Source of the DNA: an uncultured Verrucomicrobiae bacterium
Lineage (GTDB): Bacteria; Verrucomicrobiota; Verrucomicrobiia; Limisphaerales; Palsa-1400
DNA: 64,000 bases
Assembly (NCBI GenBank): GCA_963707025.1
Contig: CAVPOM010000009.1
Span: forward strand, 352,001 to 416,000
Direction: 5' to 3'
The notes under the pieces are model-generated. The model was not told the DNA's origin, made no database searches, and saw only the letters and a list, made by a program, of their open reading frames with translations. The position numbers were made by a program, and so were the translations under genes. How positions within the stretch are numbered: position 1 is the stretch's first letter; every line of letters starts with the position of its first letter. Below, one piece after another: positions 1 through 64,000 of the stretch.

Positions 1-407
1 TTGCCGTCGGCGCCGTACAAGGGGGTTTGAATCAACACGCCGCCTTGCAGGCTCTTGGCGTCGCCCATGGAAGAAACCACCACGTCCAGCCGGCTGCCAG
101 GTTTGGCAAAGGCGGGGATGTCCGCCGTGACCATCACCACCGCCACGTTTTTGGCCGAGAGGGTGGTAATCGGCACGGTCAGCCCGTAGCGTTGCAGAAG
201 GTTGGCCAGGGTTTGCAGCGTGTCAATCGGGTTCATATCGCCGTCGCCGGCCAGCCCGGTCACCAGTCCGAAGCCGGACAACTGGTTGTCCCGCGCGCCG
301 GAGATCATGGCGATGTCCTTGATGCGCGAACCGGCCGCCGCGGCGGAGCCGGCCAAGGCCAGCCACGCGCCCAGCAACAAGACGTAACAACAAAAGGCGC
401 GGCGCAT
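1..407 (-). CDS. flgI: Flagellar P-ring protein FlgI (5' part; runs off window)
   Basis: Manual translation from ATG at 407: signal peptide, then [31 protein letters not shown]...[38 protein letters not shown], the FlgI signature; directly downstream of flgH. Confidence 0.95.
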
Positions 408-415
408 GGCAAACC

Positions 416-1054
416 TCAGAACGGGTTGATCTTGTCCCAAATCCGGTTGAACCAGCCTTTGTTCTGGCTGTCGGTGATGGCGCCGTGCGAAACGAACTGG
501 ATGGAGGCGTCGGCGATATTATAGCTGAAAACGGTGTTGTTGGCGGCGATGTCGTCGTAGCGGATGGTGCCGCGCAGGATGGCGTCCTGTTTCTCACCGG
601 AGAAGGCGGTGTGGCGGCGGCCTTCCACCACCAGGTTGCCGTTAGGCAGCACGTCAATGACCCGCACGGCCACCTGGTCGGTGATGGTTTCCGCATTGTT
701 GATCTGGCCGCCGCCGGAATACGTGTTCTTGTCGGAGAAATTCAGCGCCGGATACGCTCCGCCCTTGGTCAGCAATCCGCTGGCGGCGGGACCGTAAAGG
801 AAGCTGGCGATGCTGGCGTTGACCCCCGTCTGCTTGGCGGTGGTGGTGTTGTTATTGCGCGTGGCGGCGTTGTTTTGCTGCACGACGATGGTCACGATGT
901 CGCCCACCCGCCGCGCCTTTTTATCGGCGAACATGGAACTGGGCGAGGTGTCCGTTTTCCAAAGCGAGTCCGCCACGACGCTGGTCACCTGGAAAGTGAC
1001 CAACAGGGCGATCAAGTGGGCCGGGTCAAAGAGTAATGCGGATAGTTTCTTCAT
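416..1054 (-). CDS. flgH: Flagellar L-ring protein FlgH
   Basis: [43 protein letters not shown] motifs and C-terminal PF; start set at MKKLS (1054). Confidence 0.93.
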
Positions 1055-2060
1055 TTTGGACCTTTCCAGATAATTCACGCCTGGTTTTGGGGTTGCGCAC
1101 CCGGACGATTTGCCCGAGCAAACCGTCTTCCAGGATTTCCACTTTGAGTGAAATGGTCAAACTCCCCTCCTCAAAAACCCCGTCCACCAACTGGCCGCGC
1201 TTGAGGAGCGGGCGCGGACGCACCGCGCGGCAGGGCACCGGCTGGCCGGCCGCGATGTTCTCCACCAGGGCCAGCGAGTTGTCGTCCTTGGAAATGTTCA
1301 TGATCGCGTCGCGCGTCGCCAAAAGGTCGCGGCGCTCCATCACGATGTCGGCCTCGCGCAGCAACTGGCCGCGCGTCAGCGGGGAATGGGCCACCGCCGC
1401 CTCCCGCCAAATCTTGGCCTGCAACACCGCCTGCCAGTGGCCGACCCGTTCCGGGCCGTTCCACAAATCAAATCCGGCCACAAAATTAGGAATGACACCC
1501 GCCGCGGGCATCTCCCCGAGGGTGAGACGCAGCGGTTCGTCCGGGACGGTCACCGCCATCCAGGGACGGGCAAAACCCAGTTCCAATTCGCCCAGATCTT
1601 TAACGTAATCCCGCTGCAGCGTCGCCCTGAGCAGACCGGTCATTTCCACCTCGCCCAATTCGCGGGTCAGGCGCACCACCCGCACGCGGGCAGGGCCGGT
1701 CCAGTTGCTGGCGCTCATGCCCGCCACGTTCGTCCGGGCCAGAGCGAGGACCTGGTCGCGCGACAAAAAGATCGTTTGGCCCAGGGAGGGAGCTGGGGCC
1801 AAACGAATTCGTGGGAGGGCCACAGGCGGGTTTGCGTTGACGATCTGATTGAGGAAAATGCCGGAACTGTCCACCCGCGCCTCGGAGGGCAACTGCCAGG
1901 AATGGGCGGGCGCCGCAAGCTCCTTGCCGGCCACGGTCAGGGCGGGCTGCGAGGGCGGCTGTTCTGGAGCATCGCCCGCCCCGGCAGGCCAGCCGGAAAG
2001 GACGGCGGCCAGCGCCAGGGCGGGAATGCTCATATTGTTCTGCAAAGGTTTCATGCTCAT
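1026..2060 (-). CDS. flgA: Flagellar P-ring assembly chaperone FlgA
   Basis: Signal peptide, SAF-like region, C-terminal LKRGQLV...EDGLLGQIVRVRNPKTRRELSGKV; lies between flgG and flgH. Confidence 0.9.
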   Translation of the reverse strand: MSMKPLQNNMSIPALALAAVLSGWPAGAGDAPEQPPSQPALTVAGKELAAPAHSWQLPSEARVDSSGIFLNQIVNANPPVALPRIRLAPAPSLGQTIFLSRDQVLALARTNVAGMSASNWTGPARVRVVRLTRELGEVEMTGLLRATLQRDYVKDLGELELGFARPWMAVTVPDEPLRLTLGEMPAAGVIPNFVAGFDLWNGPERVGHWQAVLQAKIWREAAVAHSPLTRGQLLREADIVMERRDLLATRDAIMNISKDDNSLALVENIAAGQPVPCRAVRPRPLLKRGQLVDGVFEEGSLTISLKVEILEDGLLGQIVRVRNPKTRRELSGKVQNEETIRITL

Positions 2061-2842
2061 CAGCGGCGCAGGTTGTTGCTCTCCTGCATCATTTCGTCGG
2101 CGGATTGCACGGACTTGGAGTTGACCTCGTAGGCGCGTTGCGCCACGATCATGTTGACCATTTCTTGGACGACCTTGACATTGGACATTTCCAGGTAGCC
2201 TTGTTGGAGCGTGCCGTATCCTTGTTGACCCGGCGTCCCCGTTTCCGGCGTCCCGGAAGCCAGGCTTTCCGTGTATAAATTGCCGCCAATGGAGTTCAGA
2301 CCCGCCGGATTGGTGAACCGCACCAACTGCACCTGGAAATTCTGATTGCCGCTGGAGGAGGTGGTAGTGACCATGCCGTTGGAGCTGATGGTCACGCCGG
2401 TCGTCCCCACCGGAATGGGCTGAAAGCCGCCCTGCAAGGGCAATCCGTCGCTGGTCGTCACTTGCCCGGTGGCGGATCGTTTGAGGGCGCCGTCCCGCGT
2501 GTAGGCGATTGAGCCATCGGGCATTTGCACCTGGAAAAACCCGTCGCCATTGATCGCCAGATCCAGTTGTTCACCCGTCTGGGTCAGTTCGCCTTCCGTA
2601 AAAACTTTCGCGGTCGCGACCACGCGGCTGCCATGGCCCACCTGGATGCCGGTGGGCAATTGCGTCCCGCTGCCAGCCTCGGCCCCCGGCGCGCGGGTCG
2701 TCTCGTAGAGCAAGTCCTGGAACTCAATCTTACTTCGTTTAAAGCCGGTCGTGTTGACGTTGGCCAGGTTGTTGGCGATAACGTCCAGGTTGGCTTGCTG
2801 GGCTTCCATGCCCGAGGCGGATGAATAAAGAGATCGCACCAT
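2060..2842 (-). CDS. flgG: Flagellar basal-body rod protein FlgG
   Basis: MVRSLYSSASGMEAQQ..LDVIANNLANVNTTGFK, YTRDG, LEMSNVKVVQEMVNMIVAQRAYEVNSK; 260 aa. Confidence 0.97.
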   Translation of the reverse strand: MVRSLYSSASGMEAQQANLDVIANNLANVNTTGFKRSKIEFQDLLYETTRAPGAEAGSGTQLPTGIQVGHGSRVVATAKVFTEGELTQTGEQLDLAINGDGFFQVQMPDGSIAYTRDGALKRSATGQVTTSDGLPLQGGFQPIPVGTTGVTISSNGMVTTTSSSGNQNFQVQLVRFTNPAGLNSIGGNLYTESLASGTPETGTPGQQGYGTLQQGYLEMSNVKVVQEMVNMIVAQRAYEVNSKSVQSADEMMQESNNLRR

Positions 2843-2850
2843 AAATTATA

Positions 2851-3612
2851 TCAGGCCGGGTTGCCCAGGTCGGCGATGGTTTTGCTCAAACGATCATCCT
2901 GAATTTGGATGACATGCTGATTGGCCTCGAAGCCGCGCATGGCCGTCATCAGGCTGGCCATTTCCAGCACCGTCGAGCTGTTGGAGGTTTCCAGATAGCC
3001 CTGGCGCACCGTGGAGGTGACCGGCTGGGGCTGAACGCCGGGGTTTTGGGCCACAAAATAACTGGCGCTGATCTGGGTGAGCAGCCCCGGATTGTTGAAC
3101 TCGGCCAGGGCCAGTTTGCCCTTTGAACTGGCGCCTTGGCTGATGTCGCCGCCGGAAGAAATGGTCATGGGCGTCGGGTCTTGCGGGTTCAGTTGCACCG
3201 GGATTTGAGCCGGCCCGGCCTGGCTCAACACCGGATAACCCTCCTTGGTGGACAGTTGGCCCTTGGCATTCATCTGAAATTCACCGTCCCGCGTATAGCC
3301 GGTCGTCCCGCCGGGCAGTTGCACCGCAAAAAACCCCTTGCCCTCAATGGCCACGTCGGTCGAGATACCGGTGGGCTTCATTTCCCCGCCGGTAAAATTG
3401 ATGCTCGTCGTGCCTTGGGGAAGAACGAACATTTGCGGAGATTGGCTCCCGTTTAAGCCGCCCGGCATCAATCCCGCTTGCACCGCCGCAATGGACAACT
3501 GCTGTTTCTTATAGCCGGGCACCGAACTGGACGCCAGATTGTCCGCAATGATCTCCTGCCAACGGCTGTTGGTATTCAGAGCGGCGCCTGCCTGGAACAA
3601 ACTAACATTCAC
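2851..3612 (-). CDS. flgF: Flagellar basal-body rod protein FlgF
   Basis: IIADNLAS..VPGYK, YTRDGEF, QGYLETSN..EMASLM..RGFEANQ; upstream of flgG; GTG start at 3612 gives the typical MNVSLFQA N-terminus. Confidence 0.85.
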   Translation of the reverse strand: MNVSLFQAGAALNTNSRWQEIIADNLASSSVPGYKKQQLSIAAVQAGLMPGGLNGSQSPQMFVLPQGTTSINFTGGEMKPTGISTDVAIEGKGFFAVQLPGGTTGYTRDGEFQMNAKGQLSTKEGYPVLSQAGPAQIPVQLNPQDPTPMTISSGGDISQGASSKGKLALAEFNNPGLLTQISASYFVAQNPGVQPQPVTSTVRQGYLETSNSSTVLEMASLMTAMRGFEANQHVIQIQDDRLSKTIADLGNPA

Positions 3613-3624
3613 GAACTCCAGCGG

Positions 3625-3640
3625 AGCAACGACTATGCCA
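3625..3640 (-). promoter_or_regulatory. Sigma54 (-24/-12) promoter of the flgF operon
   Basis: TGGCATAGTCGTTGCT on the minus strand = GG-N10-GC consensus, immediately upstream of flgF. Confidence 0.75.
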
Positions 3641-3753
3641 CGGGAAAAAGCCGTTGAATTACAGGCACTTACAAATTTCGAACCGCCCGACCGGGGCAAA
3701 ACTTGCCATGAGCGCCGGGCTAAAATTGCCCCTTTGCCAACGCGGCACGATTA

Positions 3754-4459
3754 TCAAACGAAGGCGCCAGCGATGCGCGGGCCGATTTGCATCCTCCCAA
3801 CGACGACCGCGCCGGCTTCCACCAAGAAATGCCAGGGCATGCACGTCGCCAAACAACCGCGCGGTGGACTTCAGGGCGACAGAGTTCCGGGCGCGGAGAT
3901 TGGCGGCAAGTTCCCCGGCGATTTCCGCTGAGCCAACCGTCAATGAGTCCGGCCAGCGAAAATGTGTTCCCAACGGAATGATCAGGTGGCTGGCAGTCAA
4001 GCTGCCTTTAATGTCGGCCGTCGGGTAAATCGTCAACGACCGTTCCACGGCCAGCTTGCCGCGGAATTGTCCCCTGATGACCGCGTCGCCCACAATGGAA
4101 TCGGTGTTAATGACACAACCTTTGGGCTCGATGACGAACACCCCTTTGGTCTTGAAATTCTTGCCGATGGCGCTCGTGATGCGATAATCGTGCAGGTCCA
4201 CGTAGGCGCTGCATTGTCTGCACATCGTGGACTCGGCGCTGGCCGGCACCTCCAGTTCGGCCCCGCACCCGAAACAGGCGACCCGTCTCTGTTGCGGCGC
4301 CGGGGCGGGCGCTTGCGGCGCAGGGCTGAGAATGTCCTGAACGCGGAGATGCCGCCCGCACTCTTTACAAAAGGTGGAGTAGGCCGAGCGCGGCTCCTTC
4401 TGCTGGTGCCCGCAGTGCGGGCAAGCCAGCAGGACCTTGTCCTGTTTGACCGCCGACAT
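3754..4459 (-). CDS. Double zinc-ribbon + bactofilin (polymer-forming cytoskeletal) protein; 1-bp frameshift near 3836
   Basis: Four CxxC pairs (CPHC/CKEC, CFGC/CRQC) followed by beta-helix repeats; removing one G of GGG at 3835-3837 restores the bactofilin-type end FLVEAGAVVVGRMQIG with TGA at 3754-3756. Confidence 0.8.
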
Positions 4460-4490
4460 TCAAAGTGTTTCCCCACCCCCGTCGCCGGGC

Positions 4491-4910
4491 TTAACGGCCG
4501 GCCTTGGAAAATTCGTGAGTTTTTGGCACTTCCATCGGACGCGCCGGGGGCGCCGCGGGTTGGACCTTGTTCGGATTGACTTCCGTTTTGCCGACAAAGG
4601 TCACCCCCTCCTCCACCACCAGTTTGGTGGCACGGATGTCGCCAAACAATTCCGTCTTGGACTTGATCTCAATTTTTTCCTTGGCGTTGATGTTGCCGTT
4701 GACCTTGCCGCGCACCACCACCGTTTGCGCGTTGATGTTGCCGTTGATCACGGCGCTGTCGCCGAGGGTCAAACTGCCCTCGGTGTTGATTTCGCCGTCC
4801 AGTTTGCCATCAAAGACCAGTTCGCTGGTGAACTTGATATTGCCTTTGACTTCGACATCGGAGTTCAACGTGTTTTTGGATGTGCTGCCTGTGTTCATTG
4901 TGTCCATCAT
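4491..4910 (-). CDS. Bactofilin (CcmA/DUF583 family)
   Basis: VEVKGNIKF..LVFDGKLDGEI...VVVRGKVNGNI.A.EKIEI...LFGDIRA.KLVVEEG.TFVG pattern. Confidence 0.92.
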   Translation of the reverse strand: MMDTMNTGSTSKNTLNSDVEVKGNIKFTSELVFDGKLDGEINTEGSLTLGDSAVINGNINAQTVVVRGKVNGNINAKEKIEIKSKTELFGDIRATKLVVEEGVTFVGKTEVNPNKVQPAAPPARPMEVPKTHEFSKAGR

Positions 4911-5009
4911 TCCTCCTTCTGTTTCATTGAAGTTATACTTAATGCAGAAAGACTATGACGTCAATGAATTATTTTCGCCCTGCATCCAGGCGGGCGCATC
5001 CCAGTTTTT

Positions 5010-5087
5010 GGCAGGGTCGCGGCGCTGCGCCAGCGCGCACGCCGTGCGCGCCGCGGCGGGTCCCGATCATTCGGGACCCGCCCTGCC
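5010..5087. repeat. REP-like palindromic element
   Basis: Bounded by inverted GGCAGGG/CCCTGCC; contains a perfect 12-bp stem GGCGGGTCCCGA-TCAT-TCGGGACCCGCC (5055-5082). Confidence 0.55.
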
Positions 5088-5120
5088 GCGTAATGCGGCT
5101 GCAGTATTTGTGAAACCGCT

Positions 5121-5945
5121 CTAATTGCGGGAGGCGGTTTGCGTTGCGCCGGGCGGGGCAATCCTCTCCAGCACATCCACCCCGTTGACCCTCTCGTAGG
5201 TGAGCTTGTAGGGCTGGCCCAGCGCCAAGTCCTTTAATTCTCCGGGCTTTTCGCCCTCGCCTTTCAACAGGATTTGGCAATCGTTAGCCAGATCGAATCT
5301 CACGTCGCCGGTCTTTTCCTTCGCTTGCAGAGTGCGATCTGTCGGGTCAATCGAGTCAACCACCGCGACCGCGGTCAAGCTCCGGTCGGTGATGCGGTAG
5401 GCCACCGACGAGCTGCCGGGCAGATCGTACAGGACGGTTATGCGGTCGCCGGAATTGAGTTGCGCCAGCGCGCCGCTGCGCCCGTCCGGCATGACGATGC
5501 CGCAGTTTGCCGCGGTGTGGAACACCTGGGGCGCGCGGAAGGGCGCGTAAAGAGGCGCCTGGGCCATCGTTACCGTGCCATCCTTCTGATTGACATCCCG
5601 AACCGTGCCATCGTAGCGCAAGGCCCGTTCGGTGATGCGGTCGGCCACCAGGACACCTTGGACATTCTGATAGCGAATCTCCACCTTCTCACCCGGTCGC
5701 AGATCGCTCAGGACGGCGCTGCTTTTATCCAGCGACGAAACCGCGCATTTCTGGCCGATGTGGAAGGTCCTTGCGAACCAAAGGGGCGGCCTCACCGCCA
5801 TGGTGTTGTCCTGCGGGTTCAAGGCAGTGAGCGTGCCCGTGCAGCTTTGTTCGTTGTTCATGCTCGAGGTCTGTTCACCGGCCTTCAGGCCCAGCGGAAC
5901 GGCAACGAGCAGAGCCAGTAATCCCATTGTGCTAATAGTTTTCAT
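5121..5945 (-). CDS. Exported protein with three tandem OB-fold-like (DUF5666-like) repeats
   Basis: Signal peptide; three ~70-80 aa repeats, each with a Cys and the motif L..L..G..V.I.Y......A.RI. Confidence 0.65.
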   Translation of the reverse strand: MKTISTMGLLALLVAVPLGLKAGEQTSSMNNEQSCTGTLTALNPQDNTMAVRPPLWFARTFHIGQKCAVSSLDKSSAVLSDLRPGEKVEIRYQNVQGVLVADRITERALRYDGTVRDVNQKDGTVTMAQAPLYAPFRAPQVFHTAANCGIVMPDGRSGALAQLNSGDRITVLYDLPGSSSVAYRITDRSLTAVAVVDSIDPTDRTLQAKEKTGDVRFDLANDCQILLKGEGEKPGELKDLALGQPYKLTYERVNGVDVLERIAPPGATQTASRN

Positions 5946-6051
5946 AATATAATCTCCTGTTGATTAGACGTTCTTTGGAATGGGGCCGTTCAAAATTCAA
6001 ATGGTTTCAATCACAAGTTACACGACATCAACGGGTTACGATTTAATCAGT

Positions 6052-6891
6052 GGTTCTTCGCTGTTTTCGGTGGAATTGGCCTTTCGTAGCCCGGGTTTCC
6101 TAACCTGGCTTAAGGTTCAGAACCTGTGCCGTGTACCCTGTTCAGACCCGGCCTCTGGCCGAGGCAGCCAACAGAAGCCCTCGATAAAGCGGTCATAAAG
6201 GGGTTAATGGTATTGTCATATTTTATCAAAGGAGTCAGACCATGGTTTTGTCCAATAAAATGCGTAATAGCCTGTAAATCATTTGGTTATAGATGGGTCT
6301 ATACAGGCCTAATATGCCCTCTCGCCATGACGCCCGCGCGATGCGACCGCCCTGAGAAACCGCGCCCCAGTGCCCTTGCGCCACCCTTCTTGCCATTTAT
6401 CATTTATCATTTTGCCTTTCCCGCCACCCCCCCTCCCCTCCGCGCATTCCTTCATTCATGATTTATCCTTTATCATTTATAATTTCCCATTCCCCTGCCC
6501 GCGATGGTGGGCGACGGCATGGAGGTGAGGCGAGGGCTGAACTGGCGGCCGTGCAGCACGAGCGCCGCATGGCCGTCCTCATGGAAACGGCAGCGCTGCA
6601 AGGGGTTACCGGTAGTATTGCACAAAGCATGGGCGTTTTAACACCTCCGAAGATGTAACGGCATGTAACGGGGGTGTAACGGCTCTAAAATGCGTAAGTG
6701 CTTGTGGTGCAACAGGTGTAACGATGTAACGGCTGTAACGGAGCAATGCTCCCCTTCCGCTTGACTTCACCGTCATACCCAATGTGTGTAACGATGTAAC
6801 GGCTGTTTCCGAGCAATGGTCGCGAGCGGACCCTGCGCTACTTCCAACGGTTGTCCTGGCGAAACAAATCCACTGAAAACAGCGAAGAACC
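6052..6891. mobile_element. 840-bp non-autonomous transposable element (MITE-like) with terminal inverted repeats
   Basis: GGTTCTTCGCTGTTTTCGGTGGA (6052-6074) vs reverse complement of 6869-6891 GGTTCTTCGCTGTTTTCAGTGGA (22/23); flanks TAATCAGT (6044-6051) and TAATCAGG (6892-6899) = 8-bp target duplication with 1 mismatch; no transposase ORF. Confidence 0.8.
6654..6818 (+). repeat. Array of eight TGTAACG direct repeats
   Basis: Copies at 6654, 6664, 6675, 6717, 6725, 6734, 6787, 6795; larger unit GTGTAACGATGTAACGGCTGT...GAGCAATG duplicated at 6716 and 6786. Confidence 0.85.
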
Positions 6892-6936
6892 TAATCAGGG
6901 GTCGCCCATCACTCCATCACTCCCATCAAGGTCAGA

Positions 6937-7671
6937 TCAGCCCGGCTGCTTCTTGGGCGAACGGCGGAAGCCGCACTTGATCCAGAGGCTCCAGACCATG
7001 ATCAAGGCTTCCCAGACGATGTTGCCGGACATCTTGGAGCAGCCTTGCAGCCGCTCAGTAAAGATGATCGGCACTTCGGCCACCCGCATCCCGCTCATCC
7101 AGATGCGATGGGTCATCTCGATTTGAAAGCTGTAGCCGTTGGACTTGATGGCGTCCAGTTGGATGGATTGCAAGGCGCTTCGGCGAAAACACTTGAATCC
7201 GCCGGTCGGGTCGCTGAAAGGCATGCCCGTGATCAGACGCACGTATTGGGCCGCACTGGTGCTGAGGAGCAACCGCCGCAAGGGCCAGTTGATCACGCGG
7301 ATGCCGCCGCAATAGCGGGAACCCAGCACCAGGTCCGCCTGTTGCGCCGCCTTCAGGAATCTGGGAGTGTCATCCGGGTTATGGGAAAGATCGCTGTCCA
7401 TCTCCATGATGAACTCATACTCCCGCTCCAGCGCCCAGGCGAAGCCGGCCAGATAGGCGCGCCCCAACCCTTTCTTCTCCTTCTCATGCAGCACATGGAT
7501 GGCCGGGTGCATGGCGGCCAGATCATCGGCGATTTTGCCTGTGCCATCGGGGGAATTGCCCTCCAGAATCAGCATGTCCACCGGCACGGCCAATTTCAGC
7601 AGACGATCGGCCAGGTGGGGAAGGTTTTCCCGCTCGTTGTACGTCGGAACAATGACCAGCGTTTTGCTCAT
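6937..7671 (-). CDS. Polyprenol-phosphate mannosyltransferase-like glycosyltransferase (GT2, Ppm1/DPM1-like)
   Basis: MSKTLVIVPTYNERENL, GLGRAY, EMDSDLSHNP, DPTGGFKCFRR, SNGYSFQIEM, IIFTERLQG.SKMS; start set at 7671, not 8838. Confidence 0.9.
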   Translation of the reverse strand: MSKTLVIVPTYNERENLPHLADRLLKLAVPVDMLILEGNSPDGTGKIADDLAAMHPAIHVLHEKEKKGLGRAYLAGFAWALEREYEFIMEMDSDLSHNPDDTPRFLKAAQQADLVLGSRYCGGIRVINWPLRRLLLSTSAAQYVRLITGMPFSDPTGGFKCFRRSALQSIQLDAIKSNGYSFQIEMTHRIWMSGMRVAEVPIIFTERLQGCSKMSGNIVWEALIMVWSLWIKCGFRRSPKKQPG

Positions 7672-7857
7672 TTGTATGTCAAACAGCCCAGACCCGCCAA
7701 AGGCCGCATGCCTTGCACCCTTTAAAGAAGCTAATGTCCGGGAAAAACTCAAGCCGTAAATCGCCAGAATGACAAAGTTCTTCCGCAATTGTGCGTGGCA
7801 AAAAGCACGGAACGCGATAAAGTCGGCCTGGGTTTGCAATGAAACCCAGGAAAACCT

Positions 7858-8643
7858 TTGAATCTTGTACACTATTGGTACCAGGCCCTGCATAGTCCGT
7901 GGTCCCTGCTGCCCGTCGCCTTGCACGTCTGGCTGCTGATTGACGCCATTCGGCGGGAGGAATGGCTGTGGGCGGCTTTTATGCTTTTTTTTCCCGGCCT
8001 GGCCGACGTGGTTTATTTTTTTTATGTGATGCGCGCCGCCCCTTCGGCGACGATGGGCTTCGAACTGCCGGGGGCGCACAGCCGCCGCCGCATCAAGGAG
8101 TTGCAGGCGCAGATCCACAACCTGGACAAGCCGCATCACTATCTGGAGTTGGGCGACATTTATTTCCAGAAGGGCAATTTGAAACAGGCCCAAGAGTGCT
8201 ATCGCGCCTCCCTGGAACGCGATCCGCAGGACATTGACGCGCGCGCCCACATGGGCCAGTGCCTGCTGCGCGCCCAGAATGCGGCGGCGGCCCGCCCGCT
8301 CCTGGAACAGGTTTGCCGCGAAAAACCGATGCATGACTACGGGCATTCCTTGATGGCTTACGCAGAAACGCTGGCCGCTTTGGGTGAGACGGATGCGGCC
8401 ATTGCCGTCTGGCAGCGAGTCCTGGAAAGCCACAACTACGCCCGCGCCCGGGTGCAATTGGCGGAATTGTATCTGGCCAAAAACCAGCGGGACCTGGCCC
8501 AGGCCGGTTTGCGCGAGGCCATCAGCGATGACGCGCACGCCCCGAATTTCCAACGCAAACGCGACCGGGTGTGGATGCGCAAGGCCCGGCGGTTGTTGCG
8601 GGCCGCCTCGCTCTCGGCGGTTAAAAATCACCTGCGGTATTGA
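7858..8643 (+). CDS. Membrane-anchored TPR-repeat protein
   Basis: Two N-terminal hydrophobic helices, then TPRs (YLELGDIYFQKGNLKQAQECYRASLERDPQD etc.). Confidence 0.8.
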   Translation: MNLVHYWYQALHSPWSLLPVALHVWLLIDAIRREEWLWAAFMLFFPGLADVVYFFYVMRAAPSATMGFELPGAHSRRRIKELQAQIHNLDKPHHYLELGDIYFQKGNLKQAQECYRASLERDPQDIDARAHMGQCLLRAQNAAAARPLLEQVCREKPMHDYGHSLMAYAETLAALGETDAAIAVWQRVLESHNYARARVQLAELYLAKNQRDLAQAGLREAISDDAHAPNFQRKRDRVWMRKARRLLRAASLSAVKNHLRY

Positions 8644-8812
8644 GGATAACCTGGCGGGGGGTTTGGTGGAGGCAGCACTGCCCACAAAACGAACAGTCAG
8701 AGGGCAGCTTTGGACAGGCGACGCATCCTGCCGGGAGCTTTTTGCCGCCCGGAGCAGGCCACCGATGCGGGAAGGCCGCGGCGGAATCCTGGTTTTGACT
8801 GCTTGAAAGGGC

Positions 8813-8828
8813 TGGCATCGCTTTTGCT
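8813..8828 (+). promoter_or_regulatory. Sigma54 promoter upstream of the type IV pilin
   Basis: TGGCATCGCTTTTGCT = GG-N10-GC, ~130 nt upstream of the pilin ATG. Confidence 0.7.
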
Positions 8829-8959
8829 GTGCAGTCATGTCGTCGTGTCAAAACAACGACGGGCTGGCAGCATTGGAAAAACCGGGCAACGTATTGATAT
8901 CATATTAACCCGCTGCTGGCTGTCATGAACGAAGTGACAAGAGAAAGCTCAGTCAAACT

Positions 8960-9337
8960 ATGAAAATGAAAACTCAGAAACAGAGTGGGTTCACCTTGGT
9001 GGAAATCATGATCGTCGTCGCCATCATCGGCCTCCTGGCCGCCATCGCGATTCCCAACTTCGTGCGCGCCCGCACCACCTCGCAGACCAATGCCTGCATC
9101 AGCAATCTCCGTATCATTGACGGAGCCAAGGGCCAGTGGGCCTTGGAAGTCCACAAGCAGACCACCGACACGCCCGGCGACACCGACCTCCAGCCTTACA
9201 TGGGCCGGGGATCCGCCGGCGAACTGCCCGTTTGCCCGAATGATACGGCGCAGACCTTCGACACCAGCTACAGCCCCAACGCTGTTGGCACCAAGCCGAT
9301 CTGCAACATCGTCCCGGCTACGCACAGTTTGCCGTAG
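8960..9337 (+). CDS. Type IV pilin / prepilin-type protein
   Basis: G|FTLVEIMIVVAIIGLLAAIAIPNF class III signal peptide with E5; C-terminal Cys pair; monocistronic. Confidence 0.92.
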   Translation: MKMKTQKQSGFTLVEIMIVVAIIGLLAAIAIPNFVRARTTSQTNACISNLRIIDGAKGQWALEVHKQTTDTPGDTDLQPYMGRGSAGELPVCPNDTAQTFDTSYSPNAVGTKPICNIVPATHSLP

Positions 9338-9377
9338 TTCCAAGCCTTTTTCTGGATCGCTAAGATCTAAACACACC

Positions 9378-9410
9378 AAAAAAGCCCGGAAGAAATTCCG
9401 GGGTTTTTTT
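9378..9410. terminator. Bidirectional intrinsic terminator
   Basis: AAAAAAGCCCGGAA-GAAA-TTCCGGGGTTTTTTT between the convergent pilin and kinase genes. Confidence 0.8.
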
Positions 9411-11868
9411 ATTCACCGGTCACGGGCGGCGGAGGGGGGGCCTCGACCGGCTGCTCCACTTGCGGCAGGTAAACCTTGAAGGTCGTGCCTTGTCCCGGCC
9501 CGCTCCGGACGCTGATATTGCCGCCGCATTGTTTGATGATGCCGTGGCAGGCGGCCAGCCCCAACCCCGTCCCTTGCCCCGCCCCCTTGGCGGAAAGGAA
9601 CGGCTCAAACAGCCGCGCTTTCGCCTCTTCGCTCATGCCCGTGCCGGTATCGGTGAGCGCCAGCATGACATAGCCGCCCGGTTTCAACTCGGGGAAATCG
9701 TCCCCGCCCGGCTGGTCCAAGCTCAGGTTGGCCGTTTCCAGCGTCAGTTTCCCGCCGCCGGGCATGGCTTGGCGGGCGTTGATGGCCAAGCTGAGGATCA
9801 CTTGTTCGATCTGCTCCGCGTCCGCCTGCACCGCCCGCAGGCCTTCCGCCGCGATGACGCGCACCTCCACTGCCGCGCCCATGACGAGGCGGAAGGACTC
9901 GGTCATGCCGGCGATGACCTGGTTGAGGTCGAGCGGTTCCATCCGCGGGGATTGCTTGCGCCCGCAGGCCTGCAATTGCCCGGTAAGCACCGCGGCCCGT
10001 TCGGCGGCGCGAATGATGTCCTTGACTTCGTTGCGCAACGGACTGGCCGCCGGCAGCTCGCTGAGCAGGAATTCACCCTGGCCCAGAATGACGGTGAGGA
10101 TGCCGTTGAACTCGTGGGCCACCCCGGCCGCCAGCTTGCCGGCGATTTCCAGCTTTTGGGATTGCAGCCCATGATCCTCCAGCCGTTTGCGCCCGGTGAT
10201 GTCGTGGAACGTCCAGATTCTCCCGTAGTATTTTCCGTCCTTGCCGATGACCGGCGCCGAGTACCCGTCCAGCACCGCCCCGTTGTTGAGTTCGATCTCA
10301 TCCTTGCTGATTTGGTCCGGGTGGGAATAAAGAGAGGCGATTTTTTCCGCAAAGGACGCGGGGTTTTTGACCCGGCTCGCGATCCACTGCATCTGCTTCT
10401 GGTGGTCCGGGTCGTCGGCCACGGGCTGGGGAATTTCCCACAGTTCGTTCAGCCGCTGGTTTTGCAGGATCTTCCTTCCCTCCTTGTCCACCACCAGGAT
10501 GCCGTCGCTGGAGCAATTGACTTGGGCCTCGAGGAAGGCGGTTTTCCACTGCAACTCCTCTTCCCCCCGCTTGCGCTTGGTGATGTCTTGAATCTGCGAG
10601 ATGAAATAGAGCGGGCGGCCCCCGGCGTCGCGCACCAGGGAAACACTCAACAAAACCCTGACCAGGTGGCCGCGCATGTGGAAATACCGTTTCTCCGCCT
10701 GAAAGGAAGCGATTTCCCCCGCCATCAGCTTGCGCACGTTTTCCTGGTCGGTTTCCAGGTCATCCGGATGGGTGATGTCCTGGAAGGTGCGCATGCGCAA
10801 CCCGGCTTCCGAGTACCCCACCAATTCGCACAGCGCCCGGTTGACTTTGAGCCACCTGCCGTCCAGTCCTACCAGGGCCATGCCGATGGCCGCCGACTCG
10901 AACGCGCTGGAGAAGCGTTCCTCGCTGGCCCGCAAGGACTCCTCCACTCGGCGCCGTTGGGTGATGTCTTCGTGAATGGCAAAAAAATGAGGCTGGCCGT
11001 CCGCCTCGACAACACCAGCCCGCGTTCGCGCCAGAAAGGTGGTGCCGTCCTTGCGGCGCCGGCGGACTTCTTCCAGCCATTTGGAACCGCCTTGGGTTGA
11101 AGCCAGCATCTCTGCCACGGCCTGGCGGGCCTCCTCCTCATCGGCCTGGCACAGCATCGAAACAGGCCGCCCGATCAACTCCCCGCGCTCGTAACCAAAC
11201 ATCTGGTCCGTCGCCGGATTGGTCGTGACGATCCGCCATTGCCCGTCCATCACGATCACGCTCGCCGTCATCTTCTCGATGACGCGGGCCTGCAATTGCA
11301 ATTTTTCCTCCGTTTGCTTGCGCGCGGTCATGTCGCGCGTCACCTTGGCAAAGCCGCGCAACACTCCCTTTTCATCGCGCAACGCCGTGATGACCACGCT
11401 GGCCCAAAAGGGCGCGCCCCCCTGGCCCACCCGCCAGCCCTCCTCGACAAAGCGCCCTTCCGCCGCCGCCACCTGCAATGCCATCGCCGGCTGGCCCCTC
11501 TCCACCTCGGCCGGGGGGTAAAAGCAGGAGAAATGCCGCCCGATCATCTCGCTCTCGGCATAGCCGTGGATTTGTTCGGCCCCGTCATTCCAACTGACGA
11601 TGCAGCCGCCGGTGTCGAGCATGAGGATGGCATAATCCTTGACGCTGCCGATCATCATCTGGAAGCGCTCCAGGTCGGCCCGCAAGGCTTCTTCCACCCG
11701 GCTGCGACAGGCGATTTCCCGGCGCAATTCTTCATTGGCTTTGGCCAGGACGGCGGCGCGCTCCTCCCCGCCCTTGCGCAGTTCCTCAAGGGCGGCCTTC
11801 AATTCGCTGACCTCCTGCGCCAACGCCAAATCCCCCCGCTTGGCCCGCTTGTTTTTGGTTTGGTCCAT
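9409..11868 (-). CDS. Cytoplasmic multi-PAS sensor histidine kinase (no receiver)
   Basis: Coiled coil, four PAS/PAC units (RDMT, EDIT, QDIT, HDIT ends), H-box GVAHEFN, DTGTG and GTGLGL boxes. Confidence 0.9.
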   Translation of the reverse strand: MDQTKNKRAKRGDLALAQEVSELKAALEELRKGGEERAAVLAKANEELRREIACRSRVEEALRADLERFQMMIGSVKDYAILMLDTGGCIVSWNDGAEQIHGYAESEMIGRHFSCFYPPAEVERGQPAMALQVAAAEGRFVEEGWRVGQGGAPFWASVVITALRDEKGVLRGFAKVTRDMTARKQTEEKLQLQARVIEKMTASVIVMDGQWRIVTTNPATDQMFGYERGELIGRPVSMLCQADEEEARQAVAEMLASTQGGSKWLEEVRRRRKDGTTFLARTRAGVVEADGQPHFFAIHEDITQRRRVEESLRASEERFSSAFESAAIGMALVGLDGRWLKVNRALCELVGYSEAGLRMRTFQDITHPDDLETDQENVRKLMAGEIASFQAEKRYFHMRGHLVRVLLSVSLVRDAGGRPLYFISQIQDITKRKRGEEELQWKTAFLEAQVNCSSDGILVVDKEGRKILQNQRLNELWEIPQPVADDPDHQKQMQWIASRVKNPASFAEKIASLYSHPDQISKDEIELNNGAVLDGYSAPVIGKDGKYYGRIWTFHDITGRKRLEDHGLQSQKLEIAGKLAAGVAHEFNGILTVILGQGEFLLSELPAASPLRNEVKDIIRAAERAAVLTGQLQACGRKQSPRMEPLDLNQVIAGMTESFRLVMGAAVEVRVIAAEGLRAVQADAEQIEQVILSLAINARQAMPGGGKLTLETANLSLDQPGGDDFPELKPGGYVMLALTDTGTGMSEEAKARLFEPFLSAKGAGQGTGLGLAACHGIIKQCGGNISVRSGPGQGTTFKVYLPQVEQPVEAPPPPPVTGE

Positions 11869-11992
11869 GAGTAAGCCTAACTTGCTTCATCATCTGAATC
11901 AATTTTAACCTTGCGTGCTTGCGGGGCGCCGGTTTTAAGGGTTGACCGCGCCGGAAATGTTGCGAGACTGGCGGGGTCACACATACATTTCT

Positions 11993-13591
11993 ATGACCGA
12001 CAATAATCCTGGCTCATCGCCCGCCGCCGTCAAAACCGGCCTGTTCCGCGGCGCCGAAGGACAAAACTACGCGGTGCCCTTCGTCTTGGTCACTTCATTG
12101 TTTCTCCTCTGGGGCCTCTGCAACGGGTTGATTGACACCATGGACAAACACTTTCAGGACCACCTTCATTTGACCAAGGCCCAGTCAGCCTGGGTCCAGT
12201 TTGCCCACTACATGGGCTATACTTTAATGGCGCTTCCCGCAGGCATGCTCACGCGCCGGTTCGGATACAAAACCGGCATCATTTTCGGTCTTTTGCTTGT
12301 TGCCGCAGGCGGATTCTGGTTCATGCCGGCGACACACATCGAGGCGTTCTGGGCTTTTCTACTAGGCGTCTGTTTGATTGCAATGGGGTTGACCGTGCTT
12401 GAGACGGTGGCCAACCCTTACACCACGTTGCTGGGCTCCAAGGAGCGCGGCCCCACCCGCATCAATCTGGCCCAATCCTTCAACGGCGTTGGCTGGATTC
12501 TCGGCCCGATTGTGGGCGGCACCTACTTTTACTCAGCAGGCGGGGTTGAGGTGGCCCATGGCCGGCTTTATATCCCCTATGTCGGGATAGCGATCATTGT
12601 GCTCATTCTGGCGGTGATCTTTTATTTCGCCAATATGCCGGAGGTTAGGTCTGAAGACGCCTATCACACCGACGACCAACAGCCCGTCCCCGAATCCGCC
12701 GGGCAAGCCGACAAAAAATACAACCGATTGCTCATTTTCCTCCTGATGGTCCTCAATGTTTGCGTGCTGGGCTTTGCCACCTACATGATCTTGAATTTAA
12801 TTCTGCCCGCCTGCAACGTCACCCCGGCAACGACCGCGTGGCTTGTGCCCCGTATCGTCGGCCTTCCCCTCCTCCTGGCCATCCTGCTGCTGATACCCTT
12901 GACAAACAGGCTCTCCTTCCACAGCATTTGGGCCCACCCTCACTTCTCCTCGGCGACGTTCGCCCAGTTTTGCTATATCGCCGCTCAAGCGGGCATTTTC
13001 AGCTTCTTCATCAACTACGTCATCTCCGAGATGCCCGCGGTCTCCAAGGCGACTGTGGACGGCTGGCTGATCAGCGGCAATGCGGTGGTGCGGGACGGTG
13101 CTTACTTCGTGAACGAGAAGGGAGCAACGCGGCTGCTGGGGTATGTGGGCTTCGTCCTGTTCTGTCTTGGCCGTTTTGTCGGCGCCGCCGTTATCAACAA
13201 GGCGCCGGCGCACCGGGTGCTTGGCTGCTACGCCCTCCTCAATGTTATCCTCTGCGGGATTGTCGTTCTCAAGCTTGGCTGGATTTCTGTGATCGCGGTT
13301 TTCCTGACCTTCTTTTTCATGTCCGTCATGTTCCCAACCATTTTCGCCCTCGGCATTCACGGCTTGGGATCTCAATCCAAGAAGAAGGCCTCAGCCTTCA
13401 TCGTCATGTCCATTACCGGCGGCGCGCTCATGCCCAAAGTCATGGGCCACCTCGGCGATATTTACAATATGTCCGTCAGCTTCTGGATGCCCTTTGGCTG
13501 CTTCGCTTTCGTCGCCCTCTACGGTTTTGCCTGGCCCAAACTCTCCAAGTCCGAAGGCGCGCTCAACCTCTCCCTTGCCAAGGGGCATTGA
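11993..13591 (+). CDS. L-fucose/glucose-galactose MFS permease (FucP family)
   Basis: FVLVTSLFLLWG, LETVANPY, RINLAQSFNGVG, SVMFPTIFALG, IVMSITGGA. Confidence 0.88.
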   Translation: MTDNNPGSSPAAVKTGLFRGAEGQNYAVPFVLVTSLFLLWGLCNGLIDTMDKHFQDHLHLTKAQSAWVQFAHYMGYTLMALPAGMLTRRFGYKTGIIFGLLLVAAGGFWFMPATHIEAFWAFLLGVCLIAMGLTVLETVANPYTTLLGSKERGPTRINLAQSFNGVGWILGPIVGGTYFYSAGGVEVAHGRLYIPYVGIAIIVLILAVIFYFANMPEVRSEDAYHTDDQQPVPESAGQADKKYNRLLIFLLMVLNVCVLGFATYMILNLILPACNVTPATTAWLVPRIVGLPLLLAILLLIPLTNRLSFHSIWAHPHFSSATFAQFCYIAAQAGIFSFFINYVISEMPAVSKATVDGWLISGNAVVRDGAYFVNEKGATRLLGYVGFVLFCLGRFVGAAVINKAPAHRVLGCYALLNVILCGIVVLKLGWISVIAVFLTFFFMSVMFPTIFALGIHGLGSQSKKKASAFIVMSITGGALMPKVMGHLGDIYNMSVSFWMPFGCFAFVALYGFAWPKLSKSEGALNLSLAKGH

Positions 13592-13615
13592 TGGCCCCAA
13601 TCCCATTCGCGTTGC

Positions 13616-14005
13616 TCAGGCCGATTCCAAAATAATGTTCGCATACTGAATCGTGTCCCCGGTGCGGATCAGGCCAATCGCCGCCGGAACGCGCTTTTTG
13701 AACCGGAGGTGCGGTTCGTGTCCCACCGGAATGCCGCGCAAGGCCTCGGCAAAGGCGGCCCGCACCGCCTTGTCGTTATGCTTGACAAATTCCCGCGCCA
13801 TCCAGGCCCGCCCCGCCTTGAAATTGCCGCGCACGGCCGCCAGCACCTGCAGGACGGAGGGGATGCCGTCCACCAGCGAGAGGTCCACCGTTTCAAGCTG
13901 CGGCCAAAAGGGAAAACCGCGGTCGGCAATCACCAGCGTGTTGGTGTGGCGCACCCGGCTCAACAGATCGTTGAGGCGGGGATTGAGGATTCCAGTCTTC
14001 AGCAT
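13616..14005 (-). CDS. RbsD/FucU family sugar pyranase/mutarotase
   Basis: MLKTGILNP.L...RHTNTLVIADRGFP...H..FK...IRTGDT..YANIILES. Confidence 0.9.
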   Translation of the reverse strand: MLKTGILNPRLNDLLSRVRHTNTLVIADRGFPFWPQLETVDLSLVDGIPSVLQVLAAVRGNFKAGRAWMAREFVKHNDKAVRAAFAEALRGIPVGHEPHLRFKKRVPAAIGLIRTGDTIQYANIILESA

Positions 14006-14070
14006 AAGGCCCACCAGCATGGCGGATTTCGCGCGAACGGTCAACTCACGGGCACATTTTTTGGGTTCCC

Positions 14071-14149
14071 TTCTTAATCTTAATCCTAATCTTAATCTTA
14101 ATCTTCAAACGCAGGAGCGGGGATTATGATTAAGATTAAGATTAAGAAA
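14071..14149. repeat. Inverted hexamer microsatellite hairpin (TTAATC)n...(GATTAA)n
   Basis: TTCTTAATCTTAATCCTAATCTTAATCTTAATC, short spacer, GATTATGATTAAGATTAAGATTAAGAA. Confidence 0.85.
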
Positions 14150-14189
14150 TCGGAATTGTCTGTCCGCCCTGCCTTTGTCCAGGCTGGCA

Positions 14190-15020
14190 TTAAAACCCCC
14201 GCAAATCCGTGCTCGACCGCCGGGGCAATCCGGGCGCGGGCAGGCGCAGGAACACAAGGTATTCGATGCCGTGTTCCCGGCAGTATTCGCGCTTGCCGCC
14301 TCTGTCCCCGTCCTCGTTGACGGCATAAATATCCGGCTTGAGACGCTCGATTTCCGGCGCGGCGTCCAGCCATCCCTCTCCCGTCGAAATCAGGGCCTCG
14401 GTCACGAAACGGATGGATTGAACCGCATACCGCCGTTCCTCCTGTGGGAACAGCGGATGCCCCGCCCCCTTGAGCAGACGGATGTTCGCATCATGCCCCA
14501 GCACCACATAAAGGTCGCCATAGCTGCTGGCTTCCTCAAAAAAACGCACATGCCCGGAATGGAGCCAGTCATACGTGCCGGTCACGACGACTTTCTTGCG
14601 CGCCGCGCCGGCCGGGGCCGGCGCTTTGGCCGCTGGCGGAAATCCGCGCAACTGCTGGCCGCCCAACTCCCGATAGGCCAGCCGGTGCTGCTCGCAAAAG
14701 GCCCGTTGCGCCGGGCCGGCCCGCGCCTCTTCCACCACCCAAAGATCGGGCGTGAATCCGGGCACGCCCGGCAGCGCATTGGCCGCGACCTCGCCCTTCA
14801 CCGGCACCACCTGTTTCACGTAACGAAGCGCCTGCAAAAAATAGGCCCGCTCCGCCAGGGGAAATTTCAGGGGCTTCCAGTCCAGCGCGCGCACCGTGTC
14901 ATCCGGCCAAAGGAGCACGGTCACTTCGCCCAGCCGCGCCGCCTCCTGCAAAAAGCGCAGCGTCCGCGAGCCTTGCTCATCAAACGGGCCGGTCACGGCC
15001 ACCTGCACCGGGGCGCTCAT
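14190..15020 (-). CDS. Tandem-domain cytidylyl/adenylyltransferase (HxGH family, RfaE/TagD-like)
   Basis: Domain 2 VVVTGTYDWLHSGHVRFFEEA...RSSTDLR; domain 1 is a degenerate copy (VAVTGPFDEQGSRTLRFLQEA). Confidence 0.82.
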   Translation of the reverse strand: MSAPVQVAVTGPFDEQGSRTLRFLQEAARLGEVTVLLWPDDTVRALDWKPLKFPLAERAYFLQALRYVKQVVPVKGEVAANALPGVPGFTPDLWVVEEARAGPAQRAFCEQHRLAYRELGGQQLRGFPPAAKAPAPAGAARKKVVVTGTYDWLHSGHVRFFEEASSYGDLYVVLGHDANIRLLKGAGHPLFPQEERRYAVQSIRFVTEALISTGEGWLDAAPEIERLKPDIYAVNEDGDRGGKREYCREHGIEYLVFLRLPAPGLPRRSSTDLRGF

Positions 15021-15021
15021 G

Positions 15022-15777
15022 TCAAACGCCTTCCGGTGGAAATAACGGCGAAGCCAGCAGGCCCCATTTCGCCAGCCGGAAGCGCAGCGCGGTGGCCAGG
15101 CAGCCAAAACCATAGGTCACGCTGCGCCGGAAATTGATGGAGGAAGCCTCCTCAAAATAGCGGGTCGGGCAACTGATCTCCCCAATGGTGAACCCGGCCC
15201 AGACAATTTGCGCCAGCATTTGATTGTCAAATACAAAATCATCCGAATTGCCCGCCAGGGGCAGCCGTTCCAGGATCTGCCGCGAAAAGGCCCGGTAACC
15301 GGTGTGGTATTCGGACAGCTTGGCCCCCAGCAGCAGATTCTCCGCCGCCGTCAGAAACCGGTTGGCCGCGTACCTCCACCACGGCATCCCGCCGTGCCGC
15401 GCGTAGCCGCCCAGAATCCGGCTGCCCAGCACGCACGGATAAAGGCCGGCCGCAATCAGGGAAACCATCGCCGGAATGAGTTTGGGCGTGTACTGGCAAT
15501 CCGGATGCACCATAATGATGATGTCCGCCCCCTCCGCCAGCGCCAGGCGGTAGCAGCTCTTTTGATTTCCCCCGTAACCCAGGTTCCGGGCGTGCGTGAA
15601 CACGACGGTGTTGGGCAGGTTCTTCGCCACCGCCACCGTCTCATCCCGGCTGGCATCATCCACAATGATCACCCGGTCAACCATCCCCTGCGCCATGACC
15701 TCGTTGTAGGTTTGGACGAGCGTTTTGGCCGCATTGTAAGCGGGCATGACCACGGCCACTTTTTTATCTCGAAACAT
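15022..15777 (-). CDS. Glycosyltransferase family 2
   Basis: VVMPAYNAA, IVDDASRD, NLGYGGNQK, MVHPDCQY, LSEYHTGYRAFSR, NSDDFVFDNQ. Confidence 0.92.
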   Translation of the reverse strand: MFRDKKVAVVMPAYNAAKTLVQTYNEVMAQGMVDRVIIVDDASRDETVAVAKNLPNTVVFTHARNLGYGGNQKSCYRLALAEGADIIIMVHPDCQYTPKLIPAMVSLIAAGLYPCVLGSRILGGYARHGGMPWWRYAANRFLTAAENLLLGAKLSEYHTGYRAFSRQILERLPLAGNSDDFVFDNQMLAQIVWAGFTIGEISCPTRYFEEASSINFRRSVTYGFGCLATALRFRLAKWGLLASPLFPPEGV

Positions 15778-15946
15778 ATTGAAAAACGCGCGCCCGCACC
15801 ACCCCTGTCATCGGCCCAACCGCCGGACCACTGAATGGCAATCCGTCATCGTTCAGGCCCTCCTTCGCCCGCCGGTGCGAGCGGTGGCGGGCGGCCTCCG
15901 CTCTTCCTGTCGGCCATGAACCCGCGCGCCATCAACTTGTCAAGGC

Positions 15947-15967
15947 TGGAGCCAGTTGTCGGAATCG
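15947..15967 (-). repeat. att-like direct repeat, tRNA(Thr-like) 3'-end fragment (distal end of island)
   Basis: TGGAGCCAGTTGTCGGAATCG is identical to 33058-33078; reverse complement CGATTCCGACAACTGGCTCCA = T-arm/acceptor/CCA. Confidence 0.88.
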
Positions 15968-16378
15968 GACGAATACAGCCCCATCCGCATCTGGCTCTGC
16001 TTCAGGCGCTTTGGCAAAACGGCCTGATACGGGGCCACTTTAGCGCGGTGGCGGCATTCTGCAAGCTTCCATTCACTCTTTTTCATCCGCCCTGCTCTGC
16101 CCTTCACCTTCGGATGTGTTTACAATGCCCCCCAGCGTTGAATCGGCGTACGCTGGGCAAGAAGGGCGGGGCGATTGTAAATCCCGTGTTCTGAATGTCC
16201 CGGTCCACGTTGCTTTGGAGCGCGGCAAGGAGCTGCCGGCTCTCATTTTCAACCTGACTGATATCGCTTACCTCGTTGCGGACGGTCAGCGAGTACTGGC
16301 GAGGTATTATGGCTGTAGTTTCATTGAAAATGCTCAAGCTGGGCCGAAGACCCTTCAATCCTGGCCCAGAAAACGGCA

Positions 16379-16470
16379 CGATTGCCCACCGGCATTTGTA
16401 CGCCCAAGGCGTCAAGGCCAACGTCCTGTTCTTCGACCGCAAACCCGCCCAGGAAAAGCCCCAGACCTGA
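16379..16470 (+). pseudogene. Fragment of a type I restriction-modification methyltransferase (HsdM)
   Basis: RLPTGI/(frameshift)YAQGVKANVLFFDRKPAQEKP is a recognisable HsdM segment; the rest of the gene is absent. Confidence 0.7.
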
Positions 16471-16656
16471 ACCCGTGGATTGCGGATTAGGAAAGAGAGC
16501 AAGACGAAACACGCCCACGTAAAAAGGCCAGCCACCACCACCCCGAGGCGAGAGACCGCTTTTAGGTTTTCGTCGCATTCAGCACATCGCCCGCTCGCGC
16601 CGGGACCACAACAGACGTCGCTCATGTCGCTTGAGCGAAGCAACGCCCGCCTTGAA

Positions 16657-16875
16657 CTAAGCCAGGACGGCCTTCTTCGCTTTCAGGTATTTCTCAATGG
16701 TTTTTATGAGATTGCAGGAATTGGGGACGCGGACGGCGTTGGGCTTGCCCAATTTGTAATGCACCAGCAATTTGCCGACCATTCCCACTCGAAGATCCGC
16801 TTCCGCCATGCGCCAAAGTTGACCTGCGGCCAAAGGTTGTTGGACAATGCGGCGAGGAGTCGTGATTTTTTTCAT
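16657..16875 (-). CDS. Small basic hypothetical protein
   Basis: 72 aa, LAAGQLWRM...VGMVGKLLVHYK...IEKYLKAKKAVLA; protein-like composition. Confidence 0.6.
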   Translation of the reverse strand: MKKITTPRRIVQQPLAAGQLWRMAEADLRVGMVGKLLVHYKLGKPNAVRVPNSCNLIKTIEKYLKAKKAVLA

Positions 16876-17050
16876 GGCCAATCCTGCCCGTTCCTTTTCG
16901 ATTAAACCAGTTAAATCTCCATGATTGACTCCAAACCCACGCCGGCGGTCAAGATCTGGTTTACCCTACAGGATCAATCAAGGTATCCCGCGAGTTCGTC
17001 ACCATCGGCATATAGGGTAAGCCCGAAGGGGCGGTAGTGTTTTCCTATCA

Positions 17051-17077
17051 TTAAGCGATGCATCCTTTGACCGATGG
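17051..17077 (+). promoter_or_regulatory. Putative sigma28 (FliA) promoter of the chemotaxis operon
   Basis: TTAAG-N14-ACCGATGG resembles TAAA(G)-N14/15-GCCGATAA; directly upstream of the first MCP. Confidence 0.5.
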
Positions 17078-17123
17078 TTTCTCTATGAAACACGAAGCGG
17101 TGTCAGAACATGCCGGGAATAAC

Positions 17124-18758
17124 ATGCATAAAGTACAAAATTGGACGATCAAAAAGAAAATCATCGCCGGGTTGGTCGCCGGCCTCGTGGTGGTCTTGCC
17201 CCTCGCCGTTGGATCGCACCTTCTTTTCCAAAAAGTCAAGGCGGACACCAAAAACGTGAGGACGGAGGCCCTGCCGGGGCTGACGGCGGTGTTACAGATC
17301 AGGGGCCTGAGCAGTGAACTCCATATCCAGGTCCTCCGCGCCATCCTGGCCACAACCCCGGAGGACCGGAAAAGATTTGAGGACGAAGCCGCTGCGATGC
17401 AGGCGACCATTTTGAAGGTCATGGATGGCTACGAGAAGGCGATCCCGCTCGCCGGGGACCGCCAGATGTTCAAGCAAATGGAGGCCAGCCGCGATACCTA
17501 TGACGCCGCCCGCGATCATCTTTTTGAATTGGCCAGGGCCGGCAAGGCGGAGGAGGCAAAGGCGTTCGCCAACTCGACTATCGGAGCCGATTACGAGGCT
17601 TATGAAGAGATGGTCAGCAAGATGCTGGATGGGAACAGGGCGAATGCGGAAGAATCCAGCGCGAATGCCCAGAGGACAGCCGGGAATGCCAGCTTGATCA
17701 TCGGCGGCGCGTCCGTGGTGGTCATCGTGTTGTGCCTGGTTTTCGCGTCAGCCATTGTGATCGGCCTGAATCGTGTTTTGGTAAGAATAGCCAACTCCCT
17801 TAACGAGGATTCCGGCCGGGTTTCCAGCGCCGCGACTCAGGTTTCATCCGCCAGCCAGACTTTGGCCGAAGGCGCCAGCGAACAGGCGGCGTCACTGGAG
17901 GAAACCAGTTCTTCGTTGGAAGAGATGGCCTCCATGACCAAACGCAATTCCGAGAATGCCCAGAAAGCCAACGATCTCGCCAAGCAAGCTCGTGAAGCCG
18001 CGGATAAAGGCGTGGGCGACATGCAATCCATGTCCACCGCGATGGAAGCCATCAAAGTGTCCAGCCACGATATTGCCAAGATCATCAAGACCATAGATGA
18101 AATTGCTTTCCAGACCAACATTCTGGCTTTGAACGCCTCGGTGGAAGCGGCCCGCGCCGGTGAAGCGGGCATGGGATTTGCCGTCGTTGCCGATGAAGTT
18201 CGCAACCTGGCCCAACGCAGCGCCCAAGCGGCCAAAGAAACGGCGGGCAAGATTGAGGGAGCTATTGCCAAGGCAGGGCAAGGAGTCGAAATCAGCAGCC
18301 AGGTGGCGCGGACTTTGAATGATATCGTGGCCAAAGTGCGGCAGGTTGACGAACTGGTGGCCGAAGTCGCCGACGCATCGCGCGAACAAGCGCAGGGCGT
18401 CACCCAAATGAACACCGCGGTAGGGCAGGTGGACAAGGTGACGCAGAGCAACGCGGCCAGCGCCGAGGAAAGCGCCGCTGCCGCCGAAGAACTCAATGCC
18501 CAGGCTGAGACGATGAAACAGACGGTGGCGGAATTGCTGGACCTCGTGGGCGGCAAGAGCGGAGCTGTCACGACAAAACCGCCTGCTCCGGTCGCACCCG
18601 TAAAGGGAGTTCATGCAGCTCCTCCGGCAGCAAAATGGCGCGCCACTGGCAATGGCAGCGGAATTGGCAATAGACATGCCCATTTTGCGCCGGCAATGGC
18701 CGCCGCGGGAAACCGGCGCGGTGAGATCCCAATGGAAGATGATTTCAAGGACTTTTAA
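17124..18758 (+). CDS. Methyl-accepting chemotaxis protein (four-helix-bundle sensor, no HAMP)
   Basis: TM1, 4HB periplasmic domain, TM2, [38 protein letters not shown]-terminal DFKDF; start uncertain (17058/17085/17124). Confidence 0.95.
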
Positions 18759-18784
18759 ACCGGAAAAGCACCTGTCACAAAACT

Positions 18785-20857
18785 ATGAAACTACAAACTA
18801 AAGTCGGATTGCAACTGCTGGGCGGGCTGATGGGTGTCCTGGCGGTTTCGCAGGCGGTACAATATGTTCAGGCGCACCGCTCCAATGGCAGGCTGGCGGG
18901 GTCGAGCCAGGCGCTGCTCCAGGAACGCGAGCTTCAGAATGTCAAGAACATCCATGCCGCGGTGGATTTCAGCGTGAGCGATTGCCTGGGTCGCGGGGAC
19001 ATGGATGTGTTCCCCCGGCTGATCAAGTTGCAGCAAACCATGCCGGGCTTCCTGGAGTTCTCCCTTTACGATGAAGAAGGGAAGATCAGCGATTCGTCGC
19101 TCAAATCCGCGCGCGGGCACAAGCTGGAGCCGCAGCTCAAGGCGGTGCTTTACTCCAAACCGGACGAACTGCTGCAAACGACCAGCAACGGTTTCGAAAT
19201 CTACAAGCCCCTGATCGCCACCGCGAAATGTCTGGAATGCCACGACGCCAAAGTTGGTGATATCCGCGGGGTGACCTATTTCCATTTCTCGAACGAGGCC
19301 GCCAGCCGGCTGGCCGGGCAATTCGGCGAAATCACCACTGCCGCCAATCACCAATGGCAGGCTCTTTCGGTAGGTATTCTGTTTTTTGGAGGTTTGATCG
19401 TCGCGGCCCTGACGTTTGCCATCACCCGCCCCATCCTTAAGACCTTGTCCGCCACGACGAGCGAGTTGAACGGGCAAAGCGCCGAAATCCGCGCGGGAGC
19501 CACCCAGGTGGCCAGCGCCGCCGCCACGCTGGCGGAAAGCGCCAGCGAGCAAGCCGCCTCTCTGGAGGAAACGAGTGCCTCGTTGGAGGAAGTCTCCAGC
19601 ATGACCAAGCGCAACACGGAAAATGCCGAGAAGGTCAACCAATTGGCGCGCGAGGCCCGCGTCGCGGCCGACAGCGGCGCGGCCGAAATGCAGGCCATGG
19701 CGGGAGCCATGAATGAGATCAAAACCAGCGGGGATGACATCGCCAAGATCATCAAGACCATTGATGAGATTGCCTTCCAGACGAATATCCTGGCCCTGAA
19801 TGCCGCGGTGGAGGCCGCGCGCGCCGGCGAGGCGGGGCTGGGCTTCGCCGTCGTGGCCGATGAAGTGCGCAACCTGGCGCAACGCGCCGCCCAATCCGCC
19901 AAGGAAACATCCGCCAAAATCGAGAACGCGGTCCACAAGACGGCCCAGGGCGTTCAGATCACCGCCGGGGTGTCAAAGAGCCTGCAGGAGATTGTGGCCA
20001 AAGCGCGCCAAGTGGACGAATTGGCGGGCGCGGTTGCCAGCGCTTCCAAAGAACAGTCGCAGGGCATCGAACAGGTCAACATTGCGGTGGCGCAGATGGA
20101 CAAGGCCACGCAGAGCAATGCCGCCAGCGCCGAGGAGAGCGCCGCGGCCGCGGAACAACTCAACGGTCAAGCCGCAATCATGAAAGAATCCATCCTGGAA
20201 TTGTTGAAACTCGTCAATGGCAGCAGCCAGACGGTCTTGTCCGCGTCAGTGCCCCACACCCATGGTGGCGGCTCGTCCCGCAGCCCGATCAAAGCAGCTT
20301 CACATCCAAGGGGGAACGGAAAATCCGGCCATTTGTCATCCTCTCCGCAGGGCGGCCCGGCAGCGGGACCGCGGGCGATGCAGGCAGGCTTGGTTGCCTG
20401 GGACGAGTCATCCATGTCCACCGGCGTGGAATCGGTTGATGCCCAGCATCAAGATTTGATCCGGAACATTAATGAGCTGCACAGGGCCTTTCTGGCCGGG
20501 ACGGCGAAGGAAGAGTTGCTCAAAATGCTGGTTTTCCTCGGCGAATACGTCCAAACGCATTTCCAGCATGAGGAGCGGGTCATGCAAGAGCATCAATGCC
20601 CCGTTCGCGGCAAGAACAAGGCCGCGCATGACCAGTTTCTGAAAGATTTCGCAAGCCTGCACGAAATCGTGAAACGGGAGGGATCCTCCACCTCGGCGGC
20701 CATGCAAATCAAGACCATGCTGGGCAACTGGCTGAAAAATCATATTTGCACCGTGGACACTCATTTGCGCGGCTGCCGCCAGACGCCCCCGGCCTTGGAA
20801 AATGCCGGGTATGGCCGGAGCGAGATCCCGATGGCAGGCGAATTAAAAGCCTTTTAA
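18785..20857 (+). CDS. MCP with periplasmic c-type heme motif and C-terminal bacteriohemerythrin domain
   Basis: CLECH between the two TMs; MCP signalling domain; [20 protein letters not shown]...HFQHEERVM...H..F...[10 protein letters not shown] hemerythrin ligands. Confidence 0.92.
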
Positions 20858-20875
20858 TTCCCACCCGAACCAACC

Positions 20876-21394
20876 ATGACTACCTCGACAATACTGCCGA
20901 CCGCCACCGGCAAGGCCGGCGCTGCCGCGGGAAAGTATCTTACCCTGACACTGGGTGGGGAGTCCTACGGAATCGCCGTAACCAAGGTGCGGGAGATCAT
21001 CCGCCCGATGAAAATAACCTTGGTGCCGCAGATGCCCAATTTCGTCAAGGGCGTGATCAACCTGCGCGGCAAGGTGATTCCGATCGTGGACCTGCGGCTG
21101 AGATTTCAAATGCCCGAGGTCCCGGCCACCGAGCGGACCTGCATTGTGGTTGTTCAAGTTATGCTGGGTAACGGCACGGAGGCTTTGATGGGCCTGGTGG
21201 TGGACGGCGTGGAGGAAGTCGCCAACATCCCGGCGGCCGATATGGAGCCGACGCCCGATTTTGGCACCTGCCTGGACGCCGCCTACATTATCGGCATGGC
21301 CAAGGTCAAGGGCGCGGTAAAAACACTGCTGGACATTGACCGGCTGCTCAAAGAAGAAACCGGCGCTCCCCTCCCGAACGGGGCTGAAGCGTGA
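20876..21394 (+). CDS. cheW: Chemotaxis coupling protein CheW
   Basis: KYLTLTLGGESYGI..VREII...VPQMPNFVKGVINLRGKVIPIVDLR...GLVVDGVEEV. Confidence 0.95.
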   Translation: MTTSTILPTATGKAGAAAGKYLTLTLGGESYGIAVTKVREIIRPMKITLVPQMPNFVKGVINLRGKVIPIVDLRLRFQMPEVPATERTCIVVVQVMLGNGTEALMGLVVDGVEEVANIPAADMEPTPDFGTCLDAAYIIGMAKVKGAVKTLLDIDRLLKEETGAPLPNGAEA

Positions 21395-21417
21395 AGCCCA
21401 AACAGAATTGACGCGCC

Positions 21418-23583
21418 ATGAACCCAGAAGCAGTCGCCGCGCTGAAAAGCCTTTCGGAAAAGATCGCCCGCGAGCTGGTTTTCGCCGAACCCGGCAAAGA
21501 CCTTGGTCTGCTGCCGGTGAACAGTCTGCTCATCCAGATCGAGGAACATCTGGCCCAAACGGGCTGTGCGGACCCGTTGCCGCAGGCGGCTCGTTTGGCG
21601 CGCCGCTGGGTGGAAGGCATCATTGAATCCACCGGCACCTTCAGCGTCTCCGGCCTGAAGCGGTTGGGAGAATGGGCGGCTTGGTTGCAGGCGGGGGTAC
21701 AGGCGCTCGAGAGCCAAAGTGACATGCCGGCGATACCCGGCGGTTGGGAAAGTCTGAATATCGAGGCGGGCGCGCCGGAACCGGCTGCGCCGGAAGAATT
21801 GCCGGATCAATCTGAACCGGCGCTGCTGCTGAATCTGGATCAGGATGGTGAGTTGCTGCGGGAGTTCATCAACGAATCCCAGGAGCACTTGGAGAACATC
21901 GAACAAGGTGTGCTCGTCCTGGAGGAAAACCCGTCGGACGCGGAGACGCTGAACTCGATCTTCCGGGCCTTTCACACCTTCAAAGGCGGTTCGGGCTTCT
22001 TAAACCTGGAGGCCATCAAGACACTGGCGCACGAGCTGGAATCGGTGCTGGATCTGGCCCGGCAACAAAAGCTGGCCATCACACCCGAGGTCATCAATCT
22101 CATCCTGGAGGGCGGGGACACGCTCCAGCGGTTTATGGGTGAGATCGGCGCCCGCCTGTCCGGCCAACAACCGGCAGGTCCGATTATCGTGCCGACCTTG
22201 CATTTGCTGGGATGCGTCCGGGAGGTGCTGGCGCGTGGCACAGGGTCTTCGGCTCCAGAGACCGCCACGGCGATTCGTCCCGTCGTTGCCGCCGCAATCC
22301 CACCCGCGCCAGCGGAGTCCCGAAGTTCCGGCGCGAGGGCTGTCGCTGAAACCGCCTTGGAAATCAAGCCGGGAAGTCCGGGCAAAACCCGGACCATTGC
22401 TCCCGGCACCTCCATCAAGGTGGATACGTTGAAGCTGGACAGCCTGGTTGATCTGGTGGGCGAACTGGTGATTGCGCAATCGTTGATCATCCAGAACCGG
22501 AATCTCAACACTTCGCGGGACGAGCAACTGACCCGGGATCTGGCGCAACTCGGGCACATCAGCAAGGATTTGCAACGCACGGCCATGTCTCTGCGCATGG
22601 TGCCGATCAGCGCGACCTTTCAAAAGATGCACCGGCTGGTGCGCGACCTCACAGCCAAGGTGGGCAAACAGGTGGAGTTAGTGACCGAAGGGGAAGACAC
22701 CGAACTGGATCGCACCATTGTGGAGGAGATCAGCGATCCGCTGGCGCACATGGTTCGCAACTCCGTGGACCACGGGATCGAAAAGGAAGCCCTCCGGCAA
22801 CAGCGCGGCAAGCCGGCGCGCGGCACGGTGTTCCTCAGGGCCTTTCACCAGGGCGGCAACATTGTCATCGAGATCAGGGACGACGGCAACGGTCTGGACC
22901 GGGAACGGATTCTGGCCAAGGCGCTGGAGCAGGGTTTGGTGAAGCCGGATGAACAACTTTCGGACAGCCAGATCTTCCATCTCATTCTTGCCGCCGGGTT
23001 TTCCACGGCGGAAACCGTTACCGATCTTTCCGGTCGCGGAGTCGGATTGGATGTAGTGCGCCGCAACATCGAGAAACTGCGCGGCAAGATCGAGATTCAA
23101 TCCAATCCGGGACAAGGCTCCACCTTCCGCATTTATGTGCCACTCACCCTGGCCATCATTGACGGCCTGCTCGTCGGCGTGGGAGAACACCGTTACATTG
23201 TACCGACGTTATCGGTGTGCGAATCGTTCCAGCCGAAGGTCGAGATGATCCAGACGGTGCATGGGCGCGGTGAACTGATCAACGTGCGCGGCCGGTTGCT
23301 GCCGCTGCTGCGCCTTTACTCGCATCTGGGGATTCAGCCGGTGACGACCGATCCGGCGCGGTCCATCGTGGTGGTGGTGGAAGCGGGCAAAGAGGCCCGT
23401 TGCCTGCTGGTGGACCAACTGCTCGGCAAGCAGGAAGTCGTCATCAAGAGCCTGGGTGAAACTTTCGCCGCCAACCGTTGTCTGGCCGGAGCGGCCATCC
23501 TGGGCGACGGGCGCGTCGGGCTGATTCTCGATCCCCAGGCGTTGGTGCGTCTTGAATCCGCCCCCATGGAGGCGGCGGCTTGA
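21418..23583 (+). CDS. cheA: Chemotaxis histidine kinase CheA
   Basis: Hpt IFRAFHTFKG, dimerisation KLDSLVDLVGELVI, HMVRNSVDHGIE, SGRGVGLDVV, CheW-like C-terminus. Confidence 0.96.
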   Translation: MNPEAVAALKSLSEKIARELVFAEPGKDLGLLPVNSLLIQIEEHLAQTGCADPLPQAARLARRWVEGIIESTGTFSVSGLKRLGEWAAWLQAGVQALESQSDMPAIPGGWESLNIEAGAPEPAAPEELPDQSEPALLLNLDQDGELLREFINESQEHLENIEQGVLVLEENPSDAETLNSIFRAFHTFKGGSGFLNLEAIKTLAHELESVLDLARQQKLAITPEVINLILEGGDTLQRFMGEIGARLSGQQPAGPIIVPTLHLLGCVREVLARGTGSSAPETATAIRPVVAAAIPPAPAESRSSGARAVAETALEIKPGSPGKTRTIAPGTSIKVDTLKLDSLVDLVGELVIAQSLIIQNRNLNTSRDEQLTRDLAQLGHISKDLQRTAMSLRMVPISATFQKMHRLVRDLTAKVGKQVELVTEGEDTELDRTIVEEISDPLAHMVRNSVDHGIEKEALRQQRGKPARGTVFLRAFHQGGNIVIEIRDDGNGLDRERILAKALEQGLVKPDEQLSDSQIFHLILAAGFSTAETVTDLSGRGVGLDVVRRNIEKLRGKIEIQSNPGQGSTFRIYVPLTLAIIDGLLVGVGEHRYIVPTLSVCESFQPKVEMIQTVHGRGELINVRGRLLPLLRLYSHLGIQPVTTDPARSIVVVVEAGKEARCLLVDQLLGKQEVVIKSLGETFAANRCLAGAAILGDGRVGLILDPQALVRLESAPMEAAA

Positions 23584-23599
23584 TGGCCCCGGCAAGAGG

Positions 23600-24439
23600 A
23601 TGCAGGCGATGACCACCATGAAGGCCGAGTCGGAGGCGTACCGCTACATCATCGAACTGGTCCACCACCGCTGCGGCATCCGATTGCACCAGGGCAAGGA
23701 AGCGCTCATCAAAGCGCGGTTGGGCAAACGCCTGCGCCACTTCAGTTTCGCCAGCCTGGCCGCCTACTGCGACTTTCTCCAGTCTGGTGGCAACAACGAG
23801 GAGGAATTGGAGCTGATGACCGAGGCGTTGACTACAAATTTCACCGGCTTTCTGCGCGAGGAAAGCCATTTCAAGTTCATGGTGGACCAAGGGCTGCCTG
23901 CGCTGCTTGCCCCGGGCTCGAGCAAAATCCGGGTCTGGAGCGCCGCCAGTTCCACCGGGGAAGAGCCTTACTCGATCGCCTTCTATCTGGGCGACCGTCA
24001 TCCGCCTGAAGAAGGATGGGACTGGCGGATCACCGCCTCGGACATTTCCACCAAAGTGCTGGGCAAGGCGCGCCAGGCGATTTATGCGCAAGAGCGGGTG
24101 CAGGGGCTGCCCAGGGAATGGCTGCGCAAATACTTTCAAAAGGGCACCGGCCCGTGGGAAGGCCACTATCGCATCAAAAGCAGCCTGGCCGAACGGGTGA
24201 CCTTCCAGCAGATCAATTTGATCGAACCCTACTGCCATGCGGAGCCGTTCCAGATCATCTTCTGTCGCAACGTCATGATTTATTTCGACCGTTCCACCCA
24301 GGAACAACTGGTCAAACAGCTCTGCCGCTTTCTGGTGCCCAATGGTTATCTTCTCATCGGCCACTCCGAGAGCCTCAACGGCCTGAACCTTCCGCTGCGC
24401 TGCCTGCGGCCCAGCATCTACCAAAGGAGCCAAGCCTGA
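23600..24439 (+). CDS. cheR: Chemotaxis methyltransferase CheR
   Basis: TTNFTGFLRE..HF, RVWSAASSTGEEPYSIA, ASDIS, IIFCRNVMIYFD, GHSESL. Confidence 0.96.
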   Translation: MQAMTTMKAESEAYRYIIELVHHRCGIRLHQGKEALIKARLGKRLRHFSFASLAAYCDFLQSGGNNEEELELMTEALTTNFTGFLREESHFKFMVDQGLPALLAPGSSKIRVWSAASSTGEEPYSIAFYLGDRHPPEEGWDWRITASDISTKVLGKARQAIYAQERVQGLPREWLRKYFQKGTGPWEGHYRIKSSLAERVTFQQINLIEPYCHAEPFQIIFCRNVMIYFDRSTQEQLVKQLCRFLVPNGYLLIGHSESLNGLNLPLRCLRPSIYQRSQA

Positions 24440-24441
24440 AT

Positions 24442-24987
24442 ATGGGAAGCCCGTCCCTGAGCGCCATCGCCGAGTTTGAAAGCAAGCTGATCGTCGGAGT
24501 CGGCGGACTGGCGGTTTCCAACAATCAAGCCATGACCCTGACGACCTATTCGCTGGGTTCCTGCCTGGGCATAACCATTTACGATCCGGTGACCCGCGCG
24601 GGCGGATTGTTGCACGCCATGCTGCCGGATTCTTCGATCAATTCCGCCAAAGCCAGCGAGCAACCGGCCATGTTTGTGGATACGGGGATTGGCGCTTTGT
24701 TCCGCGCGGCCTACGCGCTGAAGGCGGAAAAACACCGGATGCAAATCTGCGTGGCTGGCGGCGCCCAGTTCATGGACAAATCCGGCTTTTTCAACATCGG
24801 TCAGCGCAACTACGCCTGTCTGGCCCAACTGCTCGGCCAGCATGGCTTGGTCATTGACGCGGCGGACGTGGGAGGACTGGTCAGTCGGACCTTGAATCTG
24901 CGCTTAAAGACCGGGGAGGTGCGCCTGAAAAGTTCCAGCCTGAGCGAAGAAACCATTCTGTTTAGAGGTTATGCAAGCGTTGGATAA
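24442..24987 (+). CDS. cheD: Chemoreceptor glutamine deamidase CheD
   Basis: TYSLGSCLGITIYDP...GGLLHAMLP...FVDTG...GGAQ...NIGQRN...DVGG. Confidence 0.93.
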   Translation: MGSPSLSAIAEFESKLIVGVGGLAVSNNQAMTLTTYSLGSCLGITIYDPVTRAGGLLHAMLPDSSINSAKASEQPAMFVDTGIGALFRAAYALKAEKHRMQICVAGGAQFMDKSGFFNIGQRNYACLAQLLGQHGLVIDAADVGGLVSRTLNLRLKTGEVRLKSSSLSEETILFRGYASVG

Positions 24988-25819
24988 CTACATTGACTCG
25001 GTGAAGACCCTGCCGCCAGCCCCGCGGGTTCTGCCGCAGTTGCTCGTGCTCTTGAACTTGGACGACACCGACGCCCGGGAGATTGTGGACCTTATTTCGC
25101 TGGATCCGGCCTTGACGGCGAAGGTGCTGCAGCACTGCAACAACGCGGCATCCGGCCGGTCCTGCGCCGTCTCCGATCCGGCGGAGGCGGTGACGCAAGC
25201 CGGCTTCGGCGCCATTTACCGGTTGGTGGCGATGGTGGTGGGCGAAAGCCTGCTGGGATCGGCCCAACAAGGCTACGGCATTGGCGCGGGCGAATTGTGG
25301 GAGCATTCGGTCACGACCGCGGTGGCGGCCAGGGTCATTGCCGGCAAACTGGGCGGCGAGGACAATCTGGCGTTTACGGCGGGGCTGCTCCATGACATCG
25401 GCAAACTGGTGCTCGGCGCTTTTCTGGAGGGCATGCAACCGTCGGTTTCGAGAGAAACCGGGCCGTCCGGCCATTCCTTTCTGGAAGCAGAGAAAGCCAT
25501 TCTTGGGGTGGATCACGAGGAAATCGGCGGGCGGCTGCTGGCGCGGTGGAATTTCCCGGAAAAGCTGGCGGCAGCGGTGCGGTGCCATCACGACCCGGCC
25601 CAAGCCCGGCCGCATGAGCAACTGGCCGCTTATGTTCATCTGGGAGACATCATCGCCCACTGTCTTGGGCAGGCCCAAGGGTATGAATCCTTCGCCGTGC
25701 GGACCCGGCCGGAGGCGCTGGAGATTTTGGAAATCAGCCCAAGGGAAATCGAGACGCTCGTCCTCGAAACAGACGCGGCCTTGCAACAATGCCACGGGTT
25801 CACCCGCACCAGATCATGA
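24971..25819 (+). CDS. HDOD domain protein
   Basis: LPPAP, DPALTAKVL...N, LWEHS, AFTAGLLHDIGKLVL, GVDHEEIGG.LLARWNFP, HH. Confidence 0.92.
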   Translation: MQALDNYIDSVKTLPPAPRVLPQLLVLLNLDDTDAREIVDLISLDPALTAKVLQHCNNAASGRSCAVSDPAEAVTQAGFGAIYRLVAMVVGESLLGSAQQGYGIGAGELWEHSVTTAVAARVIAGKLGGEDNLAFTAGLLHDIGKLVLGAFLEGMQPSVSRETGPSGHSFLEAEKAILGVDHEEIGGRLLARWNFPEKLAAAVRCHHDPAQARPHEQLAAYVHLGDIIAHCLGQAQGYESFAVRTRPEALEILEISPREIETLVLETDAALQQCHGFTRTRS

Positions 25820-26901
25820 GCACCCGCCCCATCCGACTTTTGGTGGTGGATGATTCCGCGCTGGCGCGCAAGATCATCACCAGCAGTCTGGCCCCGTTTG
25901 CTGACATCGAAGTGGTCGGCACCGCGGTGGACCCTTATGTGGCCCGCGACAAAATCCTGGAACTGTCTCCCGATGTCGTGACGCTGGACATCGAGATGCC
26001 GCGCATGGACGGCATCACCTTCCTCAAACTTCTCATGAAACACCATCCCATGCCGGTGATTATTATGAGTTCGCTTACCCCGGCCGGTTCTGTCAAAGCG
26101 ATGGAGGCCCTCCACGCCGGCGCGGTGGACATCATGGAAAAACCGGGCGGCACCTTTTCCGCCCACGGCGACGGCGGCCGTCTGGTCGAAAAGATCAGGG
26201 CCGCCGCTGGCGCCCGGGTGCGCGCGCATCCGGAGGAAACGACTTTGTTCACCCGCCGCCCAACTCGGGCCGCGGGACAAGGGACGCCCAGGTCCCGCTC
26301 GTTTCCCGCGCGCAAGATCATTTTGCTGGGGGCCTCCACGGGTGGCACCGAGGCGTTGAAATCGGTGCTGACTTCCTTGCGGGGCGACCTGCCGGGCATC
26401 TGCATCGTGCAACACATTCCGGCTTACTTCTCCAAGGCGTTCGCCGACCGGCTCAATCAAATCTGCCCGATGGAGGTGCGGGAGGCCAGCCACGGGGACA
26501 TCCTCCAGCCGGGATTGGCCTTGATCGCGCCCGGCGGGCGGCATCTGCTCTTGAAATGGCAGGGGAGTCACTATGCGGTGGAATTAAACGACGGGCCGCC
26601 GATCCATCATCAAAGGCCGGCGGTTGACATTATGTTTGACTCTGCCGTGAGAGCGGGGGCCGGCCCGCACGCCGTCGCGGCGGTGTTGACGGGCATGGGC
26701 GCCGACGGGGCGGCCGGCCTGTTGCGCCTGCGCGAAGCGGGGGCCGCCACGGCCGCCCAAAACGAAGAGACCTGCGTCGTCTTCGGAATGCCGCGGGAAG
26801 CGGTCCGGCTGGGCGCCGCGCAGCAAGTCCTGGCGCTGTCGCGCATCGGCCAGTTTTTGGAGCAGGAAAACCAGGAACCACCACCCGATACTTATGAATG
26901 A
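25816..26901 (+). CDS. cheB: Chemotaxis methylesterase CheB (REC-CheB)
   Basis: REC (TLDIEMP) plus GASTGG, IVQHIP, RPAVD, LTGMGADGA, VFGMPREA. Confidence 0.96.
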   Translation: MSTRPIRLLVVDDSALARKIITSSLAPFADIEVVGTAVDPYVARDKILELSPDVVTLDIEMPRMDGITFLKLLMKHHPMPVIIMSSLTPAGSVKAMEALHAGAVDIMEKPGGTFSAHGDGGRLVEKIRAAAGARVRAHPEETTLFTRRPTRAAGQGTPRSRSFPARKIILLGASTGGTEALKSVLTSLRGDLPGICIVQHIPAYFSKAFADRLNQICPMEVREASHGDILQPGLALIAPGGRHLLLKWQGSHYAVELNDGPPIHHQRPAVDIMFDSAVRAGAGPHAVAAVLTGMGADGAAGLLRLREAGAATAAQNEETCVVFGMPREAVRLGAAQQVLALSRIGQFLEQENQEPPPDTYE

Positions 26902-27385
26902 CCAAATCGAACAGATAGACCGGTTAACAAGGGATGCGGTGAAGGAGGTCTTTCAAAGCATGTTGTCCATGGAGATGAACCCCCAGCCGCCCAGCCCGCT
27001 GCCGGCGGACCCCGCCGGGCAGATTATTGGTTCGGTCGCCTTCATCGGCGAGGCCACGGGCATCATTTACCTTTATTCCGGCATGAGCTTTGCCACGGTC
27101 ATCACCAGCCGCCTCCTGGGGATTTCCGAGCCGGAAGTGGACACCGGGGACATGGTGACTGACGCCATCGGTGAATTGAGCAACATGGTGGTGGGCTACG
27201 TGAAGTCGCGCCTGTGCGACAGCGGCTGGCCCTGCACGCTGACCATCCCCTCGGTGGTGCGCGGGCAGCAACTGAGCGTCGAAGGCTCGGCCCAAGTCAC
27301 CAGAAGAGTGATCGGATTCCGCAACTGCCAATATCTTTTGTTGGCGGAAGTGTTGCTAAAAGAGTCCAAAGCGAAAGAATTATGA
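26894..27385 (+). CDS. cheX: CheX-family phosphatase
   Basis: DAIGELSNMVVG (ExxN), LTIPSVVRG. Confidence 0.88.
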   Translation: MNDQIEQIDRLTRDAVKEVFQSMLSMEMNPQPPSPLPADPAGQIIGSVAFIGEATGIIYLYSGMSFATVITSRLLGISEPEVDTGDMVTDAIGELSNMVVGYVKSRLCDSGWPCTLTIPSVVRGQQLSVEGSAQVTRRVIGFRNCQYLLLAEVLLKESKAKEL

Positions 27386-28506
27386 GTATCAAAATCCTGA
27401 CCGTTGATGATAGCAAAACCATTCGCCTCATCGTGGCGAAGGCCTTCAAACCATTCGACTGCATGGTGCTGGAGGCGGACAATGGCATCATGGGCCTGGC
27501 GGTGGCCAGCCGCGAGAAGCCGGACGTCATTCTGCTGGACTACACCATGCCCGTGATGGACGGGTTTGAGGTCCTGGCGCGGTTGCGTTCCGACCCGGAC
27601 CTGAAAGCCACCCCGGTGATCATGCTGACCGCGGAAGCGGGGCGCGCGACGATCATGAAGATCGCCAAGCTCGGCGTGCGCGACTACCTCATCAAGCCAT
27701 TCAAAGGCGAACTGCTCATCGAGCGCGTTGGCCGTGTGGTGGAGCTGAAGGACAAGAACGCCGCTGTCGCAAAAAACAAGCGGTTTGACGACCCGATCCA
27801 CATCCTGGTGGTTGATGACAAACCCGCCATCGTCGAGCAAATTCGCGCCGGCCTGGCCGACACGCCGTGGAAGCTGACCAGCGCCGACCAACCCGGGCAG
27901 GCTCTGGACAATTGCATGGAGAACGGGGTGGATTTGGTGTTGGCCAGCTTGTCGCTGCCCAATGACGGGGCTTATATGCTCTTTCAAAACTTGCGCGGCT
28001 TTGCCAACACCGCCTCAATCCCGATGATTGGGATGTGCGTGCGCACCGCCGCCGCCGAGCTGGCGCGCGCCCAGCAAACCGGCTTCGCCAGCGTGATCAC
28101 CAAACCAATAGACCCTGCCGAACTCAAGACCAAAGTCAGCCGCACCCTCAAACTGCAGACCTCGTACAAATACTTCCAGCAACGCGACGGCGTCCTGGCG
28201 CTGATGCTGCCCAAGGATTTCCATCCGGGCGTGGCGCAGGAAGTTTCCACTCATCTGGACAGCCAGTTGGCCGGCACCGTGGACGCGGGCGGCAATAAAA
28301 TGATCATTGATCTCCTCGCGGTGGAGGCCGCCAGCTTGCCCGTCATCGAACTGGCGATTTCCGCCATTCAGGCGGCCACCAAGTTATCCATGTGTTTCGC
28401 GGTAGTCGGTTCGGCAGCCATCAAGGGCCAGTTCCGCAGTTGCGAGGAAACCCAGTCCTGTGTGTTTGCCGAGAGTTTTGAACAGGCTCTGGCTCTTCTC
28501 AGATAA
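27382..28506 (+). CDS. Tandem-receiver protein with C-terminal STAS-like domain (REC-pseudoREC-STAS)
   Basis: REC1 ILLDYTMP intact; REC2 LVLASLSLP lacks the phospho-Asp; tail NKMIIDLLAVE...FAVVG...FAESFEQALALL is STAS-like. Confidence 0.78.
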   Translation: MSIKILTVDDSKTIRLIVAKAFKPFDCMVLEADNGIMGLAVASREKPDVILLDYTMPVMDGFEVLARLRSDPDLKATPVIMLTAEAGRATIMKIAKLGVRDYLIKPFKGELLIERVGRVVELKDKNAAVAKNKRFDDPIHILVVDDKPAIVEQIRAGLADTPWKLTSADQPGQALDNCMENGVDLVLASLSLPNDGAYMLFQNLRGFANTASIPMIGMCVRTAAAELARAQQTGFASVITKPIDPAELKTKVSRTLKLQTSYKYFQQRDGVLALMLPKDFHPGVAQEVSTHLDSQLAGTVDAGGNKMIIDLLAVEAASLPVIELAISAIQAATKLSMCFAVVGSAAIKGQFRSCEETQSCVFAESFEQALALLR

Positions 28507-29215
28507 ACACGGGATCTCCGGTTAAACCCGAACCCGGGGTTTCAGCCGAGTTCGCCAAACTGACTCAATTACATGAGCTGGCCGCCAGACTCTCCTCCCA
28601 TTTGGAGATGGACGTGGATTTGCAAAGGTCCAAACCGGCGGCCGGGCCGTTCCAGAGATTTGCCGACAGCCTCTCCAACCCGGCCTTTCTCACGATGCTC
28701 AAGCTGCAGCCTCTGGCGGAGATCGGCCGGCTGAGCCTCCCGCCGCGGCCGCGCCTGTGAATTGTGGCCAGAGAATTCGGGATGCGAGCTCGGACTCTGG
28801 AAGGAATACGCCAAACCGGCCAGACGGAGGCCCGCCTCCTTTCCCTGGTCGCAAGCCTGATGATCCACCAAAGGTGCCGCACCAGGAGCATCCTCCTGGA
28901 GGCGCGGCCCGGCGTCCCGGGAAACGAAAGCAACCGCCGCCTCCGGCAAGACTTCGACCCCGGACAAACTCGCGAACCGCCGCCCATTGACCGCGTTGTT
29001 TTGGACTGGTCGGACCGTCCACAACGGATTTGGCGGAGAGGATGGCAAACGACGGCGCAGGCCCTGGAGGTTCGAGCGGATTCATTTCGGGCGGATGAGT
29101 GCGGTTGAGCCTTGCTGGTTGCGCCCCGCCAAGCCGAGATATCGCCAAAAAAAGCTTCTAAGTAAACAAATAATGGTGAGTGCGCTTGGGTGGGTTGAGG
29201 CACACTGTCCTCAGT

Positions 29216-31557
29216 ATGATTGTTGGAACAGTGGATTCTCATCGGAAAAGAAGCCGGAGTCCAGGCGGACAGCCGCGCGCAGAATCTGACCTGCTTGCCC
29301 GGATCATGGAAATCAGTCCGGCGGGCCTTGCTGTCATCAATCGTGACGGCCGAATTACCTATGCCAATGCCCAAGCCGGGCGAATTTTGGGGCTGGCCAA
29401 GGCTCGGATCACCCAACTCCATTACAACGCCCCGGAGTGGCAGGTCACCGATTACGAGGGACAGCCCTTTCCGGAAGACGAACTGCCTTTCCGGCGGGTC
29501 CTGCAGACGGGGCGCGCGGTGCAAGACGTGCGGCACGCCATCGTGTTGCCGGATGGGCAAAGAAAGCTGCTTTCCATTAACGCCGCGCCCATCCTGGATG
29601 AGTCAGGCCAGGTGGACAAAGTGGTGGCTGCCATTGAAGACGTCACGGAACGTATCCAGGTGGAGAGGGCGCTGCGCAGCAGCGAAAATTACTATCGCCG
29701 ATTGCTCGAGTCGGTCAACGATGCCATTTTTTTGCATCCGATCACGCCCGATGGATTTTTGGGGCGTTTTACCGATTTCAACGGCGTCGCCTGCAAATGG
29801 CTGGGGTACTCGCGGGAGGAACTCCAGCAGAAATCGCCCATGGACATTGCCCCGGATTCCACCGCCGGGCAAATCGAGGCCCGGGAGAAAGAATTGTTGG
29901 CGCGAGACAGCATGATCTTTCAGACGACGCTGGAGACGAAAAGCCGGCCGGAGGATACCGGTCGAAATCAGCGCGCATCGTTTTGAGTGGGGTGGCCGGC
30001 AAATGATGCTCTCCATCGCTCGTGATCTGACGGAGCGCCGGGCCGCAGAGGCCGCCTTGCGCCAGAGCGAGGCACGGCTTAACACCTTCAACGAAGCGGC
30101 CTTTGATGGCATCGTCGTCACCGAGCACGGGACTTTGGTGGACCTCAACCCGCGCATGGCACAGCTCCTGGGCTATGACATTGCGGAGTTGGTCGGCCGG
30201 AAAGTGTCTGATGTTGTCGCACCCGAGGATTGGTCTCTTGTCCAACAATGCCAGGCTTCGGGCCTCGAACAGCCCTATGAGAACCGGCTGGTCCGCAAGG
30301 ACGGTTCAGTTATCACCGTCGAAACGCAGGCGCGGCATTGCATCTACCTGGGCCGCCGCATGCGCGTGACCGTGGTCCATGACGTCACCCTGCACAAGCA
30401 GATGGAAGCACAATTGCGCCAGGCACAGAAAATGGAGGCGATCGGCCAACTGGCCGGGGGAGTGGCGCACGATTTCAACAACATCCTGGCGGCGACGCTC
30501 CTGCACCTCGGCCTGTTGCGGCAGAATCCCGAATTAGGCCCGGGCACGAAGGAAACCATCAAGGAGGTCGAAAGGGAAACCCTGCGCGCGGCCAACCTGA
30601 CGCGCCAACTCCTCCTGTTCAGCCGGCGACAATTAGCCCAAGTCGAGCCGTTGGACATGGAAGTGTTGATCGCGGACCTGCTGAAAATGTTGCGCCGGCT
30701 GTTGGGCGAGAACATCGAAACGACGTTCCAGGATCACGCGGGCACCAACTGGGTCTGCGCCGACGCGGGCATGATGGAACAGTTGGTGATGAATCTATGC
30801 ATCAACGCTCGCGACGCGATGCCCGATGGCGGGCGATTGACGCTGGCGCTAACGAAGGTTGAGATCGAGCGTCAAGACGCAAGACCAAACCCAACTGCCC
30901 GGTGCGGACAATTTGTTTGTCTGTCGGGTAACCGACACTGGATGCGGCATGGATGAGACCATTCTCGGGAGGATATTTGAACCGTTTTTTACCACAAAAG
31001 AAGCGGGCAAAGGGACCGGACTGGGGCTGGCCACGGTTTACGGGATCGTCAAGCAGCACAAAGGCTGGATTGATGTGGAAAGCGTGGTGGGTCAGGGCAG
31101 CACCTTCCGGGTTTATCTTCCTGCGGGGACAAAGCCGTTGGACGCGGCGAGGAATCCCAAGCATGCTGTGGAAATCATATGCGGCTCCGAGACGATTTTG
31201 CTGGTGGAGGACGAACCCTTTGTGCGCCGAACGGTCGCATTGGGACTCCGCAAGCTGGGCTACGCAGTGCTGGAGGCTGGCACCGGGGTGGAAGCCTTGA
31301 AAGTGTGGGAACTGCACCATCAAAGAATCGCGCTATTATTCACGGACATGATCCTGCCGGAAAACATCACCGGGTTGGACCTGGCGAAGCGGCTCAAGAA
31401 TGAAAAAGCAACTTTGAAAGTTGTGATCTCCAGCGGCTACAGCGCCGATTTGGCCGAAACGCCTTCCATCGCGGAGAAGGAGTTCGTCTATCTGCCCAAA
31501 CCGTACAGCGCCATCGAATTGGCAAAGAGCGTGCGGCGGTGCCTGGACAATTGCTGA
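29216..31557 (+). CDS. PAS-PAS-PAS hybrid histidine kinase with receiver, split by two 1-bp frameshifts
   Basis: Three ORFs join if one A at 29939-29942 ([14 protein letters not shown]) and one G at 30926-30928 (FVCLS|VTDTG) are removed; GVAHDFNN H-box, [11 protein letters not shown]. Confidence 0.85.
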
Positions 31558-31598
31558 GGATCCCAGCGGAACATGATTTGCCAATTCAGTTGTTATTT

Positions 31599-32246
31599 AT
31601 GAAGACGAGATTATTGCTTGTAGAGGATCATCCCCTGTTGCGCCATGGGTTCCGCCAAGCCGTGGCCCAGCAACCGGATCTGACACTGGTGGGGGAGGCG
31701 GCGACCGGCGCGGAGGGTCTGAGGCTGGCGCGGGAGTTGACCCCGGATTTGGTGGTGATGGATATTCATTTGCCGGACATGAATGGCATCGAGGCGACGC
31801 GGCGGATGATGGGCGCCGGGCCCAGCATCAAGATTCTCATTTTTACGGGGGAAACATCCCGCCGATTTGTTGACCAAGCCCTCTTGGCCGGGGCCTGCGG
31901 GTACCTTTCCAAAGCCGGTGCTTTGGAAGAGTTGATTCATGCGATTACCTTGGTAATGGAAGGAAAACTCTATTTAAGCCCTGAGGTCAACGCCGGCATA
32001 CTGGAGGATTACCGCAAGAGCCTGGTTGAGGGACCCGAGCCGTCGAAGCCCTGCCTGTCGGAGCGCGAAAAGCAATTGCTGCGGCTCATCTCCGACGGCC
32101 GGCGGAATAAAGAAATGGCCGGTCAACTGGGCCTGAGCATCAAGTCCATCGAGACCTACCGCTCGCGCCTTTTAAAAAAGTTAGGTTGTTCCAGTTCGGC
32201 AGAGTTGGTGCGCTATGCCATTCGCGAGGGCATCGCGCCAGTCTGA
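31599..32246 (+). CDS. NarL/FixJ-family response regulator (REC + LuxR HTH)
   Basis: LVEDHPLLRHG, VMDIHLP, LSEREKQLLRLISDG..NKEMA..LGLSIKSIETYR. Confidence 0.95.
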   Translation: MKTRLLLVEDHPLLRHGFRQAVAQQPDLTLVGEAATGAEGLRLARELTPDLVVMDIHLPDMNGIEATRRMMGAGPSIKILIFTGETSRRFVDQALLAGACGYLSKAGALEELIHAITLVMEGKLYLSPEVNAGILEDYRKSLVEGPEPSKPCLSEREKQLLRLISDGRRNKEMAGQLGLSIKSIETYRSRLLKKLGCSSSAELVRYAIREGIAPV

Positions 32247-32423
32247 GCCAGGTGCTGGACAATGCGCGACCACTGCCAGAAAACTGGGCTTCTTGCCCGC
32301 GGCGGAGGTGGGAGGCGACGAGGACGGCTATGCCGCACTCAACTCCGCCGGAGCAAGCAGTGCCAAAGCCGGCAATCCCGCAGGGTCAAAGAATCATGCA
32401 GCCTCCCGGTAACTGAAATCCAG

Positions 32424-32894
32424 TCACCCTCCCAGGCGCTGATGGGTGCGGATCTCCCCGGACGATTCGCCAATTCGATCCGCCGCCGCGGCAAACAAGA
32501 TCACATGCCCCTTGCCTTGATGGTTTCTTTCGCCGTGAAAATGGTGGACGTAATTTGAAAGCACATGCCGGAACGAAGCCTCGCCGAACCAGATGATTTT
32601 CGATAAACACTCCTCCTTCACGGATCGATTCCAGCGCTCCAAATGTGCGTGCAAATTCGGACTGTGGGGTGGCAGCACGATGGGTTGGGCGTTGACAACG
32701 CTGATGTTCGAGATTAAGAATGTGGGCAGAGTGCTTTCGGAATGCCCGGCGGCCTCGTTGCGGGCATTCACCAGGCGTTGCGCTTCGTGGCGGTCCTTGG
32801 TTTCGAGGCTGCCCCGTCTGTTGGCCACAGCGTCAACCCAGTAGAACATTCCACCCCGGGCATTGACCTTGGTGAGGCGATATCGGTTTCTCAC
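32424..32894 (-). pseudogene. Truncated tyrosine-integrase N-terminus fused to an rve-type transposase C-terminal remnant
   Basis: MRNRYRL...GMFYWVD....RGSLETKDRHEAQRLVNARNEA (integrase arm-binding-type N-terminus), then PHSPNLHAHLERWNRSVKEECL...YVHHFHGERNHQG (rve core end). Confidence 0.7.
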
Positions 32895-32987
32895 AGCTCC
32901 AGTTTAAGTTGGAGCCGTTTTGCCGGTTAACGGAATGCGGGCAGACGGTGACCGGAATCTGAGCAGAAGCTGGCACGAAGCTCATTT

Positions 32988-33053
32988 TGGTATGCGTTTC
33001 GGTATGCGTTCCCCCTCCAAAAGCGCGTGAAGCCTTGATGTTCCAACATCAAG
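32988..33053. repeat. Arm-type-like direct repeats and palindrome beside the att site
   Basis: GGTATGCGTT x2 (12-bp period) and CTTGATGTT-CC-AACATCAAG immediately left of the tRNA fragment. Confidence 0.6.
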
Positions 33054-33057
33054 AGAT

Positions 33058-33081
33058 TGGAGCCAGTTGTCGGAATCGAAC
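33058..33081 (-). repeat. att-like tRNA(Thr-like) 3'-end fragment shared by two tandem islands
   Basis: Reverse complement GTTCGATTCCGACAACTGGCTCCA; no anticodon or D arms follow; implied G1-C72, C2-G71, U73 fit tRNA-Thr. Confidence 0.88.
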
Positions 33082-33172
33082 TCTGTTCCCAATTCAGCTA
33101 CGGGGAGAATATAGGTTTTCCCTCTGAGGATCAAGAAGAATTCGGCGTAACCCGCCACTATTTCTCAGTACT

Positions 33173-33207
33173 CTGTCAGTATTTTCACTGACAGTTTCAC
33201 TGACAGT
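33173..33207. repeat. Arm-type-like repeats of the second element
   Basis: TTCACTGACAGT x2 (33184-33207) plus inverted CTGTCAGT (33173-33180). Confidence 0.6.
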
Positions 33208-33232
33208 CCCGCCGGTTTCAAAGGGATGATGC

Positions 33233-33622
33233 CTACGACCAGAGACGGCGGATGGAATAAGCATCGAAGGCCGGGTCGGCGCTGACAATTGGAACGTCCT
33301 CGATCTGGCATTGGGCGGCCATCAGGCGGTCAAATGGATCTCGATGATGAAAGGGCATCGCCACAACCGCAGCCACATGCGGCAACTCAATGGCGAGAAC
33401 CTCGATCTGGTTCAATTGAAGCTGGCGGGGTATGAACTGGTCGAATGGTTGCGCCAGCGTGAGTTTGCCCAGGCTGACCTTGATCGCTATCTCCCACAAA
33501 CTGGCCATGCTGAGCAAGCGGCGGTTCCCGGCATCCTGAATCAACGATTGCGCGTGGCTGCTGAGGCGGGGATCATTGGCGATGAACCAAAGAAACGCGT
33601 GCGTGTCCAGCAGCAGGTTCAT
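33233..33622 (-). CDS. vapC: VapC PIN-domain toxin
   Basis: LLLDTHAFLW, SMASLWEIAIK, HHRDPFDRLMAAQ, IVSAD. Confidence 0.95.
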   Translation of the reverse strand: MNLLLDTHAFLWFIANDPRLSSHAQSLIQDAGNRRLLSMASLWEIAIKVSLGKLTLAQPFDQFIPRQLQLNQIEVLAIELPHVAAVVAMPFHHRDPFDRLMAAQCQIEDVPIVSADPAFDAYSIRRLWS

Positions 33623-33825
33623 TTCATGTAAGCCTCAAAATCCGCCAACGGCGCGTCGAAGTCTTCCGCCATGCTGACCAGCCCTTTGGCGCTGCCAGGC
33701 TCGATGCGAGACAGCGTCTTGCTGGACGGCTCTTTGGCCAGCAATTCCACAAGTTGCAACACCGCCGTCTGCGCCGAATCGGGCAGCGTCTTGGCCTTCG
33801 AGTAAATTAATTCCGCCGTGCTCAT
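33619..33825 (-). CDS. Antitoxin (DUF2281/VapB-like)
   Basis: 68 aa overlapping vapC by ATGA; PGSAKGLVSMAEDFDAPLADFEAYM tail. Confidence 0.88.
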   Translation of the reverse strand: MSTAELIYSKAKTLPDSAQTAVLQLVELLAKEPSSKTLSRIEPGSAKGLVSMAEDFDAPLADFEAYMK

Positions 33826-33989
33826 GGGGCTACTCTAAACGCTGGCTGGCTGACATGCAAGCTCCGGGACCGTGGCGTGTTGAGTGGAGCGGGCGCGCGT
33901 CGGCGGGTCACTATTCCGTCACAATTCGGCTTAACTCTCCTACTACAGCTTAACGCCTCGCTCCGGGTTTCATTCATGCTCGCGGGTGA

Positions 33990-35306
33990 GTGAAAAATAG
34001 TAGGACACAAAACAGCACGGTAGAACGAGCAGAACCGGACAGCGAGCACCACTGCTCGCCGGTTCTGCGGTCGAATGTGGTGCCAACTGGCCCGGCGGAA
34101 GGGCCGGGGGCGGAGCGGCCCTTCAGGGCCGCCCGCCCCGGCCTTCCCCTTCCTTGTCTATCCGTAACAACTGCAACGGATGAGAATGAAGCCCCTCTGC
34201 CTGGCCTTTTGAAAAAGCAGATGGAAGCCTGGACACAAAACATAAAATGGATGGCAGAGACGTTCGGAGCGGAGCGCCTCGCCTTCCAAACATTGACGGT
34301 GGGAGACTTGGACTGCGGCGGGCGGTATCGCAACCTGAGGGACAGAAAAGAGGCACAGAGACGGTTGCACTCGCTGATGGCGGGCGTCATTGCGAAGCGT
34401 TACCAGTGCGGCGGCACAATCACCGAGAGGCACAACAACGGCGGCATTCACTTCCACCTGGCGATGGTCTGCAAAACCGACATTCGAGGCCAGATTGATT
34501 TCGACGCCTGCTTTCCACCGAAAGACGGCCGGGGCAAGTATGTCCGCCCACCGGATTACTCGACGGCAAACCGGGCTTTGCGGGAGGAATGGGCCTTCTG
34601 GCGGCGAACTGCGAAACTCTACGGCTTCGGTCGCTGCCAGATGCAACCCGTCAAAAGCACCGGGGAAGCGGTGGGCCGATACCTGGCGGGCTACATGATG
34701 AAAGATCACGGCACCAGGTTGCCGGAGGATAAAGGCGCCCGGTGTGTGCGGATGTTCGGACACTGGCACAAAGCAGCCCGCAAGCCAGGACAGCGGGCGA
34801 TAAAGCCGCCGTTCAATTCACGGATGGGCTGGAACACGGTGCCGGCGCGGGTGTGGCGCGAGATCGTCAAGCAGATCGTGACCGTCCTCAATTTCAAGGG
34901 CGCAAAGATCACGGAGCAAAACATCAAGGAGGTGATTGGGCCGAAATGGGCCTGGCGCATTGCCAAGCTGTGTCCGTTCGTCTGGTTCGTGGACGATGAT
35001 TGGCAGAAGCCAGACTTATGGGATGGCGTGCTGATGCACAACCGGGAAGTGGCTGCGGCGCATGTGGCCGCGTTTGGCGAGACGGAGCGGGCGTGCTGGT
35101 GGCACGTTACCGAATTGACATTGGAACACCTGCGCGGCTGGACGCCCTTGCAAAAGCTGCTGTCCGAGGTGCAGTGGGATTTCTGGAAAGGAGGTGAGCA
35201 AAATGGAAGTATGGCGAATAACAAAAGGCGGCGTTCTCGACGAGTGCATGATCGAGTTTCGGCAACTGACGGATGGGAACGTCCGGTGGTTGTGGCCGAT
35301 GCGTAA
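33990..35306 (+). CDS. Rolling-circle replication initiator (HUH endonuclease Rep)
   Basis: Motif I FQTLT, motif II ERHNNGGIHFHL, GFGR, motif III RYLAGYMMK (two Tyr); true start may be downstream (e.g. 34221). Confidence 0.8.
   Translation: MKNSRTQNSTVERAEPDSEHHCSPVLRSNVVPTGPAEGPGAERPFRAARPGLPLPCLSVTTATDENEAPLPGLLKKQMEAWTQNIKWMAETFGAERLAFQTLTVGDLDCGGRYRNLRDRKEAQRRLHSLMAGVIAKRYQCGGTITERHNNGGIHFHLAMVCKTDIRGQIDFDACFPPKDGRGKYVRPPDYSTANRALREEWAFWRRTAKLYGFGRCQMQPVKSTGEAVGRYLAGYMMKDHGTRLPEDKGARCVRMFGHWHKAARKPGQRAIKPPFNSRMGWNTVPARVWREIVKQIVTVLNFKGAKITEQNIKEVIGPKWAWRIAKLCPFVWFVDDDWQKPDLWDGVLMHNREVAAAHVAAFGETERACWWHVTELTLEHLRGWTPLQKLLSEVQWDFWKGGEQNGSMANNKRRRSRRVHDRVSATDGWERPVVVADA
34097..34160 (+). 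other. Long GC hairpin followed by CTTG, candidate double-strand origin
   Basis: GGAAGGGCCGGGGGCGGAGCGGCCC-TTCA-GGGCCGCCCGCCCCGGCCTTCC then CCTTCCTTGTCTA. Confidence 0.5.
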
Positions 35307-35445
35307 GGGAATGGAGAAATGGCTGACGGTGCGGGGGTGGCAGATTCACAAGTTTCCTGATGTGCGTCGTTGGGACAGGCTGCAATCGAAGACGCCAGGT
35401 GATGGCAAGGAAATTCCGGTGCGTCAGGCTAGACGGAGCGGGTGA
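35203..35445 (+). CDS. Small hypothetical protein downstream of rep
   Basis: Strong SD AAAGGAGGT upstream of ATG; 80 aa; overlaps the rep 3' end. Confidence 0.5.
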   Translation: MEVWRITKGGVLDECMIEFRQLTDGNVRWLWPMRKGMEKWLTVRGWQIHKFPDVRRWDRLQSKTPGDGKEIPVRQARRSG

Positions 35446-36262
35446 TTGCTTTGGCATCGCGGAATTGGGCAAAGTAGAAAGCCAAAGAGGCGCTAGAGAA
35501 GATCACGGGGCACGCTGAATTTCTGTCCCTCTCCTCCATTACGGACACGCGCCTTTACTTCCCGGTTTCCTTCGGCGTTATTTGCTCCTTCAACCTGAGG
35601 ACTTCATCCATCGTAGCGGCACATTCCTTGCGATTGCTTTCATATTCCTCCGCATCCGCTGTTTCTTTGAACAGAATTTGTTTTGTGGCGGGAACATAAT
35701 CCCATTGGCCCCATGTTGACTCGAGAAACGTGACCGCCTTCAATAGAGCCTCAGCCCGACGTACGTCCGCTTGGCGTAAAACGATTATCTGCGGATTTTT
35801 CTCAGAAATCGATTTCAAAAAATCGTTTAGCAACCTTTCTCGTCCCTTCGGGGAGAGTTGCTGCTGCATCAACTCCTGCCGGTAAACCTCCGATGGATTT
35901 TCCGAAAACTCCCGAAACGCGTCGCACGCTGCAATGAACTCGCGGACTTTCTGTTCCCGGTCTTTCAATTCCTCCCTGTTTTTCACCGCAGCCATTTCCA
36001 GGAGTGGGGGATTGGTCAACTCTGCCGCAGAGGATTCATACCGACTTTGGAATTTTTTGACCTGCGAGGTAAAACCGACATTCACTGCCTTAAGCTTCGC
36101 TTCAAATTTCTGCTCATCAGACGCCTCTTGCTGTTTCTGCTTTGCCGTTAATTCTGAAACATATATACCGAAGCCGGTTAGACAGAGCGCTACGCACAAA
36201 AGCAGTCCGTCGAGCACCATGCCGATTAATACCCGTCCAAGAATGCCCTTGCGGCCTTCAAC

Positions 36263-37739
36263 TGAGGTGGACCCCATCCTTTAGACCACGGAGCGCGGAG
36301 AATAAGATAGACTCTGGAGGTCCGCTGTCATTTGTATTTTTGTTTGTCTGTTGTTCATTCCGCGCTTCCAAACCCTTTCGAAAAGAGAGAACGAGCCGCG
36401 CCTGGCACCGCCCGTCCTCCCTCTCCGTTTTCTTAGGGTTTCCAACCTTACCGCCGCAGGCGGTCTGATTTCAAGTTTTTCCGGCCTGCCGAGCCCTCCT
36501 TGGGCTGCATCGCTTCCCATCGGGCCGGTTGGGTTCCGTAGGCCCCGGGATCAGAATACACGGCCGCGGGCGTCGCATAGTGCAAAGCCGCGTGCGGACG
36601 CAACCGGTTGTAATCCTCAAACCAGCGCGCCAGCCCGCGCCCGGCCTCGATCCCGTCCAGGTAATCTTGCAGATATATGTCCTCATGCTTGACGCTCCGC
36701 CACAACCGCTCGATAAACCGGTTGTCCATCCACCGCCCCCGGCCATCCATGCTCACGTCCACCCCCGCCGATTCCACCGCGTTGATATACAGCGGCGAAG
36801 TGAACTGCGACCCCTGGTCGGTGTTGGCGATCAGCGGGGCCTTCCGCCCGCTCTGCAGCGCCGCTTCCCAGGCGTCCACGCAGAAGGCGCTCTCCAACGT
36901 GTTGCTCAAGCGCCACGCCAGCACATACCGGCTCCACCAATCCATCACCGCCACCAGATACATAAACCCCTGTGCCATCGGCACATAGGTGATGTCCGCG
37001 CACCAAGCCTGATCGGGCCCGGTGATCTCCAACTCGCCCAACAGATACGGATAGATCTGATGGCCCGGCCCCGGCAGGCTGGTCCGGGGTTTGCGGTAGA
37101 TGGCCTCGATGCCCATGACCCGCAACAGCCGCACCACCCGCTTGCGATTGACTTCCCAGCCCTCCCGGCCCAACAGCACCCGCAACTTGCGGCTGCCATA
37201 GACCGGATGGTCCAAGTGCAACTGGTCCAAACGCCGCATCAGCGCCAGATTCTCCGGCGTCTCGGGGCACGGTTGGTAATAGTAACTGCTCCGGCATAAA
37301 TCCAGCAGGTCGCACTGATGCCGCACGCTCACCTGCGCATCCGGGCCGACCAACTCCGCCAGGCTCTTTAAAGGCCCAGTTGTTTGGATTTTTTTTTCAG
37401 CCAGTCCAGGTCCACCGTCAACTGCCCGATCTTCTGGTGCAATTGCCCGATCAACTCCTCCTGGTCTGCGCTGCCCGCATGCCCCGCCTCAAACAGGTCG
37501 GGCAACCGGTCGCGAATCGTCGCTTTCCATTGCGTGACCTGGGTCGGATGCACCGCGTACTCTCGCGCCAGCTGCGCGACCGTCTTAAGCCCCACCAGGG
37601 CTTCGAATCCCACTTTGGCCTTGAAGGCCGCACTGTGCCGCTTCCGTTTTGTTTTCATCAGTCTGCTTTCTCTCATTTCCAGCAGACCAACAAAAGTCTA
37701 TCTTCTTCAGCAGTGGTCTAGTTTTTGGGGACCCCCTCA
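36263..37739 (-). mobile_element. IS3-family element, complete (1477 bp)
   Basis: TG..CA ends; IRL TGAGGGGGTCCCCAAAAACTAGACCAC / IRR TGAGGTGGACCCCATCCTTTAGACCAC; AAC target duplication; orfA/orfB. Confidence 0.95.
36448..37658 (-). CDS. IS3 transposase OrfAB (-1 frameshift)
   Basis: orfA 37368-37658 (HTH, DWLKKKS), A9 slippery run at 37389-37397, orfB in the -1 frame with WCADITY, NTDQGSQF, DN..IERLWRSVK.E DDE motifs. Confidence 0.93.
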
Positions 37740-38047
37740 AACTTTCATTCTTCGCAATGCCTTAATTCCTAAAACCAGCCCGCCTACAAAGAACAAAGAA
37801 GAAACTGCGTAGATGGCAATCAGGCTTGGTAAACCAACGTCCTCCCGATTCCCTACCAACGCTCCGAGCAAGATCATCAGAAAAAAACCGAGAAAAGGCG
37901 ACCACAACGTCAATTTGGCCGCCCGCCTTCCAACCGGATTTACGGTTCCGGCCTGTGGTGAGATGCCTGGGGTTGGTGAGGAATCCGAATTTGACGGCAC
38001 AGGTTCTTCCATGCCCCGAATGTCACACCATACGCCCTAAATGACAA

Positions 38048-38071
38048 CAACTAACTGGCAACTAACTGGCA
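38048..38071. repeat. 11-bp tandem direct repeat, arm-type-like
   Basis: CAACTAACTGG x2, with a partial inverted copy GCCAGTT at ~38084. Confidence 0.5.
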
Positions 38072-38128
38072 GACAAAAGCCCCGCCAGTTTGCCATATCC
38101 GCCGCTGACCGGGCGGAGGGGAAGCCGC

Positions 38129-38599
38129 CGGTGGATGGACAACCGGTTTATCGAGCGGTTGTGGCGGAGCGTCAAGCATGAGGACATATATCTGCAAGAT
38201 TACCTGGACGGGATCGAGGCCGGGCGCGGGCTGGCGCGCTGGTTTGAGGATTACAACCGGTTGCGTCCGCACGCGGCTTTGCACTATGCGACGCCCGCGG
38301 CCGTGTATTCTGATCCCGGGGCCTACGGAGCCCAACCGGCCCGATGGGAAGCGATGCAGCCCAAGGAGGGCTGGCTGGCCGGAAAAACTTGAAATCAGAC
38401 CGCCTGCGGCGGTAAGGTTGGAAACCCTAAGAAAACGGAGAGGGAGGACGGGCGGTGCCAGGCGCGGCTCGTTCTCTCTTTCGAAAGGGTTTGGAAGCGC
38501 GGAATGAACAACAGACAAACAAAAATACAAATGACAGCGGACCTCCAGAGTCTATCTTATTCTCCGCGCTCCGTGGTCTAAAGGATGGGGTCCACCTCA
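38129..38599 (+). mobile_element. Truncated IS3 copy (3' end with IRR), inverted relative to 36263-37739
   Basis: Nearly identical to the right end of the first copy from RWMDNRFIER onward; ends GGGGTCCACCTCA. Confidence 0.92.
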
Positions 38600-39239
38600 G
38601 GTAGTCCTGCATGTCCCCCACGGTGACGATGCCCGCCTGGCCCAGTGTCTGTTCGGTGACTTTGCCGACCCCGTAAATCACCCGCACTGGCAGCGGCCGC
38701 AAAAATGAAACCTTCTCATGTTCAGAAATGATCGTCAGACCGTCAGGCTTTTTGTGGTCGCTGGCGATTTTGGCCAGCAGTTTGTTGGAGGCAATGCCGA
38801 TGGTGGCGGTCAACTGGCGCTCAGACAGAATCCGCTGTTTCAAATGTTGTGCCAACCGCATTGCCTTGAGCAGCGACGCATCGCTGTCCTCCGCCTGACT
38901 GAGGGCGGACGCGTCGAGATACGCCTCGTCAATAGACATGGGCTCCACGACTGCTCCGGTTTGGGCGACAATCCGCATGATTTGCCGTGATTCCCCCCGG
39001 TAATGATCCATTCGCGGACGCACGAAAATGCCATTGGGACAAAGCCGCCCCGCTGTGGCGCTGGGCATGGCGGAGCGGACCCCAAACTTGCGCGCCTCAT
39101 AACTGGCGGCACACACCACCCCGCGTTGGGTCGGGGGCGCGCCGACGATCACCGGCCGGCCTCGCAGACCCGGGTCGTCGCGCTGTTCCACGGAGGCGAA
39201 AAACGCGTCCATGTCCAAATGGAGGATGACGCGAAACAC
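38600..39239 (-). pseudogene. dinB: DNA polymerase IV (DinB), C-terminally truncated at the IS end
   Basis: ILHLDMDAFFASVEQRD, ASYEARKFGVRSAMP, SIDEAYLD, KLLAKIASD.KKPDG, IYGVGK; cut at TVGDMQ, little-finger domain missing. Confidence 0.93.
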
Positions 39240-39389
39240 GAAGGGAGATTACCACGGACGATTGAAAGGCAGAAGTCTTCGCTTGGGATCAGTGTCCGGT
39301 GCCGACACCCGCCGCGGATCTCCTGAAATCCCTGGGCACCACAGAATCTTTGAGATTGCCTTCCTCCGATCAAAGGGGCAGATAGAGGC

Positions 39390-39671
39390 ATGGGCAAAAC
39401 ACCTAAAAAAGCAAAACGAACACCGAGCGCAGCATTCATGAAACCGGTCACGCCAGACGACAAGCTGGCCCTGGTCGTGGGTGACAAACCCCTTCCCCGG
39501 ACCGAGCTGACGAAAAAGCTTTGGGCCTACATCCGCAAGAACGGGTTGCAGGACGCCAAAAAGAGGACCCTGATCAATGCCGATGAAAACCTGAAGGCTG
39601 TGTTCAATGGCAAAAAGCAGGTCAGCATGTTCGAGATGACCAAGCTGGTTTCCGGGCATGTCAAGAAATAG
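39390..39671 (+). CDS. Stand-alone SWIB/MDM2 domain protein
   Basis: AFMKPVTP...LALVVG..PLPRTELTKKLWAYIRKNGLQD...INADENLKAVF.GK..VSMFEMTKLVSGH. Confidence 0.92.
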   Translation: MGKTPKKAKRTPSAAFMKPVTPDDKLALVVGDKPLPRTELTKKLWAYIRKNGLQDAKKRTLINADENLKAVFNGKKQVSMFEMTKLVSGHVKK

Positions 39672-39719
39672 GGGCTGGTGTATGCGGTTGGGGTGCTCAT
39701 GGTTCTGGGAGTGCGAGTC

Positions 39720-40454
39720 ATGAAGGAGAAAATCGTCTTTTGCTGGAGCGGCGGAAAGGATTCCGCTCTGGCTTTGCATCGCTTGCTGGTAGAGGGCCGG
39801 TATGAGGTCGTTTCCCTGCTGACAACATGCAACGAACATTTTCAGCGCGTCTCCATGCACGGCGTGCGTGTTGAACTGCTGGAGCAGCAAGCCCGCGCCA
39901 TCGGCCTCCCGCTGCAAAAAATGTTCGTCAGCCAGCGCAGTTCCAACGACGAATATATGGAAAAGTTGAGGGGCCATTTGCTCGCTTACAAGGCGCAGGG
40001 CGTAACCCGCTTCGCTTTTGGCGATATTTTCCTGGAGGATCTCAAGCGCTGGCGCGAGGAAAACCTGGCACAACTCGACCTTCGCGGTGTTTTTCCAATT
40101 TGGAAGGTGGATTCACGCGAATTGATCCGTGAGTTTATTGCACTTGGCTTTGGTTCGGTCATCTGCTGCGTCAACGACGCTTATTTGGATGAAACGGCTT
40201 TGGGCCGGAACATTGATTCGGATTTCATCCATTGGCTGCCCGCTGATGTGGATCCCTGCGGTGAGAATGGCGAATATCATTCGTTCGCATTCGCCGGGCC
40301 GATCTTCCAACGGCCGGTGCGAATCAAGGTTGGCGAAACAGTCTATCGCCCGGTCGAAGAAACGCACCCAGGCGTAACGTTGGCTGCATGTCCGTTGCCA
40401 GGCACGCGGCAAACCAAAGGATTTTGGTTTTGCGATTTGCTGCCTGCTCTGTGA
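39720..40454 (+). CDS. Diphthine-ammonia-ligase-like PP-loop ATPase (DUF71)
   Basis: WSGGKDS, RVSMHGVR, FGDIFLEDL, VDPCGENGEYHSF. Confidence 0.9.
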   Translation: MKEKIVFCWSGGKDSALALHRLLVEGRYEVVSLLTTCNEHFQRVSMHGVRVELLEQQARAIGLPLQKMFVSQRSSNDEYMEKLRGHLLAYKAQGVTRFAFGDIFLEDLKRWREENLAQLDLRGVFPIWKVDSRELIREFIALGFGSVICCVNDAYLDETALGRNIDSDFIHWLPADVDPCGENGEYHSFAFAGPIFQRPVRIKVGETVYRPVEETHPGVTLAACPLPGTRQTKGFWFCDLLPAL

Positions 40455-40622
40455 ATCGAAAGCGCCTATTTTTGGCGGGCCGGAAAGCTTTGTTGGGCCA
40501 ACCCAGTGTGCCACAGGATCGTCTGCGAAAAATCGAAGACTGACCCGGTTGATACGCTCCATTTTCAGGTTTTGACGGAGAAACGGAGTGCGTTTTGGGC
40601 GAAGTTGTGGCAAGGAGGGGGG

Positions 40623-40952
40623 ATGGATATAAAGAACCTTGGAACTGTGGCGGCGTTTGTCACGAAGGACGGATCGGAGATTCGTGAGCTGCTGACGCAT
40701 CGAAATTCGGCGATCCGCAATCAGAGTCTGGCGGAGGCACGATTGGCCCCCGGCATGAGCACCCAGGAACATTATCACGTCATGACGGAGGAGATTTATT
40801 ACATCACGCACGGGGTGGGACGAATTCGCATCAATGGGGAAGTCCGCGAGGTGGTCAAAGGGGATGCGATTGCGATTTTGCCGGGGCAGAGGCACAAGCT
40901 CTGGAATACGAGTTCGGATGTGATTGAGGAATTCAACTATCGTGCAGAGAAA
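40623..40952 (+). pseudogene. Cupin domain fused in frame to the start of a PAS domain; cut by IS3
   Basis: TKDGSEIREL, QSLAEA, HYH..TEEIYYI..G.G, GDAIAI.PG..HKLWN, then DVIEEFNYRAEK continuing after the IS as LWGRKP. Confidence 0.78.
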
Positions 40953-42446
40953 TGAGCTGGACCCCTATTTTTAGACCACAGGTAAGTTTCGATTTTTGCC
41001 GGTTTGCTGTAGATAAGAAAGAGCAGACTTATGAAAGCAAAACGGAAAAGACACAGTGCGGCCTTCAAGGCCAAAGTGGGATTCGAAGCCCTGGTGGGGC
41101 TGAAGACGGTCGCGCAATTGGCGCGAGAGTATGCGGTGCATCCGGCGCAGGTCACGCAGTGGCGGGCGACGATTCGGGATCACATGCCCGAATTGTTTGA
41201 GCCCGGGCAACCCCGCACGGAGGATCAGGAACAGTTGATTGCCCAACTGCATGAGAAGATTGGCCAACTGACGGTGGACTTGGACTGGCTTAAAAAAAAG
41301 TCCAGGCAACTGGGGCTTTAACATGTTTAATCGCTCCCGATCCGCAGCTCAGCGTGCGGCGCCAGTGCGAGCTGCTGGCGGTGTGCCGTGGCAGTTATTA
41401 TTACCAGTGCTGTCCGGAGACAGAGGAGAACCTGGCGCTGATGCGGCGGTTGGACCAGATGCATTTGGACCACCCGGTTTATGGCAGCCGCAAACTGACC
41501 GTGCTGTTGCGCCGGGAGGGTTTGACCATCAATCGCAAACGGGTGGTGCGGCTGCTGCGGTTGATGGGGATCGAGGCGATTTACGCCAAGCCCAAGACGA
41601 GTCTGCGGGAGATGGGGCACCAGATTTATCCGTATCTGTTACGCAATTTGGCAGTGACGGGACCGGATCAGGTTTGGTGTTCGGACATTACGTATGTGCC
41701 TATGGCAACTGGGTTTATGTATTTGGTGGCGGTGATGGATTGGTGGAGTCGTTACGTGCTGGGATGGCGCTTGAGCAACACGTTGGAGGCGGACTTTTGT
41801 GTGGACGCTTGGGAGGCGGCGTTGCGGGCGGGGCGTCAGGCGCCGTTGATTTCCAATACCGACCAGGGATCGCAGTTCACCTCCCCGATGTTTATCGATG
41901 CGGTGGAATCGGCGGGGGTGGACGTGAGCATGGACGGACGGGGTCGCTGGATGGACAACCGGTTTATCGAGCGGCTGTGGCGGAGCGCCAAGTATGAGGA
42001 CATTTATTTGCAAGACTATGGCGACGGGTTGGCGGCAGGGCGCGGACTGGGCCGGTGGTTTGACGGCTACAACCGGGAACGACCGCACCAGGCGTTGGGC
42101 TATGCGACGCCGGCGGACGCGTATTTTGATCCCGGCACGCATGGAGCCCAACCGGCCAAATGGGAAGCGATGCAACCTGCCAGAGGCAGGAGCGATCGCA
42201 GCACTTGACAGAGAGGCAGGCGGCAGGAAAAGGCTTGAAATCAGACCGCCTGCGGCGGTAGAGTTGAGAACCCTAAGAAAACGGAGAGGGAGGACGGGCA
42301 GTGCTCCGCATCGCTCGTTCTCTCTTTTCGAAAGGGTTTTGAAACACGGAATGAACAGTAGTCAACTACAATTAGTAATGACAGCAATCGGCAAAAGTCG
42401 CGCTTATTTCATGCGCTCCGTGGTCTAAAGGATGGGGTCCACCTCA
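40953..42446 (+). mobile_element. IS3-family element, complete, diverged isoform (1494 bp)
   Basis: IRL TGAGCTGGACCCCTATTTTTAGACCAC, IRR as in copy 1, AAA target duplication. Confidence 0.95.
41031..42208 (+). CDS. IS3 transposase OrfAB (-1 frameshift)
   Basis: orfA 41031-41321, A8G slippery site, orfB DDE motifs WCSDITY/NTDQGSQF/IERLWRS. Confidence 0.93.
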
Positions 42447-43501
42447 AAACTGTGGGGACGCAAGCCAGCGGCAGGGGATTCCAATGAGCGGTTCTGCGGC
42501 GCGTATAAGTTGTTCCACCCGAACGGCAGTTTCATGCCCCACGACAAATGTCCGATGGCCGATGTATTGCAGGGCAAGGTAACGGCGGTGCAGAACGCGG
42601 AAGTGGTCATCGAGCGGCAGGACGGCTCACGGATTACCGCGCTAGTGGATATCCATCCACTGAAGGACAAAAGAGGACAAATCACTGGAGCAATCAATTG
42701 CTTTTACGACATCACTCAGCAAAAGCAGGCTGAAAGGAGGATGCAGATGTTTACTCAAGAAATCGTCGCGGCGCGAGAGGAAGAAAGGAGACGGGTGTCG
42801 GCCGTTTTGCACCACGACGTTGGTTCGTTGGCGGTGGGGATCTCAGCCTATCTTGACGTGATCGAAGATGATGTTCGCTCCGGGAAACCCGGAGGCGCGC
42901 TTAAGTCAATTAATCGGACGCGGAAGGCCTTCGACAAGTCGGTCGCGCGCCTGAAGCGGTTGGCCATTGAAATTCGGCCGACCGAACTTGATCTCCTCGG
43001 ACTCAGCGCCGCCTTGAGGCAACATTGCTCTCGGATTACAAAGCACAGGCGAACCCGGATTCGTTTCAACGAGACACTGCCATGCTCCCGATACCAGCAA
43101 ACGCCGCCACGATCCTGTTCCGGGTTGCGCAGGAAGCGATGACCAATGCCATCAAGCATGGTCACGCGAAGCTTGTGGACGTGGCCCTCAGAACATCGAA
43201 CGAAGAAATTAGTCTGACAATTCGTGATAATGGAAAGGGATTCGATCCGACGGAACAAAGGAGGCGGGAAACGTCCCATTTGGGCCTCCGCATCATGAGG
43301 GAAATGGCAGTTTCCGCCGGAGGCACATTCACCGTTGACTCCGGGCGAGGGAAAGGAACCACGGTGCGTCTGGGCCTGCCAGCCCAAACAGCGGGTTTGG
43401 AGTTGACCGAATCCGCCGTGCAGAAAGAAACGATAGCGCGAGGAAGGGCGCTCTGTTTCACCGGCCGAGGTTCGCGGACGCAGAAAGGCGGGCGCGCATG
43501 A
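42447..43501 (+). pseudogene. PAS-HisKA_3 (NarX/UhpB-type) kinase, 3' part; additional frameshift near 43090
   Basis: LWGRKP..ERFCG..CPMA..GAINCFYDIT PAS; EEERRRVSAVLHHDVG H-box; LFRVAQEAMTNAIKH, DNGKGFD, LGLRIMRE in the next frame. Confidence 0.82.
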
Positions 43502-44154
43502 GCATTCGCGTCGTTATCGCCGATGATCATCCGGTGGTCCGGGACGGGTTGCGCATGGCCATCGAACGACGCGGAAAGGACATCGAAATCGTCGGCGAGG
43601 CTTCTGACGGCATGGAAGTCCTGGAGATTGCGAGGACGAAACCATTCGACGTATTCATCCTCGATATCACCATGCCCAATATGAACGGGATCGAAACCGC
43701 CAGAGAACTGCTCAAGAGGTACCCAGGCGCGAAGATTATCATGTTAAGTCTGAACGACACGAAAGCCATTGTGGAGGAAGCGTTGGCGGTCGGGGTGCGG
43801 GGATTCCTGACAAAGGAGACGGTGACACGAAACGTGGTTGACGCCGTCGTCGAGGTCCACGCGGGACGATACTATCTCAGTCCAACGATCGCCCATTTCG
43901 TCGTTGAGGCGGGACTTTTGGGGAGAAAGGGGGGGCGGGAGCGCCGAGACGCTCCAGTTGCCCTTACCGGGCAGGAGAGGAGAGTGCTGCAACTCATAGC
44001 AGAAGCGCACAGCAACAAGGAAGTCGCCGCTATGCTGGACCTGTCCGTCAACACCGTCCGCGTCCACCGGCACCGCATAATGGCCAAATTGAATATGCAC
44101 AAACAGGCCAACCTCGTCCGCTATGCCATCAAGGCAGGGATTGCCAAACTTTAG
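43498..44154 (+). CDS. NarL/FixJ-family response regulator
   Basis: IADDHPVVRDG, ILDITMP, LTGQERRVLQLIAE..SNKEVA..LDLSVNTV. Confidence 0.95.
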   Translation: MSIRVVIADDHPVVRDGLRMAIERRGKDIEIVGEASDGMEVLEIARTKPFDVFILDITMPNMNGIETARELLKRYPGAKIIMLSLNDTKAIVEEALAVGVRGFLTKETVTRNVVDAVVEVHAGRYYLSPTIAHFVVEAGLLGRKGGRERRDAPVALTGQERRVLQLIAEAHSNKEVAAMLDLSVNTVRVHRHRIMAKLNMHKQANLVRYAIKAGIAKL

Positions 44155-44504
44155 GCCATCCCATCCCATTCCAGATTAACCTCAAACTCCGCCTCATCTA
44201 AGCCTTTTAGACTATCCAGATTAGTCTCAAAATCTTCCTCAGATAGTCCTTTTGAGTTATTTGGCCCTGCCCTTCGTCCTCCGATAGTAGTTGGATGCAG
44301 GACAACAAGAGCACACCGCCGAGATGGGCTGGAGCCTTGGGAAAGAAGCCCAGGAGAACCTCTGGGGGCCGCTTCATGGTTTACGAGTATGAGCGCGGGA
44401 AAGAAACCACTTCTAAAACTCCGTCCAAAACGCGGAAACCACGGTGAGTTTCCGAGTATCACCGAACGTGCTCGCCGCAAAATAATTTCGAAACAACGAA
44501 ACTT

Positions 44505-47210
44505 TTGATCAAACAACCCACATCAGAATCGAAACCCCCGTCAATGCTGCTGGGCGATGAAAACAGTTTCCGCCTTCTGGTGGAAAGCATCAAAGACTGC
44601 GCAATCATCATGCTTGATCCTGACGGACATGTCGTGACCTGGAACGCAGGGGCCGAAAACTTCAAGGGCTATCGTGCCGAGGAGATAATCGGGAAGGACT
44701 TTTCCTGCTTTTATCCTCCGGAGGCCATTGAACGTGGCCTGCCCGAACAGGAGCTTAAGAAGGCAGCAAAGGACGGCCGATTTGAAGATGAAGGCTGGCG
44801 AATGCGGAAGGATGGGAAAAAGTTCTGGGCCAGCGTCATAATTTCGGCGCTACGCGACAAGGACGGCACGCTGCAAGGCTTCTCGAAAGTAACGCGGGAC
44901 CTGCGACTCACGCTGGAGCGAAATAAGGCGGAAAAAGCGCTGCAGGACACCAAGGAGCGGCTGGCGAGCATCATTATTTCCGCGATGGACGCAATCATTA
45001 CGGTGGGGAACGATCAACGGATCGTGCTTTTCAACGGCGCTGCGGAAAAAATGTTCCGCTGTCCGGCGCAAGAAGCAATGGGCGAGAAGATTGACCGCTT
45101 CATTCCGACAAGATTTCGGCCAGCCCATGGCGAGCACCTCCGCGAGTTCGGCGAGACCGGTGTCACTTCACGCAACATGGGAGCGCTGGGCGTCATTTCC
45201 GGGCTCAGGGCGGATGGCGAAGAATTTCCGATCGAGGCTGCAATCTCACAAGTTGAGGTTGCGGGCGAAATACTTTTCACCGTCGTGTTGCGCGACATCA
45301 CTGAGCGTAAAAAGGCGGAAGAGGCTCTCCGGGAATCAGAGTCACGTTTCCGCCAAATCGCCGAATCGTTGCCGCAACTCGTGTGGACCTGCCAACCCGA
45401 AGGCCCGTGCGACTACCTAAGCCGCCAGTGGGTTGAGTTCACAGGATTACCCGCGGCGCAGCAGTTGGGTTTCGACTGGTTCAACCAGGTTCATCCTGAG
45501 GACCGAGCCGGGTTGTCTGGCAGTTGGAACCTCGCCGTCTCGCGCGGCGGCGCGTTCCAATTCGAGTTTCGCTTGCGCCGGCACGACGGCGTCTTTCGTT
45601 GGTTTGATACGCGCGCGGCACCGTTGCGCGATGCGTTGGGAAAAATCGTAAAGTGGTTCGGCACGAACACCGACATCACCGACCGCAAACGAGCGGAGGA
45701 AGAGCTGCGAACGGCGCATGATCACCTCCGGAGGTTTATTGATTCGAATATTGTGGGGATCATTATTACGAACGCGGCAGGAGAGATTCTCGAAGCTAAT
45801 GACTACTACCTCAGGATGATCGGAGCCACGCGCGAGGAGCTACAGGAAAGCAAGATTGATTGGCGGGCCATCACTCCGCCGGAATGGCTGCCGGCTGACG
45901 AGAAGGCGATCATGGAATTGCGGGAGCGGGGGACATGCACCCCCTACGAAAAGGAGTACATTCGGCGAGACGGAACCAGGGTACCTGTATTCCTGGCCGA
46001 TACAATGTTGCCCGGACCAGATGAAAAGATTGCGGCCTTTGCCCTCGACATCACCGAGCGCAAGAAGGCTGAGCCGGCACTGCGGGAGAGCGAGGAGGGC
46101 TTCCGGACGATGGCGGACACCATTCCTCAGCTCGCCTGGATCGCCAAGGCCGACGGCTACATTTTCTGGTATAACCAGCGCTTTTATGAGTACACGGGCA
46201 TGACGCCGGCCCAAATGGAGGGCTGGGGCTGGCAGAGTGTGCATGATCCCGAAATGCTCCCGAAAGTCATGGTAAGATGGAAAGACGCGATCAACACCGG
46301 AAAACCGTTCGAAATGGAATTCCCTCTGCGTGGGGCGGACGGGCGGTTCCGCACTTTCCTGACGCGTGTGCATCCGCTCAAGAACCCGGCGGGACAGGTA
46401 TTGCAATGGTTTGGCACAAACACGGACGTGGATGAGTTGAAGAGAATCGAGGAAAAAGTTCGGCTGCTTAACGCGGACCTGGAGCAGCGTGTGCATGAGC
46501 GCACGGCCCAGCTTGAAGCTACTAACAAGGAACTGGAAGCCTTCTCCTATTCCGTTTCGCATGATTTGCGCGCTCCGGTGCGGTACCTCGCCGGTTTTGC
46601 CGATCTTTTGGCCAAGGCAGCGGGGCCCGCCTTGGCGGGCAAGAGCCTGCATTATCTGAATGAAATCCAAGACTCCGCCAAACAGATGGGTTGCTTGATT
46701 GACGATTTGCTGCTTTTCTCCCGAATGGGGCGGGCCGAGATGAGATTTCAGCCGGTGGACATGAAACGGTTGGTGGAGGAGGTCCAAAAACAACTCGCCC
46801 CGGAAATCAACGGCCGGGATATTCGATGGAAACTGAGATCCTTGCCCGAAGTGCAGGCAGATGGGGCGCTGCTGCGGCAGGTGATGCTCAATCTGCTTTC
46901 GAATGCGGTGAAATTCACGCGGCCGCGCCAGCCCGCCGAGATTGAAATAGGATGCGATAACAGCAGCCGGGAGGAAACAGTTATTTTCGTAAGGGACAAC
47001 GGAGTCGGTTTCGAGATGGAATATGCGAACCAGCTCTTTGGGGTTTTCCAGCGTCTCCATTTAGACGACGAGTTTGATGGCACGGGCATCGGCCTGGCCA
47101 GCGTGCAGCGCATTGTCAACCGGCATGGCGGACGGACCTGGGCTGAAGGCAGGATCAACGCGGGCGCAACTTTTTATTTCTCATTACCGAAAAACCCATC
47201 ATCCACCTGA
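44505..47210 (+). CDS. Five-PAS sensor histidine kinase (phytochrome-type kinase module)
   Basis: Repeated PAS/PAC units, [36 protein letters not shown]...GTGIGLA; start may be 44544. Confidence 0.93.
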
Positions 47211-47215
47211 TATTT

Positions 47216-47716
47216 ATGATCGTCCTTAAACGCATTCTCCTGGTTGAAGACAAGGCCAAAGACGCCGAACTGACACTTCTGGCTCTGGAAGGACATGCCC
47301 TGGCCAACGAGGTCGTCGTCGTCCGCGACGGCGTCGAAGCGCTGGATTTCCTCCACGCCCGGGGCAAATTCTCCGGACGGAGCGATGGCGATCCGGTTGT
47401 GGTGTTGTTGGACGTTAAAATGCCCCGGATGGGCGGGCTGGAAGTGCTGCGCCACGTCAAAGCCGACCCGCGGTTGAAGAAGATTCCGATCGTGATGTTA
47501 ACGTCCTCGCGTGAGGAGCCCGACCTGACGCAAGCCTACGAACTGGGCGCCAATGCCTATGTGGTGAAGCCCGTGGGATTTCAGCAGTTCACCGACGCGG
47601 TTAGCCAAGTGGGCGCATTCTGGGCCGTCCTCAACGAAGTGGCGCGGCCTTCAGGGAAAGAACAAACTTCGGCGCGAGCCGGCGAGGTCATTTCCTCCGT
47701 AAAAAAGAGAGTTTAA
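47216..47716 (+). CDS. Single-domain response regulator (Rcp1/CphB-partner-like)
   Basis: VVRDGVEALDFL, LLDVKMP, IPIVMLTSSREE.D...YELGANAYVVKPV. Confidence 0.92.
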   Translation: MIVLKRILLVEDKAKDAELTLLALEGHALANEVVVVRDGVEALDFLHARGKFSGRSDGDPVVVLLDVKMPRMGGLEVLRHVKADPRLKKIPIVMLTSSREEPDLTQAYELGANAYVVKPVGFQQFTDAVSQVGAFWAVLNEVARPSGKEQTSARAGEVISSVKKRV

Positions 47717-47717
47717 A

Positions 47718-49286
47718 ATGAAGCCCCCAATCCACATCCTGCACTTGGAGGACAATCGAAAGGACGCCGAGATCGTTCAATCCACCCTGGAAGCCGCGGA
47801 CATCTATTGTGCGACCATTTGGGTACGAAGCCACGATGAATTTGTGGCGGCGCTCGAACAAGGCGGCATTGACTTGATCCTTTCGGATTACACTCTGCCT
47901 GGTTTCGACGGGCTGTCGGCGTTGAAAATCGCGCGGGCCAAATGGCCAGCAACACCCTTTGTCTTTGTGTCCGGGACAATGAGTGAGGAGCGGGCCATCG
48001 AGTCGCTCAAGAGCGGCGCGACAGATTATATCCTGAAGGAACGGATGGCCCGGCTCGCTCCGGCGGTACGCCGTGCCATGCAGGAAGTGGCGGATCGGGC
48101 TGAACGCCTGAGGCTGGAGGCGCAGTTTGTCGAAGCACAAAAAATGGAAATACTCGCAAGGCTTGCCGGCGGCGTGGCCCATGACTTTAATAACATCATC
48201 GGGGTCATCATGAGCTATAGCGATTTGACGATTCAGGCGCTCGGTCATGACGAGGTCCTGAAGAGATATGTGGCGGAAATTCACTCGGCGGCCGAGCGCG
48301 CGGTCGGGTTGACAAGGCAATTGCTGATCTTCAGCCGCAAACAGACGATCCAACCCAGCGTCCTGGATCTCAATGTCGTGACGCAGGGATTGGGGAAAAT
48401 GCTTCGGCGGCTCCTTGACGAGAACATCGAAATGACGATTGTTCCCGGCAAGGAAATCGGACGCATCAAGGCCGACGCCGGTTACATTGAGCAAGTGCTG
48501 ATGAACCTGGTCGTCAATGCCCGCGACGCCATGCCCCATGGTGGCAAAATCACCATCGCCACCAACAATGTCACGCTGGATGAGAGTTATGCACGCACGC
48601 ACCCTGGCGCAAGCCCCGGCAACAACGTCATGTTCAGTGTCAGTGACAGTGGAAGCGGCATGACCGACGAAGTCAAATCGCGCATGTTTGAAGCTTTTTT
48701 CACAACGAAACCCGAAGGCAAAGGCACCGGCCTGGGGCTGGCGACCTGCCAAACCGTCGTCCAACAATTTGGCGGTCACATCTGCATTGAGAGTGAGGTT
48801 GGCCAAGGAACGACCTTCAAGATTTATTTTCCGCGGGTCGAGCTGGCGCTTGATGTTAAACCCAAACCGCAGCGGGCCGGGCCATTGCCGCGGGGGACGG
48901 AAACTTTGCTGCTGGTGGAGGATGACCCCGCCTTGCGCCATTTGACCTGTGATGCCCTCAAAGCCCAAGGCTACGACGTACTGCGGGCGAGCAACGGCCA
49001 GGAAGGATTACGGGCGGCACGGGAACTCAATGGTCAGCCCATCGCGCTGGTCATCACCAACGTCGTTATGCCGATTATGGGCGGCAAAGTCATGGCGGAG
49101 TGGCTGAAAACAAGCCATCCCGATCTCAAATTCCTCTTCACCTCGGGCTACCCGGATGACGCCCTCACCGGCATGCGAATGCTCAAGGCAGGATCAGAGT
49201 TCCTGCCCAAGCCTTACACGGCCGCTGCGCTGGTCCGCAAAGTGCGCCAAATGATTGATGCGTCCCCGACTCAAGTTGCCTCGTGA
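47718..49286 (+). CDS. REC-HK-REC hybrid kinase
   Basis: LSDYTLP receiver, [24 protein letters not shown]-terminal REC has ITNVVMP (Asp to Asn). Confidence 0.93.
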   Translation: MKPPIHILHLEDNRKDAEIVQSTLEAADIYCATIWVRSHDEFVAALEQGGIDLILSDYTLPGFDGLSALKIARAKWPATPFVFVSGTMSEERAIESLKSGATDYILKERMARLAPAVRRAMQEVADRAERLRLEAQFVEAQKMEILARLAGGVAHDFNNIIGVIMSYSDLTIQALGHDEVLKRYVAEIHSAAERAVGLTRQLLIFSRKQTIQPSVLDLNVVTQGLGKMLRRLLDENIEMTIVPGKEIGRIKADAGYIEQVLMNLVVNARDAMPHGGKITIATNNVTLDESYARTHPGASPGNNVMFSVSDSGSGMTDEVKSRMFEAFFTTKPEGKGTGLGLATCQTVVQQFGGHICIESEVGQGTTFKIYFPRVELALDVKPKPQRAGPLPRGTETLLLVEDDPALRHLTCDALKAQGYDVLRASNGQEGLRAARELNGQPIALVITNVVMPIMGGKVMAEWLKTSHPDLKFLFTSGYPDDALTGMRMLKAGSEFLPKPYTAAALVRKVRQMIDASPTQVAS

Positions 49287-52200
49287 ACGAACGCAAACAA
49301 CTGTCTGCTCTCACGTTGGTGTTGTTCGCCTTTGCAACACTATGCGCAGTTCTTCTGATCATCGGCGGACTGTTTTTCTTCGGCCTGGGCTCCATTGAGC
49401 GCAGCAATCAACGGGAACAATCGCGCGCCCTGAAAAAGCTGGCCGTTATTGACGACATCGGCCAGGACGTGGGGGAGATGCAGGCTTCCGTGGCTCGGGA
49501 GGTGCTCGCCTCCAACGTCAACGAAATAAACCTCCTCGATCAAGAGATACGTTCCATTGAGGCAACCAACGGTTCGGAGTTTCGCGACTTTCAACCGTAT
49601 CTTGACCACGAAACGGAAAGGCAACTCTATGACGGCGCAGCCCGGGCCCGGAAATTATACTGGGAACAGACCCAGGTGGTTATGGCGCTCAGTCGTGCCA
49701 ATCAGGATTCCGCAGCGATCAAGCTCGTCAATGCAACCCAAGCCCCCGCCTACGACCAATACCGGGAAGCGATCAATAAATTGATCGATCATATGGAGGG
49801 TGACGCCAACGACTCGACGGCCGCGACCACGGTGCTCATTTCCAAGATCAGAATCCTTGGCAATATCCTAGTCCTATTGGCGATCTTGGTTGTCCTTGGA
49901 ACAGGCTTTGCCGTCAAGGCAGTTGCCCGGCGGCTGAACGAGGACAATCAGCGTTTGCAATTCGAAGTCACCGAACGCAAGAAGGCAGAATTGGAAATCC
50001 AGCTCTTGGCGGCCTTCCCCCGCTTCAATCCCAATCCGGTGCTGGAACTGTCCGTGGCCGGCGAAGTCAAGTTCTTCAACCAAGCCGCTGTGGTGATGGC
50101 CCGCGAGCTGGGGCAGGAAACAATTACGGAGATGCTGCCGCCAGATACCGCGGCGATAGTCCGCCAATGCGTAGCCGCCGGCACACCGAAAGTTTGCGTG
50201 GAGACACAGATCGGTCCGCGCGTCATTTCGTGGTCGTTCTTCCCCATCAAGGCCACGAATACGGTGCATTGTTATGGGGGCGATAGCACCGAACGGAAGC
50301 GGACGGAAGAAGCGTTGCAGGCATCACAGCAGATCGTCACAGAGATTATCAACGCGATACCGGTGCGGGTGTTCTGGAAGGACAAGAATCTCGCCTACCT
50401 GGGTTGCAACGCGGCCTTCGCGCGCGATGCGGGGTTTGCCGATCCCAAGGACATCATCGGGAAATATGATTACCAAATGGTTTGGCGTGATCAGGCAGAA
50501 GGCTATTGCAAGGATGACCGCCAGGTCATCGAGAGCGGCCGCTCCAAACTTCTGGTGGAAGAATCCCAAACGACCCCGGACGGGAACAGGATCACACTTC
50601 TGACGAACAAGGTGCCTCTGCATGATTCCGAAGGGAAGATCGAAGGCGTCATCGGGACGTATATGGACATTACGGAGCGCAAGCAATCTGAGGAGAGACT
50701 GCGATTGCATAGCGCCGCCTTGGAAGCAGCGGCCAACGCCATTGTCATCACCGACAAGTCGGGCAGCATCCAAACGGTTAACCCCGCGTTCACGGCGCTG
50801 ACTGGCTACACCGCGGAGGAAGTTGTGGGCAAGACCCCGCGGATCCTGAAAAGCGGCAATCACGATGAGTCGTTCTATCGAAACCTCTGGCAAACGATAT
50901 CTTCCGGCCGGGTTTGGAGCGGGGAAATGAGCAATCGGCGCAAGGACGGCAGCCTCTATGCCGAAGAAATGACCATCACCCCGTTGCTCAATGCCCAAGG
51001 TGAGATCGTCCGCTACATTGCCATCAAACAGGACATTACCCGGCGCAAGCGGGCGGAGGAGAAACTGACATTATTCCGCGCGCTGATTGAGCGCTCCCAA
51101 GATGGCATTTACATTGTCGATCCCGATACGGCACGTTTCCTGGACGCCAATGAGAGCGGGTGCCATGCGCTGGGCTACACCCGCGACGAACTGCTCAAGT
51201 TCACGGTGTGTGACGTGGTGCCGGGGCCTGACCGTGCGGCGTTCGAGACAGGTAACGCAAAAATTGAAAAAAAGGGCCATGCCTTGATGGAAATCCTGCA
51301 CCGGCGCAAGGACGGCACAACGTTTCCGGCGGAAGCATCCCTGTCATTCGTCAAGCTCGACCGCAAGTATCAGGTGGCCATCGTGCGCGACATCACTGAG
51401 CGCAAGCAGATGGAGGCCGCTTTGCGCGAAAGCCAGGAGAAATTCAAGGGGCTCTTCGATGGCTCCTGCGACGCCATTATGACCGCTGAAGGTTCTTCCG
51501 GGAAGTTCACCTCCGGGAATCCAGCGGCGGTGAAGATGTTCGGGGCAAAAAGTGAGGCGGAATTTATTTGCTACACGCCAGCGCAACTTTCTCCCGATCG
51601 CCAGCCGGACGGGCGACCTTCTGCCGAGAAAGCTAGGGAAATGATTGAGACGGCCCTGCGCAAAGGCTCCCACCTCTTCGAGTGGACACACCGGCGGATC
51701 GGCGGCGAGGCGTTTCCCGCAACCGTGCTCATTACCAGGATGCAGTCCGGCGACAAGGTGTTTCAACAGGCAACGGTTCGTGACATCACCGAGTCCAAAC
51801 TGGTTGAAGCGGCCCGGGACCGTTTGGTGGCCATCCTGGAATCCACCACAGACTTAGTGAGCATCGCCGATCCCCTTGGGCGTCTCATCTATCTCAACCG
51901 CGCCGGCCGCAACCTGCTTGGCGTGGGTCTCGACGACGATATCACCACTGCCGCTATTCGCGACTTTCTTCCCAACCCCGACAGCCATCCCGACTTTACG
52001 GAAGGAATTCCCGCAACCATCCGCCACGGCAATTGGAAAGGGGAAGTGGTCATCCTAAGCCGTGGTGGACAGGAAATCCCAGTCTCCCAAGTCATCCTTG
52101 CCCACAAAAACCCCGACGGGAAGATCGAGTTCATGTCCACCACCATGCGGGACATCACCGAGCGCAAGCGGTTCGAAGCCAAATTATTTCAAGCTCAGAA

Positions 52201-53404
52201 AATGGAAACTGTCGGCAACCTGGCCGGTGGGATTGCGCACGAGTTCAACAGCATTTTGACAACCATCATCGGCCAATGTGAATCGCTGCTGGGCAATCTT
52301 CCCACAGGCGGGCTGCCGGCCAAAAGAGCGATCGAAATCAGCCAGGCCGCCACCCGCGCCGCCACGCTGACCCGCCAACTTCTTGCCTTTGGTCGCAAAC
52401 AATTTCTGCAACCCGAAATCCTCGATCTCGACCAGATTATCGCTGGCCTGGAAGGGGTGTTTCGCCCTCTCCTGGGCCGCAATGTGGCGACACAAATCGT
52501 CTCTGCCCCCGGTCTGCACCCGGTCAGCGCGGACGCCGGACAAATTGAGCAGGTCATCATGAACCTCGTCATGAACGCGCGTGATGCCATGCCCAACGGC
52601 GGCAAACTCACACTGGAAACCTCCAACGTTTCGTTTGACGAAGAGACTGTCCAGCTTGAGCCAGGATTGGAGCCGGGCGACTATGTGATGCTGGTCATCA
52701 CGAACACGGGCGCAGGCATGAGCGAAAAAGTGAAGGCGCATCTGTTCGAGCCATTCTTTACGACCAAGGGAGTGGGCAACGGAACCGGTTTGGGATTGTC
52801 CACCTGTTTTGGCATCATCAAACAAAGCGGCGGTCACATCAGCGTCTTGAGCGAACCCGGCCAGGGCACCACCTTGAAGGTTTATCTGCCCCGAGTTGAA
52901 AAGCAGGCGCCAGCTCCCCTTCAGCTTGTTGCATCAGAGGAGTTCCCGCGCGGGACGGAAACCATTTTGCTGGTTGAAGCGGAACCAGCCCTGCGCGAGA
53001 TGGCGACGGACTTGTTAAGACAACTCGGCTACTCGGTTTTGGCAGCGGCCAACGGTATCGAGGCCTTAAATGTGAAACAGCCGGGTGAATTGGGGCGCAT
53101 TGATTTATTGTTTACTGATGCCGTCATGCCGCACATGAGCGGCATGGAATTGGCGGACCGCGTAAGGGCGCTGTATCCTCATGCCAAGATTCTTTTCTCT
53201 TCTGGGTATACAGAGAATGCCATCCTCCAGCAAGGCGAGTTGGACAAGGGGGTGGCGACTCTGCAAAAACCGTTCACCCCTTCCGCGCTGGCGCACAGGC
53301 TGCGGGAAGTGTTGGATCAACCAAGTGCTCTGGAACCAGACACCGCGCAGCCGTCCTTTACCTCCACGAAAAACTTCGCCGAGGCCGGAACATCAACGAA
53401 CTGA
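49283..53404 (+). CDS. Membrane hybrid kinase: 4HB periplasmic sensor, multiple PAS, HK, REC
   Basis: Two TMs around a four-helix bundle, six PAS-like units, GIAHEFN, FTDAVMP; G1 box reads NTGAG. Confidence 0.92.
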   Translation: MNERKQLSALTLVLFAFATLCAVLLIIGGLFFFGLGSIERSNQREQSRALKKLAVIDDIGQDVGEMQASVAREVLASNVNEINLLDQEIRSIEATNGSEFRDFQPYLDHETERQLYDGAARARKLYWEQTQVVMALSRANQDSAAIKLVNATQAPAYDQYREAINKLIDHMEGDANDSTAATTVLISKIRILGNILVLLAILVVLGTGFAVKAVARRLNEDNQRLQFEVTERKKAELEIQLLAAFPRFNPNPVLELSVAGEVKFFNQAAVVMARELGQETITEMLPPDTAAIVRQCVAAGTPKVCVETQIGPRVISWSFFPIKATNTVHCYGGDSTERKRTEEALQASQQIVTEIINAIPVRVFWKDKNLAYLGCNAAFARDAGFADPKDIIGKYDYQMVWRDQAEGYCKDDRQVIESGRSKLLVEESQTTPDGNRITLLTNKVPLHDSEGKIEGVIGTYMDITERKQSEERLRLHSAALEAAANAIVITDKSGSIQTVNPAFTALTGYTAEEVVGKTPRILKSGNHDESFYRNLWQTISSGRVWSGEMSNRRKDGSLYAEEMTITPLLNAQGEIVRYIAIKQDITRRKRAEEKLTLFRALIERSQDGIYIVDPDTARFLDANESGCHALGYTRDELLKFTVCDVVPGPDRAAFETGNAKIEKKGHALMEILHRRKDGTTFPAEASLSFVKLDRKYQVAIVRDITERKQMEAALRESQEKFKGLFDGSCDAIMTAEGSSGKFTSGNPAAVKMFGAKSEAEFICYTPAQLSPDRQPDGRPSAEKAREMIETALRKGSHLFEWTHRRIGGEAFPATVLITRMQSGDKVFQQATVRDITESKLVEAARDRLVAILESTTDLVSIADPLGRLIYLNRAGRNLLGVGLDDDITTAAIRDFLPNPDSHPDFTEGIPATIRHGNWKGEVVILSRGGQEIPVSQVILAHKNPDGKIEFMSTTMRDITERKRFEAKLFQAQKMETVGNLAGGIAHEFNSILTTIIGQCESLLGNLPTGGLPAKRAIEISQAATRAATLTRQLLAFGRKQFLQPEILDLDQIIAGLEGVFRPLLGRNVATQIVSAPGLHPVSADAGQIEQVIMNLVMNARDAMPNGGKLTLETSNVSFDEETVQLEPGLEPGDYVMLVITNTGAGMSEKVKAHLFEPFFTTKGVGNGTGLGLSTCFGIIKQSGGHISVLSEPGQGTTLKVYLPRVEKQAPAPLQLVASEEFPRGTETILLVEAEPALREMATDLLRQLGYSVLAAANGIEALNVKQPGELGRIDLLFTDAVMPHMSGMELADRVRALYPHAKILFSSGYTENAILQQGELDKGVATLQKPFTPSALAHRLREVLDQPSALEPDTAQPSFTSTKNFAEAGTSTN

Positions 53405-53409
53405 TCACG

Positions 53410-55065
53410 ATGACACCGCCACAGAATCAAAACCTGACAATCCTCGTGATTGACGATGAAGCGTCGTTTCGCCAACCATTGCGCCTCTCTCTTCAGGCGA
53501 AGGGGTTCGCCACGCTGGAAGCGGCCACTTGCCAGGATGGCATCCACACAGCCAAAGCCCAGAAACCGGACTTGATCGTTTGTGACGTTGATCTGCCCGA
53601 CGGTACCGGCCATAAAGTGCTCGAAGCCCTAAAGGATGATCCTGCCACGTCCGCCATCCCGTTCATCTTTATGACGGGGATGGACGACCCGAAGGCCTTG
53701 CGTCGAGGCATGGATCAAGGGGCGGACGACTTCCTCCTAAAACCGTTTCCCATGAATTCCATGCTTGCAGCAGTGGAGGCCCGTCTCCACCGGAGCGCCA
53801 TGTTGCGGTCCCGAGCGGAACAGACCGAAAAGCGGCTTCAAGCCATCGTCGAGACGAGCCCCGACCTGGTAGCGATGGCAGACATCAACAGCCGACAAAT
53901 CCTTTACCTAAACCGGGCCGGTCGAGAGTTGCTTCAACTTGGCGCGTTGGAGGACTTCTCGACCTTGGACCTGTGCGACATCCATCCGGTCGAAACCGTG
54001 GCGCGCATTGTAGGGGAGATCATTCCGACGGCCATCGAGAAGGGCTCTTGGACTGGCGAAACGACCTTTCTCAACCGGGCCAAGGTCGAGGTGCCGGTGG
54101 TTGAAGTCGTCGTGGCGCATAAATCACCGGAGGGCCGCGTCGAATTCCTCTCCATGCTCGCGCACAATATAACGGTGCGCAAACAAGCCGAATTGGAGCG
54201 GCATCAAATGGAGATTCAGTTGCGCCACTCCCAAAAACTGGAGTCCATCGGCCAACTGGCTGCTGGCATCGCTCACGAAATCAACACCCCCACACAATTC
54301 ATCGGCGACAATCTCCACTTCCTACAGGATGTCTTCAACGACCTGCTCGGTTTGTTGGGGCAATTCAGTCTGCTGCTGGAAGCCGCTCGCGGCCAAGCCT
54401 TCGCTCAGAGTCTGACCGAGGAAATTGAAAATACAATTCATGCGATCAACCTACCCGACTTGGAGAAAGAGATACCGAAATCCATTACGCAGGGGCTTTC
54501 CGGGGTGCAACGCGTGGCCAAAATCGTACAAGCCATGAAAGACTTCTCGCACCCGGGCACGGAAACTAAAATACCAGTCGATCTCAACCGCGCCATCGAA
54601 AGCACTCTGACGGTGTGCCGGAACGAGTGGAAATACGTGGCCGATTTGCAGACCGACTTTGATCCGGTCCTGCCTCTGGTGTCCTGTCTGCCAGGAGAGT
54701 TCAACCAAGTCATCCTCAACATCGTGGTCAACGCGGCCCATGCCATCGCGGACAAGATGGGCGGGAAGGCCAAGGGAGTCATCGGTGTGAGCACGCGCCG
54801 CCACGGCGACAAGGTCGAAATCCGCATCAGTGACACTGGCACGGGCATTCCTGAGTCGGCGCGCGGACGAATATTTGATCCTTTCTTCACCACCAAGGAG
54901 GTGGGCAAAGGCACCGGCCAGGGTTTGGCCATCGCCCGTTCGGTCGTCGTGGATAAACATCAAGGCGAGATTTTCTTTGAAACGGAAATGGGCCAAGGCA
55001 CGGCATTTGTCATCCGGCTGCCTTTAGCCCAAAACAAAAACGGCAACGCCGTTCAAGACAAATGA
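53410..55065 (+). CDS. REC-PAS-histidine kinase
   Basis: VCDVDLP, GIAHEINTPTQFI, FNQVILNIVVNAAHAI, GKGTGQGLAI. Confidence 0.93.
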   Translation: MTPPQNQNLTILVIDDEASFRQPLRLSLQAKGFATLEAATCQDGIHTAKAQKPDLIVCDVDLPDGTGHKVLEALKDDPATSAIPFIFMTGMDDPKALRRGMDQGADDFLLKPFPMNSMLAAVEARLHRSAMLRSRAEQTEKRLQAIVETSPDLVAMADINSRQILYLNRAGRELLQLGALEDFSTLDLCDIHPVETVARIVGEIIPTAIEKGSWTGETTFLNRAKVEVPVVEVVVAHKSPEGRVEFLSMLAHNITVRKQAELERHQMEIQLRHSQKLESIGQLAAGIAHEINTPTQFIGDNLHFLQDVFNDLLGLLGQFSLLLEAARGQAFAQSLTEEIENTIHAINLPDLEKEIPKSITQGLSGVQRVAKIVQAMKDFSHPGTETKIPVDLNRAIESTLTVCRNEWKYVADLQTDFDPVLPLVSCLPGEFNQVILNIVVNAAHAIADKMGGKAKGVIGVSTRRHGDKVEIRISDTGTGIPESARGRIFDPFFTTKEVGKGTGQGLAIARSVVVDKHQGEIFFETEMGQGTAFVIRLPLAQNKNGNAVQDK

Positions 55066-56276
55066 AAAAGCGCATCCTTTTCGTTGACGACGAGGCCATG
55101 GTCCTGGAAGGCCTCCAGCGCATGCTTCGCTCGATGCGCGCCGAATGGGAAATGGAGTTTGTCGAAAGCGGGGAGGCAGCTCTCGGTTTACTCGACCAAA
55201 AGCCCTTCGATGTGATCGTCTCCGACATGCGCATGCCCCGCATGAACGGGGCTGAACTGCTGGCCGAGGTCATGAAGCGGCACCCCTCCACCGTGCGCTT
55301 GATCCTCTCCGGCTACGCCGATAAGGACCTGATCCTCAAATGCGTCGGTTCGACCCATCAATATCTGGCCAAGCCCTGCGACGCCGAGTCTCTGAAAGCC
55401 ACGATCGAGCGGGCTTCCAACTTGGAAGACTCCCTCCACAACGAGCGCCTCAAGACCTTGGTATGCCAGATGAACCATCTGCCCAGCATCCCAACACTCT
55501 ACATGCAGGTGGTCGAGAAGACCAGCCGGGCCGAGACCTCGCTCGAAGAAATCGGCCGCCTCATTGGCCAGGACATCGGCATGACCGCCCAGATACTCAA
55601 AATGGCCAACTCTGCCTTCTTCGGCTTGCGTCGGCAGCTTTCCAGCGTGGAGGAAGCCGTCGCCTATCTTGGTTTGGACACCATCAAGTCCCTGGTTTTG
55701 TCCATTCACGCCTTTTCCCAGTTTGAGAAAGCTGAAAGAGGCGCGTTTAGTATCGAGGCGTTGTGGGGCCACAGCCTGCAAGTGGCAAGTTTTGCCAAAC
55801 GCATCGTCAAACTCGAAGGCCAGGAGGCCAAAGCCGCCGAAGAGGCTTTCACCGCCGGCATGCTGCACGACATCGGAAAACTGGTCCTGGCGGTCAATTT
55901 GCCCAAGGAATACGCCGAAGCCACGCGCCTGGCCCTATCCGGCCTGGAGCTTCCCCTGGCCGAACATCAGGTCTTCGGCTCCAATCACGCCGACGTCGGC
56001 GGATATTTGATCGGTTTGTGGGGACTGCCCGTGCCCGTGGTCGAAGCCGTGGCTCTCCATCACTGCCCGTCCCGGGCCACGCAACCAGCTTTCAGCCCGT
56101 TAACCAGCGTCCACACCGCAAATGTCCTTGCATGGGAACGACCCAACTCCGCCAATGGCGAGCCGGCACCGCAATTGGACGCCAGCTATCTCGGCCTCGT
56201 GGGTGTTTCGGCACGCCTGGCCGCCTGGCGCTCGGCCCTGCAGGAGAACTCAACTCAACAACTAAACCATTCATGA
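55062..56276 (+). CDS. REC-HDOD response regulator
   Basis: VSDMRMP; LPSIP, MANSAFFG, AGMLHDIGKL, HADVGGYL.GLWGLP, HH. Confidence 0.93.
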   Translation: MKKRILFVDDEAMVLEGLQRMLRSMRAEWEMEFVESGEAALGLLDQKPFDVIVSDMRMPRMNGAELLAEVMKRHPSTVRLILSGYADKDLILKCVGSTHQYLAKPCDAESLKATIERASNLEDSLHNERLKTLVCQMNHLPSIPTLYMQVVEKTSRAETSLEEIGRLIGQDIGMTAQILKMANSAFFGLRRQLSSVEEAVAYLGLDTIKSLVLSIHAFSQFEKAERGAFSIEALWGHSLQVASFAKRIVKLEGQEAKAAEEAFTAGMLHDIGKLVLAVNLPKEYAEATRLALSGLELPLAEHQVFGSNHADVGGYLIGLWGLPVPVVEAVALHHCPSRATQPAFSPLTSVHTANVLAWERPNSANGEPAPQLDASYLGLVGVSARLAAWRSALQENSTQQLNHS

Positions 56277-57424
56277 ACCCAGAAATTCTTTTTGTCGATG
56301 ATGACCAGGACATCCTGGCCGGATTCCAGCGCAGCCTTAGAAAGCACTTTAAACTCGATACCGCCATCGGCGGCACGACCGCGCTGGCCATGCTGCGCGA
56401 CCGCGCCCCTTACGCCGTCGTCGTGGCGGACATGCGAATGCCGGGCATGAACGGCATCGAGTTCTTGATGGAGTTGGAGAGGTCGGCGCCGGACACCATT
56501 AGAATCATGTTGACAGGAAACGCCGACCAAAAAACGGCGCGCGATGCTGTCAACCAGGGCCATATTTTCCGCTTCCTGACCAAACCCTGTCCTCAGGAGG
56601 AGCTGGTTCTCGCGCTTCGCGCCGGACTCAAGCAGTACCAACTGGTGACAGCCGAACGCAACGTCCTGGAGAAAACACTCAACGGCAGCGCCCGGATGCT
56701 CAGTGATATTCTGGCCACACACGACTCCCATTCCTTCGGCAAGTCCCAGCGCCTGCGCGAGTACATGCGGGCCTTCGCCAATCATTTGGAACTGAAGCAA
56801 ACCTGGGACTTGGAATTGGCCGCCTTGCTTTCGCAGATCGGCTGCGTCACCATCCCGCAAGCGGTGCTGGCAAAATCCCGTGCCGGCCGCCCGCTGGTTG
56901 GAGCGGAGGCCGACATTGTGTTGCGCGTCCCTCAGATCGGCTACAATCTTCTGTCCCACATTCCGCGCCTGGAATCCGTCGCCGCGGTGATCCTCTACCA
57001 GAACAAGAACTTTGATGGCACGGGCTTTCCTTCGGACAAGATCGCGGGCGAGGACATCCCGATCGGCGCCCGCATTTTGCGCGTGCTGCAGGATTTGCTG
57101 GCGTATGAATCCGCCAAAACGTCCAAAGACAAAGCATTGGAGAACATGACACACTTTCCTGGCCGCTATGATCCCCGGGTGGTGGAGGCGGTGGCGGCGG
57201 TGTTTGATATCTGTTTGGCACACGCCACTCCGACTGAAAGCCAAAGCCGCCCGGTCTGGATCAAGAACTTGCGGGTCGGTTGGACCCTGGCCGCTGAAGT
57301 GCGCACCCGGGATGGGGTGATGATCATTCCGGCAGGCACGCAAATCTCGCCGTTGTTGATGGAAAAACTCCGCAACTTCGCCGAACTGGGCGACTTGGAA
57401 GAGCCGATGCTGGTGACGGGATAA
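56273..57424 (+). CDS. REC + degenerate HD-GYP-like domain
   Basis: VADMRMP; LAALLSQIG in place of HDIG, YQNKNFDGTGFP, IPIGARIL. Confidence 0.88.
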   Translation: MNPEILFVDDDQDILAGFQRSLRKHFKLDTAIGGTTALAMLRDRAPYAVVVADMRMPGMNGIEFLMELERSAPDTIRIMLTGNADQKTARDAVNQGHIFRFLTKPCPQEELVLALRAGLKQYQLVTAERNVLEKTLNGSARMLSDILATHDSHSFGKSQRLREYMRAFANHLELKQTWDLELAALLSQIGCVTIPQAVLAKSRAGRPLVGAEADIVLRVPQIGYNLLSHIPRLESVAAVILYQNKNFDGTGFPSDKIAGEDIPIGARILRVLQDLLAYESAKTSKDKALENMTHFPGRYDPRVVEAVAAVFDICLAHATPTESQSRPVWIKNLRVGWTLAAEVRTRDGVMIIPAGTQISPLLMEKLRNFAELGDLEEPMLVTG

Positions 57425-57482
57425 GCACGCTCTACTGCGAAGCGAATGGAGCATCCCATACACCCTGGTGAATCCACCACAA

Positions 57483-60266
57483 TCATTCATCCAGGGAATG
57501 GCGGATGGCTCCCAGGAGTTGATCGGGCGAAAATGGCTTTTGGACGAAGTTGTCCCCGCTGCGCAACTGGAGGTCCTGTCCAGCAATCTCGGCGCTGTAT
57601 CCGCTGATATATATGACCTTAAGTCGCGGTTGGTCCGCCTGCAGGCGTCGGGCAAGTTCCTGGCCGCTCAATCCCTCCGGCATCACTAGATCGGTCACAA
57701 GCAACGCCACCGTTCCGCGATGTACCTGCCAGAGCTTTAGAGCTTCGATGCCGTTGGGGGCTTCCAACACTTTGTAGCCGTACCGTGTGAGAATTGCGCG
57801 CGTCAGGGTGCGCACCGCCCATTCGTCCTCGACCAAAAAGATGGTTTCCGTGCCTTCGCGCGGTTTGGGTCGTGCCTCAGCCCCAGGCAGCTCAGCGGCG
57901 GTCGCGATGCCAGCAGGAAGGAATATCTGGAAGTTCACACCTTGACCCGGCTTGCTATCCACCTTGAGCAAGCCGTGGTGTTGTTTGACGATGCCAAAGA
58001 CCGTCGCCAGCCCAAGACCCGTGCCTTTGCCTGGCTCTTTGGTGGTGAAAAATGGTTCGAAGATCCGAGGCAATACCTCAGGCGGGATACCGCAGCCTGT
58101 GTCACTGACAATCAAGCAGACGTAGCGTCCCGGCGCGGCGTCGGGATTTAGTCGCGCGAGGCTTTCGTCCACGGTTTTCTCTGCGGTTTCGATGAGCATC
58201 TGCCCACCCTTGGGCATGGCGTCACGCGCGTTTACGGCAAGGTTCAGCAGCACCTGACCAAGCATCCCCTCGTCGGCGCGGGTCATTAGCGGCGTGGCGT
58301 GCAGGTGCAATTGCAAACGCACATCCTCGCCGATGATGCGCTGGAGCATCTTGGCAAGGCTGGTGACGACTTCATTCAAATCAAGTTCCCGAGGCTGAAT
58401 CACCTGCCGACGGCTGAACAGCAACAACTGGCGCGTTAGAGTGGCCGCCCGCTCGGTGTAGGCACGGATCTCCCGAAGGCAGTCCCGGGCTGCCCCAGGC
58501 AAATTCTCGACCAACTCAGCCAGTTCGGCCTGCATGAGCATCGCGGCGAGAATGTTGTTGAAGTCGTGCGCCACTCCGCTGGCAAGCTGGCCGATGGATT
58601 CCATTTTCTGCGCCTGCCGGAATTGTGCCTCGAGCAAAATTTCGCGCGTTACATCCCGTTTGACGGCAACGTAGTTGATGACCCGGCCGGCCCGGTCGCG
58701 TACCGGTGAAATGGTGGCTTGTTCCTCGAACAAGGTCCCGTCTTTGCGCTTGTTAGTAAGCCGGCCCGACCAGACTTCGCCTCTGGAGAGAACGGCCCAC
58801 ATCCGCTGATAAAAGCCGGCGTCATGCGTGCCGCTTTTTAATATGCGAGGATTCTGGCCGGTCGCCTCCTCGCGCGAGAAGCCGGTGATGGTTGTAAAGG
58901 CTGGGTTCACATAGAGGATTGTCCCGGCACTGTCAGTGATGAGGATGGTTTCCGCGGCTTGCTCCACCGCCGTGACCAGTCGCAGGTGGGCCTCTTCGGC
59001 CCGCTTGCGTCCGGCGATGTCCCGGGATACGCCCACGACGCTGATGCCGCCGTGGTCGTTCCGAAAGAAAGTGGTCGCCATTTCGCTCCAGACCGGCGAA
59101 TCATCCTTGCGGGTCAATTCCACCTCGTGGACTTGGGTGACCGCAGCGGGGTCTGATGTCTGGAATGACTTCACCCGTTCCTCGATCATCTTGTTCACCA
59201 TGGTCAGCGATTCCTCTGTCAACATTTGATCCAGCGATTGAGCCATCGCTTCCTCGGCCGTGTAGCCTCGCAACCGGCTAACCGATGGGCTGACATAGGT
59301 TAGCCGCCTGGTTTCCAGATCGAAGGTCCACAGCACATCGGCCGCGTGACTGGCCAGCAGCCGGTATCGCTGTTCGCTCTCCCGCAGGTTTTTTTCCGCT
59401 TGGTTGCGTTCTTCATCTTGTCCAATCGCGGCGGCAAGAATCCCCAGGATGCGAAGGTCATCGCTGGTTGGTTCGCAATCCCGAGTAAAGACCGCGCACA
59501 GCGAACCGTGGATGGTCCCGCCGAAGCGCACCGGTTGGCCCCAACAGGTCTGGAGCCCGTAGGGAACCACGTTCGGATCCGTTTTTGCGTAGAAACTTTC
59601 TTGCAGGCGTCGGATGACCAATGCCCCTTCCGAATGGCCCTGGATCACTTCAAAACAGATCTGGCCCTCGGCAATATCCTCCGCCGCCATGCCGGACGGC
59701 GCCTTCCAACGCCCCTTCACACACAACCGGTTGCCCTCCAAACGACTGTACAAGGCGTAATCCGCCTCCAACAGTTCACCGCACAACGCCGTCAACGCCT
59801 GCACGTTCCGGTCATTGTCATGCCCGAGGTTGAGCAGGAAGGCGTGGACTTTGTACAGGCGTTCTTCCGACCGCTTGCGCTCGGTGATCATCCTTAATTC
59901 GCGCATTGCCCGATGCACGGCCGGTCCAAGGCGCGTCATCCCCTGTTTCAGCACGTAGTCCGTGGCTCCGAAATGGAGCGCCTCGATGGCCTTCTCTTCG
60001 CCCAAAGAGCCGGAAACGAAAATGAAAGGCATCTCGGGATGGGTTTTGCGCACGAAAGCCAACGCGGCAAGACCGTTGTAAGAGGGAAGAGAGTAGTCGG
60101 AGAGGATGATATCGGGCTGGAAGGTGACCAACTGCTCCAGAAACTCGGCCTGGTTCACCACTTGCTTGGTGGTGCAGCGGATTCCTTGCCGGTCCAGCTC
60201 GCGGAGGATCAGTTCGGCGTCCGGCTGAGTGTCTTCGAGCATCAGGATTCGGAGGTCTTTGTTCAT
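57483..60266 (-). CDS. REC-GAF-PAS-PAS-HK-REC hybrid kinase
   Basis: LSDYSLP, GAF ([15 protein letters not shown]), two [19 protein letters not shown]. Confidence 0.93.
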
Positions 60267-60783
60267 TGTCGTTAAAATCCCGGCTTTTTCTAATCATCTG
60301 CCAATCAGCTTCCTAAAAATGTTCCCCCCCTGAAAAGCTGCTGTGCGAAGAATCGCACAACAGCTTCTCTCCCTCCCAGCAATACCAGCACGACCGCCAG
60401 CCGTTTTATGTCCTTCCCTTTCGCCCGGACGAATCAGAGCCGACATTGAATCGTGCCGGTGCCTCAGCTCCGAAACTGACCTTCGCTGTCGCACGTTCAG
60501 GCATGACCAACGGCGTGGGTGGTCCCTGAAAGAGCGGGTATTATCGCGATTAAAGTGTACACAATGCCCCTCTACACATTTATACGTGCGCGAATTCCGA
60601 ATCTTTCAAGAAAGACTAAAACTTGGATCAATTGCAGAAGGAGGGGTCAAAATGGCGTTGCTCATTACGATATTGAGCAGCACACGCCTGAGCCTTTATT
60701 TTGGATGCAAGCCATTATTGCCCTGATACTTATGACAGCACCGGACGGGCAGGAGGCGGCAATACTCATGGAGGGCCAAAGGT

Positions 60784-61419
60784 TCAGGCCATTGAGTTTT
60801 TCAGCCTTTCGACTTCTTCCTTGATCCCTTCCGAGACGCGATGTTTCGTCAAATACACCTGGCCGACAGCGATCCCAAAAGTTTTGGCAATCCTGCCTGG
60901 CGCCCACTCTTTATTCACATACAAGTCAAAGACTTGATAATGCTGGGGGTTGAGATTGCGTTTCACTTTCACCATTGCGGCTTCAAGGAGAGTTTCTTTC
61001 CATTCCAATTCCCACAACGCTTCCAGGTCCAGTTTCGTCCGCTCAGGGATATTGTCCAATGTGTCGGCAGTGCTGGAATTGGAATTATTGTCGGAATGCG
61101 AATATGCCCGGCACACCGGGTCACGCTTTCGGAACTGGTCCGTGATGCGCCATCGAGTCATATTCATGAGCCATGTTTTGAACGAGCCAATTCTTCGGTC
61201 ATACTTGAAATTGGGCATGTGTTTGGCAACCGAGATCATCGTTTCCTGCACAACATCCTGCGCTTCAGTCCCGGTTAAACCGCTTTTGACCGCGACGCCA
61301 TAGATGAGCTTCCAGTAGGTGTCAAAGAAGTCCTGCCAGCTTGCCTGGTCCTGCCAATCTTTGAGGCGTTTGATCAGAGTTGTACGGGTGCGGATCAACT
61401 CATTATTCCGTTTTTGCAC
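60784..61419 (-). CDS. ECF sigma-70 factor (PVC-type)
   Basis: TRTTLIKRLKDWQDQASWQDFFDTYWKLIY, EAQDVVQET, GSFKTWL, IAKTFGIAVGQVYLTKHRV. Confidence 0.92.
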   Translation of the reverse strand: MQKRNNELIRTRTTLIKRLKDWQDQASWQDFFDTYWKLIYGVAVKSGLTGTEAQDVVQETMISVAKHMPNFKYDRRIGSFKTWLMNMTRWRITDQFRKRDPVCRAYSHSDNNSNSSTADTLDNIPERTKLDLEALWELEWKETLLEAAMVKVKRNLNPQHYQVFDLYVNKEWAPGRIAKTFGIAVGQVYLTKHRVSEGIKEEVERLKNSMA

Positions 61420-61812
61420 GAATCAATTAAGCACGCTTCCGGGTCGAATGGCAAATGAAATGAAGTGGGCCCTGTGGGGCCAATTCATGAACCCCCGGGT
61501 CGTAGTGCGCTTTTCACCCCTCCGCGCTCCTCGATGCAGTCGCAAGCAGGAGAATCTCGCACAATTCACGATCCTGAACAAAGTTGGAGTCCGTCCGAGT
61601 TCATGAAACGGTAAACCGTTGAGGATCAACAGCTTCATCGTGACCATCCATTGGCGCCATCGCGCCGTTGGCCGGTTGGCCGGCTGGCCCTTTTGACCAT
61701 TATTTCATTGACGGGATTTGCATAAAAGTGGCTTCATCCATCCAACAGCAGTGTTCGGGAAAGGCCGGCTCCAAGAATATGATTCGCAGTCTCAGTAACG
61801 CTTCGTTAAGCC

Positions 61813-64000
61813 ATGCGCCATCAAACACAGGAACATAACCAGTTGAACCCGTGTTCAAACGGCGGCCGGGCAGTATTGACCGCCACAATCTTGTGCTGTT
61901 TTTTGACCGGCGTTGGGAAGTCTCTCGCTCAGGATGTAACGGCCGGCCCGATGAAGAACGAAATCCGCATCGTAGAAATCCAAGGCACAGTGGAAACTTC
62001 CCCTGTCGGCACAACGACCTGGATGCTCGCACAAACCAACCAGACCCTGCATCCGTTCGATCGGTTGCGGACAGGAACAGACAGTCGTGTCGCTTTCCGT
62101 TGGTCCGATCAAAGCGTTATGCAATTCAACGCGTCAACGGAGCTTGAAGTTTTGCCACCGGACTCGCCCGATGCGCAAAGTGGCCTCCATTTAATCCGGG
62201 GGATGATCTCCTTTTTTCATCGTGACGAACCGGGCCGCATCCGGGTCATAACTCGCGGCGCGGTCGCCGGCGTGGAAGGGACTGAATTTGTCCTGGCTGT
62301 GAATGATACGGATCGCACGACGGTGTCTGTGATTGATGGCAAGGTTAGATTTGGCAACGGAGAGGCCACGATCCTGCTGACCAACGGCCAGCAGGCCTTT
62401 GCCGATGTTGGCAATCCGCCCGTTCGCACCCCCAGTTTTGTTGCCAACAACATTCTGCAATGGTGCTTTTATTACCCCGCCGTGCTCGACCAGGCTGATC
62501 TGGCGCTCACGCCAGACGAACAAGCCGTCCTCAAGGAATCACTCGACGCATATCGTGCGGGTGATTTGCTAGTTGCGCTGGCAAAATACCCAGCCTCACG
62601 CCAGACCGCCTCTGGCAGCGAGCGCATTTATCATGCTGCGTTGTTGCTCTGTGTCGGCCAAGTCGAGGAAGCCGAAACTTTGCTTTCTTCCTTGCCCAAC
62701 GCCGATAGTTCCGGGCGTTCTCAACGTCTGGCCAGCGCGATCCGCCAACTCATCTCCGCAGTAAAACGACAATCAAATCCTTCGATCCCGAACCCGCAAC
62801 TTGCCACCGAATTCCTTTCGCAGTCCTATTATGAGCAATCGCAGGCAACCCCTCAAGTTTCTTTGGAGGCCGCGCTAAAGTCGGCAAGAGAAGCGGCCGC
62901 CAAATCACAGGAATTCGGCTTTGCCTGGGAGCGGGTGGCCGAACTGGAGTTCAGTTTTGGACATACACAGAGCGCGCTGGATGCCCTGGACAAAAGTATT
63001 GCGATATCACCCCGCAACGCCCAAGCGCTCGCATTGAAGGGATTCCTCCTCGCCGCACAAAATCGAACCGATGAAGCCATCGTCTGGTTCGACCGCGCGC
63101 TTGCGGTGGATTCCGCCCTCGGCAACGCATGGCTGGGACGCGGCCTTTGCCGCATCCGTCGTGGAGATGCGGCTGGCGGACGCGAAGATTTGCTGGTGGC
63201 TGCCGCGCTTGAACCGCAACGCGCCGAGTTGCGCAGTTATTTGGGGAAGGCTTACGCCAATGCGGGTGATTACCCGCGCGCCTCCAGGGAACTTCAACTG
63301 GCGAAGGCATTGGACCCCAATGACCCGACGGCATGGCTTTACACCGCATTGCTTAATCAGCAAGACAGCCGAATTAACGAAGCCATCCGGGATTTGGAAA
63401 AATCAGAATCCTTGAATGACAACCGAAGCGTTTATCGCTCCCAGTTGTTATTGGATCAGGACCGTGCGCTTCGCAGCGCCAATCTGGCTGCGCTGTATCG
63501 AGACGCCGGCATGACGGATGTCAGTGTGCGCGAGGCTTCACGGGCAGTGAACTACGACTACGCGAATTATTCCGCTCACCTCTTTTTGGCGAACAGCTAT
63601 AATCAACTGCTCGATCCGAACGAGATCGCCTTGCGTTACGAGACGGCGGCGGAAAACGAATACTTGCTCGCCAACCTGCTTTCTCCGGCGGCTGCCGGGC
63701 CATGTCGCCGGCCATATCACAGCAGGAGTATTTCAGACTCTTTGAGGGCAACCGACCCGGTATTTTAACGGACACGGAATATCTCAGCCGGGGAGCGTGG
63801 AATGAAGTGGGCGCTCAATACGGCACTGATGGCAATTTCAGCTATAACCTTGAGGAGGACTACAAGACGGATCCCGGTCAACAAGTGAACAATGATTTCG
63901 AACGACGGGGTTTGAGCCTCACGCTCAAGCAACAATTCACGCCTAAGGATGGCATCTATGTGCAGGCGGTGGGGTATGACGCCGATGGCGGGGACTTGCA
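61813..64000 (+). CDS. FecR-TPR protein continuing into a probable outer-membrane beta-barrel (frameshift near 63700; runs off window)
   Basis: Signal peptide, FecR (DRLRTG, AGVEGTEF, VSVIDGKV), many TPRs, NDNRSVYRS; the shifted frame continues MSPAISQQEYFRLFE...NNDFERRGLSLTLKQQFTPKDGIYVQ. Confidence 0.85.

Follow-up and report, generated by a model that had tools for sequence, protein, structure and literature searches.

Background

IS3-family insertion sequences move via a circle in which the two ends are joined, and IS911 and IS2 then gain a strong promoter at the junction (available sections of PMC9330008 and PMC3299598). Complete outward promoters may also drive transposase from circles, according to section 4.4 of PMC9330008, and a leader hairpin over the transposase start is described for IS200 in the accessible part of PMC4513863. 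IS3 is among the commonest IS families, and it matters by what means those of its members that lack a clear junction promoter boost transposase for the second copy-out/paste-in step.

Here we examined an IS3 element in the window, a 64,000-nucleotide stretch of DNA. An initial annotation had reported a structured segment of about 120 nt inside three IS3 right ends, at 42234-42357, 36352-36475 and 38388-38510. All three copies were recovered at these positions, that at 36352-36475 on the minus strand. They amount to only two independent variants, however, as the A and B copies are 99% identical.

The IS3 element and its copies

40953..42446 (+): IS3-family element of 1494 bp (variant C), with a 3-bp duplication, AAA, on its flanks
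40953..40979 (+): left terminal inverted repeat, from the sequence
41031..41321 (+): orfA (HTH_Tnp_1), whose A8G slippery run (41292-41300) gives access to the -1 frame of orfB
41354..42208 (+): orfB (HTH_21, rve, rve_3; profile matches above cut-off)
42420..42446 (+): right terminal inverted repeat (IRR), from the sequence
36263..37739 (-): variant A, a complete element that also has the module, at 36352-36475; its orfB enters the promoter and stops in the -10 box
38129..38599 (+): partial variant A copy, right 470 bp, module at 38388-38510; abuts a truncated dinB

OrfB scores 244.7 bits against the IS3 model NF033516 (cut-off 160), and its rve, rve_3 and HTH_21 matches provide the integrase-like DDE core of the family. 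An HTH orfA lies upstream, and the -1 frame is open from 41294 into orfB. The ends have the TG...CA termini, the inverted repeats (27 bp) and the 3-4 bp duplication of IS3 elements. Variants A and C are 79% identical over the full elements. The genome contains 36 full copies of variant C and 8 of variant A, with a 3-bp target duplication at 30 of these 44, and 48 right ends in total; these numbers indicate recent activity. An IRR-IRL junction was seen at none of 47 exact right ends in the genome, and the circular intermediate is assumed from the family. Relatives fall almost entirely within Verrucomicrobiota, and the nearest named elements in a plasmid set are ISMch1-like (56.5% OrfB identity) and ISAba14-like (49.2%).

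Several features of the surrounding DNA were also recorded. The partial copy truncates dinB (DNA polymerase IV; 38600-39239, minus strand) at roughly residue 213, and a paralogue with 87% identity lies on contig C8. In both full copies an ATG within the right terminal repeat (MGSTS...) opens a frame into the downstream DNA, of 236 and 240 codons (42432-43142, plus strand, and 35555-36277, minus strand); the frame of copy C points towards a pair of sensor-kinase-like and response-regulator genes. A rolling-circle Rep-like gene at 33990-35306 (plus strand; HFH motif, PF23343 below cut-off) has paralogues on C4, C6, C9 and C12 and a vapBC-like pair directly upstream, and the gene and the pair together probably represent a small mobile element that has integrated. 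In genome G000, about ten tRNA genes form an array at C2:106545-112086 and about ten another at C8:72468-81731; both arrays are likely to lie on mobile elements.

Conservation and distribution of the module

The segment is indeed better kept than its flanks. Four sub-segments are 85-94% identical between copies C and A, as against 48-60% for the orfB tail and the spacer before the module, 57% for the linker that follows and 81% for the core of orfB. The change in the apical stem with pairing retained, the replacement of an outer A-U by G-U and the different orfB stop in each copy were likewise found as the initial annotation had described them.

A metagenome motif scan returned at least 119 pattern matches, of which 114 were judged true modules and five chance; the chance matches (L138, L140, L178, L205 and L208) were left out, and three of them remain inside the counts of 129 modules and 115 orfB genes used below. 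Three rows (L043, L110 and L139) were left out as truncated or error-rich. Among the 119 matches listed, orfB lies directly upstream in 105, and the listed matches together with the genome loci gave 100 representatives at less than 93% identity. Viral contigs contained no pattern match. The Rfam search that had been proposed returned no family at the gathering threshold in the window, the best weak match being mir-483 (24.8 vs 60 bits). A covariance model run over 150 further genomes of the phylum found a single match, in a decayed IS3 element; the module is therefore narrow among the genomes searched and not a general host RNA.

Some modules occur apart from an intact element. Those without a transposase are L004:1514-1641, L009:57-185, L015:1500-1570, L159, L166 and G000 C4:871014-871223, and in L004, L009 and L015 a frame of about 500 codons begins within about 50 bases of the hairpin, which suggests that the module has been domesticated there as a promoter-leader. 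A decayed element, L224, retains promoter and hairpin without the linker and the anti-leader (see below). In L043 a second IS3 copy is inserted into the hairpin, in L011 an IRR immediately precedes a module, and in L094 an IS3 relative lies inside a CRISPR-like repeat array.

A predicted promoter and a long hairpin

42235..42264 (+): predicted outward sigma70-type promoter; -35 TTGAAA at 42235-40, 18-nt spacer, -10 TAGAGT at 42259-64
42245..42259 (no strand assigned): palindrome, 6 bp with a 3-nt loop, within the spacer of the promoter; possibly an operator, or a small hairpin
42282..42330 (+): long G-U-rich RNA hairpin with purine 5' arm, pyrimidine 3' arm and variable apex; predicted 5' end of the right-end transcript
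42331..42380 (+): A-rich linker; median 49 nt and 45% A in 88 homologues among the matches listed

The 5' third of the module is probably a sigma70-type promoter, as predicted from its boxes. TTGAAA-18-TAGAGT is the sole sigma70-like site that a scan found in the element, and with 0.8 expected by chance it does not by itself exceed chance; the copies in the window read TTGAAA-18-TAGAGT or TAAGGT. TTG, which was absent from the search pattern, stands at the -35 place in 94-97% of the 129 modules among the matches listed, and is retained in 41 of the 44 listed homologues whose orfB stop lies upstream. Host tRNA genes carry the comparable arrangement TTG-16..18-TAnnnT 19 times in 79 regions vs 2.9 expected. 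The -10 box is mediocre, with the last T present in 40% of the modules listed and the first two bases fixed by the search pattern. A promoter match of at least 8/12 occurs in only 23 of 42 elements, and the strict rule holds in 7 of the 42.

This arrangement alters the place of the small hairpin that had been described at the start of the segment. The hairpin exists, but as a palindrome between the -35 and -10 boxes; being promoter spacer, it precedes the predicted transcription start, which would fall at the foot of the long hairpin. Among homologues the palindrome shows one two-sided change (L074) and wobble changes (L075), and it is absent from L049, L050 and L082. A MerR-type operator seems less likely; the spacer here is 18 nt, and MerR promoter spacers are 19-20 nt. 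A second copy of the small palindrome, with a longer loop, is present in the orfA leader of L115, L122 and L169, where it is followed by TAGA, 18 nt behind a TTG-type hexamer.

The long stem was also confirmed as a helix, but in another register than the interrupted Watson-Crick one first proposed: in the best fold the helix runs without interruption over 18 bp, five of them G-U pairs (42282-42299/42313-42330), and is topped by an apical stem. The outer AACCCT/AGGGTT stem fared less well, being paired, per position, in only 41-75 of 93-97 homologues among the matches listed. On the sense strand the three copies fold with z = -4.7, -3.7 and -4.0 (none of 200 shuffles as stable), and on the antisense strand the two that were folded reach -1.8 and -1.7. 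The same asymmetry holds among the matches listed, with the sense strand more stable in 99 of the 100 representatives (median z -4.1 vs -1.1). The listed hairpins comprise 23 sequence types at less than 75% identity, and in 97 representatives they have 14-22 pairs (median 20, with 5 G-U). An alignment-free comparison of the matches listed gave -27 kcal/mol for each hairpin's own arms vs -20 for swapped arms, and their sequence-only alignment contains 476 G-U cells vs 62 A-C cells.

Covariation, which the initial annotation had put forward as a check, gave a divided answer. No column pair reached E<0.05 in the sequence-only alignment, in which the repetitive purine and pyrimidine runs slip in register. 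In the alignment fitted to a covariance model, 97.7% of helix cells are paired and 8 of 15 pairs change on both sides; a tree-based substitution-shuffle null gave a mean pairing of 87.1% and a maximum of 94.6% in 60 simulations, and with the tree null the two best covarying pairs both lie in the helix (E<0.001 and E 0.10). Since the fitted alignment leans towards its own structure, we gave more weight to the alignment-free tests. We conclude that the long hairpin is very probably a selected RNA structure. The earlier suggestion of a cis-regulatory or small RNA is thus supported as far as RNA structure goes, but it had overlooked the promoter-like 5' third and the right end complementary to the leader.

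Three smaller points concern the hairpin and the bases around it. One T is missing from the T-run of the 3' arm in 19 of the 47 copies, through homopolymer sequencing error or slippage. The pyrimidine 3' arm looks like an anti-Shine-Dalgarno sequence that might pair with the purine loop of the orfA leader, but the arm is locked in the helix and of low complexity. A small ORF after the hairpin (MNS.../MNN...) was rejected, as it is not kept in homologues.

Pairing between the two ends

40983..41010 (+): left inner repeat, complementary to 42381-42406; comprises the TAAG block and the leader as far as the start-site hairpin's 5' arm
41002..41028 (+): leader hairpin with arms at 41002-41008 (5') and 41022-41028 (3'); by prediction it hides the start region of orfA
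42381..42406 (+): right inner repeat (the anti-leader), about 26 nt; complementary to 40983-41010

The orfA start region appears to be closed by a leader hairpin with a predicted opening energy of about 10 kcal/mol, and the TAAG block upstream of it is a candidate -10 for the element's own weak promoter. Compensatory variants of the leader hairpin were found in L010, L049, L050, L064, L065 and L115; tested as a column pair, the hairpin was not significant. The anti-leader and both arms of the leader hairpin change together between clades (for example in L010, L049, L050 and L115). About 85% of the aligned columns are complementary between anti-leader and leader. In 42 elements (L043 and L049 left out, their right end being mis-called), pairing with an element's own partner is worth -33 kcal/mol vs -22 with the partners of other elements. 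Read on the sense strand, mismatches between left and right in these 42 are of the G-U type 72 times and of the A-C type 25 times, vs 67:48 in the terminal repeat.

A model of circle-specific expression

These features can be joined in a model, to which we assign a probability of roughly 0.45, in which transposase expression is made specific to the circle with the aid of an RNA switch. RNA polymerase would start about 7 nt past the -10 box, and the long hairpin would cap the 5' end of the right-end RNA and likely stabilise it, while its G-U content would prevent a stable DNA cruciform. In an integrated element the right-end transcript would exit via IRR into host DNA, and transposase messages from the left end would keep their start site folded away. 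After copy-out circle formation, the transcript would cross the IRR-IRL junction, and the anti-leader would take the 5' arm of the leader hairpin and so uncover the orfA/orfAB start site. The result would be a burst of transposase from circles only, replacing the junction promoter of the IS911/IS2 kind. Taken separately, a role of the module in circle expression has about an even chance of being right; an RNA switch that senses the circle, which depends on the folding calculations, is a more tentative proposal. On a wider and about equally tentative view, the whole ISMch1/ISAba14-like group of IS3 elements, from Verrucomicrobia to Proteobacteria, may sense circularisation via RNA, with a right end that would anti-sequester the transposase start, and the Verrucomicrobial branch would have added the promoter and the 5' hairpin in place of a junction promoter.

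Opening of the start site was modelled for 42 elements, 37 of them with the module. The median cost was 3.4 kcal/mol in the circle transcript, compared with 10.6 in the read-through transcript, 9.5 in that from the own promoter and 9.8 with the anti-leader shuffled; the circle transcript was the lower in 42/42, 40/42 and 41/42 elements, respectively. Distant members of the group moved in the same direction in 13 of 17 cases, and seven elements of other IS3 groups showed only a small shift relative to the shuffled control. The drop does not show selection at the RNA level, since any inverted repeat overlapping the leader arm gives it, and in variant A the single best fold of the circle transcript still keeps the leader hairpin. 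A strict junction promoter (-35 in IRR, -10 in IRL, 16-18 nt apart, with five filler trinucleotides) was found at 0 of the 42 modelled junctions; weak matches of 8-9/12 appeared in a few elements and depended on the filler.

Alternative explanations

The strongest competing account, which we nevertheless consider unlikely, takes the inner repeat for nothing more than a DNA site bound by OrfA/OrfAB and the module for an outward promoter that is portable and has a stabilising 5' hairpin, driving host neighbours or circle transcripts without any switch. Of 31 non-redundant elements, 26 have the inner repeat at a fixed offset of 9 nt, and the top covarying left/right pair (E 0.017) belongs to the TAAG block rather than to the leader arm; both fit a transposase DNA site, and the consulted portion of PMC3299598 places inner protein-binding blocks in the ends of IS911 and IS2. 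A portable promoter would agree with the modules that stand, without transposase or IRR, ahead of long frames in L004, L009 and L015 (hairpin only), and with the outward promoters that the available text of PMC12095673 describes as common in IS3 ends. A DNA site explains less well why the match, which is also present in compact relatives without the module, extends to the end of the leader-hairpin arm and tracks its changes in distant elements. Nor does it predict the ratio of G-U-type to A-C-type mismatches in the 31 non-redundant elements, 36:11 as compared with 59:44 for the terminal repeats. Split by group, it stands at 24:8 for near elements, 12:3 for distant ones and 6:6 for other IS3 groups; against the composition limit P is 0.04 for the distant group and 0.2 for the near group, where the bias is not significant because base composition can by itself produce a ratio of as much as 2:1. 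Another eleven elements had ends that automatic calling did not pick up; they stand outside these counts and were judged by eye. The DNA-site and RNA-switch roles of the inner repeat are not mutually exclusive.

It is improbable, though a precedent exists in IS10 and IS200 (PMC4513863, in part), that the module instead makes a discrete small RNA acting in trans as copy-number control, like RNA-OUT or art200, or forms a terminator or RNase III site on the transposase message. The stable hairpin, A-rich linker and seed have the anatomy of an sRNA, the 3' arm is rich in U, and 47 right-end copies are present in one genome. However, the terminator scan does not call the hairpin, whose pyrimidine arm alternates U and C, with the U-run broken by C in all types, and is paired in the full fold; the hairpin was accordingly rejected as an intrinsic terminator, and a second terminator ahead of IRR is absent. 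Pairing in trans is predicted to be weak, at a median of -5.4 kcal/mol and with a more open start site in 20 of 37, and this speaks for action in cis. In 4 of 24 metatranscriptome runs (small shares), contigs of relatives covered the whole element, without a junction or a stand-alone small RNA signal, and they speak neither for nor against any of these readings.

A third reading, that the slot after the orfB stop holds a priming or single-strand-origin signal for copy-out replication, here as structured ssDNA or primer RNA, seems quite improbable for this element. In its favour stand related IS3 elements whose slot is filled by different structured inserts. These are hairpins, near-perfect and for the most part strand-symmetric, that have CCCC-N3-GGGG tips or GCTTCGC loops; in several cases promoter-like boxes of weak match come next, as does the same A-rich linker (L048, L052, L053, L056-L058, L061, L063-L065, L072, L089, L091, L092, L094-L099, L264, L280 and L281). 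These hairpins may resemble single-strand origin motifs, and with their weak promoter matches they are left unexplained by the circle-switch model. Compact relatives have no insert in the slot, and as sister elements use unrelated hairpins, the long hairpin is not essential to the group. The loop of the small palindrome reads GNA on the bottom strand in 97 of the 129 modules listed, but a single inherited sequence dominates this count; triloops of the GNA type are stable in DNA. The long hairpin itself is weak as DNA (z -2.1 on the top strand and -1.4 on the bottom), with a median energy among the matches listed of -10 kcal/mol vs -30 as RNA, which also speaks against the ssDNA structure that the initial annotation had offered as one possibility.

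A guide or cofactor of the DDE transposase, on the pattern of the IS110 bridge/seek RNA, is highly improbable. The RNA does come from a non-coding region at a constant place and has a variable apical loop, but at the 30 insertion sites that have 3-bp duplications the palindromic preference is no more than weak, and a 7-mer is shared with the RNA at 12 of the 30 vs 7.7 +/- 2.3 for random sites. A cofactor of the IS110 or IS200/605 type is thus unsupported, with no target match.

Retention of the segment for a protein, either the LEIRPP frame proposed as an ancestral OrfB tail or OrfB itself, is effectively refuted: among the matches listed the frame is open across the first 114 nt in 78 of 99 homologues and orfB enters the promoter to stop inside the -10 box in 12 of 115, but in 101 of the 115 the orfB stop falls at the -35 box or ahead of it (at least 18 bases ahead of the palindrome in 55, at the TGA inside TTGAAA in 46), the frame has no third-position bias (variability per codon position 0.21/0.23/0.18, vs 0.20/0.16/0.38 in orfB), 44 of 58 module deletions are not multiples of three and the distance from module to right end is spread over all three frames (34/30/15). 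By these sequence measures, the segment is not coding.

Comparison with known systems

If the model of circle-specific expression is true, extended inner repeats would be RNA switches besides, or instead of, protein sites, amounting to a topology sensor based on base pairing that could be reused as a circle- or recombination-triggered expression device. Even without a switch, the module is an uncatalogued structured RNA and portable promoter with dozens of copies in one genome and with remnants ahead of host genes in relatives.

Several described systems share parts of this arrangement. With the junction promoters of IS911 and IS2 (PMC9330008 and PMC3299598, as far as available) the element shares the -1 frameshift and the 3-bp duplications, and the copy-out circle and the circle-only rise in transposase, steps that are only proposed here. 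It differs in that the whole predicted promoter lies about 210 bp inside the right end, with a strict junction promoter at 0 of 42 junctions, and in that the circle-specific step would be translational, via RNA pairing of the two ends. Outward promoters at IS ends (PMC9330008; PMC12095673) also have -35 and -10 boxes near IRR, can read into neighbours and have been proposed to act in circles; here, however, the promoter is followed by a conserved 20-pair hairpin, a linker and an anti-leader, a structured leader not described in the available parts of those sources.

IS10 RNA-OUT and IS200 art200 are likewise IS-encoded RNAs complementary to a transposase 5' leader, whose start site lies in a leader hairpin in IS200. 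In the part of PMC4513863 available they are cis-antisense repressors from the left end, on the opposite strand and perfectly complementary, whereas the right-end RNA is on the sense strand, at the other end, only partly complementary and predicted to activate in cis after circularisation. The bridge/seek RNA of IS110/IS1111 is also a structured RNA from a non-coding region adjoining the transposase gene, but it serves a DEDD recombinase through target-matching loops (PMC11187229, in part), unlike the DDE OrfAB here, where no target match was found. Closest of all, ISMch1- and ISAba14-like IS3 elements share the terminal repeat, the TAAG block at a 9-nt offset and a right inner repeat that matches the leader; they are compact, with about 60 bp after the orfB stop, and have no promoter-hairpin module. 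In the available portions of open-licence full text in PubMed Central and bioRxiv (ISfinder and subscription reviews being outside that scope), we found no description of the hairpin RNA or of pairing between an IS3 right end and the leader. IS3 elements with an outward promoter and IS-encoded regulatory RNAs are known kinds of system; the predicted right-end RNA and its proposed pairing with the leader would add to them.
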